Positions 1 through 64,000 of a stretch of DNA of 64,000 nucleotides are shown in pieces. The stretch comes from Spirochaetia bacterium. GTDB lineage: Bacteria; Spirochaetota; Spirochaetia; WTKD01; G963693115. Made by a program: the position numbers and the translations under genes. The notes below the pieces were generated by a model that worked only from the letters and a program-made list of their open reading frames with translations, had not been told where the DNA came from and searched no databases. Positions within the stretch are counted from its first letter, which is position 1, and each line of letters starts with the position of its first letter. The stretch is taken from contig CBDDCA010000004.1 of assembly GCA_965226055.1 (NCBI GenBank), positions 64,001 to 128,000 on the forward strand, written 5' to 3'.

Positions 1-2
1 GA

Positions 3-3000
3 CCCTATAAGAACGGGAGATACTATACGGCAGTAGAGAAAGAAGGAACAACCACCGATAAGCAGACAGAAGCAGTAACAAATGTGGGAGTAGTAGCAGG
101 GCAAACCAGAGTGATAGTAAGCTGGCAAGCACCGCAAGTAGGAGATTATGCAGGAGTAAAGATAACAGTAATGCAAGGGATAACAGTAGTAAAGACAGAG
201 ACGATAAGGAGCAGTAGTGTAAGGAATGCCGAAATAACAGGCTTGGAAGCAGCAACAAAGTACAAAGTGAAAGTCGTATCGCTTGATAGTGCTGATAACG
301 AAGGAGCAGCAGCAGAAAAAGAAGTGACAACGCTCACAAATGCAGATACAGAAGCACCTGATGCCGTAGGAAGTATCACCAGTAGAGTAGTACTTTCAGG
401 AGGCAAGAAAGCGTTGCGTATAGAGTGGGGAGCACCAAATACTACACTTGCGAAAAATCAAGACATAAAAGAATATCTAGTAAGTGTAGCAGAGAAAGAA
501 GCCCCCAATACCGAAGTGTTGCCATCGACAGCAGTGAAGTATCCAGCGACCCGTTTCTATAAAGAAATAGCAAGTTTAGAATCAGGAAAGACCTACGAAG
601 TAAAGATACTGAGTAAAGATTATGCAGGAAACGAGAGTGAAAAAACAGCAGAGGTGACAGTGCCAGCAGCACTGGCAGCCCCCTCAAAGGATGGAGTAGA
701 AGGGATTACGCTTGATAAGAGCGGGGCAATAAGAGCAAAGGTAGCATTTAAGACAGGCCCTGGAAGTAGTATCTATTATCGAGTAAGGATGAACGAAGGA
801 GCAACAGTCGTAGCAGAAAAGAGCATAACAGGAAGTACAAAAGAAGTATACTTTGGGATAGCAGATGGCCTAGAAGTAGCAAGCACAGAAGGAACAGCAA
901 AAGAGTATGGGTTTTTTCTAATAGAAATAAAAGGCGGGCAAGTAAGTCCCGCAACAGACATAGCAAGTACAAAGCTCAAAGTATGGGATAGTGTATCGAC
1001 AGCCCCCCCTATGCCCAGTGGAGCAACCTTGAAAGAAGCACAATCATTTAAGGGGATCTATGAGTTTAGTATAGGAACATTTGGAGCATCGTATAAAACA
1101 CCAGCAGGGACGGAGTTATCACAATCACAAGTAGAGTATAGAGTGTACATAGCAGAAGGAGACCATAGCACCCTAGACGAAATACAAGCAGAAAGCGGAG
1201 TAAGAAGCCGTGTGGTACAAGGAAGCAATAGTGCGACCAAGCACAGTATCACCTTTGCAGGAGAAGACAAAAAGACCTATACGGTAGGAGTAGCAGCGAT
1301 AAATACACTCAATAGCACAAAAGTAGCAAGCGGAACAGCAGGAACAATAAAGAAGCTGACAATGGAAGGAGTACAAGCAGTACCTCCAGCCCAGTCCTTA
1401 GTGAATGATATCTTAGCAGTGAGTAAGTCGCTGACAAAAGAAGGGACAATAAAAATAGAAGTGACCGAGTTGACAGCATTTACCAATGCAATAGATGCGT
1501 CAGGAAATCCGATAACAAGTAATGCAGGGCTGGTATATACCGTATATGGCTTGCAAAAAGATACGAACCCAGCAAATGCACAAGAAGTAGTAAGCAATGG
1601 AAGAAAAGTAGCCATAGGAAGTGCAAGTGGAGGCAAGTATACCCAGGATGGAGTAGATAAATTAGGCTTGACAAGCGAAACACCAAAGGTACAAATAGCA
1701 ATAAAAGGGAAAGCGCAATATCATTTTGTGGTAGAAGTAGCAGTAAAAACAGATACGACCAAGAAAGTATACGGAGCAGTAGAAAGTGTGACAACAGGCT
1801 CGCAAGCAAAAGCACCGCTACAAATTGCAATAAACCCGCTCTTGACAGTAGAGGAAACAAACCCAATACCAACAGGCACGATAGACTTGGAACTCACAGA
1901 GTTGACAGACTTTTCAAGTGCACAAGCAAAAGACGATACAGGAACAGCAATCACCAGTAATGCAGGACTGGTATATACCGTATATGGCTTACAGAAAGAT
2001 ACGAACCCAACAGATAGGCAAGAAGTAATAACAAACGGGAGAAAAGTAGCCATAGGAAATGCAAGAGGCGGCAAGTATACAGTCTCTGGTTTGAGTAAGT
2101 TAGGGCTTACCACAGATGCAGGAGGACAAATAGATATAGTAGAGAGAAAGCAGTATCATTTTGTGGTAGAAGTAGCAATAAAGACAGATGTGGCAAAGAA
2201 AGTAGTAGGAACAATAAAGACGGTAGTACTGTCATCAAAAGCAGTAGCGCCTGCGCAGTCCTTAGTGAACGATATATTAGTGGTGGATACATCAACAACA
2301 GTAGGAGCAGTAAAAGTAGATCTCACAGTATTGACGCAATTTACGAATGCAAAAGATGATGTAGGAGTAGATATTACTAGCAATGCAGGACTTATCTATA
2401 CAGTATATGGACTACAAAAGACAGGAACAGCCCCAAGTATACAGGATATAGTAAACAATAACAAGAAAGTAGCATTAGGAGCAGTAAGTGGCGGAAAGTA
2501 CACAATCAATGCACTCACAACACTCGGAGCAAGTCCCTCAGTAGAAACGATACAAGGCAACAGAGATTACTATTTTGTCGCAGAAGTAGCAGTAAAAACA
2601 GATACAACAAAGAAAGTGTACAGTACTGTAGAGACAGTAAAGACAGCGTCAAAAGCAGTAGCACCTCAGCAGTCCTCAGTGAACGATATATTAGCAGTGA
2701 GTAAATCGACAACAGTAGGAGAAGTAAAGCTAGAAGTAACAGTACTCACGAGCTTTACAGGACTCAAAGCAGACACAGGAGCAGCGATAAACGATAACAC
2801 AGGCCTTAACTACACAGTGTACGGCTTACAGAAAGATACCACACCTACGAAAAATGAAGTACTTGCAGGAAGGAAAGTAGCCATAGGCACAGTAAGTGCA
2901 GGCAAGTATACAGTCAATAGCTTAGATAAGTTAGGGCTCACTACAGACTCTTCAGCACAAGTAGGGATACTTGGCAATAAGCAATATCATTTTGTCGTAG

Positions 3001-6000
3001 AGGTAGCAGTAGCAACAGATACGACTAAGAAAGTAGTAGGCAATATAGAAAGTGTGACGACAGATTCAGAAGCAGTAGCACCATCAGCAGGGGCATTGTC
3101 TGGCAATTTTTCTATGGAACAATCAAGTAGCACAGGAGCCGTAAAGCTCACATTACGAAGATTGACAAGTTTTACAGGACTCAAAGCAGACACAGGAGCA
3201 GCGATAAACGATAACACAGGGCTAAGCTACACAGTGTACGGCTTACAGAAAGATACGAACCCAGCAAATGCACAAGAAGTAGTAAGCAATGGAAGAAAAG
3301 TAGCCATAGGCAGTGCCAGTGGAGCAAACACTGCAGGAGTATACACAGTAGAAGCATTGGATAAGCTAGGATTAACAAGCGATTCAGCAGCACAAGTATC
3401 GCTTGTAGTAGGCAAGCAGTATCATTTTGTAGCAGAGGTAGCAGTGGCAACAGACAAGACAAAAAAAGTATTGAGTACTATAGAGAGCATTACAGTATCA
3501 CCAGCAGTACCGCCAGAACAATCCTTAGTGAACAATATACTATCGCTGGGACAATCAAGCACAGTAGAAAAATTAAAGCTAGAACTCACACAACTGACAC
3601 AGTTTACGAATGCAAAAGACAGTACAGGACAAACAATAACAGATAACAGTAATCTTGTATATACCGTGTACGGCTTACAGAAAGATACGAACCCAGCAAA
3701 TGTGCAAGAGATAGTAAGCAATGGAAGAAAAATAGCCATAGGCACAGTAAGTGGAGGCAAGTACACAGTGGAAGCGTTGGATAAGCTAGGGCTAACAAGC
3801 GATTCAGCAGCACAAATAGACCTAGATGGAGGCAAGAAGTATCATTTTGTGGCAGAGGTAGCAATAGCAAGAGCACCAGGAAAAAGAGTGTACAGTACGG
3901 TACAAAGGATAACAGTGTCTCAAGCAACCCCTCTAAATCAATCAGTGATAGCAGATAACCTCATACTAACAGCAGATTCTGTAGGAGGCATCATTGTGGA
4001 AGTTACTCTGGCCACTGCATTTACTGATGCAAAGAAATTTAATGGAACATCGGTAACTGCAAACAGTGATCTTGAATATAAAGTATATCTGCTAAAAGAT
4101 ACAGGAAGTACACCAACAGCAGCAGAAGTTCGTCAAGGAACAAAAATAAGTGTTTTGGTGGATTTAGTGGAAGGAAAATCTCTTTATTCTGCTAGTAAAA
4201 ATTTCTTTGTGGTGGAACTAAACACAAAGTATCATTTTGTGTTGGAGGTAGAAATAAAATCAGATACAACAAAAACAGTATATAGCAATGTAAAAAACAT
4301 TACCTCAGCAAACAATGTGTCACGAGCAGAAGCTCCCCATAAGGCATTGCTTGCAAATAAGTTAGCAGTATCACAGTCATCCCCAATAGGAGCAATAAAG
4401 CTGGTGTTGACACAGTTGTCTGATTTTGAGTATGGTAGTACTTTTGATAGAGTATATACAAGAGTAGACAGTGGAAAAAGAATAAATAGTAATGAGCATT
4501 TAGAGTATAAGATATTTGGTATTCAACAGGATACAGTGCCTACTGCAAAAGAAGTGATAGATAAGGGATCAGAAATAGCACTTCCTGCACTAAGTGGATC
4601 TACAGTGAAAGGAGGAAGATATACACTAAATGCACTTTCAACAGTAGGCGGATCTTCTATTAAAGGAAAGCAGTATTATTTTGTATTTCAAATAGCAGTA
4701 AAATCTGATCTTACTGCCAAAGTAGTGTCAGATGTGGAAAGTATTCTTGTTGATACCCTTGTTCCTACTGAGGTAAATGCCATTACATTTACTTCAATTT
4801 CAGGAGGAGCTAATGGCACGGCAACAGTACAATGGAATGCTCCTACATTGGGGAATAATTATAAGACAAAGACAGGAACAGCATTGCAAGCCAGTCAAGT
4901 GTCATATAAAGTATATCATGCAGAAAAAGGAGCAACAGCAAGAACAGTAGCACAGATTAAAGCAGCAGATAATAGCCCTATGACAATAGGAGCAAATGTA
5001 AAGACAGCAGGATTGACAAGCCTTAAAGCAGGGGTAAATTACGAAGTAGTAGTACAAGCAGTAAACAGTACCGATACTACAAAAATGTCAGAGGGTAAGA
5101 GGGCAGAGTTTAAGACAGCACAAGGAGCAGCACCTGGTACTCCTACTGTAGCACTAGAAGCAAATGGCAATACAATAGAGGTAGATGTTACTGCACCGAG
5201 TTTTAGAGGAACAAAGACAGATGGTACAGGATTGACAGAAGATGAGATCAACTATACATTATATTACTATGCATCGACAAGTACCTTGACAGCAGCACAG
5301 GTAAAAACACAAGCAGGAACAGCAAGTGATCCAAAGGTAGGAGGAGTAAAAAATGATGTAACATCGAAAGCAATATATGTACTAGACAATCTCAACAAAG
5401 GACAGAAGTACTTTATTACCGTAGAGGCAGTAAATAGCATTGTAAACAATAGATCTGCCCCTACTTCTGCAGAAAGTGTTACCACTGCAACCTTTACTAT
5501 AGAGTTGCAAAATAGTAATAGTACATATACAGTAGGTACTGCTATTACGCCAATAACAATAACAAAAGATCCAAGCAATGCAACATTTAGCTGTACTATT
5601 GATGCACTAACGAAAGAGACAGGCTTACAATTTTCTGTAAGAGATGGTATCACTGGCACGCCTAACAAATCGAATGAGCATGATCCTTTTATCAGAGAGT
5701 ATAAATACACTTTAGTATGTACAGGAACAGGATTGCATGCAGGACAGCAAAGGCGTAGCATTACAATACAAACAGAGCTACAAGCAGTACAAGGAAAAGC
5801 AGCTAATTACTATAGGCCAACGACAAAGAATACGTTGAGAGATATTATAGATGCAGAGGTAAAGGCACAGAATAAACAAGATCCTAATCTTAACATGATA
5901 GATACCAGTGCTATTACTGATATGAATAATTTATTTTCTGATGTAGGTGGTTATAACTATCAATCTCTTAGAAAAAATGCATTTAATGGAGATCTTTCAA

Positions 6001-6581
6001 ATTGGAATACAAGTGAAGTTATAGTTATGGATTATCTGTTTTTTCAATTATTAGTGTTTAATCAGGATATATCGGAATGGGATGTAAGTAATGTCGTTAG
6101 TATGGACTCTATATTTAGAGGTGCTGTGAAATTTAATCAGGATATATCGGAATGGGATGTAAGTAAAGTTACTACTATGGAGTATATGTTTTATGGTGCT
6201 AAAAAGTTTAATCAGGATATATCGCAATGGAATGTAGGTAAAGTTGCTAATATGGATGCTATGTTTGCTGCAGCTTCAGCATTTAATCAGGATATATCAT
6301 CTTGGAAAGTGAGTAATGTTGAGAATATGGACACTATGTTTACTGCAGCTTCAGCATTTAATCAGGATATATCATCTTGGAAAGTGAAGGAAATTGTAGA
6401 CATCGGACAAATGTTTTGGATGGCAGCGAAATTTGATCAAGATTTATCAAGCTGGAATGTATGTACATCGCAAACTTTTAAGAGCTTGAAGGTGTTTAAG
6501 GATACTCCTATGGAGAGTAAAGACGCTCAATACCCAACAGCATTGGATAAAAATACCGATAAAAGATGTTTAGGGTTTTAG
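3..6581 (+). CDS. Giant surface protein/adhesin: FN3-like domains, ~8 tandem ~140-aa repeats, Ig-like domain, C-terminal DUF285/BspA-like 25-aa repeats (5' truncated by window)
   Basis: Frame is open from position 3 (PYKNGRYYTAVEKEG...), so the track's GTG at 84 is not the true start. FN3-type motifs (VSWQAP...ITGLEAATKYKVKV; VQWNAP...LKAGVNYEVVVQAVN) and FNQDISxWxVxxVxxMxxMF repeats at the C-terminus. Confidence 0.85.
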   Translation, partial: PYKNGRYYTAVEKEGTTTDKQTEAVTNVGVVAGQTRVIVSWQAPQVGDYAGVKITVMQGITVVKTETIRSSSVRNAEITGLEAATKYKVKVVSLDSADNEGAAAEKEVTTLTNADTEAPDAVGSITSRVVLSGGKKALRIEWGAPNTTLAKNQDIKEYLVSVAEKEAPNTEVLPSTAVKYPATRFYKEIASLESGKTYEVKILSKDYAGNESEKTAEVTVPAALAAPSKDGVEGITLDKSGAIRAKVAFKTGPGSSIYYRVRMNEGATVVAEKSITGSTKEVYFGIADGLEVASTEGTAKEYGFFLIEIKGGQVSPATDIASTKLKVWDSVSTAPPMPSGATLKEAQSFKGIYEFSIGTFGASYKTPAGTELSQSQVEYRVYIAEGDHSTLDEIQAESGVRSRVVQGSNSATKHSITFAGEDKKTYTVGVAAINTLNSTKVASGTAGTIKKLTMEGVQAVPPAQSLVNDILAVSKSLTKEGTIKIEVTELTAFTNAIDASGNPITSNAGLVYTVYGLQKDTNPANAQEVVSNGRKVAIGSASGGKYTQDGVDKLGLTSETPKVQIAIKGKAQYHFVVEVAVKTDTTKKVYGAVESVTTGSQAKAPLQIAINPLLTVEETNPIPTGTIDLELTELTDFSSAQAKDDTGTAITSNAGLVYTVYGLQKDTNPTDRQEVITNGRKVAIGNARGGKYTVSGLSKLGLTTDAGGQIDIVERKQYHFVVEVAIKTDVAKKVVGTIKTVVLSSKAVAPAQSLVNDILVVDTSTTVGAVKVDLTVLTQFTNAKDDVGVDITSNAGLIYTVYGLQKTGTAPSIQDIVNNNKKVALGAVSGGKYTINALTTLGASPSVETIQGNRDYYFVAEVAVKTDTTKKVYSTVETVKTASKAVAPQQSSVNDILAVSKSTTVGEVKLEVTVLTSFTGLKADTGAAINDNTGLNYTVYGLQKDTTPTKNEVLAGRKVAIGTVSAGKYTVNSLDKLGLTTDSSAQVGILGNKQYHFVVEVAVATDTTKKVVGNIESVTTDSEAVAPSAGALSGNFSMEQSSSTGAVKLTLRRLTSFTGLKADTGAAINDNTGLSYTVYGLQKDTNPANAQEVVSNGRKVAIGSASGANTAGVYTVEALDKLGLTSDSAAQVSLVVGKQYHFVAEVAVATDKTKKVLSTIESITVSPAVPPEQSLVNNILSLGQSSTVEKLKLELTQLTQFTNAKDSTGQTITDNSNLVYTVYGLQKDTNPANVQEIVSNGRKIAIGTVSGGKYTVEALDKLGLTSDSAAQIDLDGGKKYHFVAEVAIARAPGKRVYSTVQRITVSQATPLNQSVIADNLILTADSVGGIIVEVTLATAFTDAKKFNGTSVTANSDLEYKVYLLKDTGSTPTAAEVRQGTKISVLVDLVEGKSLYSASKNFFVVELNTKYHFVLEVEIKSDTTKTVYSNVKNITSANNVSRAEAPHKALLANKLAVSQSSPIGAIKLVLTQLSDFEYGSTFDRVYTRVDSGKRINSNEHLEYKIFGIQQDTVPTAKEVIDKGSEIALPALSGSTVKGGRYTLNALSTVGGSSIKGKQYYFVFQIAVKSDLTAKVVSDVESILVDTLVPTEVNAITFTSISGGANGTATVQWNAPTLGNNYKTKTGTALQASQVSYKVYHAEKGATARTVAQIKAADNSPMTIGANVKTAGLTSLKAGVNYEVVVQAVNSTDTTKMSEGKRAEFKTAQGAAPGTPTVALEANGNTIEVDVTAPSFRGTKTDGTGLTEDEINYTLYYYASTSTLTAAQVKTQAGTASDPKVGGVKNDVTSKAIYVLDNLNKGQKYFITVEAVNSIVNNRSAPTSAESVTTATFTIELQNSNSTYTVGTAITPITITKDPSNATFSCTIDALTKETGLQFSVRDGITGTPNKSNEHDPFIREYKYTLVCTGTGLHAGQQRRSITIQTELQAVQGKAANYYRPTTKNTLRDIIDAEVKAQNKQDPNLNMIDTSAITDMNNLFSDVGGYNYQSLRKNAFNGDLSNWNTSEVIVMDYLFFQLLVFNQDISEWDVSNVVSMDSIFRGAVKFNQDISEWDVSKVTTMEYMFYGAKKFNQDISQWNVGKVANMDAMFAAASAFNQDISSWKVSNVENMDTMFTAASAFNQDISSWKVKEIVDIGQMFWMAAKFDQDLSSWNVCTSQTFKSLKVFKDTPMESKDAQYPTALDKNTDKRCLGF
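1377..4760 (+). repeat. About eight tandem ~420-nt (~140-aa) intragenic repeats
   Basis: Recurrent YTVYGLQKDT...GRKVAIG...YHFVVEVAV.TD.TKKV blocks; first six well conserved, last two degenerate. Confidence 0.85.
5975..6460 (+). repeat. 75-nt tandem repeats encoding DUF285-type 25-aa units
   Basis: tttaatcaggatatatc recurs every 75 nt (~6057, 6132, 6207, 6282, 6357), with degenerate flanking copies. Confidence 0.9.
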
Positions 6582-6607
6582 GGGGATAATCATCCTATAT
6601 AGGAGAC

Positions 6608-6645
6608 AAAAAAGGAATACAAGATGTTCTTGTATTCCTTTTTTT
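6608..6645 (+). terminator. Intrinsic terminator after the giant surface protein
   Basis: aaaaaaggaatacaaga-tgt-tcttgtattcctttttt perfect inverted repeat with T tract. Confidence 0.85.
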
Positions 6646-6712
6646 CTATAATTGAAAGTAATGTCTCATATTGTACCACTAATTAGAGTACTTATAGTAA
6701 AATAATAAAAGT

Positions 6713-7423
6713 ATGTTTTTTATGGTAGCATATCCAATACTTATTCTCTTATTTTTACATGCAAAAGGAACTGTATGTTTTCATAAAATGATACGTATAT
6801 TTTACATAAGTACAATATTTGTATTGCCATTAAGTCCTTTTGTGCTTATTCTTATTCGTTATATGTATAGAAATATAGATTATTTACTGCTCTTTGAAAA
6901 TATTCCTTTTATTCTTATCCATATTGCTGTATTACCTATAGCTCTTGTCCTTATTTTATTTTTTCTGCTTCGTACATTTGTATGGTGGAAATCACAGGAT
7001 ATAATTATTGTGATTATTTTTGTAGAATTGATGATAAATATATCAAATATCGTTATAGGATATTCTTTTTTTAGTTTTGCAGATGTGCTTATTATTCCAC
7101 TAGTAAAAATGGCAAGTATACAGCTATTTATATGTTTTATGCTTTTACAAAACATTACTCTTCATACTGGTAAGATAGCAGATAATACAGCTGCCTCTGT
7201 TCAGTCTAAAGATTCTAATGATGCACTTCTTCTTACTCTATGTAAGAGTACCACCATTGTATGTTTCATAGCTTCGTTTGTAAATTCGGTAGTAGTGATA
7301 TATTTTAGCAATCTTTCATTTTATTTTGCTGCATATGCTTATTCGTTGTTTTCTGTAATAGCTGGTTGGGGTGGCTTAGCGTTATGTTATTATGCAAAAG
7401 GTAAGCTATATAACAATGTATAA
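6713..7423 (+). CDS. Hypothetical multi-pass membrane protein
   Basis: 236-aa ORF with ~6-7 hydrophobic segments; overlaps the start of the next gene. Confidence 0.6.
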   Translation: MFFMVAYPILILLFLHAKGTVCFHKMIRIFYISTIFVLPLSPFVLILIRYMYRNIDYLLLFENIPFILIHIAVLPIALVLILFFLLRTFVWWKSQDIIIVIIFVELMINISNIVIGYSFFSFADVLIIPLVKMASIQLFICFMLLQNITLHTGKIADNTAASVQSKDSNDALLLTLCKSTTIVCFIASFVNSVVVIYFSNLSFYFAAYAYSLFSVIAGWGGLALCYYAKGKLYNNV

Positions 7424-8471
7424 ACTTTCTCTCTTCTTTCTATTGTGTATTTTGGTAATATTGTCATGCTCAGAGAACGCTCCAGAACAGAAAGCACAAG
7501 CAGATACACAAGAAAGCACAAGTACTCAAGATACAGAAGAGCAAAGTACCATATCAAGTGATGATGTTCTTGTAAATGAACAAGATACTAATGCTAGTCC
7601 TTTCAAAAAGAGAATAGCTCATAGTATGGATGTAGCACTTGTAAGCGATCCTTTTTTTCCTGCTATCTTTAATACACTTAATTTTAATAATTTTGAGCTT
7701 TTTTATTATAATGCAATGCGCTTAGGGATGAATGCTCAACTATTTACTTTGCTTGATACTGCATATGATACCACTGCTTTACAAGATACATTTTTAGCAA
7801 GTTATACGCCTCTGAATAATAGAGATATAGGTAATATACTGTATGCAAAAGATATAATTATATCTCCTTTATTGTCTCAGTTTAATCCTGAGTTTGTAAG
7901 CATGCTTCGCAACTATAGAAAAGCTGTGCAAAGAAGTACTCCTCTTGTGTTTTCTATAAAACCAAGAAATAATAGAGAAACAGATCTACAAGTTGATAAT
8001 GCATATGCGTTGCATGCTATGGCAAAAGATATAGCAACCATGTTTATTGATAATGATACATTAGAACGATTAGTTATTTTAGCTGATCTTAAAAATCCAA
8101 TACAGGTATCTGAGAATATTCGTATAGTGTTACAGCATTTATATCAAATTGCCCCTACCATTTCGACTGAGATATTTTGGAAAGCACGGCATTTAGGAGA
8201 AGAACAACAAACTATACAAGATGCTTTTAACCTAAACAGTAGTTCGGTAGTGTTTTTACTTTTTGTGGGGAGTCATCTTGATGTGGTATTACAATATATG
8301 TTTGAGAACAAAAGTCAATGGATAAATAAGGTATTTATAGTGCAAACATGGAAATCAACATTACATTTTTTTGGAAAAGAAGGGATAGTAGTAGCAAGTG
8401 TGGATAACGGATTAGATTCTTTTTTTAGAAAAAAAACATACGCTTATTCTCTCTTAAGGCAATACAAGTAG
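7416..8471 (+). CDS. Hypothetical lipoprotein
   Basis: ATG at 7416 gives MYKLSLFFLLCILVILSC (signal plus lipobox-like Cys) followed by an S/T/E/Q-rich linker. Confidence 0.65.
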   Translation: MYKLSLFFLLCILVILSCSENAPEQKAQADTQESTSTQDTEEQSTISSDDVLVNEQDTNASPFKKRIAHSMDVALVSDPFFPAIFNTLNFNNFELFYYNAMRLGMNAQLFTLLDTAYDTTALQDTFLASYTPLNNRDIGNILYAKDIIISPLLSQFNPEFVSMLRNYRKAVQRSTPLVFSIKPRNNRETDLQVDNAYALHAMAKDIATMFIDNDTLERLVILADLKNPIQVSENIRIVLQHLYQIAPTISTEIFWKARHLGEEQQTIQDAFNLNSSSVVFLLFVGSHLDVVLQYMFENKSQWINKVFIVQTWKSTLHFFGKEGIVVASVDNGLDSFFRKKTYAYSLLRQYK

Positions 8472-8564
8472 TAGTGAAAGTATACGAGAAAGCATTTCTT
8501 TTTGCACTTAGTTTTGAATTGCTATAGAAATTTCAAACTTGAATTTCAAAAAATTTCTGTGAGC

Positions 8565-8594
8565 TTGACATATTTTTAACAATTATTGTATACT
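8565..8594 (+). promoter_or_regulatory. Sigma70-type promoter for the tRNA-secE-nusG cluster
   Basis: TTGACA (8565-8570), 18-bp spacer, TATACT (8589-8594). Confidence 0.65.
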
Positions 8595-8627
8595 ATTACT
8601 AGTATAGTGGCAATTTATATATGAATT

Positions 8628-8700
8628 GCCCTTGTAGCTCAGCTGGTAGAGCACATCCATGGTAAGGATGGGGTCATCGGTTCAAGTCCGATCGAGGGCT
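8628..8700 (+). tRNA. tRNA-Thr(GGT)
   Basis: Cloverleaf: acceptor GCCCTTG/CGAGGGC, anticodon arm CATCC-AT GGT AA-GGATG, T-loop TTCAAGT; CCA not encoded. Confidence 0.97.
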
Positions 8701-8702
8701 TT

Positions 8703-8775
8703 AGGTCAGTAGCTCCAATGGTAGAGCGACGGTCTCCAAAACCGTATGTTGTAGGTTCGAATCCTACCTGACCTG
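8703..8775 (+). tRNA. tRNA-Trp(CCA)
   Basis: Acceptor AGGTCAG/CTGACCT, anticodon arm ACGGT-CT CCA AA-ACCGT, T-loop TTCGAAT; directly upstream of secE. Confidence 0.97.
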
Positions 8776-8802
8776 AATAATAAAGTGATATAAGGTGTAA
8801 GT

Positions 8803-8988
8803 ATGAAAAAAATAAAAACATTTATTAAAGAGTGTATTAGTGAGTTAAAAAAAGCGAGTTGGCCAACAAAGGATGATGTTATTCTTTCTACACGCGTAGT
8901 AGTAATATCTGTAACAGTATTGGCGATTATTTTAGGTTTTGCAGATTATTTTTTATTCTCAAGCCTAAATTTTCTTTTTGGCTTATAA
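8803..8988 (+). CDS. secE: Preprotein translocase subunit SecE
   Basis: ELKKASWPT motif plus one TM helix; lies between tRNA-Trp and nusG. Confidence 0.95.
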   Translation: MKKIKTFIKECISELKKASWPTKDDVILSTRVVVISVTVLAIILGFADYFLFSSLNFLFGL

Positions 8989-9027
8989 TATAGTAATCTA
9001 TTAAATAATAAAATGGAACTGTAAATA

Positions 9028-9582
9028 ATGAGTAAAAAATGGTATGTAGCTCGAGCTGTTTCAGGGCAAGAAAATAAAGTAGTCAATCTTATTCAATCAA
9101 TGAAAGAAACGGGAGATTTTCCTGTTGAAGTCGGAGGTGTTCATATACCGGTAGAAATTATATCTATGTCACGGAAAGGAAAGCAGTATCAACAAAAAAG
9201 AAGGTTGATTCCAGGATATTTTCTTATGGAAATAGATTTTCCTGATGCTGGGTGGCATTCTATGGTTATGTATCTTAGAAATATAGATGGGTTTATTGGT
9301 TTTGCAAGTGTAACAGGAAAAGAAGATAAGCCGCAACCTATCACTGAAGAGGAAGCAAAAGGCTTGCTTGATTACGGCAAAGGAGCTTCAAAAACAACAT
9401 TAGCTGTGAAGCAGTTATATGCAAAGGGAGAAGTAATTAAAATAGTGAAGGGGGCATTTAGCTCTTTTAATGGAACAATAGTAGAAGTTGTGCCAGAATC
9501 AGAGCTGTTGCGAGTAGAAGTTGAAATATTTGGTCGTGTAACTCCCATAGAGTTAGAATACGATCAAGTAGAAAAAATATAA
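9028..9582 (+). CDS. nusG: Transcription termination/antitermination factor NusG
   Basis: KWYV..SGQE, PGY, KOW domain ending in VEIFGRVTPIELEYDQVEK. Confidence 0.97.
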   Translation: MSKKWYVARAVSGQENKVVNLIQSMKETGDFPVEVGGVHIPVEIISMSRKGKQYQQKRRLIPGYFLMEIDFPDAGWHSMVMYLRNIDGFIGFASVTGKEDKPQPITEEEAKGLLDYGKGASKTTLAVKQLYAKGEVIKIVKGAFSSFNGTIVEVVPESELLRVEVEIFGRVTPIELEYDQVEKI

Positions 9583-9621
9583 AATAAAACATGCTAATTT
9601 GCATGGGAGAGAGAAATAAAA

Positions 9622-9714
9622 ATGTGGGAGTTTGTATATAACTAAATGAAAGGCATACTGCTTTGCTTAAATGAGAGCTTTGCTGTTTAGTGAAAAACAA
9701 ACATTGTACCACAT
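9622..9714 (+). promoter_or_regulatory. Putative L1-binding autoregulatory leader of rplK-rplA
   Basis: ATGTGG(GAG)...(A)CCACAT closing helix next to the GGAGG SD, with nested helices GTTTGT/ACAAAC and ACTAAAT/GTTTAGT; resembles known rplK leaders. Confidence 0.55.
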
Positions 9715-9723
9715 GGAGGTAAT

Positions 9724-10152
9724 ATGGCTAAAGAAATATTTCGTCAAGTCAAGTTTCAGGTAGCTGCAGGAAAAGCAACTCCAGCACCACCAGTAGGAAC
9801 AGCACTTGGCCCTTTAGGAGTGGCAGCTCCTCAGTTTTGTACTCAATTTAATGAGCGAACAAAAAATATTGAACAAGGAATGAAAGTGCCTGTTGTAGTA
9901 ACGGTATATGAAGATCGTTCTTTTAGTTTTGTAGTAAAAACACCCCCTGCGGCGGTGTTGATAAAAAAGGAACTGGGACTCGAAAAAGGGTCAGCAGTAC
10001 CTCATACAACAAAAGTAGCAACTATCAATCAAGAGCAGTTACGTAAGATAGCTGATATAAAGCTCCCTGATCTCAGTGCTAACAGTGTTGAACAGGCAAT
10101 GAAAATTATTGCAGGAACCGCGCGTAGTATGGGCGTAAAGGTGGAAGGGTAG
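9724..10152 (+). CDS. rplK: 50S ribosomal protein L11
   Basis: [15 protein letters not shown]; IAGTARSMG. Confidence 0.98.
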
Positions 10153-10155
10153 CAT

Positions 10156-10836
10156 ATGTCAGCAAAAAAAGTGAGTAAAAGAAAAAAAAGCCTTAATGTA
10201 CTTGTTGATAAAAATAAGCTATATACAAGTAATGAAGCAGCAAAGTTAGTAAAAGAAACTGCTACTGCAAAATTTGATGAAAGCATTGAAATATCAATTA
10301 AGGTAAATATTAAAAAAGGGCAGAGTGTACGTGATACTATGGTATTGCCATATCAAGTAAGTAAAGAACAGAAAATTCTTGTGTTTGCACGTGGCGATAA
10401 AGCAAGCGAAGCAAGTGAAGCTGGGGCAAGTTATGTAGGAGATACTGATCTTATTCAGAAAATTCAGGGGGGATGGATGGATTTTGATGTAGTCATTGCT
10501 ACTCCTGATATGATGAAAGATGTAGGGAGGTTAGGTCCCATTCTTGGAAGAAGAGGGCTTATGCCAAACCCTAAAACAAAAACAGTTACCGTTGATGTTG
10601 CTCAGGCAGTAAAGGAGCTACAAAAAGGACGTCTTGAAATTCGTGCCGATAAAACAGGAGTAATACATCTTGTGGTAGGAAAAGCATCTATGGACATACA
10701 AAGCATTGCTGAGAATATTGAAGCTGTTATGAAAGAAGTAAAAACAAAAAAGCCTGCAGAAGCAAAAGGAGAGTTTATTATCTCTGTAGCTATAGCTTCA
10801 ACTATGGGGCCAGGAATAAAAATAGTATCAATATAG
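10156..10836 (+). CDS. rplA: 50S ribosomal protein L1
   Basis: KFDESIE; LGPILGRRGLMPNPK; STMGPG. Confidence 0.98.
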   Translation: MSAKKVSKRKKSLNVLVDKNKLYTSNEAAKLVKETATAKFDESIEISIKVNIKKGQSVRDTMVLPYQVSKEQKILVFARGDKASEASEAGASYVGDTDLIQKIQGGWMDFDVVIATPDMMKDVGRLGPILGRRGLMPNPKTKTVTVDVAQAVKELQKGRLEIRADKTGVIHLVVGKASMDIQSIAENIEAVMKEVKTKKPAEAKGEFIISVAIASTMGPGIKIVSI

Positions 10837-10894
10837 TATACAAATGAGTAGTATATTGGTATACATACCGTAAAAAAAGTATTTAGGAGGAAAA

Positions 10895-11419
10895 ATGAAG
10901 CCAGGAAGAATGCAAAGACAAGAGAAAGTAGAGAAAATAAAGCAGTATCTTGATAATTCAGATTCTTTTGTTATTAGTGATTACAGAGGACTTACTGTTG
11001 AACAGATAAGTGAAATACGCAGAGAACTTATGAAACATGAGGCAGAAATGCATGTTCATAAGAATAGATTTATAAAAATAGCCTTAAAAGACAAAGAGTA
11101 TCCCCAAGAAGTGATAGAGCAAATGACAGGGCCAAATGCTGTTGTGTATATACAAGGAGATATAAGTGCAGTACTTAAAACATTATTTGGATATGTCAAA
11201 AAAGAGTATCCTATTGAAGTACGTGGTTCATATGTAGATACTGGATTCTTAGATAAACAACAATCAGAAACATTATCAAAATTACCAAGCAAAGAGGTTA
11301 TGCTTGCTATGGTAATGGGGACCATGCAAGCTCCAGTGAGAAACTTGGCTTCAGGATTACAAGAAGTTATAGCGAGTTTTGCAAGAGCAGTACAAGCTGT
11401 AGCAGATTCAAAAAAGTAA
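10895..11419 (+). CDS. rplJ: 50S ribosomal protein L10
   Basis: DYRGLTVEQISEIRREL; KN motif; LSKLPSKE; synteny. Confidence 0.96.
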   Translation: MKPGRMQRQEKVEKIKQYLDNSDSFVISDYRGLTVEQISEIRRELMKHEAEMHVHKNRFIKIALKDKEYPQEVIEQMTGPNAVVYIQGDISAVLKTLFGYVKKEYPIEVRGSYVDTGFLDKQQSETLSKLPSKEVMLAMVMGTMQAPVRNLASGLQEVIASFARAVQAVADSKK

Positions 11420-11487
11420 AATAAAATTCGATTTTAGTCTTCTATAGTAAGCCTGCTATTGTCGAATAAAAAAAAGGAGAAGATAAT

Positions 11488-11871
11488 ATGGCGTTAACAA
11501 AAGATGAATTGTTGGAAGCTATTTCCAATATGTCAGTATTAGAGCTTTCAGAGCTTGTAAAAGCAATGGAAGAGAAATTTGGTGTTTCTGCTGCAGCCCC
11601 TGTTGCAGTTGCTGCTGCTCCAGCTCAAGGAGGCGGAGATGGTGGTGCTGATGCAGAAGAAAAAACGAGTTTTGATGTAGTTATTAAGTCAGTGTCTCAG
11701 AAAATACCAGTAATTAAAGTAGTAAAAACTATTACTGGACTCGGACTTAAAGAAACAAAAGAGCTTGTTGAAGGTGAAAACCAAAAAATAAAAAGTGGTA
11801 TTCCAAAAGCAGAAGCTGAGGATATCAAAAAGAAAGTGGAAGAAGCTGGCGCTACTGTAGAAATAGTATAA
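11488..11871 (+). CDS. rplL: 50S ribosomal protein L7/L12
   Basis: [28 protein letters not shown]; ITGLGLKE. Confidence 0.98.
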
Positions 11872-11901
11872 GCAAGCTATTCTTTATATTACAATTTTTT
11901 A

Positions 11902-11934
11902 TACCTCTTTTTTCTTCACAAGAAAAAAGAGGTA
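11902..11934 (+). promoter_or_regulatory. Hairpin/attenuator between rplL and rpoB
   Basis: Perfect 15-bp inverted repeat TACCTCTTTTTTCTT-CAC-AAGAAAAAAGAGGTA. Confidence 0.6.
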
Positions 11935-11955
11935 CATCTACTATATGGAGGCATA

Positions 11956-14900
11956 ATGATTGCACCTAAAAATGCAGTGGGACGACAAAATCTTAGTGAT
12001 ACTGATGGGCGTTATGATATAGATATCCCAAACCTCATAGGAATACAACTCAATTCATTTGAAAATTTTATTCAGTTATCCCGTATTAAAAAAGGGGAAG
12101 AATTAAAAAATCAAGGATTAGAAGAGATTTTTAAGGAAGTATTTCCCATTGAAAGTAATAAAGGAGCGTTGATACTAGAATATAGTTCCTATTTTCTAGA
12201 GTTTGATAAGGTAGTATATACCCCAAAAGAATGTATGGAAAAAGGAATAAGTTACGCAGCTCCCTTACTCATTCGTGTAAGTTTATTTTCAAAAGAAACA
12301 GGAGAGATACGTGAACGTGAACTCTATTTAGGAGATATGCCTCTTATGACTGAGCGTGGAACTTTTATTATCAATGGGGCAGAACGTGTAATGGTAAGTC
12401 AAATACACAGAAGTCCTGGGGTAGTGTTTGAGTGGGGAGGAAGTAGTAGAATACGTGAATCTCTTACTGCTCGGATTATTCCGTATCGTGGTTCTTGGAT
12501 AGAGTTTGAAATTGATGTGAGAAAAAAATGTGTGTGGGTGCGTATTGATAAATACTCTAAGGTGCTTGCTACTCTGTTTTTACGTATGGTAGGCTTTGAT
12601 ACTCGAGAGAGTATTGTGAGTGCTTTTTACTCTGATAGTGAAATGGTGGATATTACAAAAGTACCTGCTGTAGAGTTGGATGGTCGAGTTTTGTACAAAA
12701 CTATAGTAGTAAAAGATGAAGATGATACTATTCTTTTTAAGAAACTTGCAGGAGAAAAAATTCTTGTTGCTGATATTGATGATATGTTAGCGTCAGGCAT
12801 AAAAAAAATATCTCTTATTAAAGGTATTGATTCTTCACAGACAACTGATATGCTACTCTTAAATTGTTTTGAGCAAGAACTGGCATTGCACCAAGAAGCA
12901 GGGGAATTAGAACCTCAATTTGAAAGAGTATGTAAGGTATTTATTACGGCCTTAAAAATGAGTGATCGTAATGAGCCCGAGATTGCACAAAAAGAACTGC
13001 ACGGTATGTTCTTTGATAGTAAACGCTATGATTTAGGGAGTGTTGGTCGGTATAAAATAAACAAAAAACTGAACTATAAGAAAGATATTAAAGATACTAC
13101 CCTCATGCAAGAGGATTTAGTACATACTCTCAAGCATCTTATAAAGCTGTATAAAGGAGAGGAACAGGTTGATGATATAGATCATTTAGGAAATAGAAGA
13201 GTAAGAGCAGTAGGAGAACTGATAGGGCTTGAGTTTAAGAAAGCACTTATCCGTGTCTCAAGAAATGCAAAAGAAAAACTTTCAATAAAAGAGAGGCGAA
13301 GTGACTTAAAAATACAAGATTTACTCACTATAAAACCTATACTGAGTGCAATTAAAGAATTTTTTGGTTCATCGCAATTATGTCAATTTATGGATGAAAT
13401 AAATCCTCTGGCAACGCTTACTCATAAAAGACGATTAAATGCGCTAGGTCCTGGAGGACTTACAAGAGAAAGAGCAGGTTTTGATGTTCGTGATATTCAT
13501 TTTTCTCATTATGGGAGAGTGTGTCCTATTGAATCGCCCGAAGGTCCTAATATTGGGCTTATTATGTCTCTGACAAACTATGCACAGGTAAATGAATATG
13601 GTTTCTTAGAAACTCCGTATCGAAAAGTAGAAAAAGGAAAAGTAACTAATAAAATAGAATATCTTTCTGCAATGGAAGAAGATTATTCTATCATTGTACA
13701 GTCTGATGCGATATTGAATAAAGATGGTACTTTTAAGCAAAAATTAGTGCCAGCACGAAGTAAAGGAGATTATTTTAATGCTTCTCCTGATGAAGTGCAG
13801 TTTATGGAGGTGTCTCCTAAACAGTTAGTGTCTGTATCTACTTCGCTTATTCCTTTTCTTGAGCATGATGATGCAAACCGTGCTCTTATGGGTTCAAATA
13901 TGCAACGTCAAGCAGTGCCTTTGCTGAAGCCACAGGCTCCTAGGGTAGGGACAGGTATGGAGCTTAAGGCAGCATATGATTCTGGAGTAGTACAAATAGC
14001 AAAAAGAGCTGGTCAAGTCAAGAAAATTACAAACGATGTTATAGAAATAGTTTCTAAAAATGAAAATGCAAAAGAGCATATTGATACATATCCTCTTATT
14101 AAATATAAGCGTACAAATCAGGATACATGTTATTCTCAAAGGCCTGTCGTAAAAGTAAATCAAAATATCAAAGAAGGAGAAATTATTTCCGATGGTCCTT
14201 CTACTGATGGGGGAGAGTTAGCTTTAGGTCGTAATGTGCTTGTAGGATTTTTGCCATGGAATGGGTATAATTTTGAGGATGCTATTGTAGTGTCTGAACG
14301 TGTTGTTCAAGAAGATGCGTTTACTTCTATTCACTTGAAAGAATTTCAGGTTGAAGTACATGAAACGAGACAAGGGGTAGAAATAATAACAAATGATATT
14401 CCTAATGTATCAGAAAGAATTTTGGGTAAACTTGATGATACAGGCATTATAACAGTAGGATCAAAAGTATATGCAAATGATATTTTAGTAGGAAAAATAA
14501 GTCCAAAAGCTGATTCTGAAATAGAACCAGAAAAAAGATTGATAACACATGTATTTGGTGAAAAAGGAAAAGAAGTACGCGATACTTCTTTGCGTTTGCC
14601 TCATGGTGTTGATGGTACTGTTATTGATGTCAAGCGATTGTCTCGAGAAACAGGGGATAGATTATCACCAGGAGTACAAGAAGTAGTAAAAGTTATTATT
14701 GCAGCAAAACGAAGATTAAAAGAAGGGGATAAAATGGCAGGGCGTCACGGAAACAAGGGAGTAATTGCAAAAATTGTTCCTGTAGAAGACATGCCTTATA
14801 TGGAAGATGGTACCCCGCTTGATATTTGTTTAAGTCCCTTAGGAGTGCCTTCACGTATGAATATTGGACAATTACTGGAAGCTGAGCTTGGCTTTGCAGT

Positions 14901-15471
14901 GCATAAATTGGATAAGTATGTTACTACGCCTATTTTTGAATCAGCGACACGTGAAAAAATCAATGAGTTGAAAAAAGAGGCAGGTATTCCAGAGTCGAGT
15001 AAGGTTACTTTGTATGACGGAAAAACAGGAGAAGCCTTACAAAATCCTGTAACAGTTGGAGTATTGTATATGTTAAAGTTGCATCATCTTGTTGATGAAA
15101 AAATGCATGCACGTTGTACTGGTACTTACTCTCTTGTTACACAGCAACCACTTGGAGGAAAAGCACAGTTTGGCGGACAGCGGCTAGGAGAGATGGAAGT
15201 ATGGGCATTGGAAGCATATGGTGCTTCTCATACATTGAATGAATTTATGACAGTAAAATCTGATGATTTACAAGGGCGATTGAAGATTTATGAATCTATC
15301 GTGAAAGGAAAAAATTATACCGAAGGGGGAGTGCCAGAATCATTTCGGGTTCTTATGCACGAGTTGCGTGGTTTGGGCTTAAATATTACTGTATTTTCTC
15401 CGTCAGGAAATCAAGTAGCTTTAACTGAAAGAGATGATGAAATTATCAAAAAAATGGAACAGAGTTTTTAG
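11956..15471 (+). CDS. rpoB: RNA polymerase beta subunit
   Basis: GTFIINGAERV; GDKMAGRHGNKG; KAQFGGQRLGEMEVWALEAYGA. Confidence 0.99.
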   Translation: MIAPKNAVGRQNLSDTDGRYDIDIPNLIGIQLNSFENFIQLSRIKKGEELKNQGLEEIFKEVFPIESNKGALILEYSSYFLEFDKVVYTPKECMEKGISYAAPLLIRVSLFSKETGEIRERELYLGDMPLMTERGTFIINGAERVMVSQIHRSPGVVFEWGGSSRIRESLTARIIPYRGSWIEFEIDVRKKCVWVRIDKYSKVLATLFLRMVGFDTRESIVSAFYSDSEMVDITKVPAVELDGRVLYKTIVVKDEDDTILFKKLAGEKILVADIDDMLASGIKKISLIKGIDSSQTTDMLLLNCFEQELALHQEAGELEPQFERVCKVFITALKMSDRNEPEIAQKELHGMFFDSKRYDLGSVGRYKINKKLNYKKDIKDTTLMQEDLVHTLKHLIKLYKGEEQVDDIDHLGNRRVRAVGELIGLEFKKALIRVSRNAKEKLSIKERRSDLKIQDLLTIKPILSAIKEFFGSSQLCQFMDEINPLATLTHKRRLNALGPGGLTRERAGFDVRDIHFSHYGRVCPIESPEGPNIGLIMSLTNYAQVNEYGFLETPYRKVEKGKVTNKIEYLSAMEEDYSIIVQSDAILNKDGTFKQKLVPARSKGDYFNASPDEVQFMEVSPKQLVSVSTSLIPFLEHDDANRALMGSNMQRQAVPLLKPQAPRVGTGMELKAAYDSGVVQIAKRAGQVKKITNDVIEIVSKNENAKEHIDTYPLIKYKRTNQDTCYSQRPVVKVNQNIKEGEIISDGPSTDGGELALGRNVLVGFLPWNGYNFEDAIVVSERVVQEDAFTSIHLKEFQVEVHETRQGVEIITNDIPNVSERILGKLDDTGIITVGSKVYANDILVGKISPKADSEIEPEKRLITHVFGEKGKEVRDTSLRLPHGVDGTVIDVKRLSRETGDRLSPGVQEVVKVIIAAKRRLKEGDKMAGRHGNKGVIAKIVPVEDMPYMEDGTPLDICLSPLGVPSRMNIGQLLEAELGFAVHKLDKYVTTPIFESATREKINELKKEAGIPESSKVTLYDGKTGEALQNPVTVGVLYMLKLHHLVDEKMHARCTGTYSLVTQQPLGGKAQFGGQRLGEMEVWALEAYGASHTLNEFMTVKSDDLQGRLKIYESIVKGKNYTEGGVPESFRVLMHELRGLGLNITVFSPSGNQVALTERDDEIIKKMEQSF

Positions 15472-15534
15472 AGATTATGTTTACAGTAGTAGCATATAAG
15501 AGATACATAGTAAAATAAAGTAGGAGTGCAGTGT

Positions 15535-18500
15535 ATGCAAAAATTTTCAGCAGCAAACTTAGATATAGATAATGTAAAATTAAGCTTAGCTTCTCCAGAA
15601 CAGATTCGTTCGTGGAGCTATGGTGAGGTAAAAACACAAGAAACAATAAACTATCGAACTCTTAAGCCCGAAAAAGACGGTCTTTTTTGTGAAAAAATAT
15701 TTGGCACTACAAAGGATTGGGAATGTCAATGTGGAAAATTTAAGTCAAGTCGTTATAAAGGCGTTATTTGTGATAGGTGTGGAGTAGAGGTAACTCATAG
15801 TAAACTGAGGCGTGAGCGTATGGGAAGTATAGAGTTAGTTTCTCCTGTTGCTCATGTATGGGTATATAAATCTGTGCCTTCTAAGCTAGGAGATTTTTTA
15901 GGTATTTCTGGTGCTAATTTACGTTCAGTATTATTATATGATAAATATATAGTTGTAGATCCAGGGAATACTGATCGTAAGCAAATGGATGTCATCAGTA
16001 AACGAGAATATGAAGATTTAGAGCAACGAAATGTTGAATTTTCAGTAGGAAAAGGAGCAGAAACAATAAAACAGCTTCTTATGCAGATAGATTTAGAACA
16101 GCTTATTCAAGATCTTAGGCGTGAAATGAAAGAAAAGGATAGTAAATCTAATTCTCAGTTGCTAAGACGTCTTGAAATAGCTGAGCAATTTCGTCATTCA
16201 GGAAATAAGCCTTCATGGATGATCATGGATGTTATTCCAGTTATTCCTCCTGATTTACGTCCTATGGTGCAATTAGATGGAGGTCGTTTTGCAACCTCTG
16301 ACTTAAATGATTTATATCGCCGTGTTATTCGGACAAATGATCGTGTAAGAAAAATGATTTCTATTCGTGCTCCACAAATTATGATAGAAAATGAAAAGCG
16401 AATGTTACAACAAGCAGTAGATGTACTGTTTGATAATACCAAAGATACAAAACTTACGACAGGAAGAAAATCGAAATGCCTAGCTGATATGCTACGAGGA
16501 AAGCAAGGAAGATTTCGACAAAATCTTTTAGGAAAACGAGTTGATTATTCTGGACGTTCGGTGGTGGTAGTGGGGCCTGAGCTAAAAATTCATCAGTGCG
16601 GAGTGCCTGTAAAAATGGCAATGGAACTGTTTAAGCCGTTTATTGAGCAAAAACTTATTGATAAGGGAGTTGTATTTAATGTTAAACGTGCAAGAACGCT
16701 TATTGAACAAGAAGCTGAAGAAGTGTATGAAATACTTGATGAGGTAGTAAGCGAGCATCCAGTACTGCTTAATCGAGCTCCTACTCTCCATAGGTTAGGG
16801 TTTCAAGCCTTTGAACCTATATTGGTAGAAGGGAAAGCATTGCGACTTCATCCGCTTGTATGTCATGCATACAATGCTGATTTTGATGGAGATCAAATGG
16901 CGATACACATACCTCTTTCACAGGCATCACAAACGGAATGTTGGGGGCTTATGTTATCTGCTCGAAATTTACTCAATCCTGCCAATGGAGAGCCAATTGT
17001 CTTTCCTTCACAGGACATGGTATTAGGAAATTATTATCTTACAGGAATACGTAAGGGAGCAAAAGGAGAAGGGAAGCGGTTTAGAAATACACAAGAGGTT
17101 ATGTTTGCACTAGAATCTGGATATGTAGATTATCAAGCATGTATTGTAGTACGACATAGAGGAAAATTGCTTGAAACTACGCCTGGACGTATTATTTTTT
17201 CTTCTGCATTACCAAATGAAATTCCATTTCAAAATAAGACTTTTGATGAAAAAGCACTGCGTACTCTTATCAGCACCGTATATAATGAATATGGTACTGC
17301 TATTTTGGTTGATATGCTTGATATTCTTAAAGAGTTAGGATTTAAGTATTCTACTTTGTTTGGATCTACTATTGGGGTAGGTGATATTATTATTCCTGAT
17401 AATAAACCAGAGCTTATTAAAAATGCAGATAAAGAAATTACAAATATACAAAATCAATATCAATCAGGAATTATTACAAACGAAGAGCGCTATAATCGTG
17501 TAGTAGAAATTTGGAATAAGACAAATAATCAGCTTACTGATGATCTTATGGATAATCTTGAGAGGGATATGAATGGATATAATCCTATATTTGTTATGGC
17601 ACATTCAGGAGCAAGAGGAAGTAAAAATCAAATACGACAGCTTGGAGGAATGCGCGGTCTTATGGCAAAGCCTTCGGGGGATATTATTGAACTTCCTATT
17701 CGTTCTAATTTTAAGGAAGGTTTGAGTGTATTAGAGTTTTTTATTTCTACTAATGGGGCAAGGAAAGGGTTGGCAGATACTGCTCTTAAAACAGCGGATG
17801 CAGGGTATCTTACGAGACGGCTTGTGGATATTGCACAAAATGTAGTGGTGTCTACCGAAGATTGTGGTACTATTAATGGAATAGAGGTAAGAGCAATTAA
17901 AGATGGGGAAGAGATAGTCGAATCTCTTGCTGATCGTATTAAAGGATGTTATACGCTTGAACGTGTTATACATCCTATTTCAAATGAAATGGTGCTTGAT
18001 ATTAACTCAGAAATAACCGAAGAGAAAGCAAAATATATAGAAGAAATAGGGATAGAACAGGTAATTATTCGTTCGGTGCTTACTTGTGAAGCAAGACATG
18101 GGGTATGTCAAAAATGTTATGGATACGATCTTGCAACTAATCATACCATTGGTATTGGTGAAGCGGTAGGGGTGATTGCTGCACAATCTATTGGACAGCC
18201 AGGGACCCAGCTTACTATGAGAACATTTCACGTAGGGGGAGTTGCTACCAGTGAAAACCAAGATAATTCTATTATTCTTAGTTATCCTGTGCTAATAGGA
18301 AGCATCAGTGGGAGTAAGGTAACTTTAGGTGATGGAAGCATCATGATGACACGGAAAGGGTATTTGAAAGTATCGCGTATTTTTAATCAATACTCTCTTT
18401 CTGATGTGAAGAAATTGCATGTGAAAGATGCTCAAAAAGTACCTAAAGATTTTGTTATTGCAGACTTAAAAAATAAAGAAAGTATACATACTGATAAGCC

Positions 18501-19770
18501 TTGTATTGCAAGGGTTATTGATGATATATTATTACTGGTGAATGTGGAGCAGGAAATTGAACTTCGTACTGGAACTAAACTGACAGTAGAAGAAAATCAG
18601 ATAGTAGCAGAGAGAGAGAAAATTGCTGAGTTTGATATTTTTAGCGAACCTATTATTAGTGAGTTTCAGGGATTTGTAAAATATGAAGATATTATTCCCG
18701 GTACTACTATGCGAGAGGAAATAAACCAAGAGACAGGGCGTAGTGAGAAAAAGATTATTGAAACAAATTTGCCTTCTATTAACCCTCGTATTATTGTGCT
18801 TGATCAGAATGGGGAAGAGTTAGGAGTATACTCACTTCCTTTTAATTCTTATCTCAGTATAGATAATGGGCAAGAGGTAGAGATTGGACAGATTATGGCT
18901 AAGATGCCTCAAGAAAGTGTAAAAACACGTGACATTACAGGGGGACTTCCTAAGATTAGTAAGCTCTTTGAAGCTCATAATCCAAAAGAAATATCTGCAG
19001 TGTTAGCTAAAATTGATGGGACAGTGAAAAGTATTCAATCAAAGGATAGGGGGCGTACAGTAGTGATTGAGGATATTTTTGCAAAAAAATATGAACATCA
19101 AATACCGTTAGGAAGGCATATGCTAGTGCGAGCAGGGGATCAAGTAAAGGCAGGAGAACTGCTTTGTGAAGGGGAAATTAGTCCACATGATATGTTAGAT
19201 ATTTTAGGAGAAAATGTATTACAGTTGTTTCTTATCAATGAAATTCAAGAAGTATATCGATTGCAAGGGGTGAATATAAACGATAAGCATATTGGAGTAA
19301 TTATTCGTCAAATGATGCGCATGTTAGAAGTAGTACAGGTAGGAGATACTCCTCTTATTCAAGGGCAGCTTATTGATAGATTTAAGTTTCGTGAAGAGAA
19401 TGAAGCTATTATTAAAAAGGGTGGACAACCAGCTATTGCAAAACCATGTTTGTTAGGAGTAAAGAAAGCAAGTATCAATGTTGATTCTTTCCTTTCTGCT
19501 GCTTCTTTTCAAGAAACAACAAAAGTACTTACCAACAAAGCGATAGAAGGAGCAGTGGATAACCTTAATGGATTAAAAGAAAATCTTATACTAGGGCAGC
19601 TGATTCCTGCTGGGACAGGATTATCGTATTATAGAAATATAGAGTTGTTTGATAAAGATTCAAAAAATCTTGATGATAAAGTGCAAGAAATTTTGGAACA
19701 AAGAGAGTTTGAAAAAGAAGAAATTCGCAAGAATGCTCAAATTGAAGAACAAAATGATCCAGTGTTTTAG
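15535..19770 (+). CDS. rpoC: RNA polymerase beta' subunit
   Basis: Catalytic [10 protein letters not shown] motif and Zn-binding cysteines; ATG at 15535 preferred because of the GGAG SD. Confidence 0.99.
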
Positions 19771-19774
19771 GTAA

Positions 19775-20005
19775 TCAGGGTATGAAACTTACATATGTAC
19801 ACAAACATCCTTTGTGGTAGAGTAGGTCTTTCTTATACTGCTTTGTAAGTGCTACTTGCCTCTGTGCAAGTAATATTTTTGTGTCGAGGCTCTGTAGAAA
19901 AGATGCTATCTTTTGTTGTTCAGGGAGGGAAGGGAGCGTTATTTTTATAGCTGCCAAATTTGTAGAATTTATGGCAGGATAGTGTGAAAATCTTTCATGT
20001 CGCAT
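19775..20005 (-). pseudogene. hsdS: Orphan fragment of a type I R-M specificity subunit (HsdS conserved helical region)
   Basis: YPAINSTNLAAIKITLPSLPEQQKIASFLQSLDTKI...KKDLL matches the HsdS P.L.EQ.KIA.FL..LD..I motif; no TRD, hsdM or hsdR in the window. Confidence 0.75.
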
Positions 20006-20076
20006 GTAATGCTTGAACTCGTGATTTGTATGTCTATAGCCTCTACAATTTGTTTTGTATTTGTTATAATCTATCT

Positions 20077-20721
20077 ATGGAAGAAGAAGTCAAAATAAAT
20101 TGGAAATATATAGTAGATGAGAAACATTTTAAAAAAAACCCTGAAATACTAAACTTTATTTATGATAATGCAATAAAACTTATTAATAGTATAAAAACAG
20201 TATCAGATAAACATAATTCAAAAGCTACAGTTTTATTAACAAGCTGCATACTAATAATAGTTGCAATGATACCTATAATTAAAGGAATAATACCTGCAGT
20301 ACCAAAAGATATATATCTTAATAGTATGATAAGTACTATTATACTATCAGTTCCATTACTATTATATTTGATATTGTTTGTGCTTGTTTTCGTATATATT
20401 TTTCGTGCAGCTCTGAAATTTAATAATATATTAGGAATAGAGAGTGAAGTTTTTCCATACCCAACTCCTTCAGCTTTTTTTGATAATGAATTATATAAGA
20501 ATAATAGTATAAAAATAAAAATAGGAATAATACGATTATTAGAAGATATAATACATGAAAACTATGAAAAGACAGTACAAAAAGATAAACTATTTCTTCA
20601 AGGAAAAAAAATGTTTCAAAAAGGGATTGTTTTGTTGTGCTGTGCATTCATATTATTTTTGATAATGCACATAGTGATAACACCATTATTAAAATATATG
20701 TTACTTTTAGGGGTGCTATAA
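20077..20721 (+). CDS. Hypothetical 3-TM membrane protein, resembling Pycsar-effector (DUF5706)-like proteins
   Basis: Helix ending DKHNSKATVLL, two TMs, soluble loop, C-terminal TM; ATG at 20077 follows a TGnTATAAT box. Family call is a tentative resemblance. Confidence 0.55.
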   Translation: MEEEVKINWKYIVDEKHFKKNPEILNFIYDNAIKLINSIKTVSDKHNSKATVLLTSCILIIVAMIPIIKGIIPAVPKDIYLNSMISTIILSVPLLLYLILFVLVFVYIFRAALKFNNILGIESEVFPYPTPSAFFDNELYKNNSIKIKIGIIRLLEDIIHENYEKTVQKDKLFLQGKKMFQKGIVLLCCAFILFLIMHIVITPLLKYMLLLGVL

Positions 20722-20735
20722 AATTGTTATATGTA

Positions 20736-20888
20736 CTATTTCTTTGCGTAATTGTTTTTTTCTTTATTAGTTTTTGAGGGGAAATTTACATTTTCTTGTG
20801 CTCTCATGTACTTGCTAATACTAAAAGATGGTATGGTATTAGAAAAATTTACTTCTTTTGTAGTATTTTCTTTTTTCATTTTACTCAT
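20736..20888 (-). CDS. Candidate 50-aa small protein (not in ORF track)
   Basis: ATG..TAG ORF MSKMKKENTTKEVNFSNTIPSFSISKYMRAQENVNFPSKTNKEKNNYAKK, preceded by TTGACT...TGcTATTAT 6 nt upstream of the ATG. Confidence 0.4.
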   Translation of the reverse strand: MSKMKKENTTKEVNFSNTIPSFSISKYMRAQENVNFPSKTNKEKNNYAKK

Positions 20889-21049
20889 AAGTTTATAATA
20901 GCATATTATATAGTTTTTTAGTCAATGAAAAGCACAAGTTCAAGTATTAAATGTGAAAAAGAAGTGCAAAATCCACAGTTACATTATTTTTTTATTTACT
21001 TTATAATAGTAACTAAAGAAAGTAACTATGAGTACTGAGAGAGGAAGTT

Positions 21050-22054
21050 ATGCAAAGTTTTTTTAATCAACCAAACCAAGTTGTTGATGATATGCTAAAA
21101 GGGTTTGTAAAGCATCATAGGTCTCTAGTGTCCACTACTTCTAATCCAAGAGTCCTTAAATACAAGGATGCTCCTATTGCCAATAAAGTTGGTATAGTGA
21201 CAGGAGGAGGGTCAGGACATAAACCTGCTTTTATAGGATATATTGGGCGTAATATGGTAGATGCTGTAGCGGTAGGCGAGATATTTTCGTCTCCTACGGC
21301 ACAGGCTTTTTTAGATGCGTTTAAGGCTGCTGATAGTGGAAAAGGGGTAGCCTGTTTGTATGGTAACTATGCAGGTGATAATATGAATGTGAAAATGGCC
21401 ATAAAGATGGCTTCTGCACAGGGAATTACTGTAAAAACTGTGGTGGCAAATGATGATGTACCATCAGCATCTCTTAATGAGAGGGAAAAAAGGCGGGGAG
21501 TAGCAGGCGAAATCATGATGTGGAAAGTTGCTGCGGCTTTAGCTGCACAAGGATCAGATTTGGACACGGTCATATCTGGGGCACAGAAAGCAATAGATAA
21601 TACTCGAAGCATAGGAGTTGGTTTAGCTCCTTGTAGTATTCCTGAGGTAGGTAAGCCTAATTTTACGATAGAGGAAGGCAAGATGGAGTTTGGCATAGGG
21701 CATCATGGGGAACCAGGTATTCGTATTGAGGATCTTAAAACAGCAGATGAAATAGCCACAGAAATGGTAGAAACAGTAGTGCAGGATAAACCTTTTGTGT
21801 CAAGTGATAATGTAGTAGTGTTATTATCAGGGTTGGGAGCAACAACCTTTATGGAACAATATATTTTGTATAATAAGGTGGAAGAAGTACTACAGAAGAA
21901 AGGTATACAGGTACATGCATCATATGTAGGAAACTATTTTACTTCTCTTGAAATGAAAGGGGCAACATTGACACTTATGAAAGTGGATGATGATATGAAG
22001 TCTCTTGTTGATATAGAAACTGAGAGTATGGGACTTACTCAATTTCAAAGGTAG
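21050..22054 (+). CDS. dhaK: DhaK-family ketose kinase, substrate-binding subunit (dihydroxyacetone/erythrulose kinase-like)
   Basis: GGGSGHKPAF; NYAGD; RRGVAG; GIGHHGEPG. Confidence 0.9.
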   Translation: MQSFFNQPNQVVDDMLKGFVKHHRSLVSTTSNPRVLKYKDAPIANKVGIVTGGGSGHKPAFIGYIGRNMVDAVAVGEIFSSPTAQAFLDAFKAADSGKGVACLYGNYAGDNMNVKMAIKMASAQGITVKTVVANDDVPSASLNEREKRRGVAGEIMMWKVAAALAAQGSDLDTVISGAQKAIDNTRSIGVGLAPCSIPEVGKPNFTIEEGKMEFGIGHHGEPGIRIEDLKTADEIATEMVETVVQDKPFVSSDNVVVLLSGLGATTFMEQYILYNKVEEVLQKKGIQVHASYVGNYFTSLEMKGATLTLMKVDDDMKSLVDIETESMGLTQFQR

Positions 22055-22060
22055 TATAAT

Positions 22061-22717
22061 ATGTCTGTTTCATATCCTATTATTCAGGTATCAATAGATA
22101 CCAAAACTATAGAAGAAGGTGTTCGTCAAGCAAAAATAGCTCTAGCGTCAGGAGCTGATTGGATAGAGGTTGGTACATCGCTTATAACATTTGAGGGATT
22201 ATCTGCAATAGATTCTTTTGTGTCTCTTGTTGATTCACAAAAAGTATTAGTAGATTATAAGACACTTGATGGAGTAGCTCAGTATTTTGAAGCAACAGGG
22301 CAACGAGGGGCACATATTGCTACTACAATGGCAATTACAAATGAGTACAGTCTCAAAAAAGCCATAGAAGCTGGTCGTAATCATAATGTAAAAGTAATGG
22401 TAGATTTATTTTCGTTTCCCGTTGAGAACATGGCAAAAAAAACACAGCAAATACAGGCATTAGGAGCAGATTATGTTCTTGTGCATCTTGGTATAGATGA
22501 ATTTCGTGATCCTCAAGGAGAAAAAGATCCTCTCAAAGGATTAGATGAAGTAGTCTCTGTGGCAACTATTCCAGTAGCGGTGGTTGTGTTTACATTGGAG
22601 CAAGCCATTGAGGCAGTAGCACGAGGGGCACGTATTATACTCATAGGTACGCCTATTATTGAATCAGAGAATGCTCAGGAAGAGTTAAGTGAATTTATAA
22701 AGAGAATAAAGCAATAA
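22061..22717 (+). CDS. OMP-decarboxylase superfamily, HPS/KGPDC (UlaD-like) enzyme
   Basis: QVSID; WIEVGT; DxKxxD motif (DYKTLD); VHLGID. Confidence 0.8.
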   Translation: MSVSYPIIQVSIDTKTIEEGVRQAKIALASGADWIEVGTSLITFEGLSAIDSFVSLVDSQKVLVDYKTLDGVAQYFEATGQRGAHIATTMAITNEYSLKKAIEAGRNHNVKVMVDLFSFPVENMAKKTQQIQALGADYVLVHLGIDEFRDPQGEKDPLKGLDEVVSVATIPVAVVVFTLEQAIEAVARGARIILIGTPIIESENAQEELSEFIKRIKQ

Positions 22718-22746
22718 TATCGCAAATATAATTAGGAGGTTATTAT

Positions 22747-23130
22747 ATGAATATTATTCATGAGAGTAACGCTGAAGCACAAGTAATTGATGCACCATTT
22801 AAGCGTGTTATACGACATATTTCTGCTCCGTGGACTTTAGGTAGTACACAGTTGTGGTTAGGGACTACTTCTATAGAGCCAGGCTATACGAGTAATCCTC
22901 ATTCTCATAAAGATCAAGAAGAAGTCTTTTACTGTGTTTCAGGGAAAGGAAGAATCAGAGTTGATGATGAAGAAGAAAATTTTTCTCCAGGAGATGTGTG
23001 TTATGTTCCTGCTGGGTGTGTTCATCAGCTTATCAATACAGGAGAAGAAGTTCTCAAAGTAGTAGCTGCTGTTTCGCCCCCTTTTGAGCAAGAGCAGTTT
23101 AAGAAAGATCATGCAATAGATGAAAGTTAG
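22747..23130 (+). CDS. Cupin domain protein
   Basis: PHSHKDQEEVFYCVSGKG...PGDVCYVPAGCVHQLIN. Confidence 0.9.
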   Translation: MNIIHESNAEAQVIDAPFKRVIRHISAPWTLGSTQLWLGTTSIEPGYTSNPHSHKDQEEVFYCVSGKGRIRVDDEEENFSPGDVCYVPAGCVHQLINTGEEVLKVVAAVSPPFEQEQFKKDHAIDES

Positions 23131-23140
23131 GAGGTATATT

Positions 23141-24169
23141 GTGTTGAAAAAAAGTATATTTTTTATATGTATAGCATTATTATATGCAAGTGCGGTAGTA
23201 TGGGCAGGAGGAGAAAGTGAAGGTACAAAAGATTCAGATACTTCTGTGTCTTTTACTTTAGCTCATAATCATAAAGAGAATGGTATGTATCATATTGGTG
23301 CTATCAAATTTAAGGAATTAGTTGAATCTCGGACTGATGGTATGATAACTATTGATATTTTTTCGGGAGGACAGTTAGGGGCAGATAGGGAGATACAAGA
23401 AGGCATTGAGCTTGGTACTATTGATATGGGTGTTTCAAGTTCCCCTGTAGCAAGTATCAATGATTATGCAAAGCTATTGGATGCTCCTTATTTATTTGTC
23501 AATAGAGAGCATGTCACTGAGGTGTTAGATGGCGATTTAGGAAAAAGAATTTCGGCTCCTTTAGACAAGAAAAATATCAAGCAACTAGCGTTTTGGGAAA
23601 ATGGGTTTCGGCAAATTACCAATAATAAGAGACCTATTGTTATACCATCTGATTTAAGTGGCTTAAAGTTACGCACTCCAGAAAATGCGGTAAGATTAGA
23701 GACATTTAAGACTTTTGGAGCAAACCCTACTCCTATGTCATTTAAGGAAGTGTTTGGAGCATTACAGCAGGGAGTAATAGACGGTCAAGAAAATCCTCTT
23801 GCTGTTATCAATCAAGGCTCTCTTTTCGAAGTACAAACATATCTTTCGATATCAAACCATGTGTATTCTGCAGCACACTTTTTGATGAATAAAGAAAAGT
23901 TTGATGCATTATCTCAAGATATGCAAAATATCCTCTTAGAAGCAGCGGTTGAAACAGCAAAATATACTCGTAGCGTAGGAAAGGATCAAGATATAACATT
24001 AATAGGAAAATTACAAGATGATGGTATGGAAGTAAATGAGGTAGATACAAGTTCATTTGTAGATGCAGGAAAATCAGTGTGGGGGAATATAGTATCGTCT
24101 AATATGTATCCAGATGCACAAGAAATAGTAGATGAAATTTCGGTATTAGGACAAAAATATCTGAAATAA
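23141..24169 (+). CDS. dctP: TRAP transporter solute-binding protein
   Basis: WENGFRQITN; GLKLR; ALQQGVIDGQENP; AGGAGG SD places the start near 23141. Confidence 0.93.
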   Translation: MLKKSIFFICIALLYASAVVWAGGESEGTKDSDTSVSFTLAHNHKENGMYHIGAIKFKELVESRTDGMITIDIFSGGQLGADREIQEGIELGTIDMGVSSSPVASINDYAKLLDAPYLFVNREHVTEVLDGDLGKRISAPLDKKNIKQLAFWENGFRQITNNKRPIVIPSDLSGLKLRTPENAVRLETFKTFGANPTPMSFKEVFGALQQGVIDGQENPLAVINQGSLFEVQTYLSISNHVYSAAHFLMNKEKFDALSQDMQNILLEAAVETAKYTRSVGKDQDITLIGKLQDDGMEVNEVDTSSFVDAGKSVWGNIVSSNMYPDAQEIVDEISVLGQKYLK

Positions 24170-24187
24170 ATTATATTACATTATTGT

Positions 24188-24709
24188 ATGAGTACTTATT
24201 CTAGTAGTCCAGTGGCAAGAAAGATTATTACTATTTGTAATAAGATTATTGATTTGTTTCTTGTTTTCCTTGTAATAGGAATGTCTCTTGTAGTACTCAT
24301 ACAGGTATTATTTAGGTATGTATTTGTTTCTCCTTTATCGTGGCCAGAAGAAACAACACGTTTAATGCTTGTATGGCTGAGTTTCTTAGGAGGCTATGTT
24401 GCCTTAAGAGAAAATCAACACATGAGTTTTATGCTTCTCATTAAAAAGATTGCTCAGCCTTATCGTGTAATACTTGAAATTGTACGTGAAATATCTATTA
24501 TTATATTTCTTATTGTTATTGTCATTGAAGGTACTAGATTTTCTTTGAAATTTCATGATGTATCGTTTACCTATATTAACATCAGTCTAGGAATTTTTGC
24601 TTATTCGGTATTTCCTATTGCTGGAACATGTATGCTATGTAAGTCAGTAGTCAATTTCTGGGATCTCATTAGTAGCACATTTCTAAAAAAGGAGAAAGAG
24701 CAAGCATGA
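24188..24709 (+). CDS. dctQ: TRAP transporter small permease
   Basis: QVLFRY...WPEE..R...VWLSFLG; 4 TMs. Confidence 0.92.
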   Translation: MSTYSSSPVARKIITICNKIIDLFLVFLVIGMSLVVLIQVLFRYVFVSPLSWPEETTRLMLVWLSFLGGYVALRENQHMSFMLLIKKIAQPYRVILEIVREISIIIFLIVIVIEGTRFSLKFHDVSFTYINISLGIFAYSVFPIAGTCMLCKSVVNFWDLISSTFLKKEKEQA

Positions 24710-25986
24710 CTGCAGTACTTGTATTTTTTCTTTTGTTTATGTATATTTTTATTGGAACTCCTATTGTATTTTCATTAGGGTTGGCTGCTTTTGGTTTTCT
24801 TATTTTGGTGTTGAACGATATTCCTCTCACAATTATTGTACAAAATTTATATAATGGTGCAAATAGCTTTACTTTGTTAGCGGTGCCTTTGTTTATTTTT
24901 ACAGGCTCTCTTATGAATCTAACAAATATATCAAAGCATATATTTGATTTTGCTGCTTCATTGGTAGGGCATCTAAAAGGAGGGCTTTCTGCAATCAATA
25001 TTGTTACAAGTATGTTGTTTGCGGGAGTATCTGGGACTTCAGTGGCTGATACTGCAGCAGTGGGAGCAGTAGTGATTCCTGCTATGAAGCAAAGAGGATA
25101 TAAAGCAGATTTTGCTGCTGCTGTAACAGCGTCTTCTTCTACTATTGGTATTATTATTCCTCCTAGTGTTCCTATGATATTATATGCGGTTGCAGAAGGT
25201 ATATCAGTGACGAAATTATTTATTGCAGGTATTTTACCTGGTATTTTAATTGGGCTTGCATTGCTTGTAGTTTCTACCATTATTTCTATAAAAGAAAATT
25301 ATGGGAGCGAAGATACTTTTTCTGTAAAAAAAGTATTTGTTAGCTTTTTTGTTGCTATTCCTGCTTTGTTGTTGCCAGTGATAATATTAGGGGGTATATT
25401 GGGAGGAATATTTACTCCTACCGAAGCTGCTGCAGTAGCGGTGTTCTATGTATTGTTTTTAGGGACCATAACAAGACAATTAAATATACATAAGATATAT
25501 ACAGCAGCAAAAGAGACAGTTATATTTAGTGGATCAGTATTGATGATTATAGCAAGTGCAAAAATAGTTGCATGGGTATTTGCTCGTGCAGCAATACCAC
25601 AGACTTTGGTGGAACCTTTTTTAAGTATCACTAAGTCTCCAGTATTGTTTCTTTGGATTGTCTCTGGTATTCTTATTGTAGCTGGTACATTTCTTCATGG
25701 TACTGCTATGCTGGTTATTCTTGTGCCGCTTTTTATTCCTCTTATGGAATCATTTCATATTCCTCATCTACAGTTTGCTATGACAGTAATTATTTGTTGG
25801 GGAATAGGACAGCAGACACCGCCTGTAGGGTCAGCATTATTTATTACTTGTTCTCTCGCAAAGGTGGATGTATGGGAGCTTACAAAAGCTAATTTGCCGT
25901 TTATATGTGCTATGATAGCAATATTAGCAGCAGTTATTCATATGCCATTTTTATCGGTATGGTTACCTAATCTTATATTGCAGTAA
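24706..25986 (+). CDS. dctM: TRAP transporter large permease
   Basis: LLAVPLFI; GVSGTSVAD; IIPPS; GIFTPTEAA; TPPVG. Confidence 0.94.
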   Translation: MTAVLVFFLLFMYIFIGTPIVFSLGLAAFGFLILVLNDIPLTIIVQNLYNGANSFTLLAVPLFIFTGSLMNLTNISKHIFDFAASLVGHLKGGLSAINIVTSMLFAGVSGTSVADTAAVGAVVIPAMKQRGYKADFAAAVTASSSTIGIIIPPSVPMILYAVAEGISVTKLFIAGILPGILIGLALLVVSTIISIKENYGSEDTFSVKKVFVSFFVAIPALLLPVIILGGILGGIFTPTEAAAVAVFYVLFLGTITRQLNIHKIYTAAKETVIFSGSVLMIIASAKIVAWVFARAAIPQTLVEPFLSITKSPVLFLWIVSGILIVAGTFLHGTAMLVILVPLFIPLMESFHIPHLQFAMTVIICWGIGQQTPPVGSALFITCSLAKVDVWELTKANLPFICAMIAILAAVIHMPFLSVWLPNLILQ

Positions 25987-25994
25987 GGAGATAT

Positions 25995-26990
25995 ATGAAA
26001 AAAAAGAGAATCGCTATTTTATTGGGAGATCCTACTGGGATTGGTCCAGAACTTATTATAAAAGTACTATCTACACTTAAGCCTCATCCGTCTATTCAAT
26101 ATGTACTTATTGGAGACAAAAGAGTACTAGAGCAGGCCTTTGAAATAGTAAAAGTACGTATTGTATTGCCAATTATTGAGCGTATAGATGAAAATATATC
26201 TGAGGAAGATATAGTATTTTATGATTACGCTACAATATCAAGTACTGAATATGAGATAGGTACAGTGAATATCAAAGGAGGACTTTCTGTTGTAACTACT
26301 CTTAAGTATGCTATTGAGTTGGCAAAAAAAGAGCTGATACATGGGATACTCTTTGCACCATTTAATAAACAGGCTATGCATGAGGCTGGTTTGCCTTTTG
26401 AAAGTGAGTTAGAATATTTTAAGGATACTTTTTCAATTCCGACTATTCCGGGAGAACTTAATATTGTTGGAGATATATGGACAATGCGGGTAACATCACA
26501 TGTTCCACTAAAGCAGGTAAGCAGTTTGCTCAGTATTGATACTATTGAATATGCAATAGAATTTCTTAATACACAGCTTGTTAATGCTGGTAGAGGAGGA
26601 GCGAAAATTGCGGTATCAGGCTTAAATCCACATAATGGAGAAAATGGTTTATTTGGTACAGAAGAGCAAGAGTATATTACTCCTGCCATTGAAAGAGCAA
26701 AACAAAAACAGATACATGCTGTGGGTCCTTTTCCTGCAGATACTTTATTCTTACGCTTAGAAAAAGAAAAGATAGATGCCATTGTGTGTATGTATCACGA
26801 TCAAGCTCAAATTGGATTAAAATTGCTTGGTTTTGATAAAGGCATGACACTTCATGCAGGGTTTCCTATTCCTATTGGTACGCCTGCACATGGAACAGCG
26901 TTTGATATAGCAGGAAAAAATATTGCATCTGCTTCAGCGTGTGAACATGCACTTTCGATAATAACTTCAATAGTGGAGCGACAAGCATGA
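25995..26990 (+). CDS. pdxA: PdxA-family dehydrogenase (PdxA2-like)
   Basis: GDPTGIGPE; VTSHVPL; GLNPHNGE; GPFPADT; MYHDQ; HGTAFDIAG. Confidence 0.88.
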   Translation: MKKKRIAILLGDPTGIGPELIIKVLSTLKPHPSIQYVLIGDKRVLEQAFEIVKVRIVLPIIERIDENISEEDIVFYDYATISSTEYEIGTVNIKGGLSVVTTLKYAIELAKKELIHGILFAPFNKQAMHEAGLPFESELEYFKDTFSIPTIPGELNIVGDIWTMRVTSHVPLKQVSSLLSIDTIEYAIEFLNTQLVNAGRGGAKIAVSGLNPHNGENGLFGTEEQEYITPAIERAKQKQIHAVGPFPADTLFLRLEKEKIDAIVCMYHDQAQIGLKLLGFDKGMTLHAGFPIPIGTPAHGTAFDIAGKNIASASACEHALSIITSIVERQA

Positions 26991-27376
26991 GTATAGGCAT
27001 ATCTTTCCAGTTGGAACATGTTGGTATTGGAGCAAAAGATACTACTACACTTGCACAGTGGTATTGTGAGATATTTGGGCTACAAATTGTATATCAAACT
27101 TCTGATGAAATTCCTATTTATTTTTTAGGGCATCCTGCTATTGATTTTAAGCTAGAAATATTTCCTCTTGATGTTCCACAAAAGTTTGAAGAAACAGGAA
27201 TACATATTAGCTTTAAGGTATCAAGCTTAGACGAAACACTGAGTTATTTTGATAATAAAGGCATAGAATATGGTGCTGTAAAGCATCTTATGAAAAATGG
27301 AAAGACTGTATTTTTCAAAGATCCAGTAGGACATATATTACAAATAGTGGAACGTCCTATACAATTATGGGAATAA
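26987..27376 (+). CDS. VOC/glyoxalase-family protein
   Basis: EHVGI...WY..IFG; HISFKV; FFKDPVGH.LQIVE. Confidence 0.85.
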   Translation: MSIGISFQLEHVGIGAKDTTTLAQWYCEIFGLQIVYQTSDEIPIYFLGHPAIDFKLEIFPLDVPQKFEETGIHISFKVSSLDETLSYFDNKGIEYGAVKHLMKNGKTVFFKDPVGHILQIVERPIQLWE

Positions 27377-27401
27377 TAAAGACATAAGAAAGGAGTCAAA
27401 A

Positions 27402-28052
27402 ATGAGGTCATTTAAGAATGCTCAAGGGGCAGGTATTGTTCATAATATGATAGCTTGTATACAAGATAATAAGGAATTTCTAAGTGAAATTGACGGAAAA
27501 ATAGGGGATGGTGATCATGGTATAAACATGAACAAAGGATTTACTCTCTGCAAAGATCGCCTTGATAAAAATGATGGCTTGAGTACAGCGTTGGACAAAC
27601 TTGGGAATGTTTTACTGACTGAAATTGGTGGTTCTATGGGACCAATATATGGCATGTTTTTTATTGCTATGAAAAACAACAGTGAAGGAGAAGAGGATAT
27701 TGATATAAAGGTATTCTTTACTATGTTGCAGTCAGCATATACGGAGATTGCTGAGATAGGGGGGGCAAAAGTCGGTGATAAAACAATTATGGATACTCTT
27801 GTTCCTGCCTTGCAAGCATATGAACATGCAATGTCTGATAATAAGAGCTTTGTAGAAGCATTACAGGATATGGATGCTGCTGCAGAAAAAGGCTATAAGT
27901 CGACAGAAGATTTAGTGGCAAAAATAGGAAGAGCAAGTAGGTTAGGAGAGCGTTCACGAGGAGTGCTAGATGCAGGAGCAACTTCGTGTTACCTTTTGTT
28001 GCATAGTATGAAAGAAACGATACTAACATTATTACAAGGAGAAGATATATGA
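27402..28052 (+). CDS. dhaL: DhaL-family kinase nucleotide-binding subunit
   Basis: IDGKIGDGDHGINM; GGSMGP; GDKTIMD; GRASRLGERS.G.LDAGA. Confidence 0.92.
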   Translation: MRSFKNAQGAGIVHNMIACIQDNKEFLSEIDGKIGDGDHGINMNKGFTLCKDRLDKNDGLSTALDKLGNVLLTEIGGSMGPIYGMFFIAMKNNSEGEEDIDIKVFFTMLQSAYTEIAEIGGAKVGDKTIMDTLVPALQAYEHAMSDNKSFVEALQDMDAAAEKGYKSTEDLVAKIGRASRLGERSRGVLDAGATSCYLLLHSMKETILTLLQGEDI

Positions 28053-28489
28053 AAATAGCGATAGGATGTGATCCAAATGCTCAAGAATTAAAGCAGTCAA
28101 TTATTACTATTATTACAGAGCTTCATCATGAATACAAAGATTTTGGCAGTGATGATACAATATATGCAAATGTGTCTATTGAAGTTGCACAGTCAGTTGT
28201 GTCAGGAAAGTTTGATAGAGGGATATTGCTGTGTGGCACTGGTATAGGAGTATCTATTTCTGCAAACAAAGTACAAGGTGCATATGCAGCGTTGGCTTCA
28301 AGTGTGTATGCTGCTTCGAAAGCAGTCACTAGTAATAATGCAAACATATTGTGTATAGGAGCGTTTACAACAGGAAGAGAAGTTGCTTTAAGTATAGTAC
28401 GCACCTATCTTAGCACAAAATACGAGCAAGGAACTCCCTCTGCTGCAAAAATTGCACGCTATGTAGCGTACGATACTTCAAATAAGTAA
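28049..28489 (+). CDS. RpiB/LacA/LacB-family sugar-phosphate isomerase (DerI-like)
   Basis: MKIAIGCD; GILLCGTGIGVSISANKV; NNANILCIGA. Confidence 0.88.
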   Translation: MKIAIGCDPNAQELKQSIITIITELHHEYKDFGSDDTIYANVSIEVAQSVVSGKFDRGILLCGTGIGVSISANKVQGAYAALASSVYAASKAVTSNNANILCIGAFTTGREVALSIVRTYLSTKYEQGTPSAAKIARYVAYDTSNK

Positions 28490-28559
28490 TTATGTTATAG
28501 TATATGTAGCAATATATTTTTAGAGAATGTAATTTTATGGAATGTAGGGAGTAGTGATA

Positions 28560-30389
28560 ATGGACATAAATCCACAAAACCAAAGTATCAAAGAATGTTT
28601 AGGAAAAACTTATAGGATTGATTTTTATCAGAGAGAATATGTTTGGAATAAGAAAACTGTCGAAATTTTGCTGAATGATGTTTTTTATCAATTTGAATTA
28701 TCGTATGAAGAGCATAAAGGTAAAGAGATTGAATCTAAGACAATGAGTGAGTATAATTGGTACTATTTGAGTACTTATGTCACAAATAGGATTAAAGGTG
28801 AAGAATATATTGTTGATGGGCAGCAAAGGTTAACGACATTATCAATTATTGCGATAAAGCTCTATCATTTAACACAAGATGAAAAATTAAAGAACTTTCT
28901 ATCAGGTTTGATTAGAGGGCATGATCCATATGAAGGAGATATTTTTTGGATCGATCATAAAAAAAGAAAAGAAGTGATGACTGCTTTAATGAAGGATGAT
29001 ACTTCAAAGGAATTTATGGATATTACCAGTAAAAATATACATGATAGATATAAAGAAATTTCATTTTATTTTGATAAGAAAGCATTGGATGATAAAAAAC
29101 TAAAATCTTTTATTCATTATTTTTTAGAGAGATTGGTGTTGGTTGAATTAGAAATACAACAAGATGATACCCCTATGATATTTGAAGTTATTAATGATAG
29201 AGGGGTAGCATTAAACCCTTTTGAGATTCTCAAAGGAAAATTGTTAGGAGCGTTGGAAAAGGATGATATTGAAGAATATAATAAAAGTTGGGAACACGCT
29301 ATTGCAATAATAAAAGGGAAAGAAGATGATTTTTTTAGGAATTATCTCAAGGCAAAATTTACTTCTAATAGAGCTAGTGATATAGTAAAAAGAATTAATA
29401 ACGATTACCATAGATATATTTTTGAAAATAATGAAATTGCTAAAAATCTAGGATTTAGAAAAACAGATGAAGAGCATAAAGGCAACATAAAAGAATTTAT
29501 TGAAAAAAATATGAGCTACTATACTGCATTATATAAGAAGATCATAGAAAATACAGATAATAACGAATACCTAATATACAATCATGATATTAATGGTTTA
29601 TCAGGTCAATATCAAAATATTATGGCAGCTTGTGAAATTGACGATAGGCAAGAACAAGAAAAAATTGAAGCCATAGCTAAAGAAGTAGATAGGCTTTTTA
29701 TATTACTCCATTTAAATAATATTCATGAGAGTAATGATTTTAAAGATATATCATTTAGTATGAATAAAGCTGTTAAAGAAAAGCCTATCTCTAAATATAG
29801 AGAAATTTTTAATGAAACAATACATGAACGCATTAGAGAAAAGTACCCATTATCAAATTCATCTGAATTATTGAGTTATTCTATATTTAGGAAACAAGGA
29901 TATGATACATTAAATATAAGAGTACTCAGATATATATTAGCAAGAATTGAGGAATATATTTGCAAAAATTCAAAGATAAATATGCAAACAAATATTTTTC
30001 ATCTTTCTACAGGAACAAGAAGTTCTTACAGTAATTATCACATTGAATATATTTTTGCTGATAATGAAGAAAATAGAATATATTTTGATTCAGAAGATAG
30101 TTTTTGGGAAGAAAGAAATCGTTTAGGAGCTTTGTTACTCTTAAAAGGGAAAGATAATCAAAGTTCTGGGAATGAAAAGTATAAAGATAAGCTAAAAACA
30201 TATAGTAATGGTTTAATGCTATGTAGAACCTTAACACAAGATTGTTATAAATCAAACCTTGATTTTACAAAGTGGAATGACACTTTAGAAGAGCCATTTA
30301 AGCCTATTGATGAATTTAATCTAGATGCGCTGGAGCATAGAAGCAAAGTTTTACATACTCTTGTAAAGCGTATATGGGAAGTAGATTAA
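28560..30389 (+). CDS. DUF262 + DUF1524 protein (GmrSD/SspE-like putative type IV restriction enzyme)
   Basis: YQREYVW; IVDGQQRLTTL; IFEVINDRG; C-terminal HNH-like region (HIEYIF...RLGALLLL....N). Confidence 0.85.
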   Translation: MDINPQNQSIKECLGKTYRIDFYQREYVWNKKTVEILLNDVFYQFELSYEEHKGKEIESKTMSEYNWYYLSTYVTNRIKGEEYIVDGQQRLTTLSIIAIKLYHLTQDEKLKNFLSGLIRGHDPYEGDIFWIDHKKRKEVMTALMKDDTSKEFMDITSKNIHDRYKEISFYFDKKALDDKKLKSFIHYFLERLVLVELEIQQDDTPMIFEVINDRGVALNPFEILKGKLLGALEKDDIEEYNKSWEHAIAIIKGKEDDFFRNYLKAKFTSNRASDIVKRINNDYHRYIFENNEIAKNLGFRKTDEEHKGNIKEFIEKNMSYYTALYKKIIENTDNNEYLIYNHDINGLSGQYQNIMAACEIDDRQEQEKIEAIAKEVDRLFILLHLNNIHESNDFKDISFSMNKAVKEKPISKYREIFNETIHERIREKYPLSNSSELLSYSIFRKQGYDTLNIRVLRYILARIEEYICKNSKINMQTNIFHLSTGTRSSYSNYHIEYIFADNEENRIYFDSEDSFWEERNRLGALLLLKGKDNQSSGNEKYKDKLKTYSNGLMLCRTLTQDCYKSNLDFTKWNDTLEEPFKPIDEFNLDALEHRSKVLHTLVKRIWEVD

Positions 30390-30481
30390 ATTAGAGTTTC
30401 TCACCACTACCGAAAAGGAAAGAAATACAAAAAAGTAATGATAGAAGCATTGTGGAGAGGTGATAATGAAGTGCTATTTGT

Positions 30482-31006
30482 TTATGTTTCTTGTTGTGTA
30501 CTATTAGTTTGCGGGCTAATATTTTGTGTGCTGTTAGTTTGTGTGCTAGTATTTTGCGTGATGTGGGATATTTCTTGAATAAACTGCTCTACACTTTCAA
30601 AATTTTTATATACTGACAAGAATCGAAGGTATGCAACGATATCAATTTTTTGTAACTTTTCTAGTAGTATTGTTCCTAAAAAAGATGAGGCTATTTCATG
30701 TTGACTTCCTGCATGTGTTTGTGCCATTTCTTCTATAGAGTCTAATAGTGAAATGACTGTCTCTACAGGAACAGGCCGTTTTCTTATAGCTAACTCAATG
30801 CTTTGTCGTAATTTTTCTCTATCAAAGACTTGTCTTACATGGTTTTTCTTTACTACTATGAGGGGATTTTCGTCTATTCTTTCGTAAGAGGTAAAACGAT
30901 GCCCACAGGAAAGACATGCTCTGCGTCTACGGATAATTGCTCCATTTGCTAAATCACGCGTTTCTAATACTTTATCTTCACTATTATGACAGCGACTACA
31001 TTTCAT
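30482..31006 (-). CDS. nrdR: Transcriptional repressor NrdR
   Basis: MKCSRC...IRRRRACLSCGHRFTSYER; ATP cone; VAYLRFLSVY. Confidence 0.96.
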   Translation of the reverse strand: MKCSRCHNSEDKVLETRDLANGAIIRRRRACLSCGHRFTSYERIDENPLIVVKKNHVRQVFDREKLRQSIELAIRKRPVPVETVISLLDSIEEMAQTHAGSQHEIASSFLGTILLEKLQKIDIVAYLRFLSVYKNFESVEQFIQEISHITQNTSTQTNSTQNISPQTNSTQQET

Positions 31007-31031
31007 AAGCTATACTCATATTTTTTGTATA

Positions 31032-32813
31032 CTATATATCATTATACAATAGACGAAGATTCTCGATGGTAAGATGCTGGTGTAAAATTTTATAGAATAT
31101 AGCATATGGCTTTTTGTTCTTATGTTTTTTAGGAGAGTTAATATGCTTTAGTATAGTTTCAAATGACTGAAGAAAGGCTTGTGTTCCATAATGTTTAGAA
31201 ATTACTTGTAATGCAATTTTTCTTAAGCTAGGATTGTTTTTGTGTTTGTTGTTACGTGAATAATCTAATGCTGTGTTACGTTTATTTCGAGAAGATACTG
31301 TTGCATTGCTTCTATACTTTTCAATGATGTTTCTGCTAGGGGCAAATAATACAAGGGTATCATATATTTTTTGTAATAGTTTTATGTTTGCATATGTAAT
31401 ATCTCTTCTAAATGTATCAAAATTCTTAAGAAGATATTCTTGTATAGCTGTACTAAGAAATGAAAAATCTATGGTATTTTTTTTTAGTATACTATCAATA
31501 GAGGCAATTAAAGATTCTTTTGTAGCTTCATCAACTATATCAGGAAGCATATCAATTTTAGTTTTATAAGAAAAATGTAACACATTATCAGAAATAATAC
31601 TAGGTAATGACTGAATGATATGCTGAGGAATAGTAATACTTTTATACCATGTTGATGGCCAATATAAAGAAAAGATATATTCAAATTGTTTTGTTTGTGC
31701 AATACTCCTTGCAACTAAAGGGGAGTTATACAACACAGAATCTAAGTAGCTAAATCCAAACCCTTCAAGTACAGAGCTTGAAATAATAGCATCGCTGTAG
31801 CTACAAATTTCTTGAAAGCTAAAGGGGCATTTTTTTTGTGTTCCTAAAGAGAATATTCCCGGCACTTTTCCTGTATGTATCAGTCTTTCTATAATAGTGG
31901 AGTATGGGCGTTCTTGCTCTGATTCTCCGGGCAGAGTGATGTTGACTACACAAGGGATGGCAAAGCGAGCTTCAAACATTTTTGTGATGAGCATTGCTTC
32001 TAAAACATTTTTTCTTCTTATACAGCGTACAGGATATGTAAAGAGTAAATAGTTGCCCTCGTTATATTGAGGAGCAAAATCTTTTTTATGTGTAATATAT
32101 TTTTTTAAGCTGTTGGAATCATCAGTTGTGTTTGTGTGCTGTGTACTAGTATTATACGTAACGATATTGGGAAGTAACTGAGCATCAATAGAGGCTTTTT
32201 GTAAGATGTGTTTGTCATGCTCATTTATTACTGCAACAGTGGTATGATCATTAAAATTGTACAATATATTTTCACCTGGTACATGTATAAGTCGTTCTAA
32301 AGCAGAAAAACGTGTTTGTTCAGGAAAATCATGTATCTGTAATAACATGTAAGGATCATATTTTTTTATAAATTGTAATAATGCAAGTGTAAAGAGAGGA
32401 TTTTTTCCCAAGTGGTAATTATGAACCCACCAAAGAGTTTCTTCATTATTATGAGAAATGAAAAACTGCAGTAATTTTTCTATTGTTTCTTTTTTGCTCT
32501 TAAAAAGTGCTGTGTTGCTTGCTGTGGTATGTTCTGTTTCTGTTGATGCTGTATTGTTCTCTTTGTCTTTTTGTAACCATTCAATGTATCCAAGTTCTTT
32601 CTTAAAACGTACTTCTACTTTTGTAGTATTAAAATGCTTGCGAATTTTTAGCATATTTTTTCTGCTACCAGTAAATAGGACTATTTTTTTTATATATGAA
32701 AATTGTTTTGCTTCAAGTAATGCTTGCACTGTTTTTGTAATAACACTTGTCACCCCTCCAGTATGGAGATGATAGTGCATAATATTGATAACCGATGGTG
32801 TATATTGTTTCAT
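31032..32813 (-). CDS. GT-B (GT4-like) glycosyltransferase
   Basis: HYHLHTGGVTSVI; HNYHLGKN; QIHDFPE; YPVRCIRRKNVLE; SVLEGFGFSYLD. Confidence 0.75.
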   Translation of the reverse strand: MKQYTPSVINIMHYHLHTGGVTSVITKTVQALLEAKQFSYIKKIVLFTGSRKNMLKIRKHFNTTKVEVRFKKELGYIEWLQKDKENNTASTETEHTTASNTALFKSKKETIEKLLQFFISHNNEETLWWVHNYHLGKNPLFTLALLQFIKKYDPYMLLQIHDFPEQTRFSALERLIHVPGENILYNFNDHTTVAVINEHDKHILQKASIDAQLLPNIVTYNTSTQHTNTTDDSNSLKKYITHKKDFAPQYNEGNYLLFTYPVRCIRRKNVLEAMLITKMFEARFAIPCVVNITLPGESEQERPYSTIIERLIHTGKVPGIFSLGTQKKCPFSFQEICSYSDAIISSSVLEGFGFSYLDSVLYNSPLVARSIAQTKQFEYIFSLYWPSTWYKSITIPQHIIQSLPSIISDNVLHFSYKTKIDMLPDIVDEATKESLIASIDSILKKNTIDFSFLSTAIQEYLLKNFDTFRRDITYANIKLLQKIYDTLVLFAPSRNIIEKYRSNATVSSRNKRNTALDYSRNNKHKNNPSLRKIALQVISKHYGTQAFLQSFETILKHINSPKKHKNKKPYAIFYKILHQHLTIENLRLLYNDI

Positions 32814-32910
32814 ATGTTTTTGTGTTCTATAGTATTAATTATAGCTATATATAGTATATCATTATTAGTGACAGTGTTTATAGAGTACTTTTTTGTAATA
32901 TAATGAATAT

Positions 32911-34698
32911 ATGGGATTACATACAAAAAAAGATTCTACAGATAAACTGTATATAGAACAATTATTATATAGTATTTATATTGACACTCCATATACAATA
33001 CAGTGGCAAGCTCCTTTTCAACAATTTTGGGAGCGATGGAAACATAAATCTGCATACCAAGATAAAGATATTGCTGATACTGTATCTTGTCTTGATGAAA
33101 CGCTGTGTATGTTGATTTGTTATGGTGATAGTATATCAAAAAGTGATGAAATGCCACTTGAAACATTACATACATTTTTACAGAGCAGATGTGAAAATCT
33201 CATACGAGGGGTGCATATACTCCCATATTTTCCATATACATCTGATGATGGTTTTTCTATTTCTGATTATATGGCAGTACGGAATGATTTAGGTAGTTGG
33301 CAGCATATTACTAAGATAGCTGATGATTTTATTCTTATGAGTGATCTTGTTCTTAACCATTGTTCTGCCCAACATGCTTGGTTTACTCAGTTTCTCGCAA
33401 ACAAAGAGCCATATTCTGAGTATTTTATTACTGCTGATCCTCATTTAGATTTTTCAAGGGTAGTACGTCCACGCCCGCATTTTATACTAAGTGATTTTGA
33501 AACTGATACAGGGATGCAACATGTATGGACTACCTTTAGTAGTGATCAAGTTGATCTGAATTATGAAAATCCTTTGCTACTTTTTGATATGCTTGATGTC
33601 TTGTTATCGTATGTTATACAATATCGTTCTTCTGTTATTCGACTTGATGCTGTTGCTTATTTATGGAAAGAGATAGGTACTTCGTGCGTACATCATAAAA
33701 AGACACATTTGGTTGTAAAACTTATGAGAGCTATGCTTGATGTGTTTGCTGCTCAGAGCGTGCTTATTACTGAGACAAATGTTCCCCATAAAGAGAATGT
33801 TAGTTATTTTGGAGAAGGTGATGAGGCACATCTTGTATATAATTTTACGCTTCCTCCATTACTGCTCTATTCCGTATTATTTTCCTCGACAGAAATATTA
33901 CAGAAATGGGCTAACAGTTTAGTGCTGGAGCACGATAATACATGCTTTTTTAACTTTTGTGCTTCACATGATGGGATAGGTATTACTCCAAGCTATGGAA
34001 TTCTCAGTGATGTACAACGAGAAGCACTTATCAATAAGGTAAAGGAGCGAGGAGGCAAAATATCGTATAAAGCTACGAAAGATGGAGAAACTCCCTATGA
34101 GATGAATATCAGTTATGTCTCTGCGGTAATAGATCCTGAACAGAGTGTTGAGCAACAAGCCATGAGTTTTTTAGCTACACAGTCGGTGCTTCTTAGTATG
34201 CCTGGAGTTCCTGGAATCTATATTCATAGTTTATTAGGGAGTAAAAATTGGCAACAAGGAGTTGAGCGTCTTGGGTATAACAGAGCTATCAATAGAGAAA
34301 AATTAGATGTTAATAGTGTCAATCAAGAGCTTTCAAATGAGGAAAGTTTTCGGAGCATGGTATTCACAGGCTATTTGCATATGATAGAGGCACGTACTCA
34401 TAATGTAGCATTTCACCCCTTTGCATCATTTTCTTTTCCTGTTGTACAAGATGGACTGTTTGCTATTCTAAAAGAATATCAAACACAGAAAATAATATGT
34501 ATTGTCAACCTTAGTAATGATGAAAAAATACAAGCATTCCCATCAAATATGTTTCCATTTAAGAGCGGGATGAAAGATATACTAAAGGGAGATATTGTAT
34601 TTCTTCCTTCAAATTCAAATGATGAAGTAGAGCTTACTTTAGAACCGTACGAGGTATATTGGCTATGTCCAATAGATACGTCTACCAATACAAAGTAA
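32911..34698 (+). CDS. GH13_18 sugar phosphorylase, probably glucosylglycerate phosphorylase
   Basis: VHILPYFP..SDDGF; DLVLNH; WTTFS.DQ.DLN; RLDAVAY; TETNVP; ASHDGIG; PYEMN. Confidence 0.85.
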   Translation: MGLHTKKDSTDKLYIEQLLYSIYIDTPYTIQWQAPFQQFWERWKHKSAYQDKDIADTVSCLDETLCMLICYGDSISKSDEMPLETLHTFLQSRCENLIRGVHILPYFPYTSDDGFSISDYMAVRNDLGSWQHITKIADDFILMSDLVLNHCSAQHAWFTQFLANKEPYSEYFITADPHLDFSRVVRPRPHFILSDFETDTGMQHVWTTFSSDQVDLNYENPLLLFDMLDVLLSYVIQYRSSVIRLDAVAYLWKEIGTSCVHHKKTHLVVKLMRAMLDVFAAQSVLITETNVPHKENVSYFGEGDEAHLVYNFTLPPLLLYSVLFSSTEILQKWANSLVLEHDNTCFFNFCASHDGIGITPSYGILSDVQREALINKVKERGGKISYKATKDGETPYEMNISYVSAVIDPEQSVEQQAMSFLATQSVLLSMPGVPGIYIHSLLGSKNWQQGVERLGYNRAINREKLDVNSVNQELSNEESFRSMVFTGYLHMIEARTHNVAFHPFASFSFPVVQDGLFAILKEYQTQKIICIVNLSNDEKIQAFPSNMFPFKSGMKDILKGDIVFLPSNSNDEVELTLEPYEVYWLCPIDTSTNTK

Positions 34699-34723
34699 GA
34701 TAGTACATGATTAGTAAGGCATA

Positions 34724-35788
34724 ATGAAAGACATTTCTTTTTTCTCTGATTGTCGGCAGGCTGTTATGCGAAGTTGCTACATAGAAAGTATGCGTTCTTT
34801 TCTTAGCTCTTATAATCTTGTAGAATTACATAGTCCTATTCTCAGTCCTGTTCTTATTCCTGAACGACATATAGATGTGTATGCAGTAGAGGAAGAAGAA
34901 CAAGGAAAAATGCATTATCTTACCCCATCTCCTGAAGTATACTTAAAACAAATGATAGCAAAGCTCTCTCATGATGAGACTATGAATACATATATGGGAG
35001 GGGTATACGAGCTAACCCATAGTTTTCGGAAAACAGAGCAGAAAAGTCCTATTCATCAGAAAGAGTTTTTAATGTTAGAGTATTATTGTTTACATAAAAG
35101 TACTCAACAGATGCAAGATATAACTGTGGATATGTTACGGTACTGCGTACAGTGTATGATAAAGAAAAATAAAACACTGCACCTTTTTACTAAAGAGAGT
35201 ATAGCATATATGCAGCATTTACTTGAACATGTATTGAGCATGTCTTTGGAACAGGCGTTTTTTTCCTATACGGCATTTAATTATAACGATTTTTTACAGT
35301 GTAAAAGTACTGTTGAAGCAATGGTATGTGTTGGCTTAGATCCTATGAAGGATACTGGCATGGATTGGGAAGATATATTTCATTATGCTTTAGTACAGTA
35401 TCTGGAACCTATGTTGCCACGTGATCGTATTATATTTCTCTACGATTATCCCAGCAAGGTCAGAACTTTGTCTAAAACAAAAGCGGCAAAACAAGGAGGC
35501 ATCCCTTGCAGTGATAGATGGGAACTGTATATTGCTGGTATAGAAGTTGCAAATTGCTTTAATGAAGAAACTGATCCTGATAGTATTTTTAGTTTTATGC
35601 AGGAACAAGCCACGCTAGGAGGAGCAAGAAATATTCAAGCAGATTGGGATAAGAACTTTTTGCGAGCTGATCGTCTGCCTCAATGTTCAGGGGGAGCTAT
35701 GGGTATTGATAGGGTATATATGGCACTATTAGGCAAACAATCATTATACGAAGCTACCTCTCTACATGAAAGTCTCTATATCCCTTGA
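34724..35788 (+). CDS. epmA: EF-P lysine aminoacylase (EpmA/GenX)
   Basis: YL.PSPE..LK; H..EF.MLEYY; DRWELYIAGIEVANCF.E; P.CSGGAMGIDR; no anticodon-binding domain. Confidence 0.85.
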   Translation: MKDISFFSDCRQAVMRSCYIESMRSFLSSYNLVELHSPILSPVLIPERHIDVYAVEEEEQGKMHYLTPSPEVYLKQMIAKLSHDETMNTYMGGVYELTHSFRKTEQKSPIHQKEFLMLEYYCLHKSTQQMQDITVDMLRYCVQCMIKKNKTLHLFTKESIAYMQHLLEHVLSMSLEQAFFSYTAFNYNDFLQCKSTVEAMVCVGLDPMKDTGMDWEDIFHYALVQYLEPMLPRDRIIFLYDYPSKVRTLSKTKAAKQGGIPCSDRWELYIAGIEVANCFNEETDPDSIFSFMQEQATLGGARNIQADWDKNFLRADRLPQCSGGAMGIDRVYMALLGKQSLYEATSLHESLYIP

Positions 35789-35808
35789 TAGTAAAAAGAA
35801 AAATTCCA

Positions 35809-36351
35809 TTATACTTTTCGATTATATTGTAACTGTATGAGTCCTGTGTCGTATTGTTTTATTGTTTCTGCTTCTAGTGGTATAGTTGGTGTGTCCCCTA
35901 AAAAAAGTCGTTTTCCATCGCCTAAAATAATAGGGATAACAGAAATAAGATAGGTATCTATAAGATCTTTCTGCATAAGTAGCCTTACAATTTCGCTTCC
36001 TCCATCACAGTAGATATGTTTCCCTTCTTTGCTTTTTAATTCTTTTACTAAGGTTTCTACATTGCCATTATAAAAGGTAACATTGTTCTCATTTTCTCTT
36101 TCTTGTCGAGTGATAACATAGCAATCAAACATGCTTGATGCAGGAAACTTGCCTCCAGTAAGCGTGAGAATTGTCTCATAGGTAGTTCTTCCTACAATGT
36201 AAGTATCAACTGTTTCTGTGAACGCTTGGTATCCGTAATCTTCATTTTCTTTCTCAACAATAGAGAGCCACGAAACATCGTTGTCTTTTGTTGATATAAA
36301 CCCATCTAGGCTCATACTAATATATAATAGTAATTTTCTTTGATTATGCAT
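35809..36351 (-). CDS. Dihydrofolate reductase/RibD C-terminal family protein
   Basis: YISMSLDGFI; VGRTTYE; IYCDGG; IPIILGDG..LF. Confidence 0.9.
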   Translation of the reverse strand: MHNQRKLLLYISMSLDGFISTKDNDVSWLSIVEKENEDYGYQAFTETVDTYIVGRTTYETILTLTGGKFPASSMFDCYVITRQERENENNVTFYNGNVETLVKELKSKEGKHIYCDGGSEIVRLLMQKDLIDTYLISVIPIILGDGKRLFLGDTPTIPLEAETIKQYDTGLIQLQYNRKV

Positions 36352-36445
36352 ATAAAAATATAGTATTATAAGTGTACAAAAAAATCAAGTATAAGTGAGA
36401 AAAAAAAGTATTATGATACAGGAGAGTTTTTGTATAATAATAATT

Positions 36446-37417
36446 ATGTATAGATTACAGTGGTTTTTTTCCTTTGTCTTGCTCACTTTTTTTGTTGTTA
36501 CTGTATCTTCAAAAGATATAAAAGCTATGACTTTCAATGTACAAAATCTTTTTGATGGCAAGAACGATGGTACTGAATACCAAGAATATAGTCCGCCTCG
36601 ATGGAACAATAAACAATATCACTATCGACTGAGCGCAATAGGGAAAGCGGTACAAAAATTAGCGTTCTCTTTAGATATTATTGCCTTACAAGAGGTAGAG
36701 AATGAAAAAGTGGTGAAAGATTTACAAAAATACTATCTGCCTCGTTTATCATATGTAGCAGTAAGTACAGCAAAAAAATCTGCTGTGCAAATTGCTTTAT
36801 TGTCTCGATATAAGATACTTGAAGTTAAGGAACATCAAGTGCAGATACCTTCACTTTCTGGAGGATTGCGTCCAATCTTAGAGGTAGTGTTAGAGCTATC
36901 TTCAAAAAAGAAACAGACACAACATGCAGTGAATACAATACAGGTGTTTGTAGTGCATCTAAAATCAAAAAGAAACAGTAATGCCACTATTAGTTCAAGT
37001 CAAATACGCTCGTTTCAATATACACTTATCATCAATAATTTTGATACAACTATGCCAACATTGTTGCTAGGAGATTTTAATGATGAAGAAGCATATACTC
37101 ATTTGCAACATTCGTATCATAAAAAGTATCAGCAAAGTGTAGAAAGCCTTGTAGATACAAAATCATACTATGATACAGAAGCAGTAGTCAAAGGAACATA
37201 TTATTACAAAGGATGGGCACAGTTAGATCATATTTTTTTTGATACATCTTTTGCCACTATTTTTTCAGAGATAGAGCTTACTATTATAGGTAATGCTCCT
37301 TTTACTATTGTAAGTAGTAAACAGGGTATAACACCAAATAAATTTTATATGCATTTTAAGAACTATACTGCAGTATCTGATCATTTGCCAGTATTACTTA
37401 CTGCCCAATATAAATAA
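36446..37417 (+). CDS. Secreted endonuclease/exonuclease/phosphatase-family protein
   Basis: Signal peptide; MTFNVQNLFD; ALQEVEN; VHLKS; GDFND; LDHI; SDHLPV. Confidence 0.88.
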   Translation: MYRLQWFFSFVLLTFFVVTVSSKDIKAMTFNVQNLFDGKNDGTEYQEYSPPRWNNKQYHYRLSAIGKAVQKLAFSLDIIALQEVENEKVVKDLQKYYLPRLSYVAVSTAKKSAVQIALLSRYKILEVKEHQVQIPSLSGGLRPILEVVLELSSKKKQTQHAVNTIQVFVVHLKSKRNSNATISSSQIRSFQYTLIINNFDTTMPTLLLGDFNDEEAYTHLQHSYHKKYQQSVESLVDTKSYYDTEAVVKGTYYYKGWAQLDHIFFDTSFATIFSEIELTIIGNAPFTIVSSKQGITPNKFYMHFKNYTAVSDHLPVLLTAQYK

Positions 37418-37464
37418 TCAGTACAGATAATCAGTATAAACAATCAGTGTGAACAAGAAAAGCT

Positions 37465-38184
37465 TTACTGGAAGTAGCTGTTTATAGTACTTTCAAATTC
37501 TGTATTTTTTGGGTTGAGAGGACTAGGGTGAGGAATATAGTGAAGTTCATTTATATTTAGTACATTTAATAAAGATTGTGCTATAGTATGTGAATATCTT
37601 CCTATTGCAAGTATCGTAGTAATGCCTAATATGTTACAATAGTTACGTAAGTGTTCTTTACACAATACTTCTACCTCTTTAATGCTCTTGTCTTTTCTCA
37701 GGAGTGTATGGTCAGGAGTGAGATTACTTGCAGTTTCTTTATTAAAAAAAGCTAGAGGACAAAAATTAAGAACAAATGCCTGTGCAAAAAAATCTTGAGG
37801 AGAAGGAAATAGTTTTTGAATACATCCCCAGACTTTTTCTCCACTTTTTTCTTCACGATGATATTGAAGGCCTTGTACTGGTCGTTTAGGGTGCATGTGT
37901 TCTGGTTGTTGTACAGTATATTGTAATTGAAGATAACGAGTAACTGCACTGATGTTGCCAAAAGGAATGCCTGTTTGTACCATGCCATGAGGGCCAGGAT
38001 TGATCCCTAATAACAGATATTTTTTTTGCTGTTTTTTTGTATGTGCAAAGTTTGAGACATATGCTTTCCATCCTTCCCATGCGTAATTGAACACATTGTA
38101 TACACACACAGTACTAGGATATGCGAGAGTGTCAAGTACATGGGAGAGTTCTTTGCTATGTTGTAATAATGTAGTAATGTGCAA
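37465..38184 (-). CDS. SMUG1-like (family 3) uracil-DNA glycosylase
   Basis: LGINPGPHGMVQTGIPFG; HPKRPV.G; E.SG; NFCPL; NLTP; HPSP.N. Confidence 0.88.
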   Translation of the reverse strand: MHITTLLQHSKELSHVLDTLAYPSTVCVYNVFNYAWEGWKAYVSNFAHTKKQQKKYLLLGINPGPHGMVQTGIPFGNISAVTRYLQLQYTVQQPEHMHPKRPVQGLQYHREEKSGEKVWGCIQKLFPSPQDFFAQAFVLNFCPLAFFNKETASNLTPDHTLLRKDKSIKEVEVLCKEHLRNYCNILGITTILAIGRYSHTIAQSLLNVLNINELHYIPHPSPLNPKNTEFESTINSYFQ

Positions 38185-38186
38185 TA

Positions 38187-39512
38187 TTATTGTTGTGCTG
38201 ATAAAATATGTTTGTTGAGGATAATCTCTAACATTTCTTGTTTTCCTGATTGAGCTGTAGGAGTATCATGTTGTAATGCATAGGAGTGAAGATCTTTTAA
38301 TGTTGTAGTATTATTGACTATTTTGTTACCAATATCACTATTATAGCTTTCATAACGCTTTTGTACAAAATTTTCAATTTCATTACTGGACAGTAGAGAA
38401 TGGGCAGCTTTTAAGCCTATTGCAAATGTGTCCATGCTAGAGATATGACCATAAAATAGATCATTGCTATCAATAGAAGGGCGACGTAATTTTGCATCAA
38501 AGTTGAGACCGCCTGGTGCTATTCCTCCGTTTTTTAATACCTCTATCATCATGAGGGTGCTGGTATATATATTAGTTGCGTATTGATCGGTATCCCAGCC
38601 TAATAACATGTCGCCTTGATTTGCATCAAGGCTTCCTAACATATCATGTATTCGTGCAAGGTACATTTCGTGTTGCATAGTATGTCCCGATAATGTTGCA
38701 TGATTTACTTCTAAGTTGAGCTTAAAGTCTTTATCAAGATTGTAGTGCTTCAAAAAACCTATAACATTTGCTGCATCATAGTCATATTGATGTTTTGTTG
38801 GTTCTTTTGGTTTTGGTTCTATAAGTAACTGTCCTGTAAACCCTATGCTTTTTGCATAATCACGAGCCATGCTAAGAAAGGTAGCAAGATTATCAAGCTC
38901 TCTTTTGAGATTAGTGTTTAGCAATGTTTCGTATCCTTCTCTTCCTCCCCAAAACACATAGTTAAGCCCGCCAAGTTTGTGAGTGATATCTATTGCTTTT
39001 TTTACTTTTGCTGCTGCATAGGTAAATATTTCTGCTTGTGGACTTGTTGCTGCTCCATTCATAAAGCGTGGATGACTAAATAAATTGCTCGTACCCCATA
39101 ATAGCTGTAATCCTGTTTCTTTCATTATAGTATGGAGAATATCGCTTATACTGTCTAGGCGTTTTTCTGTCTCTACAAGTGTATCAGCTTCATCTACAAT
39201 ATCAAAGTCATGAAAACAAAAGAAAGGAATTGAAAGTTTTGTTGTAATTTCAGCTAAAGCATATGCTCGTGCTTTTGCTTTTTCTACGGGGTTTTGTATG
39301 CTATCCCAAGGGCGTTTTATCGTAGGCATTCCAAAAGGATCGTTTCCTTGTCCTGTTAAGCTATGCCAATATGCGAAAGAAAAACGTAGATGTTCCTGCA
39401 TAGTTTTATTGCCAACTATCTCTGTTGGATTGTAATGCCTAAATGCTAATAGATTATCAGTATCTGCACCTTCATATTGTATTTTTTGTATATTGCTAAA
39501 AAATTCTTCCAT
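38187..39512 (-). CDS. xylA: Xylose isomerase (class II)
   Basis: AYWH; FCFHD; VFWGGREGY; IEPKPKEPTKHQYD; GWDTDQ; GGLNFDAK. Confidence 0.97.
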   Translation of the reverse strand: MEEFFSNIQKIQYEGADTDNLLAFRHYNPTEIVGNKTMQEHLRFSFAYWHSLTGQGNDPFGMPTIKRPWDSIQNPVEKAKARAYALAEITTKLSIPFFCFHDFDIVDEADTLVETEKRLDSISDILHTIMKETGLQLLWGTSNLFSHPRFMNGAATSPQAEIFTYAAAKVKKAIDITHKLGGLNYVFWGGREGYETLLNTNLKRELDNLATFLSMARDYAKSIGFTGQLLIEPKPKEPTKHQYDYDAANVIGFLKHYNLDKDFKLNLEVNHATLSGHTMQHEMYLARIHDMLGSLDANQGDMLLGWDTDQYATNIYTSTLMMIEVLKNGGIAPGGLNFDAKLRRPSIDSNDLFYGHISSMDTFAIGLKAAHSLLSSNEIENFVQKRYESYNSDIGNKIVNNTTTLKDLHSYALQHDTPTAQSGKQEMLEIILNKHILSAQQ

Positions 39513-39581
39513 AAAAATTCCTCATTTTTACTGTTCATTGTTGAGACTGTATCTTTTTATTATACTATATTACTGATAATA

Positions 39582-40745
39582 CTATATTTTCCCTTTGTTT
39601 CTTGTATATTGATCATACCAAACGGCAAATAATAGCACGAGAGCTTTTACTACATACTGATATTCTGCTCCTAAGTTAATCAAAGACATACCATTGTTAA
39701 TGACTCCCATAACAAGCCCTCCTGTAATAGCTCCTATAATAGTGCCTATACCTCCAGCAGCAGATGCTCCTCCAATAAAAGCAGCAGCAATAGCTTCCAG
39801 TTCAAATAATTGTCCTGATTGAGGGAGTGCAGAATTAAGGTATCCTGTAAAAATTACCCCTGATAATCCTGATAAAGCTCCCATAATAGCAAATACAAAA
39901 AATACTACTCGTTCAGAATTGACTCCAGAAAGTTTTGCTGCTTTCGCATTTCCTCCTACAGCATACACTTCTCTTCCAAACACTGTCTTGTTTGTAATGA
40001 ATACAAATAAAACAATAACAATGAGTAATAAAATGACCACATTAGGAATACCTCTGTACGACGCAAACTTATACCCTAATATCATGATGGTAATGCTTAG
40101 TATAAGTAGTTTAAGTACAAGAAACTGTACAGGCAACACATGAAATCCATGTGCTTTTTTTGCTCTGTATTGGTATATGGCATATATCACATACGCTACT
40201 AAAAGTACTATCATAACAATAAGCGTATTGAGATGAAACTCTGCATTGTTTACAAAAGAAAATCCAGAAGCAATTTTTTTATAATTATCATCTATAAGTG
40301 ATACAGGGTTGACTTGGGTGATAATATACGTAAGCCCACGAAACAAAAGCATGCCTGCAAGAGTAACAATGAAAGCAGGCACTTTTAGAAATGCAATCCA
40401 AAATCCTTGTGTAGCTCCAATAATCAGTCCTATGCCTATTGATACCAAAATAGTAATGGGCATACCAATGCCTGTATTGTACACCATAGCACTGATAGCT
40501 CCTATAAAAGCGCATACCGATCCAACTGATAAATCTATATTACCAGTAATGATAACAAGTACCATTCCCACTGCAAGGGTAAGAATATAACTATTTTGAA
40601 TAAATATATTTGTTATATTTCTTGCGTTAAAATTAATGCCGTTTGTCATAAATGTGAATATAATAAATATACATCCTAACATTAAGAACATAGAGTAATT
40701 ACGAATATTATCTTTTGCTATTTTAAAAAAATTATTTTTTTGCAT
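39582..40745 (-). CDS. Monosaccharide ABC transporter permease (GguB/XylH-type)
   Basis: IDLSVGS; PAFIVTLAGML.FRG; YAVGGN..AA.LSG; ELEAIAAAFIGG. Confidence 0.92.
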   Translation of the reverse strand: MQKNNFFKIAKDNIRNYSMFLMLGCIFIIFTFMTNGINFNARNITNIFIQNSYILTLAVGMVLVIITGNIDLSVGSVCAFIGAISAMVYNTGIGMPITILVSIGIGLIIGATQGFWIAFLKVPAFIVTLAGMLLFRGLTYIITQVNPVSLIDDNYKKIASGFSFVNNAEFHLNTLIVMIVLLVAYVIYAIYQYRAKKAHGFHVLPVQFLVLKLLILSITIMILGYKFASYRGIPNVVILLLIVIVLFVFITNKTVFGREVYAVGGNAKAAKLSGVNSERVVFFVFAIMGALSGLSGVIFTGYLNSALPQSGQLFELEAIAAAFIGGASAAGGIGTIIGAITGGLVMGVINNGMSLINLGAEYQYVVKALVLLFAVWYDQYTRNKGKI

Positions 40746-40750
40746 ATGTT

Positions 40751-42265
40751 TTATCCTAGTGCTATTTTAATTATTTTTTCTTGGGTCGCATCTTGTATAT
40801 CAAGCTCCCCCTTTATTTTGCCTTCGTTCATAACATAAATTCTGTCAGACATGCCAAGCACTTCTTCTAATTCTGATGAAATCATGATAATGCTTTTTCC
40901 CATTGCCACTAGATCGTTGAGTATAGAATATATTTCATATTTTGCTCCTACATCAATACCTCTTGTAGGTTCATCTATAATAAGAATATTTGGGTTAGTA
41001 TAGAGGCAACGACTAATGACTACTTTTTGTTGATTACCGCCACTGAGAGTATTTACTATGGTATGTACACTGGGAGTTTTTATGTTCATTTTTTCTTTAT
41101 AATGAACACTTGAGGCTTCTACTTCTTTGCTGTTTATTATGCCAAACTTTGAGCATTTGTGTAATCCCGAGTTAGTTATGTTATTTTTTATATCTTGAAT
41201 AAGAATAAGTCCTAGTTCTTTTCTATCTTCTGATATATATCCTAGCCCGTCTCTAATAGCTTCTTTTGGGGTGTTCCAGTGTACTTTCTTTTCATGTAAA
41301 TACACATCTCCTATATGTTTAGAACCGTACATAGAACCAAAAATACTCATCATAAGTTCTGTTCTTCCTGATCCCATGAGTCCGCAAATACCCAGTATTT
41401 CTCCTTTTCGTACATTAAAATGCACATCTGAGATAACTTTTTTTTCTGCATCTAAAGGATGGTATACAGACCAGTCTTTTACTTCAAACTGTATTTCACC
41501 AATATGAGAGTTTCTTTGTGGAAATCGATCTGTCATATCTCTTCCTACCATATCTTTAATGATCATCTGTTCGGTTATGGGAGTTTTATGAGCTTCAAGT
41601 GTACTAATTGTTTTTCCATCGCGAAGTATGGTAATATCATCAGCTATTTCTAATACTTCGTTTAGTTTATGTGATATCATAACACAAGTTATACCTTGTT
41701 TTTTTAGTAGTAGTATAAGTTGAAGTAGCTGTTCGCTTTCTTGATCATTGAGGGATGAGGTAGGTTCATCTAAAATAAGCAGTTCTACTTTTTTTGAGAG
41801 AGCTTTTGCTATTTCGACTAATTGTTGTTTTCCAACGCCTAGTGTATTTACTATTGTTTGTGGATTCTCTTGTAGCCCAACCTTATCAAGAAGATGCTGT
41901 GTTTCTGTGCTTAGTTTGAAGAAGTTGATGATACCAAAGGTAGATTTGTAGTGTCCTAAAAATATGTTTTCTGCTATAGAAAGATAGGGACTAAGAGCAA
42001 GCTCTTGATGTATGATAGCGATGCCATCATGTTCACTGTCTTTTACTGATGAATATTTTAAGACTTTATCCTTAAATGTAATGGTCCCTGTATATGATTC
42101 ATGAGGATATACCCCAGATATTATTTTCATAAGAGTAGATTTTCCAGCTCCATTTTCTCCACATATACAATGTATGCTCCCTTTTTGTATGGTAAAATTT
42201 ATATCATCTAATGCTCTTACACCGGGAAAATCTTTTGTTAAATTGGAAATACTTAGTAAACTCAT
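40751..42265 (-). CDS. Monosaccharide ABC transporter ATPase (GguA/XylG-type)
   Basis: Two ABC domains; GENGAGKSTLMK; LSGGNQQKV; DEPTRGIDVGAK; ATG at 42265 preferred. Confidence 0.94.
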   Translation of the reverse strand: MSLLSISNLTKDFPGVRALDDINFTIQKGSIHCICGENGAGKSTLMKIISGVYPHESYTGTITFKDKVLKYSSVKDSEHDGIAIIHQELALSPYLSIAENIFLGHYKSTFGIINFFKLSTETQHLLDKVGLQENPQTIVNTLGVGKQQLVEIAKALSKKVELLILDEPTSSLNDQESEQLLQLILLLKKQGITCVMISHKLNEVLEIADDITILRDGKTISTLEAHKTPITEQMIIKDMVGRDMTDRFPQRNSHIGEIQFEVKDWSVYHPLDAEKKVISDVHFNVRKGEILGICGLMGSGRTELMMSIFGSMYGSKHIGDVYLHEKKVHWNTPKEAIRDGLGYISEDRKELGLILIQDIKNNITNSGLHKCSKFGIINSKEVEASSVHYKEKMNIKTPSVHTIVNTLSGGNQQKVVISRCLYTNPNILIIDEPTRGIDVGAKYEIYSILNDLVAMGKSIIMISSELEEVLGMSDRIYVMNEGKIKGELDIQDATQEKIIKIALG

Positions 42266-42276
42266 AGTATAGTTTA

Positions 42277-42310
42277 AAAAAAGTAACATACCGAAGCATG
42301 TTACTTTTTT
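42277..42310 (-). terminator. Intra-operon stem-loop downstream of the sugar-binding protein gene
   Basis: AAAAAAGTAACAT...ATGTTACTTTTTT inverted repeat between the SBP and ATPase genes. Confidence 0.65.
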
Positions 42311-42317
42311 ATAAGAA

Positions 42318-43406
42318 CTAATTTTCTATTTGTTCTTTAGTATAATATCCAGAGTCAATCAACACATTTTCATAATTGTCTTGGGTAATTTCAACTGGCT
42401 CAAGTAAATAAGAAGTAACTGTTTTTTTGCCTGTATTGTAGGTTGTATTATCCATACGAGTTCCTGCGATAGAAGGGGGTTGGTTTTGTAGTATAGCATC
42501 TGCTAATTCAATAGTAGCTTTTGCTAAATTTCTTGTATCTTTGAACACGGACATATATTGCTTTCCATCTTTAATCATTTTAATTGAAGATATTTCTCCA
42601 TCTTGTCCAGTAACTATAGGTAGGGTAGTACTGTAGTTGTTGTCAGTTAAGAGGGCTTCAATAATTGCACGGGCAAGAGGATCATTTGGGGCTAGCACTG
42701 CATCAAGTACTACATTACTTGCTGCACTGTTAAGCAGGTTTTCCATACGTTTTTTTGCTTCTTCTGCTTTCCATCCTTCTGTAGTAATTTGAGTGAATGC
42801 AGCATCCTTAGAGTTTGTTGGAGCTGGACCTACGACATTTAAAGCACCGCTTTGTACATATGGATTGAGTATATCCATTGCTCCATCAAAGAAAAAGTAG
42901 GCATTATTATCGGTAGGGGAACCTGCAAAGTAAACAATGTTTTTTCCATTTGCTGAATCTAATAAAAGAGCATCTGCTATAGATTGTCCTTGAATTTGGC
43001 CTACTTTGAAGTTATCAAATGTTATGTAATATTCATAGTCATCTGAGTCAGTAATAAGTCTATCATAGGCAATAATAATGACTCCTTCTTCATTTGCTTT
43101 CGATACAGCTTCTGCAGCTCCTTCATTGATTGCTCCTACTATAATGAGCTTTGCTCCTTTTGTTATAAAGTCTTCAATCTGCTTGTTTTGCTTACTTTGA
43201 TCAGCATCTGCAAAAGCAACTTCCGCTCTATATCCTTTTGCTATGGCAGCTTGTTTAAGCTCTTCTCCATCTCTACGCCATCTTTCTACATGCGTTTCGG
43301 GCATTGCAATTCCAATAAGCACAGCACCTGATTCACCTTCTCCTGCTGAAAATACAGTAGGGAGTATTAAACTTATCATAATAAAAATTACTATTATTTT
43401 TTTCAT
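42318..43406 (-). CDS. Sugar ABC transporter substrate-binding protein (ChvE/XylF-type)
   Basis: IGIAMP...ERW..DG; IAYDRLI; GSPTDNNA; VTGQDG; VFKDTR.LA. Confidence 0.92.
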   Translation of the reverse strand: MKKIIVIFIMISLILPTVFSAGEGESGAVLIGIAMPETHVERWRRDGEELKQAAIAKGYRAEVAFADADQSKQNKQIEDFITKGAKLIIVGAINEGAAEAVSKANEEGVIIIAYDRLITDSDDYEYYITFDNFKVGQIQGQSIADALLLDSANGKNIVYFAGSPTDNNAYFFFDGAMDILNPYVQSGALNVVGPAPTNSKDAAFTQITTEGWKAEEAKKRMENLLNSAASNVVLDAVLAPNDPLARAIIEALLTDNNYSTTLPIVTGQDGEISSIKMIKDGKQYMSVFKDTRNLAKATIELADAILQNQPPSIAGTRMDNTTYNTGKKTVTSYLLEPVEITQDNYENVLIDSGYYTKEQIEN

Positions 43407-43490
43407 AATTATCTCCTCCTTAATTTACTATGTGTAGTTTATCTATTAGTGTATTACAATTACATTTTTTTGTCTATAGATTAAGTAATA

Positions 43491-43546
43491 TATTGAAAAA
43501 AAATAAATAATGTATTGAAAAAAAATAAATAAAATAGTACTATAAT
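43491..43546 (+). promoter_or_regulatory. Tandemly duplicated -35 region / promoter of the WD40 lipoprotein gene
   Basis: TATTGAAAAAAAATAAATAA at 43491-43510 and 43513-43532; the second TTGAAA is 17 bp from TACTAT, which overlaps TATAAT. Confidence 0.5.
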
Positions 43547-43641
43547 ATTATAGTAAAGTTCTTTAGCTATGTTCCGATAGTATAAGAAATAGAATGCATG
43601 TTGCATATATTGCAATATTATAAAAAATAAGTGAGGAAATT

Positions 43642-44694
43642 ATGAAAAAAATATTATTTAGTGTATTTTTTGTGTTATTTGTTATGATGGTATTATTTGT
43701 AGGATGTACCTCTCAAGAAGAAAGTGTGCAACCGCAAGAAGAGGAAGTGGTAGAAGAGCCTCCGATAGAGGAAGAACCACAAGAGGAGGAAGTAGAAGTA
43801 GTACCAAGCCTTTCTTTACAAGAAGTAAAAAAGAGTACTGTTCACAATAGAGGGGCAGAAGGGCTTGCTATTTATAATGGTACAGTGGTAACAGGAAGCT
43901 GGAACGATAATATTGTGTTATCATCGTTGAACGGAGAAACTGTTAAGCTGATTAATAAAGCACATAAGAGCGATGTTGTAGATATTGAATTTGGTGCAAA
44001 TGGGAACTTTTTTGTGTCTGCTGGATTAGATAGAGCTATAAAGATATGGGATGCAAAAGGATCGTTGCTAAAAAGTATAACTACCCCAGTAAATGTGATA
44101 GATGTTTCTGTGAGTACAGGAGTAAATCCTTATATTGCAGCTGCTGCATTGAATGGAATGGTATATATATATGAATACGAAAATAAAAAGCGAATTTCAC
44201 AGTTTAAGGTGACATCAAAATATAGTACTGCAGTACAGTTTATAAATCAAAACACTGTTGCTGGAGCAGGGGTAGATGGATATATTGTTGTTTGGGACAT
44301 AGCGAATAGTAAAGAGCTATTTCGGTTTAAGGCACATAATCAACGTATCAATGTATTGCGTATAAATGCAGATGCTAGTATGCTCGCAAGTGCAGGATGG
44401 GACAAAAGTGTAAAAATATGGGGAATCAATGATAGTTATAACGAGATAGCTTCATTTAGTACTAAAGAACAAGGTGCTATAGAATCGCTTGCGTTTTCTC
44501 CTGATAGTGTATTTATATTAGCAGGTGATAGGAGTGGCAATATCATTACATGGGATATGGATACCAAAGAGATGTACAGTATAAAGCAAACAGGAACAAA
44601 AAGAGTATATGATATACAGTTTAATGCTGATGGAGATAAAGCGGTAGCCACAGGTTATGATACTTCAGTGCGATTTTATACTGTTGAGCGATAA
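43642..44694 (+). CDS. WD40 beta-propeller lipoprotein
   Basis: Lipobox LFVGC, acidic linker, repeats such as AH...V....F......SAG.D..IKIWD. Confidence 0.88.
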   Translation: MKKILFSVFFVLFVMMVLFVGCTSQEESVQPQEEEVVEEPPIEEEPQEEEVEVVPSLSLQEVKKSTVHNRGAEGLAIYNGTVVTGSWNDNIVLSSLNGETVKLINKAHKSDVVDIEFGANGNFFVSAGLDRAIKIWDAKGSLLKSITTPVNVIDVSVSTGVNPYIAAAALNGMVYIYEYENKKRISQFKVTSKYSTAVQFINQNTVAGAGVDGYIVVWDIANSKELFRFKAHNQRINVLRINADASMLASAGWDKSVKIWGINDSYNEIASFSTKEQGAIESLAFSPDSVFILAGDRSGNIITWDMDTKEMYSIKQTGTKRVYDIQFNADGDKAVATGYDTSVRFYTVER

Positions 44695-44726
44695 CTAACG
44701 ATAATTGAAAATTAAATATACACAAC

Positions 44727-44760
44727 AAAAAAGCTACCGTTTGTACGGTAGCTTTTTTTT
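44727..44760. terminator. Bidirectional intrinsic terminator between the WD40 gene and hppA
   Basis: AAAAAAGCTACCGT-TTGT-ACGGTAGCTTTTTTTT between convergent genes. Confidence 0.88.
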
Positions 44761-44767
44761 AAGTCTT

Positions 44768-46822
44768 TTATAATAATGGAGCAATAATAAGAGCAATAAT
44801 CGTTATCAATTTAATAAGAATATTGAGTGATGGTCCTGCTGTATCTTTGAGTGGATCGCCTACTGTGTCACCTACCACTGAGGCTTTATGTGTCTCAGAT
44901 CCTTTCCCATTTTCTTTACGCTCTTCTATCATTTTTTTTGCGTTATCCCATGCACCGCCACTGTTTGCCATAAAAATAGCAAGGGTAATGCCACTTACCG
45001 TTGCTCCTACGATGAGTCCTGAGAGCATTTCTACGCCTCCAAAAAAACCAATAATAACAGGAATAACGATAGTGCCTAATCCAGGGAGTATCATTTCTTT
45101 AATGGCAGACTTAGTAGAAATATGAATACAACGATTATAATCAGGGGTATCATTTCCTTGTAATATACCTGGTTTTTCCTTAAACTGTCTACGTACTTCG
45201 TTTATCATAGAAGCAGCTGCTTTGCTTACTGCATCAATAGTAAGAGCACTAAAGGTATACGGTATCACTGCACCAATCATGAGTCCAATAAGTACTGGTA
45301 TTGAGGTTAAATCAATACTGTCTATTCCTACCGATTCTTTGAACGAAGTAAACAAAATAAATGCAGTAAGTGCTGCACTTCCAATAGCAAAGCCTTTTCC
45401 TATGGCAGCGGTGGTGTTTCCTACTGAATCAAGAGAATCAGTGATTTCGCGTACTTCTGGAGGATAGTTACTCATAACGGCTAATCCTCCAGCATTGTCA
45501 GATATAGGACCGTACGCATCAACTGCTAACTGAATGCCTATAGTGACTAGCATCCCTAATGCTGCAATGGCAATACCAAAAAGACCAGCAAAGCTGTAAC
45601 TAATTCCTACTGTAGCTGCAATGACTAAAATAGGGAGTAAGCAAGAAAACATTCCTACTCCTAATCCTGATATTATGTTTGTAGCATATCCACTTTCAGA
45701 TTGCTCTACTATTTTTTTTACTGGCTTTTTCCCAAATCCAGTATAATATTCAGTAAGTAATCCTATAGTAATACCACTTGCTAGCCCTAATATGGTGGAA
45801 ATATATATAGTATTTACTGTGAGTATGTTGCTGGAACCTTCAAAATCTTTTAATAGAAAACTTAGTATAGGATAGAACGATATTATTACAATACCTGCAG
45901 CGACAAAAGTTCCTGTATTTAATGCTCGTTGTGCAGATTTTCCCGGTTTTGTGCGTACACATAAAATACCAACGATAGAAGCAACGATTCCAATTACCAC
46001 TAGTATCAATGGGATAAATAAAAGCTGCATACGATATGCTTCTTCTACAGGACTTGCAAGTGCTAATATCATAGAGCCAATAATTGAGCCAATAAATGAT
46101 TCAAATAGATCAGCTCCCATGCCAGCAACATCTCCTACATTATCACCAACATTATCTGCTATTGTGGCAGGGTTTCGAGGATCATCTTCAGGAATATTTT
46201 TTTCTACTTTTCCTACTAAATCAGCACCAACATCAGCCGCTTTTGTAAAAATGCCTCCTCCTACACGAGCAAACAAAGCGATAGCACTTGCTCCCAGAGA
46301 AAAACCTGTGATAATAGGTAAATAATGCTCTTGTATGTTTACTATGGTTACACTCATTACTTGTTGTAATATAAAGAGTAAAATGAAAAGACCGAGAGTA
46401 GAAAGTCCTACTACACTCATTCCCATGATACTTCCTCCTGCAAATGCAATACGTAATGCAGGATTTATGCCTTTTTTTGCAGCCTCAGTGGTACGAGAGT
46501 TTGCGGCAGTAGCAACTTTCATGCCTATGTAGCCAGCTGTCCCCGAAGCAAATGCCCCCAATAGAAATGCAAATGCTTGAAATTTATTTATGCCAGTATT
46601 GAAAAAATAAAGCATAATAGCCATAATAAGTACAAAAGGAATCAAAACTTTGTATTCTTGATGTAGAAATGTAATTGCTCCGTTTGAGATATACGAGCTA
46701 ATTTTTTGTAGCTCAGCAGTTCCTTTATTTTGCTTAAAAATCCAATTACTACGAATAATAGCATATAGCAAAGCAATGGCACTTCCTATAAAAAGTGTCC
46801 AAGTGATAGTTGAAAAATTCAT
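44768..46822 (-). CDS. hppA: Membrane-bound pyrophosphatase, K+-dependent, likely Na+-translocating
   Basis: [19 protein letters not shown]; DNVGDNVGD; GNTTAA (Ala marks the K+-dependent type); [11 protein letters not shown]. Confidence 0.95.
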
Positions 46823-47037
46823 TAAAAACTCCTTTGTGTTTTGGTAAAATTATAATTTTCATAGTTATTACTGTTATGTCAATATACTTACAATAATAGC
46901 ATTATGTTCTTTAAGCTCATTATATCATAGGTGAGAGAGTAGTGATTTAAATTACGTATTAAGGGTACAATAGGCTAAAAATAATAACAATATGCTACTA
47001 ATAAGAGAAAATAAGCAAAAAATGACAAAGTATTAGT

Positions 47038-50000
47038 TTAGTACTGTAGTAATGTTCCGCCAAAAGTAAATCCTCCACCAAAAGCAACAATAAGTATTTT
47101 TTTTCCTTTAAGATTACCTGTATTTTCTAATTCTTTTAAGCAAATAGGAATAGTGTTAGAAGAACTGTTTCCATGTTTATCAATGTTAATATAAAATTTA
47201 TCTAAAGGTAATTGTAAGCGTTTCGCTATTACGTTTATTATTTTTTGGTTTGCTTGATGAGGAATAATAATATCTATGTCTTCAAAAGATGTATTGTATG
47301 TATCACATACTTTTCTTGCAATATCACTTAAATGTTTAATTGCTAACTTGTATACTTCAAGTCCATTCATAGAAATAGAGCCGTTTTCAGGAACCATTAA
47401 CAATTCTGCAGGAGCTCCTACTGTTTGTAAAATAGGGTTGAATATTTCTACTGAATGCTCTGTTTTCTCTGTACTGATAATAGAGGCAGATGCAGCATCA
47501 GAAAATACAGGTGCAGTCTGATAATCTGATAAATCTATACGCTTAGAAAGAATTTCTCCTGTAATAAGCAAAAATTTCTTGTTAGGATGCTTATACACAT
47601 ATTGATACACATTGCTTAATGCAAATATAAAACCTGAACATGCAGCAGAGATATCGTATGCAAATATGTCAGGGGCTGTTTCAAAATTTCTTTGTTTTGT
47701 TAATTCATACTGTACCATTGTAGCAAGCGATGGTGTTTGATACTCATGAGTTCCTGTTGCACAAATAATCCCATCAATATCCTGCAAACTCAGCTTAGCT
47801 TTATCAAGCGTTTTTTGTGCTACCTCTGTACACATTGATACTAAATTTTGTTCATCAGAAACCCAGTGTCTTTGTTGTATTCCTGTACTCCCAAATATTT
47901 TTTCCTCTGTCCATTCGGGAGATAATGTTACTATTTCTTTGTTGCTTACTATTCTATTTCCTAGTACAGTATGTATATGTGATCCATAGACATGTACTGT
48001 TGTAGTAGTAGGAGTATTTACATGTGTAGGAGAAGAAAATGTAAGTGTAGGGTTACTTCTGTCTTCACGAGTGACAACTTTGACTACTATATCATCTGTT
48101 TTTATTCGTGCAATGGCTGTTCCAATAGAAACAGAGTCTCCTTCTTGATATAATAGCTCTATAATTTCACCATTGACACTAGATTTTACATCTACTGTCG
48201 ATTTATCGGCTTCGGCTTCAACTAAAAGTTCTCCTTCTTTTATAAAGTCACCAACTTTTTTATTCCACTGAATAACTACAAATACCTCATCTGATGGGCT
48301 TGATCCTATTGCTTCAATTTCTACTATCCCTGTATTTTTATCAGTGTCCTCTTCGGGCCAATGTATGCTTCCTTCTAACATACGTACTGCTTCATTGAGT
48401 ATTGAACGATACGAGGGGAGAACTTCTAACTGATTAGAAAAATTACATGGAACATAGGTATCTGAGCGTGTTATGCGTGAATATGCATACATATCCTCTG
48501 CTTTTTCACTGATGCTTGCTATAAGCTCCGAACTTACTGATACGAGCTTTGAGTCTTCATGTGTTACGAGTAATTTTCTTGTTTTTTGTACAGACTGCAG
48601 TACAGTATTGACATCAATGGGCTTTACTGTCCTTAAGTCTATTACTTCAGCTTGCTTTCCATAATTACTGAGCGTTTCGGCAACTTGCATACAAAGAGGA
48701 ACTGTATTGCCAAAAGCAACAAGAGTGATATCCTCTCCTTGTTTGATGATACTTGCTTTTCCTGGAGCAATTACTAAGGAACGAGCTCCAGATTTACTAA
48801 TGGTCTTATGTTGTACATTGAGCAAATTTTTTGGATAAAAATATACAGTAGGACGCTTTGATATGAATGCAGCATTAAGCAACCCTGCAGCATCTTTTGC
48901 ATTTGATGGTATACATACATCTATACCAGGAACATGAGCAGCAAAAGATTCCATAGAGGAAGCATGAAATGGTCCTAATCCTGGTTTGTATCCTCCACAG
49001 GATGCCATAATAATAAGAGGTATTTCCCAATTTCCTCCACTTCGCCAATACATAGATCCAAGTTCAGAATAAATTTGATTAAACGCTAGAGGAAAGAAAT
49101 CAGCAAATTGTAAAAATGCTACTGGTCTTTGTCCTGCTAATGCTCTTCCTATTGAGGCTCCTACTATAAGAGATTCACTTAAAGGGCTGTTGACTACGCG
49201 TTCTGAAAAAGTAGTTGATAATCCTTTTGTTAAACCAAATACATCTCCTTTTGGGTCCTCAATATCTTGTCCATAGAGAAACACAGATGGATCTTTTTCA
49301 AGCCAATGCCATAATACTTCTCGTATTGATTCAAGCATAACGAGCGAACCTTCTTCGTACTTTTCATCAACTGTAGGAGTGATAGAAAGCTCTTTTATAG
49401 CAGTGAACACTGGTGCTGGCTCGTTTTCACGTTGTGCTTGTATGGCAAGAGGCTTTAATGTAGCATACATTTCTTGTTGCATTGTATTGCATTTTTCTTG
49501 TGCTTCTTGTACATCTATATCTTCTAGTTCCACTAACAGATTTACAATAGGATCTGAATGCTGCCATATTTGTTCAATATCATCTTTATTACGATATATT
49601 TGTTGATTATCAGCGTTTGTATGATTACTTAGTCTTTCAACAGAGAATACTACAATTTTAGGAATGGAATTGCTACGAATTGACTGAATTGCTTGTTGGA
49701 ATACTTGATATGCCTTATGAGGATATCTTCCATCAATACGAATAATTTCGCATCCCATAAATTCTGATATCTCTTTGTTTCCCACTTGATAGAATGTTTT
49801 GCCTGCTGTAGGAGTGGAAATAGCAAATTTATTGTCTTCAACCACTACTAATACAGGAAGAGAGTCGCGTATAGATAATGCTAAAGACTCCAGAAATTCA
49901 CCTTCAAATGTTGTTCCCTCACCAGTAAGATTTACTACAATGGAATCACTTCCTTTTTGTTTGAGTGTGGCAGCAACTCCTACTGCATGAAGAGCGCTAT

Positions 50001-50343
50001 TGCCAACAGGTCCAGAAATGCTAAGCACATTCAATTCTGGAGCGCTCATATGAGCATTCATCTGTCGACCATGTGAGTGAGAGGTATCTTTGTTAAATAA
50101 TGCTCGAAAGTAGTCAAGCGGAGTGAGTCCTCTTGCTAACAATAGGGCTTTATCTCTATAATGACAATGAAGCCAATCATCTTTTTGAAGAAGTGGTGCT
50201 AATACGGAAATTCCTTCATGTCCTGCCCCAGAAACATGAAAAAAAGCTTCTCCTCTTGCAGTATATTCTTGTTCAATTTGATCTATGGCTCGTGCCATGA
50301 TCATAAAATTTAAATTTTCTGTAATAATGGGATTATTTTTCAT
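47038..50343 (-). CDS. Fusion: 2-oxoacid dehydrogenase E1alpha + E1beta + lipoyl domain + FabH (KAS III)
   Basis: ThDP motif GEG..EGEFLE...EDNKFAIS; E1beta YGQDI, PLSES, QFADF; lipoyl EAEADKS (K714); FabH triad AAC902SGF, H1029QAN, GN1059SS and AFGGGF. Confidence 0.9.
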   Translation of the reverse strand: MKNNPIITENLNFMIMARAIDQIEQEYTARGEAFFHVSGAGHEGISVLAPLLQKDDWLHCHYRDKALLLARGLTPLDYFRALFNKDTSHSHGRQMNAHMSAPELNVLSISGPVGNSALHAVGVAATLKQKGSDSIVVNLTGEGTTFEGEFLESLALSIRDSLPVLVVVEDNKFAISTPTAGKTFYQVGNKEISEFMGCEIIRIDGRYPHKAYQVFQQAIQSIRSNSIPKIVVFSVERLSNHTNADNQQIYRNKDDIEQIWQHSDPIVNLLVELEDIDVQEAQEKCNTMQQEMYATLKPLAIQAQRENEPAPVFTAIKELSITPTVDEKYEEGSLVMLESIREVLWHWLEKDPSVFLYGQDIEDPKGDVFGLTKGLSTTFSERVVNSPLSESLIVGASIGRALAGQRPVAFLQFADFFPLAFNQIYSELGSMYWRSGGNWEIPLIIMASCGGYKPGLGPFHASSMESFAAHVPGIDVCIPSNAKDAAGLLNAAFISKRPTVYFYPKNLLNVQHKTISKSGARSLVIAPGKASIIKQGEDITLVAFGNTVPLCMQVAETLSNYGKQAEVIDLRTVKPIDVNTVLQSVQKTRKLLVTHEDSKLVSVSSELIASISEKAEDMYAYSRITRSDTYVPCNFSNQLEVLPSYRSILNEAVRMLEGSIHWPEEDTDKNTGIVEIEAIGSSPSDEVFVVIQWNKKVGDFIKEGELLVEAEADKSTVDVKSSVNGEIIELLYQEGDSVSIGTAIARIKTDDIVVKVVTREDRSNPTLTFSSPTHVNTPTTTTVHVYGSHIHTVLGNRIVSNKEIVTLSPEWTEEKIFGSTGIQQRHWVSDEQNLVSMCTEVAQKTLDKAKLSLQDIDGIICATGTHEYQTPSLATMVQYELTKQRNFETAPDIFAYDISAACSGFIFALSNVYQYVYKHPNKKFLLITGEILSKRIDLSDYQTAPVFSDAASASIISTEKTEHSVEIFNPILQTVGAPAELLMVPENGSISMNGLEVYKLAIKHLSDIARKVCDTYNTSFEDIDIIIPHQANQKIINVIAKRLQLPLDKFYINIDKHGNSSSNTIPICLKELENTGNLKGKKILIVAFGGGFTFGGTLLQY

Positions 50344-50500
50344 CTATATACTTATTTTTATTATTTCAAAAATAGCTCATATAGTCAATATAAGGGAGAT
50401 GCAGAGATTACACATATATACTATATTGTTATATAATTAAATTAGAAAGATTGATTTAATCTTATTAAATGTATGAGCTATAAATATATGGAGGAATACT

Positions 50501-50908
50501 ATGGAAGATGAAGACAAAGATTTGATTGAAAAATTTGCTGAGAAATTAGTAGGTTTTGGAATTCCTGGAATTATATTTTTTTATGTAGCTGCAGGAACTA
50601 GGTTAACAGGAGCAGCTGCTACTACAGCAGCATTAGCTGCCATAGGGCCCTTTGGTATGATTGGTGGTATTGTTGTATTAGGAGTTATAGGAGTCTTGGC
50701 AACAGCTGGATATCGCACCATCATAAAAAAAGGATATAAAGACCGAGTTATAAGAAGATCTTTAATAATATATAAGGAAAAAAAGGAAAAAGAGACAGGC
50801 AAGGAAATAAAATGGGAAGAGATAGGAGAAGAAATAAAAAAAACCAAATTTATATCATCATCAAAAAGAGAACATCTTTTGAGGATAGTTGAAGGAGAGA
50901 GGCATTGA
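50501..50908 (+). CDS. Small Gly/Ala-rich membrane protein
   Basis: GGAGG SD; hydrophobic GIPG...GAAATTAALAAIGPFGMIGG segment and basic C-terminus. Confidence 0.75.
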   Translation: MEDEDKDLIEKFAEKLVGFGIPGIIFFYVAAGTRLTGAAATTAALAAIGPFGMIGGIVVLGVIGVLATAGYRTIIKKGYKDRVIRRSLIIYKEKKEKETGKEIKWEEIGEEIKKTKFISSSKREHLLRIVEGERH

Positions 50909-50926
50909 TAACTATAACATGAGATA

Positions 50927-52264
50927 ATGCAGAAAGAAATGCAAAGAAAAAAAGATCTTATCATGGTAGAACAAGAACTACTGTACAAGAAATTAGAAAA
51001 TGTAAATCTCAGAAAACTATTAAAGCAGAAAAAATATAAATATTTGAAAAAATTTATAAAGCCGTATCAGAAGGAAGGATCAAAGATAGTAAGAGCAAAA
51101 ATAGTCAAAAAGGGAGAAAAGAAAATATATGAGGCATATGAAAAAGAAAAATATTTATGTGATTTCTCATGCTGTGATTTTTTAGCAGAGGTAACATTTT
51201 GTAATTGTCTATTTAGCGAAGGAGCAAATTTCGAAGAAGCAATATTTAGCGAAAGAGCAACTTTTGAAACAATATTTAGTGGAAAAGCAAATTTTACGGA
51301 AGCAACATTTAGCAAAGAAGCATCTTTCATGAGAGCAACATTTAGTGAAGAAGTAAATTTTACGGAAGCAACATTTAGCGAAGGAGCAATTTTCGTGAGA
51401 GCAAAATTTAGTGGAGAAGCAAATTTTACGGAAGCAACATTTAGCAAAGAAGCATCTTTCATGAGAGCAAAATTTAGTGGAGAAGCAAATTTTAGAAAAG
51501 CAACATTTAGCGAACTAGTTCAGTTTAAAAATATTTTGTCGAAAGGAAATATGTATTTTGATGGGGCAAAATTTGAGAATAAGGTAAATTTTGAATATGC
51601 TATTTTTGAACAAAATATATGTGATTTGCCATCTAGAATAGAAGCAGAAGATGACAGTAAGGAAACATATCGGGCAATTAAGCATCAACTGTATAAACAA
51701 AATGACTATTTAGAAGCACATGATTATTATGTGAAAGAAATGGAGTCTTACCGAAAGAAGTTAGAAAATGATGAAGAAGAGAACAAACTACTAGATGAGT
51801 TTACTCTTAATGTACAGCGTGTTATGACTAATTATGGTCAAGATTGGTTTCGAGGCTTACGTTGGATTATTGAAATAAATTATATAACTACAATAATATT
51901 ATGGATATTATATGGTAATGAAATAAATCCTATATATAATTTAACTGTATTATACCATATTATTATCTTAGTGGGTATTATATGTTTGTTATTTGCTTTT
52001 TGGGAAGAATGTTTCAGTGGTTGTTCATGGATAATACTTATATTTTGTGTTTTAGTTCTGATATTTTATAGAGTATATCCTAATAATAAAGATTTTTTTC
52101 TACTTTTTCTCACTTTAATGAATCCTCTTGATACTATACGCGAAACACTCCCATGTTTCAGCAATGGCTTGTTTGATGTTATTGAGTTTATTATAAATAT
52201 AATAAACCTCTCACTGATATATCTTGTTATCTCGGCATTCCGCAGATTTTCTCGTAATAGGTAA
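50927..52264 (+). CDS. Pentapeptide-repeat protein with C-terminal TM domain
   Basis: FSxxAxFxxAx repeats, helical region (Y..EM), NYGQDW.R motif and ~4 TMs. Confidence 0.85.
   Translation: MQKEMQRKKDLIMVEQELLYKKLENVNLRKLLKQKKYKYLKKFIKPYQKEGSKIVRAKIVKKGEKKIYEAYEKEKYLCDFSCCDFLAEVTFCNCLFSEGANFEEAIFSERATFETIFSGKANFTEATFSKEASFMRATFSEEVNFTEATFSEGAIFVRAKFSGEANFTEATFSKEASFMRAKFSGEANFRKATFSELVQFKNILSKGNMYFDGAKFENKVNFEYAIFEQNICDLPSRIEAEDDSKETYRAIKHQLYKQNDYLEAHDYYVKEMESYRKKLENDEEENKLLDEFTLNVQRVMTNYGQDWFRGLRWIIEINYITTIILWILYGNEINPIYNLTVLYHIIILVGIICLLFAFWEECFSGCSWIILIFCVLVLIFYRVYPNNKDFFLLFLTLMNPLDTIRETLPCFSNGLFDVIEFIINIINLSLIYLVISAFRRFSRNR
51211..51530 (+). repeat. 33-nt tandem repeats (about nine units)
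   Basis: Units like tttagcgaaggagcaaattt...gcaaca; one unit is 30 nt; an exact ~53-nt block recurs at 51286 and 51418. Confidence 0.85.
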
Positions 52265-52286
52265 AATTCCAAATAAAAGCTATTTT

Positions 52287-53501
52287 TGGAGTTTTACTAT
52301 TTCGTATGAACCCTTTTGATAAAATCAGTATACCGTAAAATTTCTATTATGCCAAGTGTGTAAAGTTCGTGTTGTAAGGAAAGTATCAACAATAAGAGGG
52401 CGCAGAGTAAGTACACAAGGATCCAGAGAGGGACTTTTTTCTTTGAGTAATACAGCAGGAGAGCCGTGTTTATAAGAGTTATAGCGTTGATGATTAAAGC
52501 TATATTGATACTCACTACTTAAGTGTAAAAAAGTACTGAGAGTAGGATTCTGCATTTTTGCATAGCATTCAGTTTCAATAAGTTTATGAGAAGCCTCGAC
52601 ATCAGAATTGTAAGTAGGAGAAGCATATGGGATAGTAGTATGGCGTGCCTCGTATGCCGCAAGAGAAGCAACAAAAGCAGACTGTTTTGTACTAAAAGCC
52701 CCTGAGATAAACTCAGAGCCATTATCAGTTTGAATAGTAATAGAGGAAGTATCAACGTGAAAAGAAGCAAGATGAGTAAGCAGATATTCAATAAACAAAG
52801 CGGTATGAGAAGAGCTTTTTTGAGTGGCAAAGCATATCCATAAAGCCCCCGTAGCGACATCACGTGCGGTGATTTGATACTTTGGGAGACAAAACTTGCG
52901 TAATGAGAAGTATAATTCGGGGATATCAGTAAGATATTTAATGTCTACTTGTATTTTGTGACAAAATTGAAGTAGTGTTTTCCATAGGCGTACTTCTTGG
53001 TTTCTTTGTGCTTTTTGCTTTTTACTTGTCTTATAATACCCCATCTTTCTTAGATACTTAATAATAGTTTTTATGGAATAAGGAATGGTATACTCTCGTT
53101 TTATATGAGAGGCAATACATCGTTGATGATAGTGCTGTAATGTTTCGCATATCTCTTTGAGTTTTAACTGATAGTAAAGTATCATAGTATCTGGATGCTC
53201 TACTGAAGCAGGACGTCTATCATAGAGCATAGCTTTAGGCTTCTCTTTGTATCTTTGCAACCACTTGCGTACGGTATTAGGAGATACATGAAAGATACGA
53301 GCAGTACTTTTGATACCGTGTTCTTTCGCAGAAAGTGCTATAGCTAAGCGTACCTTATGCAGTTCTTTTTGATTTCTTGTATTATAAAGTGTAGAGTATA
53401 TCATGTACTCACCCCCTTTTTTTTGTTTTTGTTTATTATTTCCATGATAGTATAATTACTATCATGGATTTTGGGGGTTCACACAAGATGGTAAAAGTAC
53501 A
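52287..53501 (-). mobile_element. IS481-family insertion sequence (~1215 bp)
   Basis: Imperfect 27-bp terminal IRs (52287-52313 and 53475-53501, 21/27 matching, TG...CA ends) flanked by direct repeat ATAAAAGCTATTTT (52273-52286 and 53502-53515). Confidence 0.85.
52325..53404 (-). CDS. DDE transposase (IS481-like, HTH + integrase core)
   Basis: HTH GIKSTARIFHVSPNTVRKWLQRY; QVDIKY; QTDNGSEF; DVEASH. Confidence 0.9.
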   Translation of the reverse strand: MIYSTLYNTRNQKELHKVRLAIALSAKEHGIKSTARIFHVSPNTVRKWLQRYKEKPKAMLYDRRPASVEHPDTMILYYQLKLKEICETLQHYHQRCIASHIKREYTIPYSIKTIIKYLRKMGYYKTSKKQKAQRNQEVRLWKTLLQFCHKIQVDIKYLTDIPELYFSLRKFCLPKYQITARDVATGALWICFATQKSSSHTALFIEYLLTHLASFHVDTSSITIQTDNGSEFISGAFSTKQSAFVASLAAYEARHTTIPYASPTYNSDVEASHKLIETECYAKMQNPTLSTFLHLSSEYQYSFNHQRYNSYKHGSPAVLLKEKSPSLDPCVLTLRPLIVDTFLTTRTLHTWHNRNFTVY

Positions 53502-53577
53502 ATAAAAGCTATTTTTTCCTTTCTTTAAATTGCATAAACTGGTATTATATGTATGAGTATGTATACTATGCTATATA

Positions 53578-56526
53578 TTGTATATATACATAAAAGTTAT
53601 GAGAGGTCACTTTATGCAAAAATCTATATCATTTCGTTTTTTTATTTATGTGTGTTTATTAGCTATAATCAGTACTATTGCTTCTTTAATGCCATTACAG
53701 GCATATGAATATGAAGGTAAGAGTATAGTTCCTAAAAACATGGGGTATCCGATTGATTCGGGTTTTATCATAGGGGAGTTTAACAATAAATTACGCTATT
53801 TTATGCGTGAAAATGATAATCCGAAAGACACTGTTATAGTGAAACTTATTGTAGAAACAGGTTCAGCATACGAAGAGGAGAATGAGCAAGGCTTAGCTCA
53901 CTTTTTAGAGCATATGGCGTTTAATGGAACAAAAAATTTTCCGGGAACAACAGTCATTGATTTTATGCGAGAGCAAGGCATTGGGGAAGGGAGTCATTAC
54001 AATGCAAGTACAGGCTTTTATACTACGAGTTATGATTTAGAGTTGCCATCACCATCAGAGGATCCAGAAACATTTAGGACAGGGTTGCAAATTATTCGAG
54101 ATTGGCTATTTTACATTACTTTTGATAGTGCAGAGATAGAGAAAGAGCGAGGGGTAGTGCTAAGTGAGTTACGTGTAAGACGCGGGTTTAATCAAGATGT
54201 ATCTGATTTATTGGTATCAAATATATACAAAGACACAGTGTTATCACAGCGTTTTCCTATAGGAACAGAAGAACATATAGAGGCATTTACTAAAAAGGAT
54301 TTTGAGAAATTTTATAAGCGTTGGTATCATCCTCAGAATGCAGCACTGGTAGTAATTGGAGATATTGACTTAGATGTATATTTTCCCATTATAAAGCAGA
54401 TGTTTTCTATTACAGTAGAAGAAGAATTTTTGCCTCCAAGTCCCTCTGTGTTTGAAGTTCCACGTTTTCCTCGTAAAGATATGGCAGATATATTTACTAT
54501 GCACAGTGAACAAGCCACTGACTCTGAACTAACTATTGCTTTCAAACTTCCTCCTATCCCTGTTACTTCTTCAATCAAAGATATTGAACAAACATTATTG
54601 CTTTTTTTATTGTATCAATCTGTGAATGAGCGATTGACTGAGCTAACACAGGAAGAGAATTCTCCTGTACTATCAGCATATATGTCTGATTTTGATTTTA
54701 ATTTGAATAATAAGGCAGCTCCTGTTGTTTTATTTTATGCTTACATTGATGCCGAAAGAAAAGAAGAGGGTATTAGTGCTTTTACCGAAGCTCTTGTAAA
54801 AATATATGATTATGGTTTTAGTGAAGACGAAATCCAGAGTGCTAAAGATATACTTATCTCACAATTCTATCTTGACGCAGACTCAGAAGATAACGAATCT
54901 TTTGAGTTTGTATTGGGGGTTGAAGCAGCAGTAGTGAGTAAAAATTTTCTGTACTTGGCAGATGATGAGTGGTTGAGTGATTCGGTAAGTGATTTGTTGA
55001 AACCTTTTAAGAAAGAGCATGTACAGTATGTAATTTCACAGATATTTGAGAGTGAGGATAGAGTGGTGCTATTTTCTGAAAAAGAGGAAAGTATAGAAAC
55101 AGATACTATAAGAGAGATATTTTTTGAAGGTATTACTGCTCAATATACTCCTCCTGAAGAAAAACAACGACAGACATCATTACAGTTTAGTCCTGTATTA
55201 CAAATAGAACCTAATGAAGATGTCATTGTAAAAGAGCATTATTATCAAGAACTTGATATGTATAAATGGGAGCTTAAAAATGGGATAACAGTATATAGTA
55301 AAGATACAGATATTGAGGACAGTTCTATTTACTTTTCGGCTAAAAAGATAATTGATAGATTTTCGGATATAGAAGATACTAATATTGCTTTTTCTTCTCG
55401 TGAAATTGCAGGTAATTCAGGACTTGCTAATTTTAATGCAACAGAGTTTAGAAGATATTCTGATACATTACAGTTAAGCATAAGTCATAGTGTATATTCT
55501 GATGAATTACAGATAAATGGTTTTTCTAAAACATTTGATTTTGAGGAAGGGATGAAAATACTATACGAGAGTCTTGTGTACCCTAAATTTGATGAGAAAG
55601 CTATTCGTATATGGCAAAATGAAGTAAATAATGCCTTAAAACAAGAGCGTGATCCGTATTCTGTTTTTTCTGATAGAATAAACAGAATTGTTAATTCGTA
55701 TGATCCTCGTTATGAACGTATAAAAGCATCTACCGTAAATTCGGTTACGCAAGAGAAATTATTGTCTCTCAATAAAGAAATATATGGTAGTTTTAAGAAT
55801 TGGAAATTTTTCTTTGTAGGAAATTTAGATAAGGTGGATTTCAAGGATATTATAGTGAAATATATTGCAAATCTTCCCTATGATCCAAATGAAATAGAAC
55901 ACAAAGTTCAACCTACAGGGCTTTCTCTTGAGGGGTTTCGAGACATAGAGCTTGAATTCGAATCTATAGAAGAAAGCTCCACTGTAGCTCAGCTTATAGT
56001 GCCAATGGACAATGATATGCTCTTGTTTGATAAAAAAATATTAGCAAGAGCATTAGGATTACTTATAGATGTTCGCACTAATGATCTTATACGGGAAGAT
56101 TTAGGACTTTCTTATTCTCCTTATGCTGGTACATATTATAGTGAAGATAATGATACATTAGTGTTATATGTACGAGTATCACATGAAAAAGAAAATCGTC
56201 AAAGAATTGAGCAAGCAGTATTTAATATTATACAAGATATAAGTGTAGGAAATATATCATTATTAGAGTTGCAAAACATAAAAAAAGCAATTATAGAAGA
56301 AAGATACAGTATACTTGATAGTAATCAATTGATGATTAGCTATTTGAGTTATGCTCTCAGTAAAAGAGATGCTGATCAATATGTTAAGGATTATGTGTAT
56401 CCGGGCTATATCCTTGATATACTTATTGAAGATATCACTGTGGATAAAATTGCTGATTTTGCGAAATATGTTTCTGAAGAAGCACAAGGGCTTATTATTG
56501 CAACACTATCGCCAACTGAAGATTAA
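53578..56526 (+). CDS. M16-family zinc metallopeptidase (PqqL-like)
   Basis: GSAYEEENEQGLAHFLEHMAFNGT (HxxEH); ERGVVLSE; RFPIG; signal peptide; exact start uncertain. Confidence 0.92.
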   Translation: MYIYIKVMRGHFMQKSISFRFFIYVCLLAIISTIASLMPLQAYEYEGKSIVPKNMGYPIDSGFIIGEFNNKLRYFMRENDNPKDTVIVKLIVETGSAYEEENEQGLAHFLEHMAFNGTKNFPGTTVIDFMREQGIGEGSHYNASTGFYTTSYDLELPSPSEDPETFRTGLQIIRDWLFYITFDSAEIEKERGVVLSELRVRRGFNQDVSDLLVSNIYKDTVLSQRFPIGTEEHIEAFTKKDFEKFYKRWYHPQNAALVVIGDIDLDVYFPIIKQMFSITVEEEFLPPSPSVFEVPRFPRKDMADIFTMHSEQATDSELTIAFKLPPIPVTSSIKDIEQTLLLFLLYQSVNERLTELTQEENSPVLSAYMSDFDFNLNNKAAPVVLFYAYIDAERKEEGISAFTEALVKIYDYGFSEDEIQSAKDILISQFYLDADSEDNESFEFVLGVEAAVVSKNFLYLADDEWLSDSVSDLLKPFKKEHVQYVISQIFESEDRVVLFSEKEESIETDTIREIFFEGITAQYTPPEEKQRQTSLQFSPVLQIEPNEDVIVKEHYYQELDMYKWELKNGITVYSKDTDIEDSSIYFSAKKIIDRFSDIEDTNIAFSSREIAGNSGLANFNATEFRRYSDTLQLSISHSVYSDELQINGFSKTFDFEEGMKILYESLVYPKFDEKAIRIWQNEVNNALKQERDPYSVFSDRINRIVNSYDPRYERIKASTVNSVTQEKLLSLNKEIYGSFKNWKFFFVGNLDKVDFKDIIVKYIANLPYDPNEIEHKVQPTGLSLEGFRDIELEFESIEESSTVAQLIVPMDNDMLLFDKKILARALGLLIDVRTNDLIREDLGLSYSPYAGTYYSEDNDTLVLYVRVSHEKENRQRIEQAVFNIIQDISVGNISLLELQNIKKAIIEERYSILDSNQLMISYLSYALSKRDADQYVKDYVYPGYILDILIEDITVDKIADFAKYVSEEAQGLIIATLSPTED

Positions 56527-56623
56527 TGGTGTACATATAAGTATAGTGCTCTATTGTATGCCTATAGTGTAATTTTTTGAATTTGTTATTTAGAATTATT
56601 TCAATATACCGAAATTCTAAATA

Positions 56624-59600
56624 ATGAAAACTGTACGTATTTGTTTATCAGCTATCATGTTAATAGCTGGTGCTATTGTTCTCACTTTTTTGGTTGTTAA
56701 TACACAAGATGTAAAAAATAGTATAGGCAATTTTTTACTTTCCAGCTATTCCTTTATGGGTTACACTGTACCTCTTTTTTTCTTTTGGCTATTTTATATT
56801 ATCATGAGAAAAGATTCTGTATTACGTTCAGTGACATGGCCCTTGTTTGCATTGATTCCTTTCTTTTTCTTTAGTTTATCGTTTCGTACTTTCTTGTGGA
56901 GTGCAGGAACAACATTACCTCCTTTCTGGGCAGTAACACAGTTGTTTGGTCAAAGTGGAGCAGGAGTATTTTGGGTAGTGTTGGGCACCAGTACTGTGCT
57001 AGCACTGTCTCTACTGTATTATATATCAAGTGCAAGAGCTATAGTGCAACAAACTATAGTACAACAAAATAATAATCAAGAAACACAATCGTCAGTGCGA
57101 CAAAATTCGTTACAATACAATGAAAGTATCACCCCTTATGCTCGATACCAAAAAAATCCTATTCTTACACAAAAAATAACTGCTCAGCAGTATAGTCCTA
57201 CAACAGTGTCTTCACAGTCTATGTATCATCCTGTAGAACATTTTCATCATCATGAGAGTACTCATGATACCGCTCTTAAGAAAGAAGCTACTGCTGTTAC
57301 CTCTACTAATGAAGGGGTATATAAAAAAGAAGTCTCTCATATAGATGCTTCTCAAGAGAGAGATAATGAACAAAAGGATATGCATTTACAATATGCTTCA
57401 TATCCAACAGGGCTAGAAACAGAGAGAAATGAAGAAATATCCCTTTCAAGAAATGATTCTCGCTATATTCTGTTCTTTCATAAAGATACTTCTGTACGTA
57501 AACAGTTATACTATACTGAATATGAACGTGAGCTTTTACAGGATCGTATTCCTATAGGAGTAGAAGGATTTACCAATGTCCCTAAAGATTCTTCTATGCA
57601 AGAAAAGAGACATACCATTACTACTACAAGTGAACCACGCAATAGTATAGCTTCTAACAGTAATAGACTGGTATCTAAACATGAAGTTGATGCTGACAAT
57701 AGTAACGCACAAGAGGGAGCAAGAGGAGAGTCAGGAACTGCTGTGCTGGATCGTGTATCTCATGAGAATGAAGTGTTTAGTAATGATGAAGTTGATATTT
57801 TTGATATACATACTACAGATACCCTTATAGAAACAAACAATAATAATGATGAAAATGCTTTTTTGCAATTAGATGACAACGATGAAATGCTTGCTTATCA
57901 GAAAGAATTTGAGACTGAAGAGTTAGAGGATGCACTAGATGATAATGTATTTGATGGGTATTTTGATGAATCTATATCTGATGCCGATGATTCTCGCATG
58001 CAACAAGATAAACAAGTACCTGTATCTGTAATAGAGGATAGTCATCAAAAGCAGTATGTACATGAATATGAAGGAGTGCATACTAAAGAATCTATACATA
58101 AAGAGCTAGATGAAATAGTGGAAAAAAAGCTAAAGATGCAACAACAAGACAATGCTGATGTATCGAAAGAGCAATCAGAGTCTTCTTCTTTACAGAAAAA
58201 TAATACTATGGTGAATGCACAGAAGTCTATGGAAGATGCCCATATATCCCATATACAAAGTGAAGAAAGTAACAAAACAGGGGATAATGATACTTTTGCT
58301 GATATCAGTGTTGATACTATTAACAAGGGAGAAATACCAACTTCTGAGGATTTTAGCAGAAAGATTGGTGCTATACTTAAAAAAGAACATATTGCAGATG
58401 CAGGTGAGTCTGATTCAAATGCCTCTATAGATATGAAAAAAAAAATTACTAAGACAGCCTCTTCTTCTTCACAGTTAAAGAAACGTAAAAAGAAGTACTT
58501 TATTCCAATATCTGGAGTCTTAAATCCTCCAATACAAGTATCATCTTTAGATACTTCTGCTTTACAAGAGATATCGCAACGGCTTGAAGTAACATTACAA
58601 GAGTTTAGTATTCAAGCAAAAGTTGTATCTGTATGTAGAGGCCCAGTAGTAACATTGTTTGAAATAGTACCTGCATCAGGAGTGAGGGTACGTCGTATTG
58701 TTGAGTTGAGTGATAATATTGCATTGCGTTTAGCGGCTCCAAGTATACGTATTGTGGCTCCTATTCCTGGAAAAGAAGCGGTAGGGATTGAGGTTCCAAA
58801 TAAAAACAGTGATATTGTTAGTTTTTCTGAACTTATATCTCAAAGTGAGTTTCATAATAAAAACTTTGTGTTGCCAATAGCACTTGGTAAAAGTATTCTT
58901 GCAAAAACAGTTGTTGTTGATCTTGCCAAAACTCCTCATATGCTTATTGCTGGTGCTACTGGGAGCGGTAAATCGGTATGTGTTAATTCTATTATTTGTT
59001 CGCTCCTGTACAGTTGTGAACCTGAAAATGTCAAACTTATTCTTATTGATCCTAAGATTGTTGAGTTGAGTTTTTATAATGATATTCCTCACTTGCTTAC
59101 TCCAGTAATAAGTGATCCTGTTAAGTCAGTAAAAGTACTGCATTGGTGTGTAGAGGAAATGGAACGAAGATATGCTATGCTTGAACAGTATAATGTAAGA
59201 GAAATAGAAAGCTATAACAAGAAAATTTATATGCATAATCCTAATGCACAAAAGATGAGTTATATAGTTATTATTATAGACGAATTTGCTGATTTAATGA
59301 TGACAAGTGGTAAGGAAATAGAAACACTTGTATCGCGCATTACGGCTAAATCAAGAGCTATAGGAATACACCTTGTTATTGCTACTCAGAGACCATCGAC
59401 TGATGTTATTACTGGACTTATTAAATCTAATGTTCCTACTCGTATATCGTTTATGGTTGCCAGTAAAATAGATTCTCGGATTATACTTGATGTAAACGGT
59501 GCAGAAAAATTGCTTGGAAAAGGAGATATGCTCTATTCTTCGGCACAACATCCTTTTCCTGATAGATTACAAGGAGCATATCTTGAGGAGGGAGAAGTAG

Positions 59601-59890
59601 AGCGGGTAGTAGAACAGGTAAAGCAAGTAGGAGGAAGTCCACAATATATGGATGAATCTCTGTTTGAACAAGATAAACAGGAAGGAGAAGGCATCGGAGG
59701 TGTAGATGATTTATTATGGGATCATGCAGTAGAAGAGGTTATACAAAGTAGAAGAGCTTCTGCATCTCATTTACAACGGAGATTTAAGATAGGGTATAAT
59801 AGAGCAGCAAGGCTTATTGATGATATGGAATACAAGGGGATTATTGGTCCACAACAAGGAGGAAAGCAACGAGAAGTACTTATTGCATAA
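56624..59890 (+). CDS. ftsK: DNA translocase FtsK
   Basis: N-terminal TMs, long disordered linker, PHMLIAGATGSGKS, IIDEFADLM, ATQRPS, gamma domain LQRRFKIGYNRAARL. Confidence 0.96.
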   Translation: MKTVRICLSAIMLIAGAIVLTFLVVNTQDVKNSIGNFLLSSYSFMGYTVPLFFFWLFYIIMRKDSVLRSVTWPLFALIPFFFFSLSFRTFLWSAGTTLPPFWAVTQLFGQSGAGVFWVVLGTSTVLALSLLYYISSARAIVQQTIVQQNNNQETQSSVRQNSLQYNESITPYARYQKNPILTQKITAQQYSPTTVSSQSMYHPVEHFHHHESTHDTALKKEATAVTSTNEGVYKKEVSHIDASQERDNEQKDMHLQYASYPTGLETERNEEISLSRNDSRYILFFHKDTSVRKQLYYTEYERELLQDRIPIGVEGFTNVPKDSSMQEKRHTITTTSEPRNSIASNSNRLVSKHEVDADNSNAQEGARGESGTAVLDRVSHENEVFSNDEVDIFDIHTTDTLIETNNNNDENAFLQLDDNDEMLAYQKEFETEELEDALDDNVFDGYFDESISDADDSRMQQDKQVPVSVIEDSHQKQYVHEYEGVHTKESIHKELDEIVEKKLKMQQQDNADVSKEQSESSSLQKNNTMVNAQKSMEDAHISHIQSEESNKTGDNDTFADISVDTINKGEIPTSEDFSRKIGAILKKEHIADAGESDSNASIDMKKKITKTASSSSQLKKRKKKYFIPISGVLNPPIQVSSLDTSALQEISQRLEVTLQEFSIQAKVVSVCRGPVVTLFEIVPASGVRVRRIVELSDNIALRLAAPSIRIVAPIPGKEAVGIEVPNKNSDIVSFSELISQSEFHNKNFVLPIALGKSILAKTVVVDLAKTPHMLIAGATGSGKSVCVNSIICSLLYSCEPENVKLILIDPKIVELSFYNDIPHLLTPVISDPVKSVKVLHWCVEEMERRYAMLEQYNVREIESYNKKIYMHNPNAQKMSYIVIIIDEFADLMMTSGKEIETLVSRITAKSRAIGIHLVIATQRPSTDVITGLIKSNVPTRISFMVASKIDSRIILDVNGAEKLLGKGDMLYSSAQHPFPDRLQGAYLEEGEVERVVEQVKQVGGSPQYMDESLFEQDKQEGEGIGGVDDLLWDHAVEEVIQSRRASASHLQRRFKIGYNRAARLIDDMEYKGIIGPQQGGKQREVLIA

Positions 59891-59914
59891 TAATACTATT
59901 GTAGTAAAAAGATA

Positions 59915-60670
59915 CTATGTAATATTACGCTCTTTTCGTATGCTATCCCATGCGTTTTGTATTTCCAAAAAACGTTTCTTTGCCTGTTCTATCATAGAAG
60001 GAGACATTCCTTTGCTTTTTAGCATATCAGGATGGTATTCTTTTACTAGTCGCTTGTATGTTTTTTTGATTTCAACATCGCTTGCATCTTTGCTAACACC
60101 GAGTATGTGATACGACTGTTCGGTGCTTGCTTGAAATGAATTCATCATATGATGTAATTCACTCATGCTTATTGAAAATATTCTCGCAACACTTTGTAAT
60201 ATACTTTCTTCTTCAGATGATATTACTCCATCTGCGGATGCTATGCCTGCAAGCTGATAGAGTAGTTGTCTTTCTACTTGCGGGGCACTATGAAATAAAT
60301 TATGAAATTCATGTGCAAGCTCATCTATGCTTTTTGTTTCGTTTTTTGCATTATTAAAATAGTGTATTGCTGAACTCTTGTATTCTGTATTAAGATTTAG
60401 TTTATTGATAAGATCAACTACATAGTCTCCTTCCTGTTTTGATATAGTTCCATCTGCTTTTGCTATTTTTCCTAACAGGGTAAAAAAGGTATAGAAGTAT
60501 AATTCTTGCATTTCTTGAATTCTACTTCCATTAAGTGTACTAAATATATTTGAGTATCCTCGTCTTGCTCTTGCATTTAAGAATAGATTGCCAAGAAACA
60601 TTCCAAGAAAAATACCATAAATACTGCGAAAAATATAATAGCCAAGTATGGCTCCAATTAGCATGCCCAT
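59915..60670 (-). CDS. djlA: Co-chaperone DjlA (TerB-like + J domain)
   Basis: N-terminal TM; KIAKADG; J domain with YHPD motif. Confidence 0.88.
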   Translation of the reverse strand: MGMLIGAILGYYIFRSIYGIFLGMFLGNLFLNARARRGYSNIFSTLNGSRIQEMQELYFYTFFTLLGKIAKADGTISKQEGDYVVDLINKLNLNTEYKSSAIHYFNNAKNETKSIDELAHEFHNLFHSAPQVERQLLYQLAGIASADGVISSEEESILQSVARIFSISMSELHHMMNSFQASTEQSYHILGVSKDASDVEIKKTYKRLVKEYHPDMLKSKGMSPSMIEQAKKRFLEIQNAWDSIRKERNIT

Positions 60671-60672
60671 AT

Positions 60673-62151
60673 TTATAATTCCTTATAACTTTTTTCTCGT
60701 TTTTCTATTAATATATCACGTAACTCTTTTAATGTTTTATTGATAGATACCTTGTACAGATGAGGATTTAATAATCGCTTGTAGCTGTGGTCAAGGCATG
60801 TGAAATTGTCTGCTACTTGTTGTTTGATAGAGCTAAGACTAGTATGTAGTTGTTTCTGTCCTTTGTGTAAAACGCATGCAAGGAGTGGAAAGGCTTGTAT
60901 ATTATTGGGAAGTTGAAATTTACGAGTATCAAGATACGGATGATATACTGTCTGTAACGAAAAAGAGGTGTTTGTAGGGACATCTGTAGTATGTTCATGT
61001 ACCACTACATCAGCAACATACGATTGATGAGTATTTGTTTGTTGATAACATCGGTATATTTGTTTGATTCCGGGAAGTGAGTTTTTTTCTATGTTATTGG
61101 ATAGTTTTAATAATGGTTGTATATACTTATTACCAGTGTCAGAAGCTATCGTTTCTTTTGCACTTAGCTTATATACTCCACTAAGGCTTTCTTCAATACT
61201 GTTTGCCACAAGTTTTGTTCCTATCCCCCAACTATCGACAGGGCAATTATTTGCGGTAAGATCGGATATGATATACTCATCTAAGTTATTTGAAGCAACA
61301 ATAAATGCCTCTGTTAATCCTGCTTTGTTAAGTCCTTTGCGTACAGCATGTGAAAGATAGTCTATGTCACCACTATCAAGGCGCACCCCAAAATTTTTTC
61401 CTTGTTTTTGTAACATTTTTCCTACCTGTATAGCTGCAGGTAGTCCACTGCTAATGGTATTATAGGTATCTAATAGAAATACTGACATATCTGGGTACAT
61501 GCGAGCATAGGTATTAAAGGCTTCTATTTCATTTTCAAAATTCATGATCCAAGAATGCGACATAGTTCCAATATAAGGAATACTAAATTCTTTGCATGCA
61601 GCTACATTAGATGAAGCACTTGCTCCACCAATATATGCAGCTCTGCTTGCTAATATAGCGCCACTTGGTCCAGGTGCTCTACGTAATCCCATTTCAAATA
61701 TTTTTTTTCCTTTTGCTGCATAGGACATACGAGCGGTTTTTGTGGAAATATAACTACTGTAGTTAATGAAGTTTAGAATTAGCCCTTCTATAAGTTGAGC
61801 TTCTGCTACAGGAGCATGTACACGAATAAGCGGTTCGTTAGGGAAACATACAGTTCCTTCTGGTACGGCATATATTGTGCCACTAAATCGAAAATGAGAA
61901 AGATGATCGAGAAAGCTTTTTGTAAACTGCTTTGTGCTGTGTAAAAAATCTATATCTTCTTTTTTGAAATGCAAATTACTAATAGTATCAAGCAAGGGGG
62001 CTAATCCTGAAAAAACAATGTAGCCCCCATGCGGAGCACTACGAAAAAACATATCGCATACCACATTGTAATCATGCTTGGCATTGTAATACCCTTGCAT
62101 CATAGTGAGTGTATAAAAATCAGTAAATAATCCACTTAAATTGAAATCCAC
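60673..62151 (-). CDS. pncB: Nicotinate phosphoribosyltransferase
   Basis: LFTDFYTLTM; EMGLRRA; GTMSHS; LLDTY; GVRLDSGD; WGIGT; GVYKL; GTG at 62151 preferred over TTG at 62175. Confidence 0.95.
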   Translation of the reverse strand: MDFNLSGLFTDFYTLTMMQGYYNAKHDYNVVCDMFFRSAPHGGYIVFSGLAPLLDTISNLHFKKEDIDFLHSTKQFTKSFLDHLSHFRFSGTIYAVPEGTVCFPNEPLIRVHAPVAEAQLIEGLILNFINYSSYISTKTARMSYAAKGKKIFEMGLRRAPGPSGAILASRAAYIGGASASSNVAACKEFSIPYIGTMSHSWIMNFENEIEAFNTYARMYPDMSVFLLDTYNTISSGLPAAIQVGKMLQKQGKNFGVRLDSGDIDYLSHAVRKGLNKAGLTEAFIVASNNLDEYIISDLTANNCPVDSWGIGTKLVANSIEESLSGVYKLSAKETIASDTGNKYIQPLLKLSNNIEKNSLPGIKQIYRCYQQTNTHQSYVADVVVHEHTTDVPTNTSFSLQTVYHPYLDTRKFQLPNNIQAFPLLACVLHKGQKQLHTSLSSIKQQVADNFTCLDHSYKRLLNPHLYKVSINKTLKELRDILIEKREKSYKEL

Positions 62152-62258
62152 CTGTAATAGTATACCAGTAATCAAAGAAATGTGTGCGAAGAAGAGGGGC
62201 TACATACAGACTCAAACCTGAAAGGTGGTATTAATTTGTTACTCTAGTTGAATGCTAT

Positions 62259-63080
62259 TTAGTATTCTGTATTAGCTGTATAAGATTGTTGTAGGGTAGC
62301 AGTTATTTCTTTTTCAAACCATTTCACAAGGGCAAACATCCTATATAAAAGGCTTTTTGTTGCTCGTAATCGTATTCCTTCAAAAGGCATACTAATATTG
62401 CTATAGCTAACAGCATATATTGTAAATGTGTTTTTTTTTCTTTGAATGAGAATATTGTTCAATAAAGTCTTTGGTGATGCAATAAGAATAAAAATATTAT
62501 AAAAAACATGCTCTAAATTTTTAATTGAAATGAGAAATTCATGTGAGTCTTTATACATAATGTCATAACTAAACAGCCCTTTGCCAAAAGAGCTATCGTG
62601 CTTAAAAATAGTTGTTTGCATTGATGGTTGAAGGATAGAAGGAACTATGTCTTCTATGGGAGTTTTATCGTCTTTTGATACAACAGTATATATATCCTTA
62701 ATAAAAGTGCGATATGTTTGACGACTGTTAGAGTAGTATGTTATATTTTTTTGAGAGCGTATTGAAAGTAAGGTTTTTAATGTGAGTAAATCAATCTCAG
62801 TATCTGTTATAGTTTCAAGATATTCTTGTGGTATAGTAAAAGAGTAGTGTAGCTCGCTCCCTATGTTAGGAGTTTGCTCTTCTATTGTCTTTTGTACTGT
62901 ATCAATGAGTACAGAAGCAGGAGCTAGCTGAATAGAAAAAGGTTGAGTGTATAAAAAATGAGGAAACTCTGGAGCAGGAATTTTTTCTTCTGCATATGCT
63001 AAGATATGAGCAAAAAGTACAAAGCAAGCTATTATTCCATAATGTAGGGTACTGCTATGATTATATTTAAAAGAATTCAC
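62259..63080 (-). CDS. Exported hypothetical protein (spirochaete DUF6675-like)
   Basis: Signal peptide; ITYYSNSR...D..FG pattern recalled from spirochaete DUF6675 proteins; GAGGA SD. Confidence 0.55.
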   Translation of the reverse strand: MNSFKYNHSSTLHYGIIACFVLFAHILAYAEEKIPAPEFPHFLYTQPFSIQLAPASVLIDTVQKTIEEQTPNIGSELHYSFTIPQEYLETITDTEIDLLTLKTLLSIRSQKNITYYSNSRQTYRTFIKDIYTVVSKDDKTPIEDIVPSILQPSMQTTIFKHDSSFGKGLFSYDIMYKDSHEFLISIKNLEHVFYNIFILIASPKTLLNNILIQRKKNTFTIYAVSYSNISMPFEGIRLRATKSLLYRMFALVKWFEKEITATLQQSYTANTEY

Positions 63081-63175
63081 TATTACTATCCTCGTACACT
63101 GTTCTTATAGATTGGTCTTATAAATTGGCCTTATAAACTAGTGTAATATATTGTATTATTAGTATACTAGAATGT

Positions 63176-64000
63176 ATGGGTAGCTCTCAATATATTATTT
63201 TTGCAGGAGGAGGGAGTGGAGGTCATGTATTTCCTGGATTAGCAGTGTGGGAATCTTTACAGGAACGAGATATGTGTAATTGTATATGGATAGGATCTCA
63301 CAATGGACCTGAAAAATCACTTGTTACTAAGTACGGAATTCCTTTTTATGCAATAGCAACTGGAAAATTGAGGCGATATATGTCACTGAAAAATGTAAGT
63401 GATATATATCGTATTATGATGGGTATTGTGCAAGCACGGAAATTATTGAAAAAACATAAAGCACGATATGTTATCTCTACGGGAGGGTTTGCTTCTTTTC
63501 CTGTTGTGTTTGCTGCATGGACTTTAGGGATACCTGTAGCAAGCGTTATACTTGATATTAGTCTTAGTTTAGCAAATAAGCTCAATAAAGCATTTTCTTC
63601 TGTGTTGTTCTTTTCGTATGCTTTAACTATGGATAAGGTAAAAAGTAAAGTTCCGAAAGTATATTCTGCGTATCCTGTACGTTCCCAAATATATGCAGCA
63701 AACCCAGTTCTTATCGAACAATTATACGATGTCAATGTATATGATAAAAGAGTACATAACAATACTTCCTCCGTGTATCAGAAACATAAGAAAATTATTT
63801 TTTGTGTGGGAGGAAGTCTTGGTGCAAAACAAATAAATGATGTAGTCGTTCATCTACGAAAAGTACTTTCGGATGATGTGCTTATATTTCATCAGAAAGG
63901 GAAGCAACTTGAACAACAGGTTTCTCACATACAAAAAGGCAATACACAACAAGAAAGCATATCTCCCCATAATTATATTCAAAAAGATTTTTTTTCAAAA
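63176..64000 (+). CDS. murG: MurG glycosyltransferase (3' truncated by window; not in ORF track)
   Basis: Translation from ATG 63176: MGSSQYIIFAGGGSGGHVFPGLAV...IATGKLRRY...STGGF...GLANK...GGSLGAKQIN. Confidence 0.93.
   Translation, partial: MGSSQYIIFAGGGSGGHVFPGLAVWESLQERDMCNCIWIGSHNGPEKSLVTKYGIPFYAIATGKLRRYMSLKNVSDIYRIMMGIVQARKLLKKHKARYVISTGGFASFPVVFAAWTLGIPVASVILDISLSLANKLNKAFSSVLFFSYALTMDKVKSKVPKVYSAYPVRSQIYAANPVLIEQLYDVNVYDKRVHNNTSSVYQKHKKIIFCVGGSLGAKQINDVVVHLRKVLSDDVLIFHQKGKQLEQQVSHIQKGNTQQESISPHNYIQKDFFSK

What the first reader, a model, noticed from the sequence alone, without database searches (positions are those of the whole stretch)
47038..50343. E1alpha-E1beta-lipoyl-FabH single-chain fusion: candidate CoA-independent primer-loading machine for fatty-acid synthesis
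Seen: one 1101-aa ORF with a ThDP-dependent 2-oxoacid dehydrogenase (alpha+beta), a lipoyl domain (ADK714S) and a FabH with intact C902/H1029/N1059 triad. The E2 acyltransferase core that normally follows a lipoyl domain is replaced by FabH, and no E2 or E3 gene is adjacent. Established: normally E2 moves the acyl group from lipoamide to CoA, and FabH then uses acyl-CoA as primer. Inference: the acyl group is passed directly from acyl-lipoamide to the FabH cysteine and condensed with malonyl-ACP, channelling a 2-oxoacid (branched-chain or pyruvate) into lipid or secondary-metabolite initiation. I know of no biochemical characterisation, but cannot check the literature.
Basis: partly seen in the sequence, partly recalled or inferred. 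Interest (0 to 1): 0.85.

Follow-up and report, generated by a model that had tools for sequence, protein, structure and literature searches.

The report
Oxoacid dehydrogenase fused to FabH
One 1101-residue protein joins a 2-oxoacid decarboxylase, its lipoyl swinging arm and a fatty-acid-starting condensing enzyme, and probably feeds 2-oxoacids into lipid synthesis without coenzyme A, though no experiment has tested this.

Summary
Window 47038-50343 (minus strand) is one intact 1101-aa ORF: E1alpha, E1beta, lipoyl domain (K714), FabH (C902/H1029/N1059). It is not an assembly artefact. All 120 listed database relatives carry the same six Pfam domains. Contigs from two other studies span the whole gene.

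The fusion occurs in 6 of 301 sampled genomes of its phylum. It also occurs in 16 fetched loci labelled as several other phyla. No gene neighbour is conserved.

New evidence bears on the mechanism. In 141 fused FabH domains, two residues that contact the CoA adenine in E. coli FabH are never kept: W32 (D/E/K instead) and R151 (P/A/F/Y instead). Both are invariant in 50 ordinary FabHs. The catalytic triad and the ACP-docking Arg/Lys are kept. The E1 histidines that acylate lipoate are invariant. A verrucomicrobial sister protein has an E2 core where FabH sits here.

Best reading (about 0.55): acyl-lipoyl passes the primer directly to the FabH cysteine.

Caveats: all 11 genomes checked also have an ordinary FabH, and all 6 checked have E2 and E3. 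The substrate is unknown. No biochemistry was found in 10 literature searches.

The parts
47038..50343 (-). Whole ORF, 1101 aa plus stop: E1alpha-E1beta-lipoyl-FabH single chain
   Evidence: AlphaFold2 model mean pLDDT 90.8, pTM 0.70
49414..50307 (-). E1alpha part (residues 13-310). ThDP/Mg motif G141-E142-G143 ... N171. His241 aligns with H271alpha of G. stearothermophilus E1p
   Evidence: Pfam E1_dh 131 bits; alignment to 1w85_A; G141, G143, N171 and H241 invariant in 121 sequences; role of H271alpha from PMC2663715 passages
48817..49332 (-). E1beta pyrimidine-binding part (residues 338-509). E390 is invariant. His460 aligns with H128beta of G. stearothermophilus E1p
   Evidence: Pfam Transket_pyr; alignment to 1w85_B and 1um9_B; invariants; role of H128beta from PMC2663715. 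The ThDP-activating role of the Glu is recalled.
48427..48762 (-). E1beta C-terminal domain (residues 528-639)
   Evidence: Pfam Transketolase_C 98 bits
48097..48330 (-). Lipoyl domain (fold spans residues 672-749; Pfam match 690-747)
   Evidence: Pfam Biotin_lipoyl 52 bits; beta-strands 672-749 in the model
48202..48204 (-). Codon of Lys714, the predicted lipoylation site in E711-A712-D713-K714-S715
   Evidence: E711, A712 and K714 invariant in 121 of 121 sequences. Lipoylation itself was not tested.
48037..48081 (-). Family-specific conserved linker motif (residues 755-769; consensus KPxTRExPGxPxI), partly structured
   Evidence: E760 invariant; T758, G763, P765 and I767 at 90% or more; strand 766-769, block pLDDT 74-87; not aligned in the E2-type sister protein, where the alignment ends at residue 751
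48004..48030 (-). Disordered tether between the anchored linker and FabH (residues 772-780)
   Evidence: The only segment with pLDDT under 50. A strain variant has an in-frame 3-nt deletion at 48002, right at its edge.
47041..47991 (-). FabH (KAS III) domain, residues 785-1101: Cys902 (47638-47640), His1029 (47257-47259), Asn1059 (47167-47169); Lys1034 at the Arg249 ACP-docking position; Lys815 and Tyr941 at the W32 and R151 positions
50360..50388 (-). Promoter-like site TTGACT-17-AATAAT (preceded by TG), 17 nt upstream of the ATG
   Evidence: consensus match only. 21 sites in the region against 18.6 expected, so this is not evidence by itself.

Best explanation
The gene encodes a self-contained primer-making enzyme.

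Step 1 (inferred from fully conserved E1 catalytic residues): the fused E1alpha-E1beta part, presumably as a dimer that mimics the alpha2beta2 tetramer, uses ThDP/Mg2+ to decarboxylate a 2-oxoacid. It then reductively acylates the lipoyl group on Lys714 of its own lipoyl domain.

Step 2 (the new step, inferred): the S-acyl-dihydrolipoyl arm enters the FabH substrate tunnel in place of the pantetheine arm of acyl-CoA and transfers the acyl group to Cys902. The tunnel mouth, which binds the CoA nucleotide in ordinary FabH, is remodelled in this family, probably to dock the lipoyl domain.

Step 3 (inferred from the kept His/Asn pair and ACP-docking residues): acyl-FabH condenses with malonyl-ACP to give a 3-ketoacyl-ACP that enters type II fatty-acid synthesis.

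Step 4 (inferred): the dihydrolipoyl group is re-oxidised in trans by the cell's dihydrolipoamide dehydrogenase (E3).

The enzyme works beside, not instead of, the ordinary acetyl-CoA-using FabH. The likeliest substrates are branched-chain or other larger 2-oxoacids, because Thr/Ser stands at the E. coli Phe87 pocket position. This is the weakest part of the reading.
For: Architecture and intact catalytic residues. E1 His241 and His460 align with H271alpha and H128beta, which transfer the acyl group to lipoate in G. stearothermophilus E1p. Both are invariant in 121 of 121 sequences.

FabH comparison, 50 ordinary versus 141 fused domains:
- W32 is W in 50 of 50 ordinary domains and in 0 of 141 fused ones (D113, E10, K9, S5, A2 ...).
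- R151 is R in 50 of 50 ordinary and 0 of 141 fused (P68, A22, F19, Y16, G5 ...).
- N210 becomes P in 105 fused domains; T28 becomes W in 127.
- Kept in the fused set: C112 140/141, H244 140, N274 140, N247 140, R249 as R128/K13, K257 as R123/K17.

The CoA adenine stacks between W32 and R151 in E. coli FabH (PMC4606726 passages). The fused FabH domains form one clade, split from ordinary FabH with support 1.0 on a branch of 0.97.

A sister architecture, E1alphabeta-lipoyl-E2 core, places FabH and the E2 core as alternative acceptors of the same arm. No E3_binding/PSBD hit and no E2 core were found in the protein. No conserved neighbour was found in 21 loci, so no dedicated partner is encoded nearby.

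E3 is present in the own genome and over the cut-off in 5 of 5 other fusion-bearing spirochaete genomes. An LplA-type ligase, ACP, FabD and FabG are present in the own genome.

Purifying selection: 15 of the 19 listed in-ORF strain differences I scored are synonymous.
Against: - There is no direct evidence of lipoylation, of acyl transfer to Cys902 or of the product.
- R36 (R in 119 of 141) and N247, which contact the pantetheine/phosphate part of CoA, are kept, so some CoA binding is not excluded.
- A Trp (W811, 127 of 141) lies four residues before the W32 position. One local alignment (phmmer against 2ebd) pairs it with the canonical Trp by opening a 4-residue gap. The global alignment and the helix limits of the model do not. 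The loss of R151 is unambiguous.
- All 11 genomes checked keep an ordinary FabH, and all 6 checked keep an E2, so a CoA route in trans is possible.
- Some hosts are labelled Rhizobium, Neisseria(ceae) or Methylococcaceae. By my recollection these groups are not known for branched-chain fatty acids, which weakens the branched-chain guess.
- The 50 ordinary FabHs came from loci fetched with a pattern taken from this family, so they are not a random sample.
- 1 of the 141 fused sequences deviates at the catalytic columns and was not examined.
Confidence: 0.55

Rival explanations
1. CoA-dependent channelling. The fused lipoyl domain is unloaded by a separate E2 core in trans, giving free or locally channelled acyl-CoA. 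The FabH domain then uses this acyl-CoA as any FabH does. The fusion only raises local substrate concentration.
For: Every fusion genome checked has at least one E2 catalytic domain: the own genome has two and 5 of 5 other spirochaete genomes have one or more. R36 and N247, pantetheine-side contacts of CoA, are largely kept (roles). The own genome also holds a lipoyl-less E2 core of 269 aa next to an 815-aa E1alphabeta, which could in principle use a foreign lipoyl domain.
Against: The adenine-stacking pair W32/R151 is lost in 141 of 141 sequences. No PSBD was found to attach the protein to an E2 core. No E2 gene is conserved nearby in 21 loci. The lipoyl-less E2 has no clear counterpart in two of the five other genomes: G159 and G210 have only one E2 match each, in frames of 466 and 498 aa. 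In the sister architecture the E2 core occupies FabH's position rather than being added to it.
Confidence: 0.2
2. The relay is the same, but the output differs. The FabH domain takes the acyl group from the lipoyl arm but acts as a plain acyl:ACP transacylase. Alternatively it condenses with malonyl-CoA or a dedicated carrier to start a product other than membrane fatty acids, such as a signal, a ketone, a resorcinol-type lipid or a polyketide starter.
For: KAS III relatives with other jobs appear among the structure hits: PqsD, CorB and a 3-oxopimeloyl-ACP synthase. Distribution is patchy (6 of 301 genomes in the phylum sample; scattered phyla), and an ordinary FabH is always present as well. 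This pattern fits an accessory function. Weak NCBIfam hits to StlD/DarB ketosynthases were seen.
Against: No biosynthetic cluster or dedicated carrier protein is conserved beside the gene in 21 loci. The best sequence matches are genuine FabHs (2ebd at E 1e-53; PRK09352 over its cut-off). The residues at the ACP-docking positions of E. coli FabH are kept.
Confidence: 0.2
3. The fusion is an artefact or a decaying gene: a mis-assembly, or a fused pseudogene with no function.
For: None was found. Shorter database entries exist that begin inside E1beta or inside the lipoyl domain. They look like truncated gene calls.
Against: All 120 listed relatives have all six domains. Independent contigs span the gene. 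Catalytic residues are invariant. The listed differences are mostly synonymous. The model has pLDDT 90.8.
Confidence: 0.02

Closest known systems
Branched-chain 2-oxoacid dehydrogenase complex (E1alpha2beta2, E2, E3) followed by a branched-acyl-CoA-using FabH, as in Bacillus and Staphylococcus (textbook pathway, recalled; BCFA/FabH papers seen only as listings)
   Same: Same chemistry at both ends: ThDP decarboxylation of a 2-oxoacid onto a lipoyl-lysine, then a Cys-His-Asn KAS III condensation with malonyl-ACP. The E1 part aligns with solved alpha/beta-type E1s.
   Different: Here there is no E2 core and no PSBD, and all parts lie on one chain. The FabH domain lacks the CoA-adenine contacts, so the free acyl-CoA intermediate is probably skipped.
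Single-chain E1alpha-E1beta-lipoyl-E2 core proteins of Verrucomicrobia (L054:3692-6802, L056:9959-13066, L057:3207-6320; about 1036 aa). I know of no description; they were found here.
   Same: 31% identity over 776 aligned positions, from E1alpha through the lipoyl domain. The domain order is the same up to the lipoyl domain.
   Different: The last domain is a 2-oxoacid_dh acyltransferase (119.8 bits), not FabH. The linker lacks the KPxTRExPGxPxI motif.
Actinobacterial OdhA 'two-in-one' 2-oxoglutarate dehydrogenase (PMC10415282; abstract seen in the listing)
   Same: A precedent for fusing an E1 with the next enzyme of the relay on one polypeptide.
   Different: OdhA joins an E1o to an E2o succinyltransferase domain and makes succinyl-CoA. 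No ketosynthase is involved.
Two-component transketolase/ACP system of quinocarcin and naphthyridinomycin biosynthesis (Peng et al. 2012 PNAS). That paper is not held. I saw only a one-sentence description and the reference in PMC13249901; the role of a lipoyl-type intermediate is recalled.
   Same: A ThDP enzyme of the E1/transketolase kind delivers an acyl (glycolyl) unit to a carrier protein for an assembly line instead of to CoA.
   Different: It uses separate proteins, ends on an ACP by acyl transfer with no ketosynthase, has a sugar-derived C2 unit as substrate, and belongs to secondary metabolism.
Alternative initiators of fatty-acid synthesis: malonyl-ACP decarboxylase MadA/MadB (YiiD) (PMC8666670 and PMC12093956, abstracts seen in the listing) and FabY of Pseudomonas (recalled)
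   Same: Ways to prime type II fatty-acid synthesis that bypass the acetyl-CoA plus FabH step.
   Different: These have unrelated proteins and chemistry. None starts from a 2-oxoacid or uses lipoate.

Membership tests
Heterotetramer-type 2-oxoacid dehydrogenase E1 (E1_dh + Transket_pyr + Transketolase_C) | All three Pfam domains over their cut-offs | tested here: met
   131.3, 82.1 and 98.4 bits against cut-offs of 22, 27 and 25.9
Heterotetramer-type 2-oxoacid dehydrogenase E1 | ThDP/Mg2+ motif GDG...NN | tested here: met
   G141-E142-G143 ... D170-N171 aligns with GDG ... NN of 1w85_A. This protein has Glu for the Asp; many relatives have Asp. G141, G143 and N171 are invariant. That Glu can ligate Mg2+ is inference.
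Heterotetramer-type 2-oxoacid dehydrogenase E1 | Histidines that catalyse reductive acylation of lipoate (H271alpha and H128beta in G. stearothermophilus) | tested here: met
   H241 and H460 align with them and are invariant in 121 of 121 sequences. Roles are from PMC2663715.
Heterotetramer-type 2-oxoacid dehydrogenase E1 | Substrate class (pyruvate, branched-chain or other) | tested here: inconclusive
   PDH and BCKDH E1 structures score alike: beta subunit 183 to 137 bits, alpha subunit 92 to 48 bits. All NCBIfam PDH E1 models fall below their cut-offs.
Lipoyl domain | Biotin_lipoyl fold with a Lys in a D-K-(A/S) hairpin | tested here: met
   52.4 bits against a cut-off of 22.1; E711-A712-D713-K714-S715, with K714 invariant; an all-beta fold at 672-749
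Lipoyl domain | Lys actually carries lipoate | not testable with these tools
   Only the presence of an LplA-type ligase in the genome could be shown (PF21948, 148 bits).
FabH / KAS III | ACP_syn_III and ACP_syn_III_C domains; curated FabH models | tested here: met
   68.4 and 89.5 bits. PRK09352 scores 264.8, over its cut-off of 249. TIGR00747 scores 227.8, under its cut-off of 292.1.
FabH / KAS III | Cys-His-Asn triad | tested here: met
   C902, H1029 and N1059 align with E. coli C112, H244 and N274. They are kept in 140 of 141 fused domains.
FabH / KAS III | Acyl-CoA donor site: adenine stacked between Trp32 and Arg151 | tested here: not met
   K815 and Y941 stand here. Across the family, 0 of 141 have W and 0 of 141 have R, against 50 of 50 in ordinary FabH. 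Roles are from PMC4606726. So the domain is a KAS III by fold and chemistry, but not a standard acyl-CoA-type FabH.
FabH / KAS III | ACP docking Arg249 (role recalled from E. coli work) | tested here: met
   K1034 here; R128 and K13 of 141 across the family
E2 dihydrolipoamide acyltransferase | 2-oxoacid_dh catalytic domain and peripheral-subunit-binding domain | tested here: not met
   No PF00198 or PF02817 hit at E up to 0.01. The genome's own E2 on contig C5 scores 255 and 59 bits for these families.

The most novel reading that the evidence does not exclude
This is a new way to start fatty-acid synthesis. A lipoyl-lysine arm, not coenzyme A, carries the primer from a ThDP decarboxylase straight onto a ketosynthase cysteine. 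One polypeptide (plus E3 and malonyl-ACP) would then convert a 2-oxoacid into a 3-ketoacyl-ACP. It would be the first ketosynthase whose natural acyl donor is a lipoylated protein domain. It would also be a natural example of swapping the acceptor module (E2 core for FabH) on an E1-lipoyl chassis.
Probability: 0.5. Interest if true: 0.85.

Novelty: new variant of a known kind. Interest (0 to 1): 0.74.

Why it matters
If the direct hand-off is real, it adds a CoA-independent entry into type II fatty-acid synthesis. It would also show that ketosynthases can be primed by a lipoyl swinging arm. That would link amino-acid or 2-oxoacid pools to membrane lipid composition without releasing acyl-CoA, which would matter for how these bacteria set branched- or odd-chain lipid content. 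It would also give enzyme engineers a compact, single-gene module for loading unusual starter units from cheap 2-oxoacids onto FAS or PKS systems. The family is common in environmental spirochaetes and scattered in other phyla. It is annotated only as 'beta-ketoacyl-ACP synthase 3' or '2-oxoisovalerate dehydrogenase E1 component', so current metabolic reconstructions misread it.

Tried and rejected
Complex prediction. I submitted the FabH part (residues 753-1101, two copies) with the lipoyl domain (668-752), both from the 121-row alignment. The result was no verdict (score 0.00 in two runs; controls not run). It counts neither for nor against binding.

Expression. The look-up of sequencing runs listed no RNA holder, so nothing can be said about transcription.

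Substrate class. PDB and NCBIfam scores do not separate pyruvate-type from branched-chain-type E1. Two searches for the fatty-acid profiles of named hosts found nothing usable: Cysteiniphilum plus anteiso gave 0 papers, and Spirochaeta thermophila plus fatty acids plus iso-C15 gave no relevant paper among the 8 listed.

Conserved partner genes. Clustering ORFs of 21 loci found no neighbour shared by more than 4 loci. That one cluster includes the window's 512-aa sugar-transporter ATPase, which I read as a generic ABC ATPase.

The lipoyl-less E2 core of the own genome (C6:299473-300282) as the missing partner. I rejected it as a general explanation, because G159 and G210 have only one E2 match each, both in full-length frames.

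Split forms. A search with the linker plus FabH part (352 aa) returned proteins of 400-585 aa with lipoyl plus FabH domains. The six I read (P0122, P0132, P0133, P0135, P0136, P0139) all start inside E1beta or inside the lipoyl domain, so they look like truncated gene calls. Two FabH-only proteins of the fused type (P0123, 321 aa; P0140, 311 aa) sit on long contigs.

Promoter and terminator scan. The number of sites was no higher than chance.

Literature. Ten searches were run, of which six aimed at the fusion itself. None returned a paper describing an E1-lipoyl-FabH protein. The library lacks most subscription journals and supplements are closed, so a description in print elsewhere is not excluded.

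Full report
WHAT IS THERE. The window is about 34% G+C. On its minus strand, 47038-50343 is one open frame of 1101 codons starting with ATG. Pfam finds six domains in this order: E1_dh (13-310), Transket_pyr (338-509), Transketolase_C (528-639), Biotin_lipoyl (690-747), ACP_syn_III (896-969) and ACP_syn_III_C (1016-1101). There is no E2 catalytic domain and no E3-binding domain. NCBIfam's FabH model PRK09352 is passed (264.8 against 249). TIGR00747 is not (227.8 against 292.1). All PDH E1 models are far below their cut-offs.

IT IS REAL AND CONSERVED. A search of 5.8 billion clustered proteins gave 1622 hits at E up to 0.001 among 8000 scored candidates. All 120 listed hits (1089-1189 aa, 44-97% identity) carry the same six Pfam domains. 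Where named, they are mostly Spirochaetia (Spirochaeta thermophila, Alkalispirochaeta), with one Lentisphaeraceae and one 'Marinobacter halodurans' record. In a 121-sequence alignment the catalytic and cofactor residues of all three modules are invariant. Logan contigs of runs from two further studies cover the entire gene in one piece (X5 with 20 differences, X7 with 149). The only indel inside the ORF is an in-frame 3-nt deletion at 48002. That deletion falls at the edge of the one segment that AlphaFold2 leaves disordered (residues 772-780). X1 is identical and may be the source sample. Of the 19 in-ORF differences I scored from the printed table (40 of 158 rows shown), 15 are synonymous. 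The full-length model has mean pLDDT 90.8 and pTM 0.70.

DISTRIBUTION AND CONTEXT. In an even sample of 301 genomes of the window's phylum, a full-length match in one open frame was listed for 6: G000, G094, G030, G230, G159 and G210. Only two candidates per genome were scored, and 164 weaker matches were not listed. A scan of one genome per prokaryotic species returned 80 loci. Sixteen of them hold the full-length fusion. Their record titles name Spirochaetales/Spirochaetaceae, Sumerlaeota, Verrucomicrobia/Opitutaceae, Phycisphaerae, an Actinomycetota MAG, Rhizobium sp., Devosia, Methylococcaceae, Neisseria/Neisseriaceae and Cysteiniphilum litorale. I called ORFs in these 16 loci, in four extended spirochaete loci and in the window, and clustered them. 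Nothing is shared by more than 4 of the 21 loci. The gene therefore travels alone, with no E2, E3, ACP or fab gene attached. In the window its neighbours are an H+-pyrophosphatase, a WD40 protein, an unassigned 135-aa ORF, a pentapeptide-repeat protein and a transposase-like ORF.

WHAT THE REST OF THE GENOME SUPPLIES. The assembly (6 contigs, 2.25 Mb, 89% complete) contains the following.
- An ordinary 328-aa FabH (C6:918013-918999).
- A conventional E1alpha/E1beta/E2/E3 operon (C5:555731-560582). Its E2 has lipoyl, E3-binding and catalytic domains.
- A second pair: an 815-aa single-chain E1alphabeta and a 269-aa E2 core without a lipoyl domain (C6:296919-300282).
- An LplA-type ligase (PF21948, 148 bits).
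- FabD, FabG and AcpP homologues.

All five other fusion-bearing spirochaete genomes also have a separate FabH-sized ORF (335-374 aa), at least one full E2 and an E3 over the curated cut-off. Five genomes of other phyla, reached through loci L041, L062, L058, L049 and L039, likewise each have a separate FabH-sized ORF (324-366 aa). So the fusion is an additional initiator in 11 of 11 genomes, never the only FabH.

EVIDENCE ON THE MECHANISM.

(i) The E1 part is complete. The ThDP/Mg motif is G141-E142-G143...N171; Asp replaces the Glu in many relatives. Glu390 is invariant. The two histidines that G. stearothermophilus E1p uses to pass the acyl group to lipoate, H271alpha and H128beta (PMC2663715, summary and modelling passages), align with H241 and H460. 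Both are invariant. So the E1 is built to load a lipoyl arm, and the only lipoyl domain without an E2 of its own is the one fused to it.

(ii) The acceptor. Using E. coli FabH as the ruler, I aligned 50 ordinary FabHs with 141 fused FabH domains. The ordinary set was 48 from fetched loci, plus E. coli and the window genome's own FabH. The fused set was 121 proteins plus 20 from loci.
- Ordinary FabHs share the motif DTSDEWI and D-R-x-T. W32 is kept in 50 of 50, R151 in 50 of 50 and T28 in 49 of 50.
- In the fused set, W32 is never W (D113, E10, K9, S5, A2) and R151 is never R (P68, A22, F19, Y16, G5). N210 is mostly P (105) and T28 is mostly W (127).
- According to PMC4606726 (passages), in the E. 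coli FabH-CoA structures the adenine is stacked between Trp32 and Arg151 and hydrogen-bonds Thr28. Arg36, Asn209/210 and Asn246/247 hold the phosphopantetheine.
- The fused set keeps C112, H244, N274 and N247 (140 of 141 each), G306, R249 (R128, K13) and K257 (R/K in 140). I recall R249 and K257 as ACP-docking residues.
- So the catalytic tunnel and the malonyl-ACP side are kept, while the nucleotide-binding mouth is rebuilt. This is what one expects if a protein-borne lipoyl arm replaces CoA.

(iii) The fused domains form a single clade, separated from ordinary FabH by a long, fully supported branch (support 1.0, length 0.97). The change therefore happened once and has been maintained.

(iv) Three verrucomicrobial loci encode proteins of about 1036 aa that align with this one from E1alpha through the lipoyl domain (31% identity over 776 positions). 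They then continue into a 2-oxoacid_dh acyltransferase domain.

(v) The protein has no E3-binding/PSBD hit, which is the usual way for an E1 to attach to an E2 core.

(vi) Between the lipoyl domain and FabH lies a family-specific motif, KPxTRExPGxPxI (755-769). It is partly structured in the model and is followed by a 9-residue disordered tether. Only about 10 residues link E1beta to the lipoyl domain. So the arm is held on short leashes close to both catalytic bodies. This fits a compact relay rather than the long-range shuttling of classical complexes. That last point is inference; the tool gives no coordinates.

WHAT SPEAKS AGAINST OR REMAINS OPEN.
- Nothing here shows lipoylation, acyl transfer or the product.
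- R36 (119 of 141) and N247 are retained, so the pantetheine part of CoA could still fit.
- One local alignment (phmmer against 2ebd) pairs W811 with the canonical Trp by opening a 4-residue gap. The global alignment needs only one extra residue between the conserved Asn and the TGI motif, and it matches the helix limits of the model (H813-820). I therefore prefer W32 = K815, but the Trp one turn earlier might still serve a stacking role. The loss of R151 does not depend on this.
- All genomes also hold E2 and CoA-type FabH, so a trans route is possible.
- The complex prediction gave no verdict and no RNA run was listed.
- The substrate is open. E1 similarity does not discriminate. Position F87 of E. 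coli FabH is T (122) or S (16) in the fused set, against F27, M10, T6, W3, L2 in ordinary FabH. By my recollection of E. coli and M. tuberculosis FabH, this points to a roomier primer pocket and hence to branched or larger acyl groups. However, several hosts belong to groups that I do not recall as makers of branched-chain fatty acids.

COMPARISON WITH KNOWN SYSTEMS AND NOVELTY. Functionally this is closest to the BCKDH-plus-FabH route of Gram-positive bacteria, compressed into one chain and probably stripped of the CoA step. Structurally it is closest to the verrucomicrobial E1alphabeta-lipoyl-E2 fusion found here, and it echoes the OdhA E1-E2 fusion of actinobacteria (PMC10415282, abstract only). 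The quinocarcin two-component transketolase system (reference and one sentence seen in PMC13249901; details recalled) is a precedent for ThDP enzymes delivering acyl units to carrier proteins rather than to CoA. By the membership tests the protein is a true alpha/beta-type E1, a true lipoyl domain and a KAS III by fold and triad. It fails the acyl-CoA-site test of standard FabH and is not an E2. Six literature searches aimed at the fusion found no description. The only paper holding both 'FabH' and 'lipoyl domain' is unrelated. The library is incomplete and supplements are closed. I rate this a new variant of a known kind: known modules, a new junction and probably a new hand-off.

VERDICT. 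Confidence in the direct lipoyl-to-FabH relay is about 0.55. Interest is 0.74.

Noticed in passing
G000:C5:559534-560582 (outside the window): The E1alpha gene of the conventional E1alpha/E1beta/E2/E3 operon reads as two overlapping ORFs (156 aa and 197 aa). It may be a frameshift, a sequencing error or a pseudogene. If it is real, the canonical complex of this organism would lack a working E1alpha.
   Followed up: no
G000:C6:296919-300282 (locus L005): An 815-aa single-chain E1alpha-E1beta lies next to a 269-aa E2 catalytic core that has no lipoyl domain and no E3-binding hit. This pair has no lipoyl arm of its own. Which lipoyl protein serves it is unexplained.
   Followed up: partly
L054:3692-6802, L056:9959-13066, L057:3207-6320: Verrucomicrobial proteins of about 1036 aa combine E1alpha, E1beta, a lipoyl domain and an E2 core on one chain. 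In all three loci they follow the same two upstream ORFs of about 416 and 366 aa, which I did not identify. I know of no description of this all-in-one architecture.
   Followed up: partly
L118:5658-7655: In genome G230 a second, 665-aa E1alphabeta gene without lipoyl or FabH parts lies directly upstream of the fusion gene (8021-11368), on the same strand.
   Followed up: no
window 48002-48004: The strain variant in run X7 lacks three bases in frame (residue about 781), at the edge of the only disordered linker of the model.
   Followed up: partly
window 50927-52264 (+) and 52325-53404 (-): The first ORF is a 445-aa protein with pentapeptide repeats (PF13576, 84 bits) and a hydrophobic C-terminal half. 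The second is a 359-aa ORF with helix-turn-helix hits and a weak integrase-core hit, probably an insertion-sequence transposase.
   Followed up: no
window 1-4000: The first 4 kb have 42.5% G+C and an AT skew of 0.38, against about 34% G+C elsewhere in the window. I did not look at what is encoded there.
   Followed up: no
P0123 (321 aa) and P0140 (311 aa): These are FabH-only proteins that carry the fused-clade signature, read by eye: Trp before helix 2, no Trp at the W32 position, and Pro at the R151 position. They lie on contigs of 832 kb and 105 kb. They may be natural split forms whose lipoyl partner is a separate protein.
   Followed up: partly
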